DNA of 33,345 nt, from positions 1 through 33,345 of the forward strand of contig JASEFB010000003.1 in the NCBI GenBank assembly GCA_030019325.1, read 5' to 3'. This DNA is from an archaeon (GTDB taxonomy: Archaea; Halobacteriota; Syntropharchaeia; Alkanophagales; Methanospirareceae). Positions 1 to 33,345 of this stretch are shown here, in pieces. Both the position numbers and the translations under genes were made by a program. Under the pieces are notes generated by a model, which was not told the DNA's origin, did no database searches, and worked only from the letters and a program-made list of their open reading frames with translations. Within the stretch, counting starts at the first letter, position 1; each line of letters begins with the position of its first letter.

Positions 1-1
1 C

Positions 2-130
2 CGCTACTGTTTTCTGCGAAACGCCACAGAATAGCAAGAATACAACCATCACCCATCGGATTATCCGAGATGATGGGTTCGACCCTAAAAACTCACTTGA
101 CACGTTTATAATTATCTCTTTCTGGTTCAT
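2..130 (-). CDS. 5' part of a gene running off the window edge; possible HTH-containing transposase N-terminus
   Basis: ATG at 130-128 preceded by GGAGGTGG RBS; reads MNQKEIIINVSSEFLGSNPSSRIIRWVMVVFLLFCGVSQKTVA..., ending in an HTH-like GxSQKTVA segment. Not in the ORF track (partial). Confidence 0.45.
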   Translation of the reverse strand, partial: MNQKEIIINVSSEFLGSNPSSRIIRWVMVVFLLFCGVSQKTVA

Positions 131-218
131 ACCACCTCCATTGGAAGGAAGGGCTATTTAAAAATGACGATAAATGACGGGTGGACAAAGAGTTGAATGT
201 GTACCTGCTACTCTTAAG

Positions 219-431
219 TTACTGCGCCAAAACCGGAAATGAATTTTGTCTGGGTTTCTTCAATTGCAACAATTGATGAGAAGCAAACATCTCCCTCACT
301 TTCTCACCGGATATCATCGAATAATCCCTTTCTATAAGCGCTTTTATCTCTTCTTTCATCCCCTGCTCCAATTTCCGTCTTATCATATTGAATCTCTCTT
401 CCTTATTCAATTCTGAGCCACGCATCTTCAC
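219..431 (-). pseudogene. Truncated second DUF1670-like gene (N-terminal ~50 aa only)
   Basis: GTGA overlap with the upstream DUF1670-like gene and a GGAGGT RBS; LIERDYSMISGEKVREMFA resembles DUF1670 N-termini; similarity appears to end near 280. Confidence 0.45.
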
Positions 432-1243
432 ATTACCTCCTTTACTCTGGCTCTTTCCTTGCTCAAAGTTTTTTTCCCAGAATACCTGCTGAGGATCTCC
501 CCTAGCCTCTGCTTGCAGTCCTCGTCCTCTTTATACCTTCCATATAGTTCCAGATATTCCCTCACCAATCTCTCAGAATGCTCTGTTATCCTCCTGACCT
601 GGTCGATGCTATATCCTTCATTATGAAGCGCAGCAACTCTTGAGAACTCCTTGAGATAACGAGCAATGGAGTCCGATGAATGCCTTGTATTTCGTTTTAT
701 ATCGGTGAACTCATACCCTTTCAGGTACAATTCCACTATTTTAGCTTTATGCGATGTCCCCGGACCGATATCCATTCTGTTTCCCCTGGTTGGAACGATA
801 AGGTCCTCTTCAAGCAGCTCCTTTATGCATCTTCCGATGGTCTTTATACTCTCGTTCAGGAGTATGCTGAGGTCTGCCTGTGTCAGTAGCGTTCCCTGTT
901 CAAGAGCTTCGTTCGCCAATCGGACTATCCGGTTCTTTAGCAGTTCCCTTTGTGATTTTTTCGCATCTTCCACGTCATCCTGCGAGAACATGGTTAGTTT
1001 CACTGTTTTGAAGCTCATTTCATCGGTTTTAACGCCCGGTGGGATGTTGGATCTAACTGCCCGGTAGAACAACTGCCCTTCTATCAAATCTCCTCTCGCT
1101 TCATTCACAAACACCTCGATGTCACTTGCTAAAGACCGGCAAACCGCCATTGAGAACTCATACTCAGTCTTCAGATAACCAAGCCACTCCTCTTTTAGAC
1201 CTCTCTTCACTATACCTGCATAACTCTCCCTTTCGTTGGGCAT
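428..1243 (-). CDS. DUF1670-family protein (HTH-containing, often mobile-element associated)
   Basis: Motifs RIVRLANEALEQGTLLTQADLSILL, PTRGNRMDIGPGTSHKAKIVELYLKGY, RHSSDSIARY. Start taken at ATG 1243 (MPNERES) after GGGGGA; the track's TTG at 1300 is less likely. Confidence 0.75.
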   Translation of the reverse strand: MPNERESYAGIVKRGLKEEWLGYLKTEYEFSMAVCRSLASDIEVFVNEARGDLIEGQLFYRAVRSNIPPGVKTDEMSFKTVKLTMFSQDDVEDAKKSQRELLKNRIVRLANEALEQGTLLTQADLSILLNESIKTIGRCIKELLEEDLIVPTRGNRMDIGPGTSHKAKIVELYLKGYEFTDIKRNTRHSSDSIARYLKEFSRVAALHNEGYSIDQVRRITEHSERLVREYLELYGRYKEDEDCKQRLGEILSRYSGKKTLSKERARVKEVM

Positions 1244-1331
1244 TTTGGTCCCCCTGTCGAAAATAACTATGGACTCTACCTTTTCTAACCTTATGCCCAA
1301 ATGGGAAGTTAGGAATATGAGAAATAAAAAG

Positions 1332-1742
1332 ATGAACTACCTTCTCGATACGAAGGCACTGATCGCATTCTTTAATAATGAAGACGGTGCGGATAAAGTC
1401 GAGGTGATTCTAAAAGAGATCGATGAAACCAGAGCGGATGGATTTATAAGTGCTATTACGATTACGGAACTCTACTATCTCTATTCGAAGCGTGTAGGAG
1501 AACGAGTTGCGAAGGAACGGGTAGAGCAGCTAAGGCGCTCGAATTTACAGGTAGTTCCGATAAACGAGGATATAGCGATGAAGGCGGGGGAATACAAAAT
1601 TCAGGCAATTCCAATAGCTGATGCGTTGATCGCGGCAAGCGCATATTTCATTGATGCACCGGTGGTAACCGATGATGAGCATTTTGAAAAGGTGAATGTA
1701 CAGGTTCTGAGATTTCGAGGGCATGGCTCGAAGAAAGAATAA
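1332..1742 (+). CDS. vapC: PIN-domain (VapC-like) ribonuclease toxin
   Basis: MNYLLDT...ITELYY...IADALIAASA...VVTDDEHF has the PIN acidic residues; start moved to ATG 1332. Confidence 0.85.
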   Translation: MNYLLDTKALIAFFNNEDGADKVEVILKEIDETRADGFISAITITELYYLYSKRVGERVAKERVEQLRRSNLQVVPINEDIAMKAGEYKIQAIPIADALIAASAYFIDAPVVTDDEHFEKVNVQVLRFRGHGSKKE

Positions 1743-1776
1743 CCGCTGAACTTTTTACAATAACTACGTTATTATA

Positions 1777-2829
1777 TCAAATCAGTCCAAGCAAGTGCTT
1801 ATTACCGATGTTCACATTGTTCAGGTGTCTTTTCGCCGCTTCATAGCATTGGTACGCCTGCTCTCTCGGCGTGATTGGCATATCGCGCATATAGAAATCG
1901 GGATGGAATACAAGGAGTGAATAGGGTATATCAGGATTAATGTTCGCGATAAAGGAAGCGATGTGTTCCACCTCTTGCTCGTCTATGTAGAATGGCACGA
2001 GCAACGTCGTAGCGGTGAGAACAGGTGGAGCTGACTGTTCAAAGAATTCAGTTGCTATCAGCTCGAAGTTTTCGTACGCCCGCTCATTAGGAACACCACT
2101 CAGTGCTCTACTCAGGTTTGGGTCAAATGCCTTGAGGTCGAATTTTACAATTCCACCGCTTTTGAACGATAGTTCCGCTGCACGCCTCACCAGACTCCTG
2201 TTGCCACAGCCGTTCCATTCCCAACATATCCTGAGGTTTTTATCTGCTAAAATCGCCTCTGAAGCACGCAGAGCAAAAGGGAGCTGTGGTTCTGGACTTC
2301 CACCAAAGTAGCAGACGCAATACGCATTTCCGCGCTGTTTCACGCGTGAAACAAATTCTGTTACGCTTACCGGCTTGATCATCCTGAACTCCTTATGCGA
2401 TGCATTTTGACAGAAGATGCAATCAAAGTTGCAGCTATAGAAGAATACCGCGATGTTTACCTTTGCGTAGTGCGCAGAGCCTGGACAGAACCATGCAGCA
2501 CAACAGTTTGTTGGTAAAGGGTCAATATAGGCATAGAGTAATGCATGGCCGTCGGGTATTAAAGACTTTAACTGCCCGTTGACGTTCTCTTTCAGCCCGC
2601 AGTAGCTTCTCTCTCCTTCAGCAATAACACACCCATTCGAGCACAGGTTACATGGTATCCCGCCGTCACTCTTTGGCGGTTCTACAGGTAAACCGTATTT
2701 CGCTCTTATCTGTTTATGCGCAGCCAACGCATAATCCAGTGCATCCTCTCTGTCACTCCGTATGCAGTCAACACAGACTTGCAACGTTGCTGATGCAGTT
2801 TCCTTACCGCAGAGCACACAGTCTTCCAT
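1777..2829 (-). CDS. Radical SAM protein, PFL-activating-enzyme-like, with Cys-rich N-terminus
   Basis: CNFDCIFC CxxxCxxC motif followed by QN; YFGGSPEP; KFDLKA; extra N-terminal CxxC pairs. Confidence 0.85.
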   Translation of the reverse strand: MEDCVLCGKETASATLQVCVDCIRSDREDALDYALAAHKQIRAKYGLPVEPPKSDGGIPCNLCSNGCVIAEGERSYCGLKENVNGQLKSLIPDGHALLYAYIDPLPTNCCAAWFCPGSAHYAKVNIAVFFYSCNFDCIFCQNASHKEFRMIKPVSVTEFVSRVKQRGNAYCVCYFGGSPEPQLPFALRASEAILADKNLRICWEWNGCGNRSLVRRAAELSFKSGGIVKFDLKAFDPNLSRALSGVPNERAYENFELIATEFFEQSAPPVLTATTLLVPFYIDEQEVEHIASFIANINPDIPYSLLVFHPDFYMRDMPITPREQAYQCYEAAKRHLNNVNIGNKHLLGLI

Positions 2830-3020
2830 TGATTAATCTTAGTTGTTTTGCCAGAATAAAATTCATATTATCTATCCCGTTTTCTCGCAGTTTTCGCTCA
2901 TTTCACTCAAATGCCAGATTTTTCCGCATGTGATGAGAATAATAAAGCTTTTAAGAGTATACTGACATTCTAATTAAAGCCTGAATTTCTGAGAAGAAAG
3001 AGGAGGTGAGATAAAAAGAA

Positions 3021-3800
3021 ATGAACCGTAAAAATACACAAATAGTCGCGCTATTGATTGGTGCGATAATACTTCTGATACCTTCTGTCTGTACAGCCGT
3101 GTGCCCTGAGGGATGCACCTGTTTGACTGAAGCAGAAGCAAATAAGCTCGGCTATACACTCTGTGAAGGCATAAAGAAAATCTGTGGCTATGACCAGTAT
3201 CAGAACCCCATGTACTGCTATCAGAAACCCACCGTCACGCCTATTCCTACTCCCGTATGTCCGGAGGAATGCACCTGTTTAACCGTTGAAGAAGCGAATA
3301 AACTCGGCTTTGCTCCGTGCAAAGGGGAGAAGATATTCTGTGGGTATGATCAATATCAGAAGCCCATGTATTGCTATGAGAAACCGGCTCCAGCTGCAAA
3401 GGCTCTTCCTTTAGAGAGCCTTTCAGTTGAAATTGTCCCAGAAAACGTAACTGCAAAACCGGGAGATACCGTGACTTACAAGATAAAAGTCGAATGGATC
3501 CCCGAGACTTGGGAAGGAACCATGGATATTAATATAACAATCAATGCATTTGGCTTCGAAAAGACCTTTGAATATCCTTCAATCCCCGTAACAGACGTAC
3601 CACCACTTGTACAAGAAATTCCGATTACCATTCCTGATAATGCCCCGCCTTCGGTCTACAAAGCCAAAGTAATCGTAAAAGCGGGCGATAAAACAGCTAC
3701 AGACGAGACGAGTTTGACCTTAAAAGTGCCGGGATTCGAAGCGGTATTCGCGTTCGCCGGATTGCTAGCAGTCGCTTACTTAGTGCGGAAAAGAAGATAA
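3021..3800 (+). CDS. Secreted cell-surface protein with two Cys-rich repeats, a beta-rich domain and a PGF-CTERM anchor
   Basis: N-terminal signal peptide; C-terminal VPGFEAVFAFAGLLAVAYLVRKRR is a canonical PGF-CTERM (archaeosortase substrate). Confidence 0.85.
   Translation: MNRKNTQIVALLIGAIILLIPSVCTAVCPEGCTCLTEAEANKLGYTLCEGIKKICGYDQYQNPMYCYQKPTVTPIPTPVCPEECTCLTVEEANKLGFAPCKGEKIFCGYDQYQKPMYCYEKPAPAAKALPLESLSVEIVPENVTAKPGDTVTYKIKVEWIPETWEGTMDINITINAFGFEKTFEYPSIPVTDVPPLVQEIPITIPDNAPPSVYKAKVIVKAGDKTATDETSLTLKVPGFEAVFAFAGLLAVAYLVRKRR
3099..3386 (+). repeat. Two 44-aa six-cysteine repeats within the PGF-CTERM protein
   Basis: VCPEGCTCLTEAEANKLGYTLCEGIKKICGYDQYQNPMYCYQKP (3099-3230) versus VCPEECTCLTVEEANKLGFAPCKGEKIFCGYDQYQKPMYCYEKP (3255-3386). 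Confidence 0.9.
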
Positions 3801-3810
3801 AACACCGTAA

Positions 3811-3835
3811 TTTCTTTTTTCTTTTTTTCTTTTTT
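3811..3835 (+). terminator. Oligo-T tract, probable archaeal terminator
   Basis: TTTCTTTTTTCTTTTTTTCTTTTTT 10 nt after the stop of 3021..3800. Confidence 0.6.
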
Positions 3836-3888
3836 GGCTCTTTAACTGTAAAGACGAAAGGAATTATTCGGATAAGGCGTATTTTAGG

Positions 3889-5244
3889 TTATCGTACCGC
3901 CAATCCATATTTTTCCGCTATCTCTATGAACGCCTCACTGAGATACTTTATTCTGGCCCAGCTCAACCCGTACGTATTGAACTTCCACACCCGTGTTGAA
4001 CCTGCAAATTCGCCTACAATCTTCTTTTTCTTCAATTCATCACTGAGAAAGAACCCTCTTCGCTTATGCGTCTTCGCAACACGGTCAAAGCTCTCACGGG
4101 TATTAACCTTTGAAAGTGTATGTTTACGTGGATATTCACTTGCGATTTTATTCCCTTCGATGCGCAAGAACTCGCGGATGAAGTAATTTGATTTCTTCAC
4201 CTCCTCATCCCATCGCTTAACACGTTCTTTCACCTTCGGGAACGAAGCCATCATGGAGAGCACCGTTCCGCCCATCAGCGTGCACCCCAGCAGCACCGGC
4301 TCTTTATTCTCAAAGCTCCTGCCGGAAATATCGCCTACAATATGACTACTTCTGAACACTTTGGGTGCCCATTCGTCCGTCGTGGCAAGGACGCCAGAAG
4401 GTGCAACTGCAGCCATACTCTTGTGTCCCGAACCTACAACGAAATCAGCTCCTATCTTCTTACCATTCACCGGCATCACCCCCACGGAATACGCGCCATT
4501 GTAAAGAAAAGGAATGCCGTACTCTTTCGCAACCTTTCCCACGCCCTCTACCTCATGCTCGTTCCCGTAACTGTAATCAAAATGCTCGATCATAACGAGT
4601 TTTGGCAGTTTTCCCGTTTCCTCCTTCACCTGTTCTATGGTATTCGCAACTGCATCACCGGTAATTATATGCTTCGGCCCTGAAGGCACTTCTTTAATCA
4701 CGCCGCCTGCGATTTCTACCGCTAAGAATTCGGTATAATGTGCCAAATCGGAAACGATCACGATATCGCCTTTCTCGAGGAGCGAGGAAGTAACAGCCTG
4801 AAAACCTCGTCTCGCACCAGGCACAACCCGTGCTTCGTCCATGCCCACAAACTCGGCTAATTCCGCATGAAATTCATCCACCGGCGGTTTTTTAATCTTG
4901 TCGAGCCTGCCCTCCAGACACTGATCGCAGACTGAATAGCCATCCCCGTATGCAATCAGTGCTCTTCTCGCCTCGGGCGTTAATCTTCCCCCAGGTTGGA
5001 TAGGATTGATATTTATAAATTCCTCCTCTCTCGTCCTTAATTCAAGCCCCGCACTAACATCTTGTATGGGATTACCTTTACCTTCTTTTAATTCGCGTAT
5101 GAGCGCCTCTACGCGAGCTATGCCGTTCAAAAATTGCGCTTCTTCCTGTTCATCAAGTCCGGTGGGTAATGCGTGCCGGTAAAGCTCCCGCAAGTCTTCA
5201 AGGGCGAATAACGCTTCATAGATCTTACGTACTCTTAGGTTCAT
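3889..5244 (-). CDS. pscS: Sep-tRNA:Cys-tRNA synthase (SepCysS) with ~65-aa N-terminal extension
   Basis: INPIQPGGRLT, GDGYSVCDQC (Cys pair), PLP lysine in GSGHKS, LLGCT. Confidence 0.92.
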   Translation of the reverse strand: MNLRVRKIYEALFALEDLRELYRHALPTGLDEQEEAQFLNGIARVEALIRELKEGKGNPIQDVSAGLELRTREEEFININPIQPGGRLTPEARRALIAYGDGYSVCDQCLEGRLDKIKKPPVDEFHAELAEFVGMDEARVVPGARRGFQAVTSSLLEKGDIVIVSDLAHYTEFLAVEIAGGVIKEVPSGPKHIITGDAVANTIEQVKEETGKLPKLVMIEHFDYSYGNEHEVEGVGKVAKEYGIPFLYNGAYSVGVMPVNGKKIGADFVVGSGHKSMAAVAPSGVLATTDEWAPKVFRSSHIVGDISGRSFENKEPVLLGCTLMGGTVLSMMASFPKVKERVKRWDEEVKKSNYFIREFLRIEGNKIASEYPRKHTLSKVNTRESFDRVAKTHKRRGFFLSDELKKKKIVGEFAGSTRVWKFNTYGLSWARIKYLSEAFIEIAEKYGLAVR

Positions 5245-5434
5245 TTTTACATATCTCCATTCCCAAGACTTCTTTCAGCCCTTTGCAAATCCTTACATAA
5301 TACGGCGGATCGGTGAAGACCGCATAAAAGTAATTGTCAGGATAAGGTAGATTTGTTGCACTCGCTTGAAAGGCCTGTAAAGGTAGATTTGTTGTACTCG
5401 CTTGAAAGGCCTGTAGTATGTTATGGTTTTTCAT
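5225..5434 (-). pseudogene. Fragment of an adenine DNA methyltransferase (DUF1156-type)
   Basis: QASATNLPYPDNYFYAVFTDPPYY contains the DPPY catalytic motif; only 69 aa; overlaps the pscS start. Confidence 0.65.
5344..5415. repeat. 36-bp tandem duplication (2 copies, 1 mismatch)
   Basis: AAGGTAGATTTGTTG(C/T)ACTCGCTTGAAAGGCCTGTA at 5344-5379 and 5380-5415. Confidence 0.95.
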
Positions 5435-5436
5435 TT

Positions 5437-5787
5437 TTACCCTCCTTTTTCAAGTTCTGCAAGGATTTCTCGTAATTTGGGTATCAGCTCAGGTATCTCA
5501 AGTTTTATAGCATCCCATACCAATTTGTAATCTATTCCAAAATAAGCGTGGATTAACCGATCTCTCATGCCCGCCATTCTCTTCCAGGTGATTTCAGGGT
5601 GTTTTTCTTTTAAGCCCTCAGGAATGTGTTTTGTCGCTTCCCCTATAATCTCAAACTTTCTAATCACAGCACTTGAAGTTCTATCATCTTGCGTAAGCTC
5701 TTTAAGGCTCATACCTTCTACAAACCTTTCTATAGATTCCATAGCGAGGATTATGTCTTTTAAAAAGAGTTTGTAATCTCTCTTCAT
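5437..5787 (-). CDS. hepT: HepT-like / DUF86 HEPN ribonuclease toxin
   Basis: RKFEIIGEATK, WKRMAGMRDRLIHAYFGID (Rx4HxY); overlaps the upstream MNT gene by 4 nt. Confidence 0.9.
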   Translation of the reverse strand: MKRDYKLFLKDIILAMESIERFVEGMSLKELTQDDRTSSAVIRKFEIIGEATKHIPEGLKEKHPEITWKRMAGMRDRLIHAYFGIDYKLVWDAIKLEIPELIPKLREILAELEKGG

Positions 5788-6080
5788 ACCATCACCACCT
5801 CCTTGAGTATCTGTTCCTTCAGCTCCTCTCTTATTGCCCTCTCGGAAACGATATCCACTTTCACATCGAGTTTTTCTTCAAGGAAGTCTGCAAGACCAAC
5901 CAAATCAAACAATGTAGCCCCCTCGTGAAAGTTTACAAGAATGTCCACATCGCTACTTACTTTCTGCTCCCCTCGAACATAAGAACCAAATACGCCCATG
6001 ATCTCCGCCTTATAGTCCTTTTTTATCTGCTCTTCTAAACTTTGGAGAATTGTTATGATTCGCTCAAGTTCTTTATTCAT
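5784..6080 (-). CDS. mntA: Minimal nucleotidyltransferase (MntA-like antitoxin)
   Basis: FGSYVRGEQKVSSDVDILV (GSx10DxD); start moved to ATG 6080 (MNKELER). Confidence 0.88.
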   Translation of the reverse strand: MNKELERIITILQSLEEQIKKDYKAEIMGVFGSYVRGEQKVSSDVDILVNFHEGATLFDLVGLADFLEEKLDVKVDIVSERAIREELKEQILKEVVMV

Positions 6081-6318
6081 GCCTACCATCTCCCTTTTCT
6101 TTATCATTCGATAAGTGGGTGGTAGAGGATTTAGTGATAGCTGCAGGGATTGGACTCTCAAAGGCATGTAAAATCCACCTGTCTTTGTCGGACAAGCCCC
6201 ATGCATAAGAGCCATACAAAATTATTTTCTCCGGGTTATAACGTTCTTTTAACTTATCAGCGATAAGGGGAATTGTTTCTCTTGCTTTTTCCATTGTTTC
6301 TTTAGTTTCTTCTTTCAT
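6073..6318 (-). pseudogene. Truncated MNT N-terminus joined to unrelated sequence
   Basis: IADKLKERYNPEKIILYGSYAWGLSDKD breaks before the DxD motif; near-identical to the MNT domain at 10071-10169. Confidence 0.7.
6181..6279. repeat. ~100-bp direct repeat, copy 1 (MNT N-terminal coding sequence)
   Basis: Matches 10071-10169 with 7 mismatches in 99 bp by manual alignment. Confidence 0.92.
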
Positions 6319-6322
6319 TTCC

Positions 6323-6532
6323 TTACGCTGGAACTCTCCATCCAATTCTAACGCCCTCTTTTAGTATCGGTCGGATGTCATACCTTTTAAATATGCCTCG
6401 ATCCAGAACTTCTTTTCCATAAATAACCGTTCCATCCGCAAGAATATCTAAATTGAAATCATCCTTTACGGTGTTTTTTATTATCTCAATTATTTTCGTG
6501 ATTATTTTTTGATGCGATTCAATTAATGCCAT
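6323..6532 (-). pseudogene. Small ORF, probable internally deleted nucleotidyltransferase
   Basis: IITKIIEIIK N-terminus and FNLDILADGTVIYG resemble the ends of an MNT, but the catalytic GS..DxD core is absent. Confidence 0.4.
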
Positions 6533-6602
6533 TTTTATCCTTCCCTATTACTTTTATCAAATTGCTTTCTCGTTTTTTTCGCTCCCTTCAATTTGAACGG
6601 TA

Positions 6603-7706
6603 TTAAAGGAAAGTAATTTGGGACTCATCCCGTAACCCACCACGTGGTCCTTTACCACTAGTCGAAATTTTACCTTCTTCTTCCAATTCTAATAATGCTT
6701 TACGATAATCCTTTTTGCTAAAATCCGTATCCATAAGGGTTTTGTATCTAACATTTTGATAAGATAATGTTCTGCCATTAAATCGAACTAACAAAAATTC
6801 TTTAAATTTTGATAACCCACCATATCGCGTTAGACTCATTTGTCCTTCTGCGGGACCTAAATATCCAAATCTACCCTCAGTTCCTGTTTTATACATTATC
6901 TCTTTCATTAACTCGCATCCCATTGGATGATTAGTGGCATGGATAAGATAATATATAGTTTGTAATTTTTCATCTGCATTCACTTTAAAAGGAAATGTAT
7001 ATTTTACATTTGCAGCCTCATGGAGCAGATTTCTATATAATTTCAGTAACGCTTGTTCTATTGGTAAATCTTGATATTCTATATTTAATATCCCTCGAAC
7101 ATCTGGCATACCATATAACTCTTCTATACTTCTTCGATGCTTAGAACTTTTCAAAAATCTGATAACTTCGCGAATCATAAAAGTAATGAACACTTCTGTT
7201 CTCTGAATCATGAGGATGTCTTTAATTACTCCAAATGGAACACCACTTAAACCAAATGGATCAATAAAAAAGAAAGAGGGCGCTAAGCGGTCACCAACTT
7301 TCTCTACAATTTCAGATGCCACATTACCGAATTCGTCATTAATAAGCACAATATTATCTTTTATCCCCTCATATTTTTTTGGATATGCTTTGATTTCCTC
7401 GTTAACCTCATTTTCAAGACTTTCAAAGTTGTTTGTATTGTTTCCAATGAAGAAACAGGTAATTTCTCTAAGATATGAAAATTTTTCTTTCGCTCTACTT
7501 GCAGTTTCTAATGCTATTAAAGGCGATCCTTTTGATCCATCACTATACTTGCCTCGACCGGCAAAGCAATCAAAGTAGCAGATGCGAAGATGCCTCTTTC
7601 CAAGGATTCTGATCCAACCACTGAGATATTTGCTTAATATCTCATGCTTTACTTTCGTATGCTCTTTATACTCCCACTTTTCCAGTGAATCGTCAGGCAG
7701 TGGCAT
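6603..7706 (-). CDS. tcmP: TcmP-like (three-Cys-motif partner) protein, SAM-binding methyltransferase-like fold with probable C-terminal winged helix
   Basis: WEYKEHTKVKHEILSKYL..W, YFDCFAGRGKY, GSPLIAL, FFFIDPFG, YYLIHATNHPMGCELMK. Confidence 0.8.
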   Translation of the reverse strand: MPLPDDSLEKWEYKEHTKVKHEILSKYLSGWIRILGKRHLRICYFDCFAGRGKYSDGSKGSPLIALETASRAKEKFSYLREITCFFIGNNTNNFESLENEVNEEIKAYPKKYEGIKDNIVLINDEFGNVASEIVEKVGDRLAPSFFFIDPFGLSGVPFGVIKDILMIQRTEVFITFMIREVIRFLKSSKHRRSIEELYGMPDVRGILNIEYQDLPIEQALLKLYRNLLHEAANVKYTFPFKVNADEKLQTIYYLIHATNHPMGCELMKEIMYKTGTEGRFGYLGPAEGQMSLTRYGGLSKFKEFLLVRFNGRTLSYQNVRYKTLMDTDFSKKDYRKALLELEEEGKISTSGKGPRGGLRDESQITFL

Positions 7707-7712
7707 TTTTTA

Positions 7713-8687
7713 TCACACACAATTACATTTAATCTTTCTATAATCCATCCCTAACGCTTCCCACATCTCCTTTGTTTCTTTACACAATGCAACATTGTCA
7801 TAATTATATTTCTCTTCGAGATAATTTATCACAGAATAATACATAGAATATCTAAGACTATTTTTTATTTTCTTACCCCAGTTTGATCGTTCTTCTAAAT
7901 ATTTCACCCAGGATGTATCGGTAGCACCATTAATAGTGCTTTGCAATCCCCGCAACGAGCCTATTGTTATTCGTTCAGGTGTGAATCTTGAGAAAATCTG
8001 ATCAACGAGCTCTTTATACTCATCTTCCCATTGTGATTCCGGAAATGGAATCATAGGGTCTATTCTTACCCTCGTTTCATAACCTGCATCGCTAACTTCT
8101 TTCGCCGCTTCTATCCTCCTTGCAACTGGTGCCGCTCCTATCTCCCATCTTTCAGCGTTTTCCGGCGTATTCAAACTGAAACTTATTATTGCATGGTCAT
8201 GTTTCTCTATTTCCAAAAGGTGTTTTACTTTGTCAGATTTTGTCAGAAACAGAACTTTGTGCCTGTCTTGGATCTCAAACAGAGGGATTAAAAACTTCGA
8301 GAAAGGTTCTTTTCCGTTTTCATCCATAAGAGAATCAGCAATCTCGCCAGTGTTGAGAATCTCTTTTGGATATGTTGCGAAAAATGTCTCTATATGTAGT
8401 TTAACTTTCTCCCTATCTTTAAAAACGGGTTTAGTCTTCGTTTCGAGAAATCTAAACGTTCCTTTTAAATAGCACCAAGCGCAATTAAAAGGACAGCCAT
8501 AGGCCCATTTCAATTCGAGAAAATGGGGGCATATAACATCTGTTGGTTTAGCTGGTAGAGGGGTTTTCTCAAACCGTTTTATGATTGAACCGTCCGCTAC
8601 CTGTTGAACCAAGCGTTGTTTACTTCCATCTAACAGTTCGTATTCATTTGTAAAGATATTCACTCTTGGATTGTATTCTGTGTTCAT
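7713..8687 (-). CDS. Spore-photoproduct-lyase-like radical SAM protein
   Basis: YGCPFNCAWCYL; TGEIADSL; FLTKS; SFSLN; RIEAA..GY..RVRIDPMI; ALCKE. Confidence 0.8.
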   Translation of the reverse strand: MNTEYNPRVNIFTNEYELLDGSKQRLVQQVADGSIIKRFEKTPLPAKPTDVICPHFLELKWAYGCPFNCAWCYLKGTFRFLETKTKPVFKDREKVKLHIETFFATYPKEILNTGEIADSLMDENGKEPFSKFLIPLFEIQDRHKVLFLTKSDKVKHLLEIEKHDHAIISFSLNTPENAERWEIGAAPVARRIEAAKEVSDAGYETRVRIDPMIPFPESQWEDEYKELVDQIFSRFTPERITIGSLRGLQSTINGATDTSWVKYLEERSNWGKKIKNSLRYSMYYSVINYLEEKYNYDNVALCKETKEMWEALGMDYRKIKCNCV

Positions 8688-8710
8688 CTTCGAGCCTTCT
8701 ATTAATTCTT

Positions 8711-9448
8711 CTACTCTTGTTCTGCCTCTTTTTCTATAAACTCAACGCTCAATGCACATTTATTCTCATTTAAGGATTGTAACAACAGTTGATCCTCTCT
8801 TATTTTCGTGATAATATCGGGATATGAGGAGAGCAACACAAAGAAAAAAGCATCCATTACTCTATTGGTAAACTCCATGCATTTGTAAAACAGTTCTTTG
8901 TTAAAGGCTAAAGTAACACGATAATCTACCTCTCCCTCCTCGATGGTTGGTCTTAGCTCTTCATATGAGCTATGGACGTATTTAGATAAATCAGAATATA
9001 ACACTTTCAATTCATTTTTATGCTCTAAATCAGTTCTATCGATCAATCTTCCTCCTATCAACTTATCTATTTCTTTTATAATCTCTAATTTACATCCTAT
9101 CATTGCCTCTGGATGTTCTCTATCGATGTAATAAGCTTGAAGAGCAGATTCCAAGATGTATCGGAGTTCACGAATGGATTGGTGATAAGCACCAGACAAA
9201 ACACTGAAATGTAGCCAAAAAAGTTGTTTCGTGAGTTCAAAGAATCGAAAGAATAACAGACCGTTATACTTTTCGAATTCTGACAATGAACTCATAAAAG
9301 GCCTGATTAAGTCTATCCAATTGTTATAGTGCTCAACCCACGTGACATAGTCTTTTTCTGGTATCTCCTCTTCAGTCTCTTTGCGTATCTCTCGAGCCAT
9401 CTTTATTAACTGAGCAAAGAGGCTGTCCCGATGTCCTTTTTCTGTCAT
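8711..9448 (-). CDS. Hypothetical all-helical protein, HEPN-like (DUF5677-like)
   Basis: GAYHQSIRELRYILE and LYSDLSKYVHS patterns resemble divergent HEPN families. Confidence 0.55.
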   Translation of the reverse strand: MTEKGHRDSLFAQLIKMAREIRKETEEEIPEKDYVTWVEHYNNWIDLIRPFMSSLSEFEKYNGLLFFRFFELTKQLFWLHFSVLSGAYHQSIRELRYILESALQAYYIDREHPEAMIGCKLEIIKEIDKLIGGRLIDRTDLEHKNELKVLYSDLSKYVHSSYEELRPTIEEGEVDYRVTLAFNKELFYKCMEFTNRVMDAFFFVLLSSYPDIITKIREDQLLLQSLNENKCALSVEFIEKEAEQE

Positions 9449-9487
9449 CTTATAATTCTCCCGCTATTTCAAAGTATATTCTAAGTC

Positions 9488-9871
9488 TCATTTCATCTCC
9501 TTCTGAATTCTTTTAACCAATTCTTTAGCCGCAATCAAGGATTTCTTAACCTCTTCTTTATCAGGTTGAGGAAAAAAGAACGGATAGCGTTCCTCAATAT
9601 AATAGGGATTGATTCGTTGACAGATATCACGGAATTGCTCGAAATTGGTATCAAATTGAACTACTTCGTCCAAAAGTCTTTCTAAATCGTGAACGGGCTT
9701 AAATTTCCAGCCCTTTGATAATAGATATCCTTTCAGGTATTTCTCGATGGCTTGTTGTAAATGGAATGTAGCATCCTCTGTATCGCCGTTCGCAAGCCGT
9801 TTTTCGACCCTTTCCAGATCCTTATCAGCTTTATCAAGCCAATCTTTCCAGTAGCGAGATTCCTTAGCCAT
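9488..9871 (-). CDS. HEPN domain protein (partner of the upstream MNT domain)
   Basis: WLDKADKDL, FHLQQAIEKYLKGYL, HDLERLL, YIEERYP; ATG 9871 overlaps the upstream stop (ATGGCTAA). Confidence 0.88.
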   Translation of the reverse strand: MAKESRYWKDWLDKADKDLERVEKRLANGDTEDATFHLQQAIEKYLKGYLLSKGWKFKPVHDLERLLDEVVQFDTNFEQFRDICQRINPYYIEERYPFFFPQPDKEEVKKSLIAAKELVKRIQKEMK

Positions 9872-12800
9872 ATAGAACTTTACCCCTTGAAATGATTTCC
9901 TGAAGGAATTGATCTCCACTATCAAGCCGGGATTTCAATTCTTGAGACGTAATAACAAAGATATCAACAGCATAGCCTCTTCTAAGAGGTGAAATAATTC
10001 GTGCCGCATTTACTATCCTATCATGAGGTTTTTCGTTGGTCTCCTTAATAACCAAGAGGTCAATGTCGCTGTCTTCATCGGGCAAGCCCCATGCATAAGA
10101 GCCGAATAAAATTATTTTCTCCGGGTTATAACGTTCTTTTAACTTATCAGCGATAAGGCGAATTGTTTCCTCGGTCTTCGCTTCACCACCCAAAATGATC
10201 CATTCCACGCACTTTTTAGCTTCCTCCAGAATTTCAGTAGCCTCTTCTCTCAGTCTTTTAGCAAGTCTGCGCCTGCGTTGGACCTCTTCTGCTATTTCTT
10301 CTTGGATTTCAAAATCGAGTTTTGGTATTAGTATTGAATTAATAACATCCTTTGTTATACCTGTCTGTGCCGCACCTGTTATCCTTCTTTGAATTTGCAT
10401 CTGTCCTGCGGCACCCTGCAAAAATGAGAAAACATAGTAAGGCTCTATGTTATCTTTTACTTGAATTAAGAATATATGCTCATTTATGTTACATTCATCA
10501 TACGGAAAGTCCGGAAGGATAATACCTACTTTTCCCGTGGTAGCTCCATCTTTTACCACAAGGATATCCAGAGGTCTTACAGACGTTTTGCTATATTTTT
10601 TATGAAAATCCAAAGGAACGTACTTTAAATCTTTTGTTTTGATTGTTCCGTCAGCATTGACATGTTCACCCCCTAAACTCGGAACACCATTTTCAATATT
10701 TCTAACCCCTCCTTTTGGTCGTTGGCCACTCATAATTGTGCTTGTTATTTCTTTTAACGATAATATGTCGCTTCTCCCTTCCAATTGTTTAATAAGTTCT
10801 TTAAATCTTGGCAAATAGTAAAAAGGGTCGTGCCTCTTCCCTTCTTTCACATCCTTCAAGGTAACAACAAAGCTCTTCCTCTCCTCTACTTCTGGAATTT
10901 CTATGCCCAGCTTGCCCAAGACATAATCGTTTATCCCCGTAAGTAAATCTTCAGCCTCTTTTAACTTCTCTTTTCTCTGCTTATAGGCTTCTTCCATTAT
11001 TTCCGCAATGCGGTCCTGAATTGGAGATTGTATTATTGGGATTTTTATTTGTCCAACTTCTTCTAAATTGATGTTTGCACGAGCAACTGGTCTTTTAAGG
11101 CGGTCTAATTGAACTTGACCAAACTTACTTCTCAAAAAATGAAGTACATAATAGGGATTAACTATCTCCTCTTTTAGTCTAGCACAAGCAATTGCCTGAT
11201 TAATATTGGCTTCTATTTCATCGCTAAAAATAGAAACTTTTCCTATGGTTGCTCCGACTATTGCAATTAATAAGTCATTTTTCCTGAGTTTTGACCTTTT
11301 TAATGCTTTATCGTGGATTTCTCTTTTAATAAATAGCACATCATCATAGTTTATGATATTTTCATCGGTTAGATCTCCACTTCTTATGAATGGGATACCC
11401 CTGTCCTTTCCAACATAAGCATCTCCTTTTGCTAAAGGTGTTGCTCCACTATTAATTGAAGCCGAAATTTCCTTTAATGTTTTTAACTTGCATTTCCTTT
11501 CTATTTCACTTATAATAGATAAATAAACAGGTTTATAGTAGCGTGGGTCAAACCTGTCCTCTAACTCACTTTGTCTCACCACAAAAGCAATTGGAGAATT
11601 ACTAAAATTTCTCTCACCTTCCTTAAAACCCTCCCAATCTTCCAAAATCTTTGGAAAATCGTTCTCGTCAGATCGCCCAGTTGCATCGTATCCTACATGC
11701 TCAGCAATAGCCATAAAAATAGGGTAATCGCCCATTTCTTCACCTTCTCTCTTCTTCTGCAGGAACACCAAAGACGCCTTCACGCCAGAACCACTTGGAA
11801 CAAAAGTTTGTTGCGGTAGAGAAATAACAGCTAAAATTCTCGCTCTTTTATCAATGAAATCACGAACATATTGCAGTGAGGAGTTAGTTAAAATCCCATC
11901 AGGGAGAACAATTCCCATCTTCCCCCCGGGGCGCAAAAAATCCAAGCATCGCTCGATGAACAAAATCTCGGTCTTTTGCGTTTTCCTCTTCTTGTATTTC
12001 GAACCGAGTTCATAAATCTTCAAAATCTTCTCGTCTTTTGCCACCGCGCCAAAAGGGGGATTCGTGAACACTAAATCGTATTTCTTTGGTTGAATCTCAT
12101 GTCTTCCAAACGTATCATACGCTTGCAGTGCATCGGCACATGTAATATTTGTGTGCCCATCATGATGAATTACCATATCCATCATAGCAATTCTCGCTAT
12201 GCGATCGTTAATCTCGATTCCATAGATGTGCCGGATTGCAAAATCTCTCGCTGCTTCGCTGTCTTTGCCATACTCCTCCCTAACTTTCTTCAAAGAGTAG
12301 AGCAGGAATCCACCGGAGCCACACGCTGGATCCATGATATAATCCTCGGCATCTGGCTCCAACATTTCTACCATGAAATCCACTATCTGACGCGGTGTAA
12401 AATATTGACCTGCGGAACCTCTGAAATACCGGTCCAAGAATTTCTCAAACGCTCTTCCTTTCGCATCCAAATCCGTCTTCGATAGCGAAATATCCTGCAA
12501 AATCTCTACTATCTTGTAAATCCTTTCGTCAGATAGCTCTATTAATTCTCTGAAAACGCCGGGCTCTCCTCTTTGTGCTCTCCCATATATCTCCTTAACT
12601 CTTCTCGCTACCTCAAAATCAGTTTCATTCGTTCCTATTTGAAACTTATAAAATTCTCCTTCCCTTGTAAATCGTTCATCATGAATCTTAGCAAACATTA
12701 GCTTACTCATCTCATCGAAAGAAACGGCAGGGTCTCGTTTACCACCTTCCCAAATCTCATCATGACACCTCTGGAATTTATTGTGCAGTTCATTAAGGCT

Positions 12801-13352
12801 CGCCTCTTTGAGGTCGAAAAACACGCCGCCTCCCTTTTTATACCTGTATTTCGGTAATTTTCCATAGGCTACAGGTATTTGTGGAACTCTTTTGCTCTCC
12901 AAAGTTTGTAAAGAGGGGTTTTCTTCGACATCATAAGCCATTTCCTCCTCTCCACAAACCACAAATAAATATTTCGCACCTAACAAGTTTGCGTTCCCTA
13001 AACCCTCCTTTTTACCTGTTTCAATTTCATTCCCCGAAGAGGTTGCTTTTGTTTCAACAACGATGAAGACCTTCTCATGTTCATCATCTTCATAAACCAC
13101 CACATCAGCAGGATAAGGTGGCGCTCTACTGGGTGGATAAACTTCCGTGTCTATCCTACTCGCTGGATATTTGTATTTTTCAATGAGCTCGACATAAACT
13201 CTTGCCCTAACTGGCTCCTCAGGGTCGGTAAATTGATATGTCTTCTTCTCCTTCGTGCCTTCGTAAGTTATTCTCCCGTCTCGTATCGTTATGAGCTTCT
13301 TTTCTTCGCCTGCTGCTAATATATCTTCTGTGGTTTTGAATTCTCTTGGCAT
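9864..13352 (-). CDS. Single-chain restriction-modification enzyme (HsdR_N-type nuclease + N6-adenine MTase + two HsdS-type TRDs; type IIB/IIG-like) fused to a C-terminal MNT domain
   Basis: EEPVR...ADVVVY...IVVETK nuclease; GQYFTPR, DPACGSGGF, NPPF; two TRD/coiled-coil units; C-terminal FGSYAWGLPDEDSDIDLLV. No helicase motor motifs seen. Confidence 0.88.
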   Translation of the reverse strand: MPREFKTTEDILAAGEEKKLITIRDGRITYEGTKEKKTYQFTDPEEPVRARVYVELIEKYKYPASRIDTEVYPPSRAPPYPADVVVYEDDEHEKVFIVVETKATSSGNEIETGKKEGLGNANLLGAKYLFVVCGEEEMAYDVEENPSLQTLESKRVPQIPVAYGKLPKYRYKKGGGVFFDLKEASLNELHNKFQRCHDEIWEGGKRDPAVSFDEMSKLMFAKIHDERFTREGEFYKFQIGTNETDFEVARRVKEIYGRAQRGEPGVFRELIELSDERIYKIVEILQDISLSKTDLDAKGRAFEKFLDRYFRGSAGQYFTPRQIVDFMVEMLEPDAEDYIMDPACGSGGFLLYSLKKVREEYGKDSEAARDFAIRHIYGIEINDRIARIAMMDMVIHHDGHTNITCADALQAYDTFGRHEIQPKKYDLVFTNPPFGAVAKDEKILKIYELGSKYKKRKTQKTEILFIERCLDFLRPGGKMGIVLPDGILTNSSLQYVRDFIDKRARILAVISLPQQTFVPSGSGVKASLVFLQKKREGEEMGDYPIFMAIAEHVGYDATGRSDENDFPKILEDWEGFKEGERNFSNSPIAFVVRQSELEDRFDPRYYKPVYLSIISEIERKCKLKTLKEISASINSGATPLAKGDAYVGKDRGIPFIRSGDLTDENIINYDDVLFIKREIHDKALKRSKLRKNDLLIAIVGATIGKVSIFSDEIEANINQAIACARLKEEIVNPYYVLHFLRSKFGQVQLDRLKRPVARANINLEEVGQIKIPIIQSPIQDRIAEIMEEAYKQRKEKLKEAEDLLTGINDYVLGKLGIEIPEVEERKSFVVTLKDVKEGKRHDPFYYLPRFKELIKQLEGRSDILSLKEITSTIMSGQRPKGGVRNIENGVPSLGGEHVNADGTIKTKDLKYVPLDFHKKYSKTSVRPLDILVVKDGATTGKVGIILPDFPYDECNINEHIFLIQVKDNIEPYYVFSFLQGAAGQMQIQRRITGAAQTGITKDVINSILIPKLDFEIQEEIAEEVQRRRRLAKRLREEATEILEEAKKCVEWIILGGEAKTEETIRLIADKLKERYNPEKIILFGSYAWGLPDEDSDIDLLVIKETNEKPHDRIVNAARIISPLRRGYAVDIFVITSQELKSRLDSGDQFLQEIISRGKVLYG
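10071..10169. repeat. ~100-bp direct repeat, copy 2
   Basis: Partner of 6181-6279, offset 3890 bp. Confidence 0.92.
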
Positions 13353-13353
13353 T

Positions 13354-14367
13354 TCACCCCTCCTTCATCAACCCTTCATCTACAAAACTCGTATAACCAT
13401 CGCCACCTATAATGATATGATCTAAGACCCTTATCCCTACTAAATCGCATGCTTGAACCAAGCGATTGGTAATCTCAATATCCTCCTCACTTGGCTTTGG
13501 CTCCCCGCTTGGATGATTATGCACGAAGATTACCGCCGCAGCAGAATCCTTTATTGCCTCCTTTATCACTTCTCGTGGATGCACGACACTTGCTGTTAAG
13601 CTTCCTTCTGAAATTGTTATATCGTTAATTATTTTATTTCTTCCGTCCAACAGCATGACTTTGAATACCTCTTTCTTTAAATCTCTTAGATAAGGTTTGT
13701 AATAATTGACTACATCGTCAACCGATTTAATCTTCCTTCCTATTTTGGTCTTCTCCCTCAAAAAGCGTTTGCCTATCTCCAAAGCTGCTTTTATCTGCGC
13801 TGCTTTTGCCATGCCAATCCCTTCAACCGAGCATAACTCCGAGAAGCTCGCAGAGTCCAAGTTCCTGAAATTGCCAAAACAGTCCATCAAATTTCTGGCT
13901 AAATCCTCTGCGCTTATCCGTTTAACACCATCTCCGGTTCGTAAGATAATCGCTAAAAGTTTAGCAGGTGAAAGATTCTCTGCACCATGCTTCATCAACA
14001 TCTCTCTCGGCCTTTCTTCCTCAGGCCAATCTTTTATTGTCGGTTTGTATTCCCTCTTCTTGCTTAGCTCTTCTTTAACCCTTTCCCTAAGTAATCTGCA
14101 ATCTTCTTCTGTTTGCAAGCCCAGTTTTTCAATAGCACCATTCTTTATTATTCTCTCAAAATCCGTATTCTCGTCCTCTGCCTTTTTCAATCTCCTAAAA
14201 AAGATTTTCCCTGTTTTGCTACAGTAAGGATACGCTTTGTTTCTTATTAAGAACCCAACCAATTCTTCTCTTGTTTGCATTTGCAATACGGGCAGGTGAT
14301 TCTCTTGTTCCTTTACACATCGCCCTTCCTGAAGCGTGTCCCTTATTTTTATCTTATATTCACCCAT
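13354..14367 (-). CDS. radC: RadC-family JAB/MPN protein with ~100-aa N-terminal extension
   Basis: ERPREML...LLAIILRTG, HhH GIGMAKA, VHPREV, HNHPSGEPKPSEED, DHIIIG. Confidence 0.9.
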   Translation of the reverse strand: MGEYKIKIRDTLQEGRCVKEQENHLPVLQMQTREELVGFLIRNKAYPYCSKTGKIFFRRLKKAEDENTDFERIIKNGAIEKLGLQTEEDCRLLRERVKEELSKKREYKPTIKDWPEEERPREMLMKHGAENLSPAKLLAIILRTGDGVKRISAEDLARNLMDCFGNFRNLDSASFSELCSVEGIGMAKAAQIKAALEIGKRFLREKTKIGRKIKSVDDVVNYYKPYLRDLKKEVFKVMLLDGRNKIINDITISEGSLTASVVHPREVIKEAIKDSAAAVIFVHNHPSGEPKPSEEDIEITNRLVQACDLVGIRVLDHIIIGGDGYTSFVDEGLMKEG

Positions 14368-14445
14368 TTATACTTTTGGAAGCATTAATGATTTTATATA
14401 CACTCAATTTTTTAAAATAGAACTTAATCCTTAAAATAAGGAGGT

Positions 14446-14790
14446 ATGGAAATGATCGACGCTTATGACTTCGGTAGGATTATTGTGGATGGAAAAGCAT
14501 ATACCGGTGATGTAATTATATTCCCCGATGGGGTTAAGGCTAACTGGTGGAGAAAAGAAGGGCATGCGCTCCACAAAGAGGATATTGAATCCGTTGTCAA
14601 AGAGAAGCCTGAGGTGCTCATTGTCGGTACAGGAAAATACGGGATACTGAAAGTATCAGCCCAAACGAGGGAATATATCGAGTCACAAGGAATAGCGTTA
14701 ATCATCGAGCCAACAGATAAGGCGTGCAAAGTATATAATGAAATTTCACGAGATAAAAAAGCCGTGGCTGCACTCCACTTGACCTGTTAA
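14446..14790 (+). CDS. Mth938-like (DUF498/598) protein
   Basis: FGRIIVDG, PEVLIVGTG, C-terminal AALHLTC; GAGGT RBS. Confidence 0.88.
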   Translation: MEMIDAYDFGRIIVDGKAYTGDVIIFPDGVKANWWRKEGHALHKEDIESVVKEKPEVLIVGTGKYGILKVSAQTREYIESQGIALIIEPTDKACKVYNEISRDKKAVAALHLTC

Positions 14791-14798
14791 TACACTTT

Positions 14799-14847
14799 CT
14801 TTCTAAAGAAAGAACCTGTGCTAAGAAAGTACTTTCTAAAGAAAGAA
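14799..14847. repeat. Two copies of the quasi-palindrome CTTTCTAAAGAAAGAA
   Basis: Copies at 14799-14814 and 14832-14847; CTTTC-TAAA-GAAAG is self-complementary. Confidence 0.6.
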
Positions 14848-14952
14848 GCCGTTACAGGGCTTGCGGAGTCCTTCACCTCTGAAATCAGTTTTGGCGAAAA
14901 GGTTGATGTTGGAGATGGATTTATAATTCTTCAGAATAAAATTTTAGTAGAG

Positions 14953-15318
14953 ATGACCGAGGTTGAATTCAAGGGAATAAAGAAGATTGTAATCTTAGAA
15001 GAAGTGAAATATTCATCAGAGGAAGAATTTTATAAAGCAGTTATCCAGGAGGTCTCACCTGATTTCCCGGTAATAGTCCTATGGGCTGAAGGTGTTATCT
15101 TTAAACACACTCCTATGCTTCCAGATTTGGAGGAATTCGCTAAGAGATACGCAGATGAAGGAGTCGTTTACTGGGCTAATGTACTGTATGCAAAGAAGGA
15201 AGAGTATGAAGAGGAGAAAGAGATCGAGATGCATACAATAAAGATAATTAAAGCACCCGCCCCTGCACTTGTTGATGCAGCAAAAGCATTAAGAAAGAGA
15301 TTGGAAGAAATCAGATAG
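14953..15318 (+). CDS. Hypothetical protein
   Basis: Plausible 121-aa ORF from ATG 14953 (MTEVEFKG); no family recognised. Confidence 0.65.
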   Translation: MTEVEFKGIKKIVILEEVKYSSEEEFYKAVIQEVSPDFPVIVLWAEGVIFKHTPMLPDLEEFAKRYADEGVVYWANVLYAKKEEYEEEKEIEMHTIKIIKAPAPALVDAAKALRKRLEEIR

Positions 15319-15450
15319 ATAACAAATAATCCAAAGGAGCTTTCGATCATGATTCCTTCGGAGTCGGAAAAAATCCTGGCAGTATCACGTTCTCCAAGTG
15401 CTACTCACTCACAGTTAGCAAGAGGGTCGTGTTCTTCCCGTTCTCTTTTT

Positions 15451-15738
15451 TTATTTCTTCAAGCTCTCTAAGTACCGATCTATGTGAATCGCAGGTAGTG
15501 TCTGTACATTCATTAAGCCTTCAGCAGTCATTTCAATAGCTAATCTCATAACGAGTTCGTCACTTTCCGCTTTCAATAGGTTCACGAAATCAAAAGGACC
15601 GAAAACAGCGTACTGGCTTACTATATTTACACCCATCCTCTCCATTTCTTCATTTACTTCTTTTATCTTCTCTGGCTTGTCTCTAATTACTTTTCTACCT
15701 TTTTCCGTAAGTGTTACCAACATTACGTATACACCCAT
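15451..15738 (-). CDS. GYD-domain protein
   Basis: YVMLVTLTEKG...QYAVFGPFDFV...QTLPA; GAGGTGGTG RBS. Confidence 0.85.
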   Translation of the reverse strand: MGVYVMLVTLTEKGRKVIRDKPEKIKEVNEEMERMGVNIVSQYAVFGPFDFVNLLKAESDELVMRLAIEMTAEGLMNVQTLPAIHIDRYLESLKK

Positions 15739-15744
15739 TCTTAT

Positions 15745-15948
15745 TCACCACCTCAAAGCACATAGGCCTTGCTCAGACTTAAAACTTGTGCAAAAATTTT
15801 TATTTTTTACATCCCACGGCATGGGATCGAAAAACCGGGAGATATGTAAAAAAAAGACACCAGTGATGGCTAGGACCCTCAGCCAGTCTATATCGTGACG
15901 TCTTTCTGGCTTGCTCTCGCCCAAGGTCACCCCCGGTTTCGGGTACAT
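15745..15948 (-). pseudogene. N-terminal fragment of an acyltransferase-3 (OpgC-like) gene
   Basis: RRHDIDWLRVLAITGVFFLH is the family's N-terminal motif; the ORF ends after 67 aa. Confidence 0.7.
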
Positions 15949-15980
15949 CTCAGGTAGATTTTATTGAGATGCTGCCAGTT

Positions 15981-16139
15981 TTACTTCTTCTCTTTAAATC
16001 CATGTAGTAGCGTTAATAACCCCAGTATGGCCATGATTCCTCCGCCAAAGAACTTAGCTGCAGGACCGGTCACATATACAAAGATATATATCGCTACAAT
16101 CAAGAATACTGCTCCTAAGAAGACTTTTCCAGTATCCAT
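15981..16139 (-). CDS. 52-aa membrane protein with two TM helices (not in the ORF track)
   Basis: GAGGTGA RBS; MDTGKVFLGAVFLIVAIYIFVYVTGPAAKFFGGGIMAILGLLTLLHGFKEKK. Confidence 0.7.
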   Translation of the reverse strand: MDTGKVFLGAVFLIVAIYIFVYVTGPAAKFFGGGIMAILGLLTLLHGFKEKK

Positions 16140-16204
16140 TTTTTTCACCTCATCTTTAACTTAAACATATGGCTACATATGCATGTAAAGGTTTCCTTCT
16201 TTGG

Positions 16205-17418
16205 GGCTTCATCCCGAAAGTCAATATAGATCGAGGGACATTAGGCATCTTATCCTCGGCGGTGATAAACTATATCTTATTTAAAGAGCATATACACTAA
16301 TGGAGGATTTTGGGAGTTCCTTGCTGCTGCCAGTATGGAATTACTGGCAGTTCACCCAAAAGGGGATTCCCAAATCCTTTGCCCTTTCAATATAGAGCAC
16401 TCTTTTGATATTATACGCCAATACTTTTATTGCGAGTTCTCTCCGCTTTAGCCAACCTTTTATGCTCCTAACATTAGGCCCCCAACACCTTTTGAGGCTT
16501 GAGAACACAGCCTCTACAATGCTTCTTATGTGATACTCGTCCATCCATTCATCCGGATTGTCAGTATATGCCTTGAATGATATTTGCCACGCCGGATATC
16601 CTCTCGCCTTACCCGTAGCATTTGCCTTGAAACAGAGAAATGGCTTGCCCTTTTTGTCTGCCACCGCCTGGCAGTTGGCCCTGGAGGAATACGCCTTATC
16701 TCCAGCAGCCTTGCCGATACGGGGTAAATCTTTGATCAGCCATTTGAATTCTTTGGAATCAGAACCTTTCCAATCCGTTATCGTGAAATGCAGAATTATC
16801 CCCGTATCAACGTCAATGACGATATGGAGTTTGATATAATCTTTTTTCGTAGATTTGCGTTTTATTCTGATGTCAAGCCATTTACTGCTTGTTTTAAGGC
16901 TGAATCCAGAGCTATCCACTGCGACGTCCACCCCTCTTCGCCTCATTTGAAAGGTAACGAGCCTTGAAATCAGTCGAATATACGATGTAGGCATTTTCAG
17001 CATTCCTCGTGCTATAACACTATGCCCTGGCAGTTGTTCGAGATGTAGATGTTGCGCTACGAAGGTGTTGGTTTTGAAGTATGCTTCTATGCCATCGTAT
17101 GATCGGCTAAGGAATATCTTCATGAAAAGGCAGACGGCAACCCCAGCATGGACGACCGAATGAGTTCCGTTCCCAAGGAGGATCCACTTTTCTCACCACC
17201 GCTATTAGGGACAAGGCAACGAGGTGATCAAAGTCACGGTTCACCTGGTTGGCAAGACGCGGAGAGATTCGTCTTTTAGGCTTTCCCATAGAGGGGTATA
17301 GGTGATTTTAAATATGGTATCTTTCCCCTGCACAGTACACCAGATGAGCTTCTTGAAATAAAAATAGAGAGATGACACCCTATTGAGGGATTTCACCCCC
17401 TCGTTTTGGGATGAAGCC
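16205..17418 (-). mobile_element. IS5-family insertion sequence (IS903-like ends), 1214 bp
   Basis: TIRs GGCTTCATCCC(G/A)AAA at 16205-16219 and 17404-17418 (14/15 match); 9-bp TSD CTTCTTTGG at 16196-16204 and 17419-17427. Confidence 0.9.
16341..17289 (-). pseudogene. IS5-family DDE transposase, frameshifted near 17140
   Basis: VAVDSSGF, KLHIVID, GDKAYSS, YHIRSIVEAVFSSLKR; the N-terminus (17289, ...GRPCW) is in a different frame from VAVCLFMKIF... Confidence 0.85.
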
Positions 17419-17712
17419 CTTCTTTGGTAACGGTTCGGGATTCGTGAAGGGAGCAAAATAAGTTCGTCCAAAATCCAGTTCTCACCACTTATTTCATGGC
17501 CGTTTCGGATTTTAAAAGTGTTGACTTTTTTCTACGCTTCGTTCATAGCCGCCTCGGGTTTCGGGTTCAGTATTTTTTGATGCGAAGGTAAAAAGTAAGG
17601 CTCAAAACTCATAAAATATTCTTCAGTTGTAGAATCTAAAGTAGCTATTTTTCCCGGGACGGAAGAATATGCACCGACACGTGAGGTGTTTTTCAGGGTT
17701 TGTAGAGCCCTG

Positions 17713-18063
17713 TTATATAAAATAAGATTGACTACACTCCTTATAGCATCTCTCCTTAAATGGGCATCCTTCCCCTGTCCAGCAACTTAGATATGCAGAT
17801 TCGTATTTTGGTTCGATTTTATCGCAGAAATCCCAGGGTCTTATTAACCGCTCATTGCAGTACCTGACACTCCCATCTTTGATACCTTTGATGAGTTCAT
17901 TCATGGATTCTGTTATGGAATACTTCCATGAAGGTATCCTGATTTCTCTACCACCAAATTCGAAAATAATCTCTTCACCAGTGAATTCCTTTTTTACATC
18001 AAAAACAGCTTGTTTTATCTTTGCAAATTTCCACTGGTTACAGGAATAGCAACAACCTTTCAT
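17713..18063 (-). CDS. Hypothetical Cys-rich protein
   Basis: 116 aa with 9 Cys including CCYSC and C-x5-C-x5-C-x3-C. Confidence 0.55.
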   Translation of the reverse strand: MKGCCYSCNQWKFAKIKQAVFDVKKEFTGEEIIFEFGGREIRIPSWKYSITESMNELIKGIKDGSVRYCNERLIRPWDFCDKIEPKYESAYLSCWTGEGCPFKERCYKECSQSYFI

Positions 18064-18180
18064 AGCTATCTTAAACTTGAGGTGTTATGAACTCACTGCA
18101 TTTAAGCTTCTTACTCCTCAATTCTTTTTTCCTCCGAGAAATCACTTCTATTACCATCTACAACTTTACTGGTAAATTTA

Positions 18181-18264
18181 TGCGGGGGGCGTGATTTGAA
18201 CACGCGGACTCCTCCGAGACAGGGTCCTAAGCCCTGCGCCTTTTCCTAACTCAGCAACCCCCGC
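18181..18264 (-). tRNA. tRNA-Leu (anticodon TAG)
   Basis: Reverse complement: GCGGGGG acceptor stem, anticodon arm CAGGG-CTTAGGA-CCCTG, long variable arm, GTTCAAATC T-loop, CCCCCGCA end; CCA not encoded. Confidence 0.95.
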
Positions 18265-18536
18265 ATAACGCAATTTGAGCACACCTGCATGTTAATCCTT
18301 TGGTGCGTTTTGATAATATATATGCTAATTCAACTTAATTTAACACGACTGGCACCGAAGTGCTGATTTATATGACATATTCCATTTTCGTTGCTTATCG
18401 GCATATACTATTAAATTAAATCATAAATTTGATACTATAATAAAAATTTTTTTCAAATATATGTAATTTTCTTTAAAATATACGAAGTTTTTTAAAAAAG
18501 AGTGCCAAGACTTTGATTACCCTAAGGGAAGAAAAG

Positions 18537-19607
18537 ATGCGAGAAATTGGGGATGAATCTGTGTATGAAGGAGAGGAAGTAAAGATAATGCGCGATGAGG
18601 AATTAGAGAAGTCCTTGGAACGGGCACGAACAGTCATAAAGGTAGTTGGATGCGGGGGGAGCGGGACCAACACGATACGGAGGATGACCGAAGAAGGTAT
18701 TTTTGGTGCTGAGCTCTTTGCATTGAACACTGATGCTCAACATTTGTTGTTCTCGAAAGTGGAGAGGAAGCTATTGATCGGAAAGAAGACCACGCGTGGA
18801 CTTGGAGCAGGGAGTATTCCACGGTTTGGAGAGGAGGCCGCGAGGGAGAACGAACCAGATATAAGGGCAATAGTTGAGAACGCAGATATGGTCTTTGTCA
18901 CCTGTGGCTTAGGGGGTGGCACGGGTACAGGAGCAGCGCCCGTCGTTGCACAGGCAGCGCAAGAAGCAGGTGCGCTCACCATTGGCGTCGTAACACTACC
19001 GTTTAGTGCCGAAGGTGCGATAAGACTGGAGAATACGGCTTATGGACTTGAGCGACTGCGTGAAAATACTGACACGTTGATTGTGATACCAAATGACAAG
19101 CTCCTGGATGTGGTTCCACATTTGCCTTTAAACGAAGCATTTGAAGTCGCCGATGAGGTGCTGATGCTATCAGTTAAGGGACTAACCGAGCTGATAACCA
19201 AACCAGGTCTTATAAATCTGGACTTCGCCGACGTGAGGACGGTGATGAAAGATGGTGGAATGGCAATGATCGGATTTGGGGAATCTGATGGAGAGAATAA
19301 AGCAATCGAATCAGTGAGAAAGGCGGTAAGCTCTCCGTTGCTTGAGGTTGATGTGACTGATGGGAAAGCCGCTCTGGTAAACGTAATCGGTGGAGGGGAC
19401 ATGACCGTAGAGGAAGCGGAAGGCGCGCTTCAGGAAGTATATAAGATGATGAATCCCGAAGCACGAATTATCTGGGGGGTGCAGGTAAGCCCGGAGCTGA
19501 AGAGCATGATACGAACGTTGCTCATCGTGACCGGCGTCAAATCAGAGCAAATTTATGCACGGAAGGTGGTCAAGAAAGAGAACTTTGGCATTGAGATAGT
19601 GCATTAA
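18537..19607 (+). CDS. ftsZ: Cell division protein FtsZ
   Basis: [36 protein letters not shown]. Start is ATG 18537 or 18588. Confidence 0.97.
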
Positions 19608-19708
19608 GACACGGTTCTAGTAACGCTTGAATTTTATTAAAACGTTCAACAAAAAGGTAAAAAGCGAGGGGTAAGAGGCACTAATAGCGCTAGGATTTTT
19701 ATTAATCT

Positions 19709-20842
19709 TTATTTAAACCGCACGAATCTCTCTGGAACTCCCTTAAACTTTGGATGATGGATATAATCCAGAGCAGTCCCTTTGGCTTCGCGTATCTTCA
19801 TCCACTCGATCAACTCCTTAAATACACCTCCGGCCAATCCATCGGCTACCATCGCATACCCCTGAGCCGTCTCCTTTGTCCTTTCGGCACCTTCTAAAAA
19901 GCCCAATGCACGTACGTCAGCGTGATTCGAAAGTCTCGTTATCAGCTCCTCTTTTATCTCCTTCCGCTTCGTCCAACGCCCTGAAAGGAGAATTTCTTTC
20001 GGTCTTTTAACCGATACCTTCATCGACGCAACGGCTTTTTCTATACCCTCCATCATCGCGTCAAATGCGATCTCAGACTTTGCATCTTTTCTTCTCACAA
20101 ATTTGTCGGGGTCCATCTCACCGGTAATAGTGATCACACCGCCCTCAAAGGTGTCCTTCCGCTCCCAATCTCCGATGAGTTGCACCAACTCGCCATCTAA
20201 TGCCGAGATCGTTAGATAACCGATACCAGGAAACATCGATCCCCCTATGCCGTCCACGACTCGCCCCTTTTCTATGCCCATGACCGCATTGTAGCCAAAC
20301 CCAACTTCAACGAGAATAAATGAAACCTCTGAATGCGGGATTCCAAACCGTCTCGCTTGGTCATGAACCCCGAGAACAGTCACGGCTAACTTATCTGCAG
20401 TCCCCATATCCATCTTATTGATCTTCCGGTAATAGGGCACGGTCGGCAGTTGGATCACCCCCGGTATGAAGATAACCGGGAACTTCTCCCGCCTCATCCA
20501 TACCGAGAAATCAGTCATGTTCTTGTACAGTATCGCGCCAAAGACTCCCTCCTCTATCCCTTTCAGGATCTCCGCCTTCGTGGTCAGCAGAATATAATTG
20601 TAATACCACTCCTCGAAGATGCTTTCCGGGATCTCTTCTATGCGCGTGGGCTCAACGCCATACCCGGACGGTCCTGAAATGAGGTCTACGGGTAACGTTT
20701 CGCGGAGCGCATCGGTTATCCTTTCCGGTTCTTGTACTAAGTCAACGTTATCAAGCGGGTTTTCATAGTATACCTCGCCGTCCTCAATGGCACAGATATC
20801 CATGCTCTTCGTCCCAGGATCAATACCTGCTGCTCGCGTCAT
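19709..20842 (-). CDS. DUF1464 family ASKHA-fold (butyrate-kinase-like) protein
   Basis: GIDPGTKSMD, GPSGYG, NKMDMGTADK, VDGIGGS, ETAQG. Confidence 0.8.
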   Translation of the reverse strand: MTRAAGIDPGTKSMDICAIEDGEVYYENPLDNVDLVQEPERITDALRETLPVDLISGPSGYGVEPTRIEEIPESIFEEWYYNYILLTTKAEILKGIEEGVFGAILYKNMTDFSVWMRREKFPVIFIPGVIQLPTVPYYRKINKMDMGTADKLAVTVLGVHDQARRFGIPHSEVSFILVEVGFGYNAVMGIEKGRVVDGIGGSMFPGIGYLTISALDGELVQLIGDWERKDTFEGGVITITGEMDPDKFVRRKDAKSEIAFDAMMEGIEKAVASMKVSVKRPKEILLSGRWTKRKEIKEELITRLSNHADVRALGFLEGAERTKETAQGYAMVADGLAGGVFKELIEWMKIREAKGTALDYIHHPKFKGVPERFVRFK

Positions 20843-20931
20843 CTATCATCACCAGCTATCGCAATTCTTCGCGTGTATTGGTGATACATTTATATTATTC
20901 CATAAAATACTCGTGTACAAAGGGATATAAA

Positions 20932-21897
20932 ATGCGGGTTAGGATTTCTGCTCCAGCTCGGCTCCATTTAGGCGACTTAGACCCTTTTGCGCTTGGGAGA
21001 TTTGGCTATGCCCCCGTTCTCGCCATAACGGAGCCCAGAACCATCATTGAGGCGGATGAAGCTGAAAAGCTCGAAGTGGATGGAGTTGAGGCGGATGAAG
21101 CCAGAATCTACGCTCAGAGAATCTTGGAAGCGTTCAACCTCAAAGGTGCAAAGGTTACCGTTAAGACCACACCACCCCGACACTCAGGTTTTGGATCAAC
21201 GACTCAACTCTGCCTCACAGTGGGGAGAGCGGTAACAAAGGCTCATGGCCTGGACGTGCCGCTCCTTGAGTTGGTGAACGCTCTCAGACGTACCTCGACA
21301 GGCGGAATATACCCCTTCCAATTTGGTGGCTTCGTCGTAGCAGGTGGATTTCCTATTAAACCCGGTGAGCGAGTATGGTTGAGGGATGAGCCGCTGATTC
21401 CTCCCTTAATCTTCCGCTCTCATTTTCCTGAGGATTGGAGGTTCGTCTTGGTTCGGCCCTTGGTGGCACCGAAGAGTCCTGATAAAGAGAAGGAGGAAGA
21501 AGCTTTCCGCGCATTGAGGGCGGAAAAGGCGCCGGTTGAACTAATTCACAAAGGTTATTTCATCCTCGCCGCAAAACTCTTACCCGCCCTTCTTGAAAGA
21601 AATGCAGAGGCTTTTGGTAAAGCGCTCACAGAGATTCAGGTGACTGTTGGACGTATCTATCAACCGGTACAGGAGCACATTTTCAATCCCGCATCCCAAT
21701 GGCTTATACCAATACTCAACAGAAGCGGCGCATTAGGTATTGGACAGAGTTCATGGGGGCCAACCGTTTACGCCTTCACTGATAGTCCAGAGGCTGCGCA
21801 GAGCATTGCTGAGAAGATCGAGGTTGAGACCCGGGGAAGAGTCGAAGTGACACTCGTTGGGGCTGACAACTCAGGTGCACGGATCGAAGCTTTTTAA
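20932..21897 (+). CDS. mptG: beta-RFA-P synthase-like GHMP-fold protein (methanopterin biosynthesis)
   Basis: APARLHLG, PRHSGFGSTTQL, GGFVVAGG, FPEDW, GQSSWGPTVY. Confidence 0.8.
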   Translation: MRVRISAPARLHLGDLDPFALGRFGYAPVLAITEPRTIIEADEAEKLEVDGVEADEARIYAQRILEAFNLKGAKVTVKTTPPRHSGFGSTTQLCLTVGRAVTKAHGLDVPLLELVNALRRTSTGGIYPFQFGGFVVAGGFPIKPGERVWLRDEPLIPPLIFRSHFPEDWRFVLVRPLVAPKSPDKEKEEEAFRALRAEKAPVELIHKGYFILAAKLLPALLERNAEAFGKALTEIQVTVGRIYQPVQEHIFNPASQWLIPILNRSGALGIGQSSWGPTVYAFTDSPEAAQSIAEKIEVETRGRVEVTLVGADNSGARIEAF

Positions 21898-21982
21898 TAC
21901 TACATCTTCATTGCCTGCAGCTTCTTATGCATGGTCTACCAATTACTTTCGTTTATCCATTCTCAGCTTTTATTGTCCATTA

Positions 21983-22726
21983 CTAGAAGGCGTAAACAAT
22001 TCTCACGCTCGCGCTAACCTCAACCTCTGAAGGGGTTATCGGTGTAGGAGCTGGCACAGGGGCAGCCTCCATAGGGGCTGCAATGCGAACGATTGGATAT
22101 GGGTAGTAATCTTCAACTGAAATCTTTACAGGATATATACTCACTATCCCCATCTCCCCAGCCACAACATCTGCTTTGCTTTGAGCATTATTAACCGCTT
22201 TCCGTAACGCATCGCTATATGCGGTCTCTCTCAGCGTCTCAGAAAGTTGGAAGGTGATCGAATCAATTCTGTTCGCCCCTCCCTTTACCGCTGCATCTAT
22301 TGCCTTTCCGGCATCTTCTGGCTTGCTGACCACCTCGATCAAGTTCGTTGCACGGTATCCAACAATAACACTCTTTTGCTTCTTCCCTTCCAGCGTTACC
22401 TCTTCAACCCACTCGTAGATCGGAGTTATTGAATACTGCCGTGTTTTCACATCACCGATTCCCGCCTTCTTCAATGCATCGAAAACGTTCGTCATATTTC
22501 TCGAATTCATCGCGGCTGCATCTTTTGCGGTTGACGCTTCGCTCACAACGGCAATCATAACGTGTGCCTCATCTGGAGTAGTTTTAACAATGCCGTTCCC
22601 ACTCACCTCTATTGTTCTGTTAAATGCTTGCTCCTCTGAGAGCGAGGGAGAGAAAACCAGAGCTAAAGCCACTAAGGCGATCACGGCAAGCAGAAGCCCT
22701 GCAGCAAAGCCTATTTTCTTATTCAT
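21983..22726 (-). CDS. SIMPL (DUF541) domain protein
   Basis: N-terminal TM; TIEVSGNGIVKTTPD, IDAAVKGGAN, ALRKAVNNAQSKA. Confidence 0.88.
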   Translation of the reverse strand: MNKKIGFAAGLLLAVIALVALALVFSPSLSEEQAFNRTIEVSGNGIVKTTPDEAHVMIAVVSEASTAKDAAAMNSRNMTNVFDALKKAGIGDVKTRQYSITPIYEWVEEVTLEGKKQKSVIVGYRATNLIEVVSKPEDAGKAIDAAVKGGANRIDSITFQLSETLRETAYSDALRKAVNNAQSKADVVAGEMGIVSIYPVKISVEDYYPYPIVRIAAPMEAAPVPAPTPITPSEVEVSASVRIVYAF

Positions 22727-22786
22727 GCTTATAGAGTAGAGGGGGGTTATAACCTTAAATACCTTTTGTCTTTAGTCTCGTGTTGG

Positions 22787-23224
22787 CTATAACAACCATA
22801 ATGAGTTGGAATCCAAATCTTATCTCTTCTAATTACCCTTAGATTAATTTTGCACCCCTATTGAAAGCTTTAAATATAGTGTGCAATTTTGAACACTACA
22901 TGACATTCATTCGCGCTCAGAGACACAAGATAAAAAACCGGAATCCAAGCCGAATAGTGCTTGACAGAGGGTAAGTGGGGAAAACGCAAAGATCGAATAA
23001 AAACTACTAAACCGAAGATTGAAGAGAGGTAAGGGCAGTAAGGAACTCAATCAAAAAGAGGGCGTTAGGTTTTTGTTAGTAGTTAAGAGGGAGAAATTGA
23101 TGAATCGGAATAGTATCTTGGCTCGTGGGGATTAATGGAGAAAAGGATTGCAGAGGTTAAAAAGGAGTCTTTAGCTGCTGCTGAGAAGATTTTTGATGGG
23201 TCCAACCGTTAATGGTTGTTATAG
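22787..23224 (+). mobile_element. 438-bp non-autonomous IS derivative (MITE-like)
   Basis: TIRs CTATAACAACCAT-N5-GTTGGA at both ends; flanking direct repeat CGTGTTGG at 22779-22786 and 23225-23232; internal transposase-like relic MTFIR...IVLDRG* from 22900. Confidence 0.85.
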
Positions 23225-23361
23225 CGTGTTGGGCACGGAAAAAACGTAAACTTTATATAAAGGAAAAAACCGGAAGTCTTTTATAATATGTTATTTCTTT
23301 TTAACATAAAGCTAGAAATAAATAATAAAAAGTGATAAATGGATAATAGGGGTGATGAAAG

Positions 23362-23475
23362 ATGAAGGATAAAATTGGATTTGCGGAGCAGGCCCTTGGC
23401 GCTGTGATTCTCCTGTCTGGAGCTGTATATCTCGGGTTGTACTTTTACCTCAGCAGGAAAGGAGATTCAGAATGA
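23362..23475 (+). CDS. 37-aa membrane peptide, possible DUF2178 remnant
   Basis: GGGGTGA RBS; MKDKIGFAEQALGAVILLSGAVYLGLYFYLSRKGDSE; ATGA overlap with the next gene. Confidence 0.5.
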   Translation: MKDKIGFAEQALGAVILLSGAVYLGLYFYLSRKGDSE

Positions 23476-23852
23476 AGACAGAATCAAGATGGACGGCTGT
23501 AAGGATTGCTCTTATCATGGTTATGTTGTTTTTGCTGTTCTGGAACGGCATAAATGAGACAAGCGTTTCTATAGCGACCACCATAATTATAGTTGTCGTA
23601 ATAATCAGCTTTCTCAGGTACAGATATCCTGAAAGATATCAGAAGGACGAGAGGACAAAAAAATTATCCTCCTATGCCGCTTCATGGTCATGGCTGATTA
23701 CACTTGTGACTATTGCGCTGCTCTTCTGGATAAATTATCTTGGCATTTTCGAACTCATTGCAACTCAGGTTCTAGGAACTGTATTATTTGTGATGATAAT
23801 AACAATGATTGCTTTCTACTGGTACTTCAACAGAATAGGAGACGTGGAATAG
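23472..23852 (+). CDS. DUF2178-like membrane protein
   Basis: Four TM segments; KDERTKKLSSYAASWSW. Confidence 0.75.
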   Translation: MKTESRWTAVRIALIMVMLFLLFWNGINETSVSIATTIIIVVVIISFLRYRYPERYQKDERTKKLSSYAASWSWLITLVTIALLFWINYLGIFELIATQVLGTVLFVMIITMIAFYWYFNRIGDVE

Positions 23853-23863
23853 GAGGCGATGAC

Positions 23864-24250
23864 ATGAACAGCAAGCAATTCAGATTGTGTGGGATAATAA
23901 TAGCAGTGGCTCTTGGAGCTCTAATTGGTTGGTCCATATCTGTTGGAAATGCCATATTGCCGGTAGCTGCGTTTATCGTAGGAGCAGCACTTTTATATGT
24001 ATGCAAAAGCAGGGTTACAGAGGTGTTGGAGGATGAAAGAGTCTACAAGATAAGTGAAAAAGCGTCCTATATAGTTTTGCGGGTTTTTGTATTATCAAGT
24101 GCATTAATTGGCACTGTTTTAATAGCATTAAGCAAAAATGGCTTTGCCGAATTTAGTCTGGTCGGCATTACTCTGGCTGGCTCTGCCTGTGCCTTACTTG
24201 TCTTGCATCTGGTTTTCTATAGGTACTACACCAGGAAAAGCCTAGATTAG
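23864..24250 (+). CDS. DUF2178 membrane protein
   Basis: GGAGG RBS and ATG 23864; [13 protein letters not shown]; four TM segments. Confidence 0.8.
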
Positions 24251-24258
24251 TGATCAAA

Positions 24259-24456
24259 ATGAGAACCAGAATCAAGGAGTTCAGGGCTCGATATGATTTA
24301 ACCCAGGAGGAGCTCGCAAAAAAGGTGGGCGTGAGAAGGGAGACAATTTTGTTCCTGGAAAAAGGAAGATACAATCCGTCTCTTATACTGGCACATAAGA
24401 TCGCCAAAGTGCTGAATACAACGATTGATGAATTGTTTATTTTTGATGATGAGTAA
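24259..24456 (+). CDS. XRE/Cro-family HTH transcriptional regulator
   Basis: [29 protein letters not shown]. Confidence 0.92.
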
Positions 24457-24606
24457 GCGGTTACGGTATATATTAGGGTATTGGGAGGAAATGCAGTAGG
24501 GAATAAGAGTTGAGGTGAGAGAGAGGCTAAAGCCTCACTCAGATCAGAGCCGCTTTGATTTTCAGGTTTAGCGGTTTTTTCCCCGCTTTCTAACAAATAA
24601 AACCTT

Positions 24607-24948
24607 CTATAAGCATACCATTTCGAGATACAACATCGTTATTTTTTCTGCGACCCCCTTCGAAATTCTCTCCTCAACGAGCGAAATGAAAACCTCTGCA
24701 TATTCAGGGGGCATGCATGACAAACTTTCCCACCCTTCCATTACCATATCCGCAAGATACGCAAGCTCTTCATCCCTCAAATTCCGCAACCTTCTCTCGA
24801 AGTCCTTTACGTCCCTTGAGAAATGGTTGGAGAGCGGCGGTAGTATTGACTTGTAAGGTACCTTTGAGTGCTCACATACAATCTCCTCTAACTCTGGGGC
24901 GAGCTTCTTTAAGAGTGCTCTGTCCTTTTCATTTAGTTTCCTCGCCAT
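24607..24948 (-). CDS. Hypothetical protein, probably conserved in methanogens
   Basis: 113-aa ORF with YKSILPPLSNHFS and GWESLSC motifs; no function assigned. Confidence 0.7.
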   Translation of the reverse strand: MARKLNEKDRALLKKLAPELEEIVCEHSKVPYKSILPPLSNHFSRDVKDFERRLRNLRDEELAYLADMVMEGWESLSCMPPEYAEVFISLVEERISKGVAEKITMLYLEMVCL

Positions 24949-25369
24949 TTTTAATGCGGTTAAAACTCCATATAATATTGAATTGATTTACTCGCGATGG
25001 CTATGTCTTAGCCTAAACCCCTAAGATTGCCCATGCCGAAATAGCCGATTTAAATATCCCTGATGGCCGTAATGGTGATGCCATCACCTTTTTAGGGGGG
25101 TGAGTTATAAAGGGAGTTGAATGTATTTTTGAAGCTCCTCTTGGCATGGGCGATTAATATTATGAGTTTATACTATAAAAAGTTTTAAAATGCGGACCCC
25201 CACTCCCCATAACCGCTGGTATAAGACCCGGCGGGCAAGCAATAAAAAGGATGCACCTGAGTGAGCCGCTATCCCTTCCTCGATAAGTTTTCCAGCAGTT
25301 CTCTAATTCTAACCAATTCAGACTTCCCCGAAGGCAAGAGCGCTAGTCCGATTTAAACGGCGTTTGCTT

Positions 25370-25870
25370 CTAATCTGATATTACGCGCTTCTCCTTCTTA
25401 TCAACTTTTATCTCCTCTATCCTGGTATGCGGATAATTTCCTGTTTCGTCCTTCTCCACCGATTTCACCATATCCCAGATCGTCAGCAACGCCACTGATA
25501 ACCCATGGAGTGCATCCATCTCCACTCCTGTTTTACCCACGGATTTCACCGATACCGTCGCTTTTATATCAGCATCACCCATCGTGAAATCAACCTTCAC
25601 GCTTTCGATACTTATTTGGTGGCAGAGCGGAATTATCTCTGGCGTTCTTTTCACCGCTAATATCGCGGCAATTTCCGCACACCCGAGCACATCGCCCTTC
25701 TTGATACTCCCACTTTTTATCTTCTCCACCGTGCTATTTTTCAATTTTATTTTGCCAGATGCTGCAGCTACTCGTTCGACATCTTCTTTTTCGCTTATAT
25801 CCACCATGTGGGGCTCCGCCCCACGACCCCGCAAGCCCTGTAAGGGCTTACTCACGCCACGCCGCTGCAT
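25370..25870 (-). CDS. moaC: Cyclic pyranopterin monophosphate synthase MoaC (with repeat-derived N-terminal insert)
   Basis: MVDISEK, KKGDVL, IIPLCH, KTGVEMDAL, TIWDMVKS; GAGGT RBS before ATG 25870. Confidence 0.93.
   Translation of the reverse strand: MQRRGVSKPLQGLRGRGAEPHMVDISEKEDVERVAAASGKIKLKNSTVEKIKSGSIKKGDVLGCAEIAAILAVKRTPEIIPLCHQISIESVKVDFTMGDADIKATVSVKSVGKTGVEMDALHGLSVALLTIWDMVKSVEKDETGNYPHTRIEEIKVDKKEKRVISD
25806..25850. repeat. 45-bp double-hairpin REP-like element, copy 1 (inside the moaC 5' coding region)
   Basis: ATGTGGGGCTCCGCCCCACGACCCCGCAAGCCCTGTAAGGGCTTA, identical to 31588-31632. Confidence 0.92.
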
Positions 25871-25882
25871 TGGTTATGTACC

Positions 25883-26104
25883 TCACGGTGGCCAGACACC
25901 GAAATATACCTCAAGCCCGATTATCACGACAGCAATAAACACACCTATGAGCAGTACTGTCTTCGGCGATAGCTTCACCGCAGATTCCTCAACATCGTAA
26001 TATCGCATCAATCCGGCAGAGGACATAAGTCCACGCTCTTCTCCTCTACCCCCTCCTTTCTTTTCTTTCTTCTTCTCTTTCTTCGCTGTTCTTCCTTTTA
26101 CCAT
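25883..26104 (-). CDS. secG: Preprotein translocase subunit Sec61beta/SecG
   Basis: GLMSSAGLMRYYD...KLSPKTV followed by one C-terminal TM. Confidence 0.9.
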   Translation of the reverse strand: MVKGRTAKKEKKKEKKGGGRGEERGLMSSAGLMRYYDVEESAVKLSPKTVLLIGVFIAVVIIGLEVYFGVWPP

Positions 26105-26120
26105 ATTTTAATCTTACCTT

Positions 26121-28544
26121 TTACCCTTTAATTATCCTCACTTTCGTGCCATGAACATCAAGAATATTGCCACCACTTTTAATCTCACGCACACCTTTGC
26201 AGAGTTCCACCTTCGTTGCCGTTGCATTCTCCATATCCTCGGTATCCAAATCATCTGCGTATATCTCCAGTTTACCTAAAGGCGCGTTTAAGGGAATACC
26301 ATGCTCAGACTTATATCTTCTAACGGCTCGTACGATATCAGCGATTAAGTCACCTTTCTTTTCCGCTTCTAAATCGATCATATCAGGCTTTACCTCTGGC
26401 CAGGGCGCCCTATGCACACTCCTCTCCTTTTCGATGTAGGAATACATCTCCTCGGCATAAAAAGGGATGAACGGTGCAAGCAGCTTAGAAAGTGCCTCTA
26501 TAGTTAGATACAATGTATATCTGGCGGATTCTTTTCCCTCCTCTCCCGACCGACCATATAACCTCGACTTCACCAGTTCAATGTAATCATCTGCAAGCAC
26601 GTTCCATGCAAAAGCTCGTAGATCCTTCATCGCCTCGTCGAACTTGTAGTTTTCCATCGAGTCTGTCACCGACAGGATGAGCTTGTTCAGTTTGGAGAGC
26701 AGCCATTTATCAACAACGCGTAGAGTTGCCGCTCCTTCCTTGTATTGGTAATCTGAAAGGTGGATCATAGAGAATCTGAGAATGCTCCACAGTTTTTGCA
26801 TAAATTTACTCGCGGCTACTATATCCTTCCATCTGAACTGGACGTCTGAGCCTACAGTACCTCCAATTGCCGCCCACTGTCTGAATGCATCCGCACCATG
26901 CTCTTGAATCACCGTATCTGGCGAAATGATGTTATTTCGTGATTTGCTCATCTTATACCCATCCTCACCCAATACCATCCCGTTTATTAAGATCGTGTGC
27001 CAGGGTATTGATTTGGTAAGCACAAGCGAGCGCAGGATAGTGTAGAAAGCCCAGGTTCTTATAATGTCATGCCCCTGCGGTCTCAGTTCTACGGGGAATC
27101 CGATTCCCGATGGTTCTCCTGCATTAAGGTTCCATTTTGCAACCCAAAGAGCACTGAGTGAGGAGTCCATCCAGGTGTCTAACACATCCTTCTCTCCTTC
27201 AAATTCGGTGCTGCCGCAGTTATCACACAGCTCGTTTGGGCTCGTCATCAGTGGATCCACGGGTAGTTCATCTTCAGAGGCCACTTTAACGGCACCGCAT
27301 CGCTTGCAATACCAAACGGGAATAGGCACGCTGAAAATCCGTTGCCGGGATATACACCAGTCCCACTCCATAGATTCAACCCAGTTTTTAAGTCTGATGG
27401 AGAAATGCTCGGGATACCATGTTATTTCCTCCGAGGCTTGTATTATCTCAGCATGCTTCACACGCACAAACCACTGCCGTGTAGAAATGATCTCGATGGG
27501 GGTTTTACATCGCCAACAAACACCCACGTTTTGTTGTATCTGTTCACGCTTCTTGAGCAGCCCTTGTGCCTCTAAATCTTCAATTATCTTCTCTTTGCAT
27601 TCTGTTACGCTCAGTCCCTCATATCCCCGTACCGCTTCGGTCATCCGCCCTCGCTCGTCTAATGAAGCAATTAAAGGGAGGTTATGCACTGTCCACCACC
27701 TCACATCCTGCCGGTCACCAAACGTGCAAATCATTACCACACCGGTTCCAAACTCGGGATCAACACCTTCATCGTCATATACCTTCACGGTATGCTCGAA
27801 TATCGGGACCATCAGCTCTTTTCCCACGATATCTTTATACCGTTCGTCATCAGGATGCACGGCTACCGCAACACAGCTCGCCAGCAGCTCTGGCCTCGTC
27901 GTTGCAATCTCTACATACTCCGGTTCTCTTTCTGCGCCTACCTTCTTGAAGCGTATATAATTCAAATGGGCATCTCTATCCTCATACTCTACCTCTGCAA
28001 AGGCTATTGCGGTCTCGCAGCGGGGACACAAGTTTACTGGATGTTCCGCTCGATATATTAGCCCATCATGATACATTTTTAAGAACGAGAGTTGCGTATA
28101 TCGTTTGTAACGGTCCTCCATCGTAACAAACTCCGTGCTCCAGTCTATGGACATGCCAAGCTTCTTCATCATGCCTTTCATCTGCGCTATGTTCTCCCGC
28201 ATAAGTTGTTTGCACAACGCTCTAAACTCCTGCCTGCTTATCTGATGCTTTGATATACCATACTTCTCTTCTACTTTCACCTCGGCCGGCAGTCCGTGAC
28301 AGTCCCATCCCTGCGGAAACATCACGTCATAACCCCGCATTCGCTTATAACGAGCGATAAAATCAATGTAACACCAGTTCAAAGCGTTGCCAATGTGGAA
28401 ATCACCCGTAGGGTACGGTGGTGGCGTATCAATGATATACGACGGCTTATCCGAAGATGCCGTGAAATAGTAGAGCGAATCATTCCAGTTCTCCAGCCAC
28501 TTCCTCTCTATTATCCCCGGTCTGTATTTCTTTTCCATTTTCAT
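26121..28544 (-). CDS. valS: Valine--tRNA ligase
   Basis: [53 protein letters not shown]. Confidence 0.96.
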
Positions 28545-28660
28545 GCGCTCTCTGATTCTCCGCTATTAAGATTATGTTAGGTGCTTTTATTTTTAGTCCT
28601 TTATTTTAATAGATTATTATTTTTGAAAAGTCACCAAAATATTATGAGGAGCAAATTGAA

Positions 28661-29914
28661 ATGCCAAAGGCAACAAATCTGATTGGAGCATACAACAACT
28701 TCGTTGTGGAGCCACTCAAGACGGAAGAGGAGTTTAGGGATTTTTATGTTGAGAGACCAAAGCGCACACCATCCCCTATAGAAGAACTGAAAGACAGGAT
28801 AGAGAATGCAGAAAGTGCTAAAAAATACATTTTCCTTGGTTTCAGAGGCTGTGGCAAGAGCACGGAACTGAACAGGCTTTCGCGATTGATTGATAAGGAG
28901 CATTTTATTATCGTTAGCTATTCAATCCGTGAAGAATTGGACGTTAGCGATTTCGATTTCCGGGATTTCTTTGCTTCCATGGCTTTGAAAATCTATGAAA
29001 CCGCTGAGAAGGAGGTGGATTTGGAAACGGATATTGAAGAGGATTTCAGGGAGTTCATGATGCACATTACAAAAGTTTCAGAGGAAGATGTCACGAGATA
29101 TAGCGAAACAGGAATATCGTTCTCGAAACTTATACTCCTGAAATTAGGAAGGGAAGCGAAGACATGGGAGTATGTTAGAAAAGAACTCGAAACGAAAATA
29201 AGTGACCTTATAGAAAAACTCAACTGGCTTATTCTGGAAGTGGAAAGCAAATCAACCAAGAGAATTGTGGTAATTGTTGATGACCTTGATAAGCTTGCTC
29301 GAGGAGAACAGGCGGAAAACTTCTTCTATAAAAACTACGGCTTGCTCATTCAACCAAATTGTTTCGTCATTTATACATTTCCCATACCTCTGGCGTTCAA
29401 TCCGTATTATGAGAATGTTCGACATGCCTTTGATGTGGATATTATCCTACCACATTTTCCGGTGAGAGATGGGGAGAAGAGGATAAACGAAGAAAATTTC
29501 AGCTTCTTCAAAGGAATAGTGGGGAAGCGGATGGATTTGGGCTTGATAGAAGAAGAAGCGTTGAAGGATGCTATATTATCTACTGGAAAAATTTCTGAGT
29601 TCATTTCGGTTATGAAGGATGCGACGATAAAAGCATATAGAAATGAAAGAACGAAGATAACACAAGAAGAAGTTGGAAAAGCGTTGGAGAAATTGAGGAG
29701 AACGTATGATCGAACACTCACCGAAGCGCATAAAAAGCGGCTTTTGGAAATTTATGAGAAAAAAGAAGCTCGTGATGAGAATACGAGCGATTCCACAAGT
29801 CGTGATTTGCTTTTTAGTTTAACTGCGGTTGAATATGAGGACGAAGAGGGATGGTGGTGCGATATAAATCCATTACTGATGCCGTTGGTGGAGAAATGGA
29901 AGCAAGCGGACTAG
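28661..29914 (+). CDS. P-loop ATPase (AAA/KAP/STAND-like)
   Basis: Walker A GFRGCGKST; Walker B VVIVDDLDK; C-terminal EY...WWCDINPL. Confidence 0.85.
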   Translation: MPKATNLIGAYNNFVVEPLKTEEEFRDFYVERPKRTPSPIEELKDRIENAESAKKYIFLGFRGCGKSTELNRLSRLIDKEHFIIVSYSIREELDVSDFDFRDFFASMALKIYETAEKEVDLETDIEEDFREFMMHITKVSEEDVTRYSETGISFSKLILLKLGREAKTWEYVRKELETKISDLIEKLNWLILEVESKSTKRIVVIVDDLDKLARGEQAENFFYKNYGLLIQPNCFVIYTFPIPLAFNPYYENVRHAFDVDIILPHFPVRDGEKRINEENFSFFKGIVGKRMDLGLIEEEALKDAILSTGKISEFISVMKDATIKAYRNERTKITQEEVGKALEKLRRTYDRTLTEAHKKRLLEIYEKKEARDENTSDSTSRDLLFSLTAVEYEDEEGWWCDINPLLMPLVEKWKQAD

Positions 29915-31197
29915 AGGATCTAGAGGAAATAGACACGATAATAGCAGAACTTGAGATTTCACAAGGTAAAGGGAACGTGATACTATGCGTGGTTAATTCT
30001 CCTGCTTATAGGGAGAAAATCATCCAAGTTTTACAAAGGAGATTCTCCACAAACGTGATTTCTGTCGAAACAGGTGAGCAAATCATCCGCACTTTGAAAG
30101 AGCAAGATTTCAAGAGTGTGGATGTTTTAATCTGGATTATGCCCGAAGAGCCTACCGAAGATTTACTGAACACTTTGAATAATTTTAGAGAGTTATTCTA
30201 CGATGCGAAGATACCCAATCTGGTGTTTTACAATCAGGCATTTTCTGAAGAAGTAATAAGAAAAGCACCGGATTTCTGGCGCTATAGAGGGAACTATTAC
30301 GAACTAAAAGAAGCAGAAAGAGGAATGGCTTTTGAGGCGCTTGAGACATTAGCCACTCCTTTCTCTTACCAAGACAAAGAGGACTTGCTGAGAAGGAAGC
30401 GGATAAATGAATATCTACTCGAAAGAGTCAGGGATAAGGAAGAAAAAGCTGATATTTTGTTAGAGTTGGGCGTGATATTCTATTATTCAGGAGATCTCGA
30501 TAAGGCATTGGAATATTACGAAAAGGCATTGGAACTGAATGATGAGTTGGGGATGAAAGAAGGAATAGCTGCTGTTTTTGGAAACATAGGCGCGGTATAC
30601 TTCACCAAAGGGGAACTTGATAAAGCTTTGCAATATTTTGAGAAGGCATTGAAGCTGAATGAGGAGTTGGGAAATAAAAAAGGAATGGCAAATCAGCTTG
30701 GAAATATGGGAGTCCTCTACTTCACTAAAGGAGAGTTAGATAAGGCATCAGGATCTTACAAGAAGGCATTGAAAATTTTTGAGGAGTCCGGAATAAAAGA
30801 GGGAATTGCAACACTGCTTGGAAACATAGGCGCTCTATACTTCACCAAAGGAGAACCTGACAAAGCTTTAGAATATTTAAGGAGGATATTGGGACTGCAT
30901 GATGAGTTTGGGAGCAAAGAAAGCTTAGCAAAAAACTTTGAAAACATAGGTGTCGTGTATTCCGCCAAAGGAGAACTTAACAAGGCGTTGGAATATTACG
31001 AGAAGGCATTGAAAATTTTCGAAGAGATGGGGAGCCGAATAGAAACAGCCAAAACAAAGGTGAACATTGGCGATATTTTTGCTCAAAAAGGAGATAAAGA
31101 GCGGGCGTTAGAGTATTATCGCGAAGCTAAAGATTTGGCTGCAGGAAGTTATGTTTTTGAATTCGTCAGTAAACGGATAAAGGAATTAAAAGAGTAG
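29896..31197 (+). CDS. TPR protein with N-terminal degenerate NTPase-like domain
   Basis: Start ATG 29896 overlaps the ATPase end; LNNFRE...APDFW motif; about six 40-aa TPR units. Confidence 0.85.
   Translation: MEASGLEDLEEIDTIIAELEISQGKGNVILCVVNSPAYREKIIQVLQRRFSTNVISVETGEQIIRTLKEQDFKSVDVLIWIMPEEPTEDLLNTLNNFRELFYDAKIPNLVFYNQAFSEEVIRKAPDFWRYRGNYYELKEAERGMAFEALETLATPFSYQDKEDLLRRKRINEYLLERVRDKEEKADILLELGVIFYYSGDLDKALEYYEKALELNDELGMKEGIAAVFGNIGAVYFTKGELDKALQYFEKALKLNEELGNKKGMANQLGNMGVLYFTKGELDKASGSYKKALKIFEESGIKEGIATLLGNIGALYFTKGEPDKALEYLRRILGLHDEFGSKESLAKNFENIGVVYSAKGELNKALEYYEKALKIFEEMGSRIETAKTKVNIGDIFAQKGDKERALEYYREAKDLAAGSYVFEFVSKRIKELKE
30466..31130 (+). repeat. 120-bp-period TPR-coding repeats
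   Basis: TTCAC(C/T)AAAGG recurs at 30601, 30721 and 30841, with TCCGCCAAAGG at 30961. Confidence 0.85.
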
Positions 31198-31201
31198 CAA
31201 A

Positions 31202-31573
31202 ATGCGTAAGATATTCGGCAACGCACAACAGGAATATAAACAGTGCATAGTTTTGAGAGAGGATTTGAAACTGTCGAAAGGAAAAGCAGCAGCACAAGCC
31301 GCTCATGCCTCACTGCTCAGTTACGAACGTGCTCCGGTGCGTGACAGAATGTACTGGAAAGCACAGGGGCAGAAGAAAGTGGTACTGAAAGTCCAGAGCC
31401 TTGAAGAATTATACGGCGTAAAGGATGAAGCTGAAAAGCTGGGATTGCCCTGTGCAATTGTAGAAGATGCAGGGCTAACTGAAATACCACCGGGGACGGT
31501 GACTGCATTAGGAATAGGCCCAGCACGTGCTGAAGAGATAGATAAGGTCACAAAGCATCTGGATTTACTGTAA
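31202..31573 (+). CDS. pth2: Peptidyl-tRNA hydrolase Pth2
   Basis: YKQCIVLREDLKLSKGKAAAQAAHAS, GQKKVVLKV, DAGLTEIPPGTVTALGIGP. Confidence 0.95.
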   Translation: MRKIFGNAQQEYKQCIVLREDLKLSKGKAAAQAAHASLLSYERAPVRDRMYWKAQGQKKVVLKVQSLEELYGVKDEAEKLGLPCAIVEDAGLTEIPPGTVTALGIGPARAEEIDKVTKHLDLL

Positions 31574-31587
31574 ACAAACCTTTTCTT

Positions 31588-31632
31588 ATGTGGGGCTCCG
31601 CCCCACGACCCCGCAAGCCCTGTAAGGGCTTA
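31588..31632. repeat. 45-bp double-hairpin REP-like element, copy 2 (intergenic after pth2)
   Basis: Identical to 25806-25850; sits between CTTTTCT and AGAAAAG. Confidence 0.92.
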
Positions 31633-31749
31633 TAGAAAAGCTTTACCAAAAGAAACAGGATAATTTTAACAGCGGATTTCATTTTTCTAAAGAAGAAAAA
31701 TGGGTTTCGAAGAGCGGGAAGATTATGGCGTGAAGTTGTACCGACTTAC

Positions 31750-32352
31750 ATGTCCGCTGAGGAAGGACCGACAAAGCTCTTCGTCGGTGGTCTGCACGGA
31801 AACGAAGGTCTGTACACAGCACCTATTCTTGAGCGTTTGGCGCAGGAGGAGATATACCTAGGAGAAGCGATAATTGTCCCCTGTTTGGTCGAATACAGCA
31901 GATACATCGGCGTTTTAGCCGAGGAATATTACCAGAGCAAAGAAGGTATGAACCTGCTTCTCCTCATCCAAGAATACAAGCCGAGTTTTTACTTCGAGCT
32001 GCACGCTTATGAAAAACCGTCATATTCACGCTTAACTGATCCTGAACGAGTGAAGAAGATAGGAGTTCCTCATTTTATTGACTTGGACGAGGGGATTCTC
32101 ATAGGGTCTATCGCACCTATTCTGAGGCGTAAATTCACCGAGCACGATTTTTGCATGACTATCGAGGTCCCGAAATGGAAATGCACGAACGAGAAGCTTA
32201 AAGAAAAAGTCCTGGAGGTTTTAAGAATAGGGCTAACGAAAGCGGATAGAGAAGAAGTGATGCACGAGTTCAGAATGAGGTACCCCCCGCAAATAAAAAT
32301 GGCTGAGCAGTTGTTCCACCAATACTACCGTAACAGGTTAAAGCCGTTTTAA
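31750..32352 (+). CDS. DUF2119 family protein (Zn-carboxypeptidase-like motifs)
   Basis: KLFVGGLHGNEG, YFELHAY, GILIGSIAP, CMTIEVP. Confidence 0.75.
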   Translation: MSAEEGPTKLFVGGLHGNEGLYTAPILERLAQEEIYLGEAIIVPCLVEYSRYIGVLAEEYYQSKEGMNLLLLIQEYKPSFYFELHAYEKPSYSRLTDPERVKKIGVPHFIDLDEGILIGSIAPILRRKFTEHDFCMTIEVPKWKCTNEKLKEKVLEVLRIGLTKADREEVMHEFRMRYPPQIKMAEQLFHQYYRNRLKPF

Positions 32353-32475
32353 GTGGTAATGAGCCGCTTGCTTCCATAAGTGGATAGGTTTTTATAAACT
32401 GCGGAATATAGGTTACTCAGCGTTTCACTCGAGAAACAACCGCAAAGAAACAGCGAACTTTAAGTGAGTAGAAAA

Positions 32476-33345
32476 ATGAGAGAAAAAGTGGCATTTAAAT
32501 GCTTAGTGCCAATGCTTATACTTGCGTTCCTTTTAATCTCAATACACCAATCTTGCGCTTACACTTCTTCTGATAAAACAGCACCACCAACATTGATCAT
32601 AACCGAAGTCTATCCAGACACTGCTACGAAAAACGAGCTGGACGAATACATTACAATAACCAACCCCTGCGTTCATCCTGTTGATATCGAAGGCTGGAGC
32701 ATAACAGATCATGAAGGAACAATCATATTCCCATTTTTTGAAGTCTATCAAAATCAAACAATATACGTAACGAGAAACGCTTCGGCATTCGTAGAGCAGA
32801 TGACCCTGACAAGTAAAGTCATTTATCCTAATTTTGAATACGGCTCGGACTCTGATCCAAAGGTTACTCAAATGCAGACCGAGGGAAGAGCATTTGTGTT
32901 GCGGAATACCGGTGATGAAGTAATACTGCGAGATAAAAGTGGACGAGAAGTGGATGTCGTGATATACGGGGACTCCTCCTACGAAGGAGCTGGTTGGCGT
33001 GGCGCGTCTTTAGAGAAACCGAGAGAAGGAATGATCTTGAGACGGAAGGATATTCAAGACACGAATCAGTGCGAAGACTGGCTTGTTCTTCCCTTTGGGA
33101 GTTCTTACCACGCACCAGAGAAATTCTCCCTATACAGCGATGTTACCGCTTTTGTCTCGCCTGATTGTAGTTTCTTCGTTCTGCAACGGGAGATAGAACA
33201 TGCCTCCTCCTCGTTGTACCTCAACCTGTATCAGTTTGAACATCCCTGCCTCATGGACGTTGTTGTGGATGCCTTAAATCGGGGCGTGAACGTGTATCTG
33301 CTGCTCGAAGGCAGTCCTGTTGGCGGAATCACTGATGAAGAGCGG
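32476..33345 (+). CDS. Secreted lamin-tail-domain / phospholipase D-like protein (partial, runs off the window)
   Basis: Signal peptide; IITEVYP...DEYITITN...GWSITD (LTD); LRNTGDEVIL; AFVSPD...SLYLNLYQF...ALNRGVNVYLLLEG (PLD N-half). Not in the ORF track because there is no stop. Confidence 0.8.
   Translation, partial: MREKVAFKCLVPMLILAFLLISIHQSCAYTSSDKTAPPTLIITEVYPDTATKNELDEYITITNPCVHPVDIEGWSITDHEGTIIFPFFEVYQNQTIYVTRNASAFVEQMTLTSKVIYPNFEYGSDSDPKVTQMQTEGRAFVLRNTGDEVILRDKSGREVDVVIYGDSSYEGAGWRGASLEKPREGMILRRKDIQDTNQCEDWLVLPFGSSYHAPEKFSLYSDVTAFVSPDCSFFVLQREIEHASSSLYLNLYQFEHPCLMDVVVDALNRGVNVYLLLEGSPVGGITDEER

Follow-up and report, generated by a model that had tools for sequence, protein, structure and literature searches.

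The closest described relative of the gene pair reported here couples TcmP to a DUF5131 ('three-Cys-motif', phage Gp37/Gp68) protein, in a tightly linked and mobile unit whose function is only predicted. The TIGR04474 definition of TcmP, as we take it from the family name, presumes an adjacent gene for a three-Cys-motif partner, and our literature searches found no functional study of TcmP, TIGR04474, PF22560, DUF5131/PF07505 or PDC-M30/M41, the PADLOC sister candidates with a long (PDC-M30) or a short (PDC-M41) TcmP. PDC systems are presented in the available text of their source as candidates, picked among genes that lie inside BREX, DISARM and type I restriction-modification systems (bioRxiv 10.1101/2024.01.29.577857). 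Very few radical-SAM enzymes are known to work on DNA; the accessible part of one report points to the spore photoproduct lyase (SPL) and to gp53 of phage M6, a radical-SAM isomerase that resembles SPL and takes part in the hypermodification of thymidine (Lee et al. 2021, PMC8989533). DUF5131 and SPL share a single megacluster at RadicalSAM.org, according to the portion of its description at hand (PMC9477430). Finally, RlmJ, the 23S rRNA m6A2030 methyltransferase, is described in the available sections of its source as having a Lys18/Asp164 catalytic logic, a motif II acidic residue, E118, that holds the cofactor ribose, and an active site resembling that of DNA m6A methyltransferases (PMC3814359).

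We analysed a window of 33,345 nucleotides from an archaeon of the Methanospirareceae (assembly GCA_030019325.1, contig JASEFB010000003.1), in which all features given below with coordinates lie on the minus strand. A gene encoding a 324-aa radical-SAM protein with an SPL fold (7713..8687) ends 6 nt (7707..7712) before the start of a TcmP gene (6603..7706, 367 aa), and the two are probably co-translated across this gap. Both reading frames, the spacer and the CxxxCxxC, DCFAGRG and IDPFG motifs are as the sequence-only reading had described them. Upstream on the same strand lies a restriction-modification-specificity protein in one chain (9864..13352, 1162 aa), in which HMM searches identify HSDR_N_2, N6_Mtase, two Methylase_S and a C-terminal MNT domain, together with a HEPN gene (9488..9925, 145 aa) that is the partner of this fused MNT domain; an MNT/HepT toxin-antitoxin-type pair is found downstream (5437..6215). 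These neighbours, outside the core, share with the pair a low-GC island headed by RadC and containing two MNT/HEPN pairs in all. The AT-richness seen earlier behind the restriction-modification and HEPN genes is borne out, with GC contents of 0.378 in the radical-SAM gene and 0.348 in the TcmP gene versus 0.442 outside the island.

The cassette is mobile, as indicated by its low GC, its patchy occurrence (20 of 201 sampled genomes from the host phylum carry TcmP) and a bracketing 101-nt direct repeat. Copy B of the repeat (10069..10169) is the start of the MNT-domain coding sequence within the restriction-modification gene, and copy A (6179..6279), 93% identical, lies just past the cassette as the dead remnant of the 5' part of an MNT gene; together they flank a 3.9-kb block comprising the MNT 3' part, HEPN, P0003, radical-SAM and TcmP genes and orf69. 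The compositional contrast recurs in 20 other loci, where the pair has a GC of 0.37-0.43 and the flanks 0.49-0.60. The small orf69 that follows TcmP (6323..6532) is kept, among related loci, only in the ANME-1 locus L014. P0003 (8711..9448, 245 aa), between the HEPN and radical-SAM genes, resembles DUF5677/DUF6988 by language-model features alone; since HMM searches assign it to no family and none of the related loci fetched has a homologue, it was dismissed as a third component. A scan for sigma-70 promoters and terminators, a bacterial model ill-suited to an archaeon, gave fewer hits than shuffled sequences (17 vs 23.5 and 4 vs 6.3).

The radical-SAM protein carries the cluster motif C65-x3-C69-x2-C72, unchanged in 59 of 59 aligned relatives, and in the HMM searches suggested by the sequence-only reading it exceeds the cut-offs of both Pfam SPL PF20903 (56.9 bits, cut-off 27) and Radical_SAM PF04055 (32.1 bits, cut-off 29.5), which makes it a member of the superfamily. 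Its predicted structure (pLDDT 95.5) matches SPL 4fhf with Z 24.3 and rmsd 2.5 over 253 residues, the next family reaching Z 16.2, and profile comparison with SPL gives E 1.7e-26; identity to SPL is 16-18%. Fold and radical-SAM core are thus common to this protein and SplB (TIGR04070; PDB 4fhc/4fhf), which works on DNA, yet the protein lies outside SPL membership, with 68.7 bits vs 400 and 48.6 bits vs 437.55 for the SPL equivalogs TIGR04070/TIGR03886, in keeping with the earlier view that it is not a classical SPL. The hydrogen-donor cysteine of SPL is C140 of the G. thermodenitrificans enzyme, a position that matches the C140A/C140S mutant entries; here no cysteine occurs in the aligned segment, residues 110-125, and alignments differ in pairing C140 with S119 or with E115. 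Further differences from SplB are four extra cysteines, an obligate TcmP partner and a host that does not form spores. Across the family alignment C65/C69/C72, C53, C302, K303, E304 and C321 are invariant and C323 is conserved at 98%.

Relative to DUF5131 the picture differs from that first drawn, in which an unrelated DNA-acting radical-SAM enzyme had replaced the usual TcmP partner. That claim fails: the radical-SAM family aligns with DUF5131 in hhalign at 97.8% (E 1.3e-12, 185 columns), with the CX3CX2C motifs in register. Judged by this profile alignment the radical-SAM protein is homologous to DUF5131 and, for that reason, a sister form of the usual partner. It is nevertheless distinct, being about 90 residues longer, with a beta domain at the N-terminus and a tail at the C-terminus that carry extra cysteines; DUF5131 has three conserved cysteines only, and C53, C302, C321 and C323 are absent from it. 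Passing the Pfam SPL threshold and frequent fusion to TcmP also set it apart. The protein also has no PF07505 match at E <= 0.01 and none to PDC-M30B/M41B, models against which genuine DUF5131 proteins reach as much as 394 bits, and the sole PF07505 match in the source genome is another gene, on a different contig. A BFVD fold search returned generic phage radical-SAM proteins only. We claim no donor or direction of transfer, since the backbone of the 15-row radical-SAM tree is unresolved.

TcmP itself belongs to the same family in both kinds of pair. The protein scores 209.6 bits against TIGR04474 (cut-off 53), 116.2 bits against PDC-M30A and 37.3 bits against the C-terminal GMT-like wHTH domain PF22560, with DCFAGRG at residues 46-52 and IDPFG at 148-152. 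Its predicted structure (pLDDT 92.4) combines an RlmJ-like class-I methyltransferase fold (~1-290) with a C-terminal winged helix (298-352) and matches RlmJ 6qe5_A with Z 17.8 and rmsd 2.9 over 211 of 270 residues, nearly the whole RlmJ chain with its helical subdomain included; Trm1 is a further match (Z 15.2). These best structural relatives are RNA methyltransferases, an observation that speaks against a DNA substrate. At the sequence level the relatedness to RlmJ is not significant, the TcmP profile finding nothing significant among PDB sequences (RlmJ at E 2.5) and hhalign against the single E. coli RlmJ sequence giving 15% probability with motif I alone aligned. K20, D46, A49, G50 and D149 are invariant in the TcmP family and P150/F151/G152 near-invariant. 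K20 and D149 would match the helix 1 Lys and motif IV Asp of the RlmJ catalytic pair, and E88, present in 50 of 52 proteins, its motif II acidic residue, an equivalence read from the strand order of the model rather than from residue-level superposition. TcmP departs from RlmJ in having DPFG instead of DPPY at motif IV and an added winged helix, and in being mobile and partnered, whereas RlmJ is a housekeeping enzyme. The CX3CX2C protein 6 nt upstream provides the adjacent three-Cys partner, drawn here from the SPL-like clade and not from DUF5131. Run on this locus, PDC-M30 detects component A and no component B, of the two components that it calls for, and the pair is a variant of this putative system.

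The sequence-only reading had asked whether the pair recurs, and it does: of 13 genome loci, 11 have TcmP above the TIGR04474 cut-off beside the radical-SAM gene, and of 80 metagenome loci, 71 have it as a neighbour or a fusion (missing in 2 of 73 assessable), the metagenome loci being the best 80 of 551 matches to the closer radical-SAM alignment and including many from related sediment lineages, so that counts are not independent. The pair is spread over archaea, bacteria and some viral contigs. At E <= 0.001 the radical-SAM family has 1867 relatives of near length and 438 longer ones; the 120 of the latter that were listed measure 577-743 aa and contain PF20903 in every case and PF22560 also in 63, domain content by which hundreds of predicted one-chain TcmP-radical-SAM fusions exist. 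Among 26 long representatives tested, 4 are such fusions above cut-off, 11 have a ParB-type domain fused to the radical-SAM domain and 1 has an HsdS-type domain. Pairwise identities of the two proteins correlate across 54 loci (r 0.43, shuffled maximum 0.19), at medians of 0.66 for the radical-SAM protein vs 0.23 for TcmP. Because the pairing is seen again in other genomes and as gene fusions, it is far beyond chance, and the pair is a real unit. Two earlier expectations do not survive this comparison. TcmP was thought to stand usually with DUF5131, yet among the 22 TcmP loci of the 201-genome sample an SPL-like partner is the commonest neighbour (9 loci), vs 3 with classic DUF5131; and the module was proposed as new, whereas proteins of this kind already go by TcmP or 'spore photoproduct lyase' at NCBI and JGI, and PDC-M30/M41 is a sister pair.

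A type IIG Eco57I/MmeI-like restriction-modification gene directly adjoins the pair in 14 of the 80 metagenome loci and in one genome locus, ParB genes neighbour it in 2 loci and TrmO lies downstream in 2, and TIR, Schlafen/AlbA_2, DUF3800 and MNT/HEPN genes are further neighbours. LexA (2, directly upstream) and RecX (3) occur in the same 80 loci; such neighbours, like the part that SPL plays in repair, are as compatible with repair as with modification. Another 20 of the 80 lie between the methionine-salvage genes mtnA/mtnP, outside defence islands, a setting at odds with DNA modification.

We read the pair, tentatively and as slightly short of probable, as a two-part enzyme that modifies DNA bases and travels with restriction systems, in many other organisms as one fused polypeptide. 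A DNA substrate is suggested by the ParB-/HsdS-type fusions, by type IIG restriction-modification, LexA, RecX and ParB neighbours, and by the closest solved structure being that of a DNA enzyme; a DNA-directed role beside restriction systems, as first proposed, is also our best reading. TcmP, a SAM-binding protein that resembles RlmJ and has a pocket of the base-flipping type as well as a winged helix, would find DNA and present a base, most likely a purine, which it may also N-methylate. The radical-SAM subunit would cleave SAM at its CX3CX2C [4Fe-4S] cluster, probably assisted by a second metal site formed by C53/C302/C321/C323, and the resulting 5'-deoxyadenosyl radical would drive C-H chemistry on the presented base or on its methyl group. 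The reaction would leave a covalently modified base in DNA. Its genes travel as a mobile cassette of low GC, in the company of restriction-modification and other defence genes, and the modification would serve some viruses to mark or protect DNA. As far as its accessible description goes, gp53 offers a precedent for modification, not repair, as an SPL-like radical-SAM enzyme remodelling a base within DNA, a likeness by description alone; its substrates are bases derived from 5-hmdU, on which it works alongside kinase, transferase and PLP enzymes and without a TcmP partner (PMC8989533).

A more specific and rather doubtful elaboration is a hypermodified DNA purine made by 'methylate, then radical-elaborate', in which TcmP would N-methylate the flipped base and the seven-cysteine radical-SAM subunit would abstract a methyl hydrogen and build a larger group, with an auxiliary Fe-S cluster on C53/C302/C321/C323 beside K303/E304. 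We take Trm5 and TYW1 in wybutosine synthesis to be the analogy for such a route; its mirror image would be an N-demethylase that needs no oxygen and so parallels AlkB in anaerobes. If true, either would be a new DNA chemistry common to archaea, bacteria and viruses.

The pair might instead reverse a lesion by radical chemistry as SPL does, for instance a base that has been alkylated or cross-linked, in anaerobes that cannot use oxygen-dependent repair, with TcmP recognising and flipping the lesion. The SPL-like structure, the LexA and RecX neighbours and RadC at the head of the present island all fit such a role, which we nonetheless consider unlikely: the SPL hydrogen-donor cysteine is missing, the cassette is patchy, low in GC and mobile, restriction-modification neighbours (15 loci) outnumber LexA/RecX (5), the HsdS-/ParB-type fusions hint at an action that is site-directed or processive and not at a search for lesions, and the hypervariability of TcmP would be unusual for a repair factor. 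The same mobility, fusions and restriction-modification neighbours, as well as the occurrence of the pair on viral contigs, argue against modification of rRNA or tRNA by an RlmJ-/Trm1-like TcmP and a base-elaborating radical-SAM subunit. That possibility draws on the structural matches of TcmP, its E. coli RlmJ-like motif I and the downstream TrmO genes, while the DNA m6A-like active site of RlmJ, per the available text, weakens it (PMC3814359), and we regard it as very improbable. Hardly more credible is a complex that damages or blocks foreign nucleic acid, e.g. by radical strand or base damage, as a restriction-like or abortive-infection arm and not a self-mark; the defence settings of PDC-M30/M41 and the TIR, Schlafen/AlbA_2, DUF3800 and MNT/HEPN neighbours point that way, but PDC systems are described as candidates in the accessible part of their source, viral contigs and housekeeping operons hold the pair too, and neither a toxin-immunity logic nor a sensor domain can be seen.

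A separate question concerns the condition of the copy in the window. Codon 88 of TcmP (7443..7445), at the motif II acidic position, is GGA (Gly), where 52 aligned proteins have Glu in 50, Asp in 1 and Gly in the window copy alone. As the near-invariant Glu88 is missing, this TcmP may not bind SAM normally, judging from the alignment, and the copy of the pair may be weakened. In the stronger form of this view the family is functional but the window TcmP is crippled and the cassette is a leftover of recombination, which appears rather implausible to us. It would agree with the ribose-holding role of the equivalent RlmJ Glu118 given in the available RlmJ text (PMC3814359), with the dead MNT relic beside the cassette and with decay at related loci, where TcmP is cut to 67 residues in one and split in another, and the radical-SAM gene is cut to 34 codons in L014. 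Conversely, both frames are intact and all other invariant residues of both proteins are retained, Gly88 could stem from an error in assembling the genome from a metagenome, and it may be tolerated by a protein that merely presents a base. For the window alone the finding is modest, namely one copy, possibly weakened.

The wider interest lies with the family, which is large, highly conserved in its radical-SAM subunit and moves among archaea, bacteria and viruses, often directly behind restriction enzymes. The product of the pair would point to either a new DNA modification, relevant to epigenetic marking, phage-host conflict and tools for sequencing and biotechnology, or an oxygen-independent DNA repair reaction. 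Tests are feasible because some TcmP relatives come from sources that bear the names of cultured methanogens: Methanosarcina mazei, Methanosarcina sp. MTP4, Methanolobus and Methanobacterium.

The pairing that the sequence-only reading had pointed out in an AT-rich stretch, of a gene like spore photoproduct lyase (SPL) with a TcmP gene, is borne out by its open reading frames, spacing, family scores and base composition. The radical-SAM gene (protein P0002, 324 aa; 8687..7713, minus strand) lies 6 nt before the TcmP gene (protein P0001, 367 aa; 7706..6603, minus strand), both on the minus strand of a low-GC stretch. This stretch reaches from SepCysS, a housekeeping gene at 3889-5244, to roughly 14.4 kb and is richest in AT across these two genes (GC 0.378 and 0.348); outside it GC is 0.442. 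Genes of this stretch are closely spaced on one strand (minus): RadC, first in the row and 1 nt from its neighbor; a nuclease-methylase-specificity protein of 1162 aa (9864-13352) with an MNT domain at its end, overlapping the next gene by 62 nt; a HEPN gene, 39 nt from P0003 (8711-9448), which precedes the radical-SAM gene by 23 nt; and, after TcmP, the small orf69 followed by an MNT/HepT pair. The restriction-modification protein combines HSDR_N_2, N6_Mtase, two Methylase_S and an in-frame MNT nucleotidyltransferase domain in a single chain, with the HEPN partner of the fused MNT domain encoded by the next gene; its homolog in the ANME-1 contig L014 stops ahead of the MNT part. P0003 has no family by HMM and no counterpart in any related locus, and its likeness to DUF5677/DUF6988 clusters is seen in language-model features only (0.96).

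P0002 carries a CX3CX2C motif (C65-x3-C69-x2-C72) and scores above the Pfam thresholds for both SPL (PF20903; 56.9 bits versus 27) and Radical_SAM (32.1 versus 29.5 bits). Its confident structure model (pLDDT 95.5) finds SPL as closest solved structure, by Foldseek (E 6.5e-14, next family 2.5e-5) and by VIA-align (Z 24.3, rmsd 2.5 Å over 253 residues, next 16.2), and SPL is likewise recovered by the family profile (E 1.7e-26). A true SPL was ruled out (68.7 bits versus an equivalog cut-off of 400), and the P0002 segment aligned with the hydrogen-donor cysteine of SPL has no cysteine. The match to SPL stops at residue 303, beyond which the C-terminal tail is family-specific. Across 59 relatives, with identity down to about 30%, the three cluster cysteines, C53, K150, R191, C302, K303, E304 and C321 are invariant and C323 is kept in 98%, and the four extra cysteines (C53, C302, C321 and C323) form a putative second metal site.

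P0001 is a clear TcmP (TIGR04474, 209.6 bits versus a cut-off of 53). It carries a GMT-like winged helix (PF22560) at its C-terminus and scores 116 bits with the PADLOC model PDC-M30A. Its model (pLDDT 92.4) is best matched by RlmJ (Z 17.8, rmsd 2.9 Å, 211/270 residues), followed by Trm1 (Z 15.2) and generic methyltransferases (at most 14.6). Conserved across the family are a glycine-rich motif I (D46, A49, G50), the helix 1 lysine K20, which is invariant, and D149-P-F-G right after strand 4; going by strand order in the model, K20 and D149 would correspond to K18 and D164 of RlmJ, which the structural account of that enzyme (PMC3814359) describes as catalytic, with the motif II residue E118 holding the cofactor ribose. 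At position 88, after strand 2, 50 of 52 TcmP sequences have Glu and one has Asp, and the window copy alone has Gly (codon GGA, 7443-7445), a change that is newly described here. Because it replaces a conserved Glu, the window's TcmP may bind SAM poorly, or the codon may contain a wrong base call; judged independently of what the pair does, an impaired copy is distinctly unlikely.

Beyond the window, the two genes behave as a unit. A genome scan for P0002 relatives gave 16 loci, 13 with a full-length or nearly full-length gene, and in 11 of these 13 a TcmP above the TIGR04474 cut-off directly adjoins it; in L002 TcmP is reduced to a 67-residue stump, and in L005 an unrelated ATPase-like gene takes its place. 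Among the best 80 of 551 confirmed metagenome matches, called with custom family HMMs, TcmP lies upstream of the radical-SAM gene in 51, downstream in 8 and fused to it in one open reading frame in 12; it is absent despite room on both sides in two (L062, L100), the contig is too short to judge in six, and in L070 the radical-SAM gene was not called. Fusions of TcmP with the radical-SAM protein are common. A search for longer proteins returned 438 relatives (E <= 0.001), of which the 120 listed (577-743 aa) all contain PF20903 and 63 a TcmP-type winged helix, as counted from the table; some longer relatives bear the NCBI name TcmP. When 26 long representatives were tested (25 chosen by length from 150 listed, plus P0065), four were TcmP-radical-SAM fusions above cut-off, 11 carried a ParB-type domain, five an intein-type match and one an HsdS-type specificity domain, and five had no extra domain above threshold. 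The inteins of P0136, P0183, P0201, P0149 and P0152 lie within the radical-SAM domain. When 54 loci are compared pair by pair, identity in one protein correlates with identity in the other (r 0.43; maximum 0.19 in 200 label shuffles); as kinship among loci inflates r, this is taken only as consistent with co-inheritance. Of the two, the radical-SAM protein is by far the better conserved (median identity 0.66 versus 0.23 for TcmP). Two tandem SPL-like paralogs precede a single TcmP in Baldrarchaeota-type and viral contigs (L012 4602-6945, L013 491-2647, L017-L019).

The radical-SAM enzyme had been read as a replacement of the usual TcmP partner, the three-Cys-motif protein DUF5131, a view that the kinship and distribution of the partners do not sustain. 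Aligned by hhalign, DUF5131 proteins from 201 genomes of the host's phylum match the P0002 family with a probability of 97.8% (E 1.3e-12, 185 columns) with cysteine motifs in register, and the RadicalSAM.org description (PMC9477430) places DUF5131 and SPL in adjoining parts of one megacluster. TcmP occurs in 20 of these 201 genomes, at 22 distinct loci: its neighbor belongs to the SPL-like clade in nine, to classic DUF5131 in three and to a third, intermediate clade in seven, with no recognizable partner in the remaining three. Third-clade partners (L147, L149, L165 and others) weakly match both custom HMMs, and some carry CX3CX3C instead of CX3CX2C. The window therefore shows the commonest form of the pair among the sampled archaeal genomes, in a census that is new to this work. 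Both partner kinds flank one TcmP, 76% nucleotide-identical to the window's, in a genome of the host's family (L148, G157:C131), with the SPL-like gene on one side and a DUF5131-like gene on the other. DUF5131 has three conserved cysteines only, whereas the P0002 clade has a seven-cysteine signature, first described here, that sets it apart. The PADLOC models PDC-M30B and PDC-M41B are DUF5131 (up to 394 bits), partnered by long (PDC-M30A) and short (PDC-M41A) TcmP; the SPL-like partner has no match among PADLOC models, and this form of the system is currently missed by defense-finding tools. The pair is real and conserved, a variant of a catalogued candidate; a preprint (bioRxiv 10.1101/2024.01.29.577857) presents the PDC systems explicitly as untested candidates. 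The host genome also has a classic DUF5131 gene (133.5 bits; L116, 1208-1807 of the 2.4-kb contig C46), and the window's TcmP is the sole one found in its assembly.

Fusions, gene coupling and motif conservation together show what is predicted to be a two-part SAM-using enzyme. Our literature search found no study of TcmP function. DNA is most likely the substrate, given the ParB and HsdS fusions, the SPL fold, the occurrence on viral contigs and neighbors that include restriction-modification, LexA (L107, L112), RecX (L075, L086, L092) and ParB (L020, L113) genes. Among the 125 ORFs that immediately flank the module (101 from one scan, the remainder from separate scans), a type IIG Eco57I/MmeI-like restriction-modification gene directly adjoins the module in 14 of the 80 metagenome loci, 13 times upstream on the same strand and once downstream, and in L009. 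We tentatively predict DNA base modification, at a little short of an even chance, with a precedent in phage M6 gp53, described in PMC8989533 as an SPL-like radical-SAM enzyme remodeling a DNA base. DNA repair, to be set beside the same SPL fold and the LexA and RecX neighbors, is unlikely for a family without the SPL hydrogen donor. TIR (L002, L038), Schlafen/AlbA_2-HATPase (L008, L009, L061), DUF3800 (L062, L111) and SNF2-PLD (L098) proteins also adjoin the module, and a role as defense effector is quite improbable; RNA modification, for all the likeness of TcmP to RlmJ and Trm1, is slightly more so.

Among relatives on viral contigs, the four close ones (56-60% identity) have TcmP, as does L021; it is absent from twelve distant ones (26-34% identity, L022-L033), three of which (L023, L030, L033) stand beside N6/N4 DNA methylases. 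The gene mtnA lies upstream of the module in 20 loci and mtnP downstream in 17 metagenome loci and L003; in L003 and 20 metagenome loci within L041-L090 the module sits between the two, in some cases joined by a type IIG restriction gene, and L003 has SAH hydrolase and SAM synthetase genes nearby. Module GC there is 0.37-0.43 versus 0.49-0.60 in the flanks (9-20 points lower), and MtnA sequences share 61-91% identity among themselves. The pattern suggests an insertion site of long standing within a single bacterial lineage. Since the methionine-salvage genes mtnA and mtnP salvage by-products of radical-SAM and methyltransferase reactions, the module may also be functionally linked with them.

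Two directly repeated copies of a 101-nt sequence occur in the window, at 6179-6279 and at 10069-10169 (93% identical). Each corresponds to the start of an MNT coding sequence, one live in the restriction-modification gene and the other a dead relic just after orf69, and together they bracket a 3.9-kb block of HEPN, P0003, radical-SAM, TcmP and orf69. In L014 these pieces recur, circularly permuted, and the radical-SAM gene is cut to 34 codons. Repeat and permutation indicate that this cassette, whose repeat boundaries are first reported here, was probably gained and lost by recombination at MNT gene starts. A 15-row tree groups the window's protein with Methanosarcinales, ANME-1 and Halobacteria-labelled assemblies (support 100/99), and is read for that grouping only, deeper branches being unresolved. 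Elsewhere in the window, two 36-nt tandem copies (5344-5415, 97% identical) lie within a small open reading frame of no family (5225-5434), and a second, unrelated radical-SAM gene (1777-2829, minus strand), of AmmeMemoRadiSam-type or activase-type likeness (67 bits, below cut-off), stands beside PIN and DUF1670 genes.
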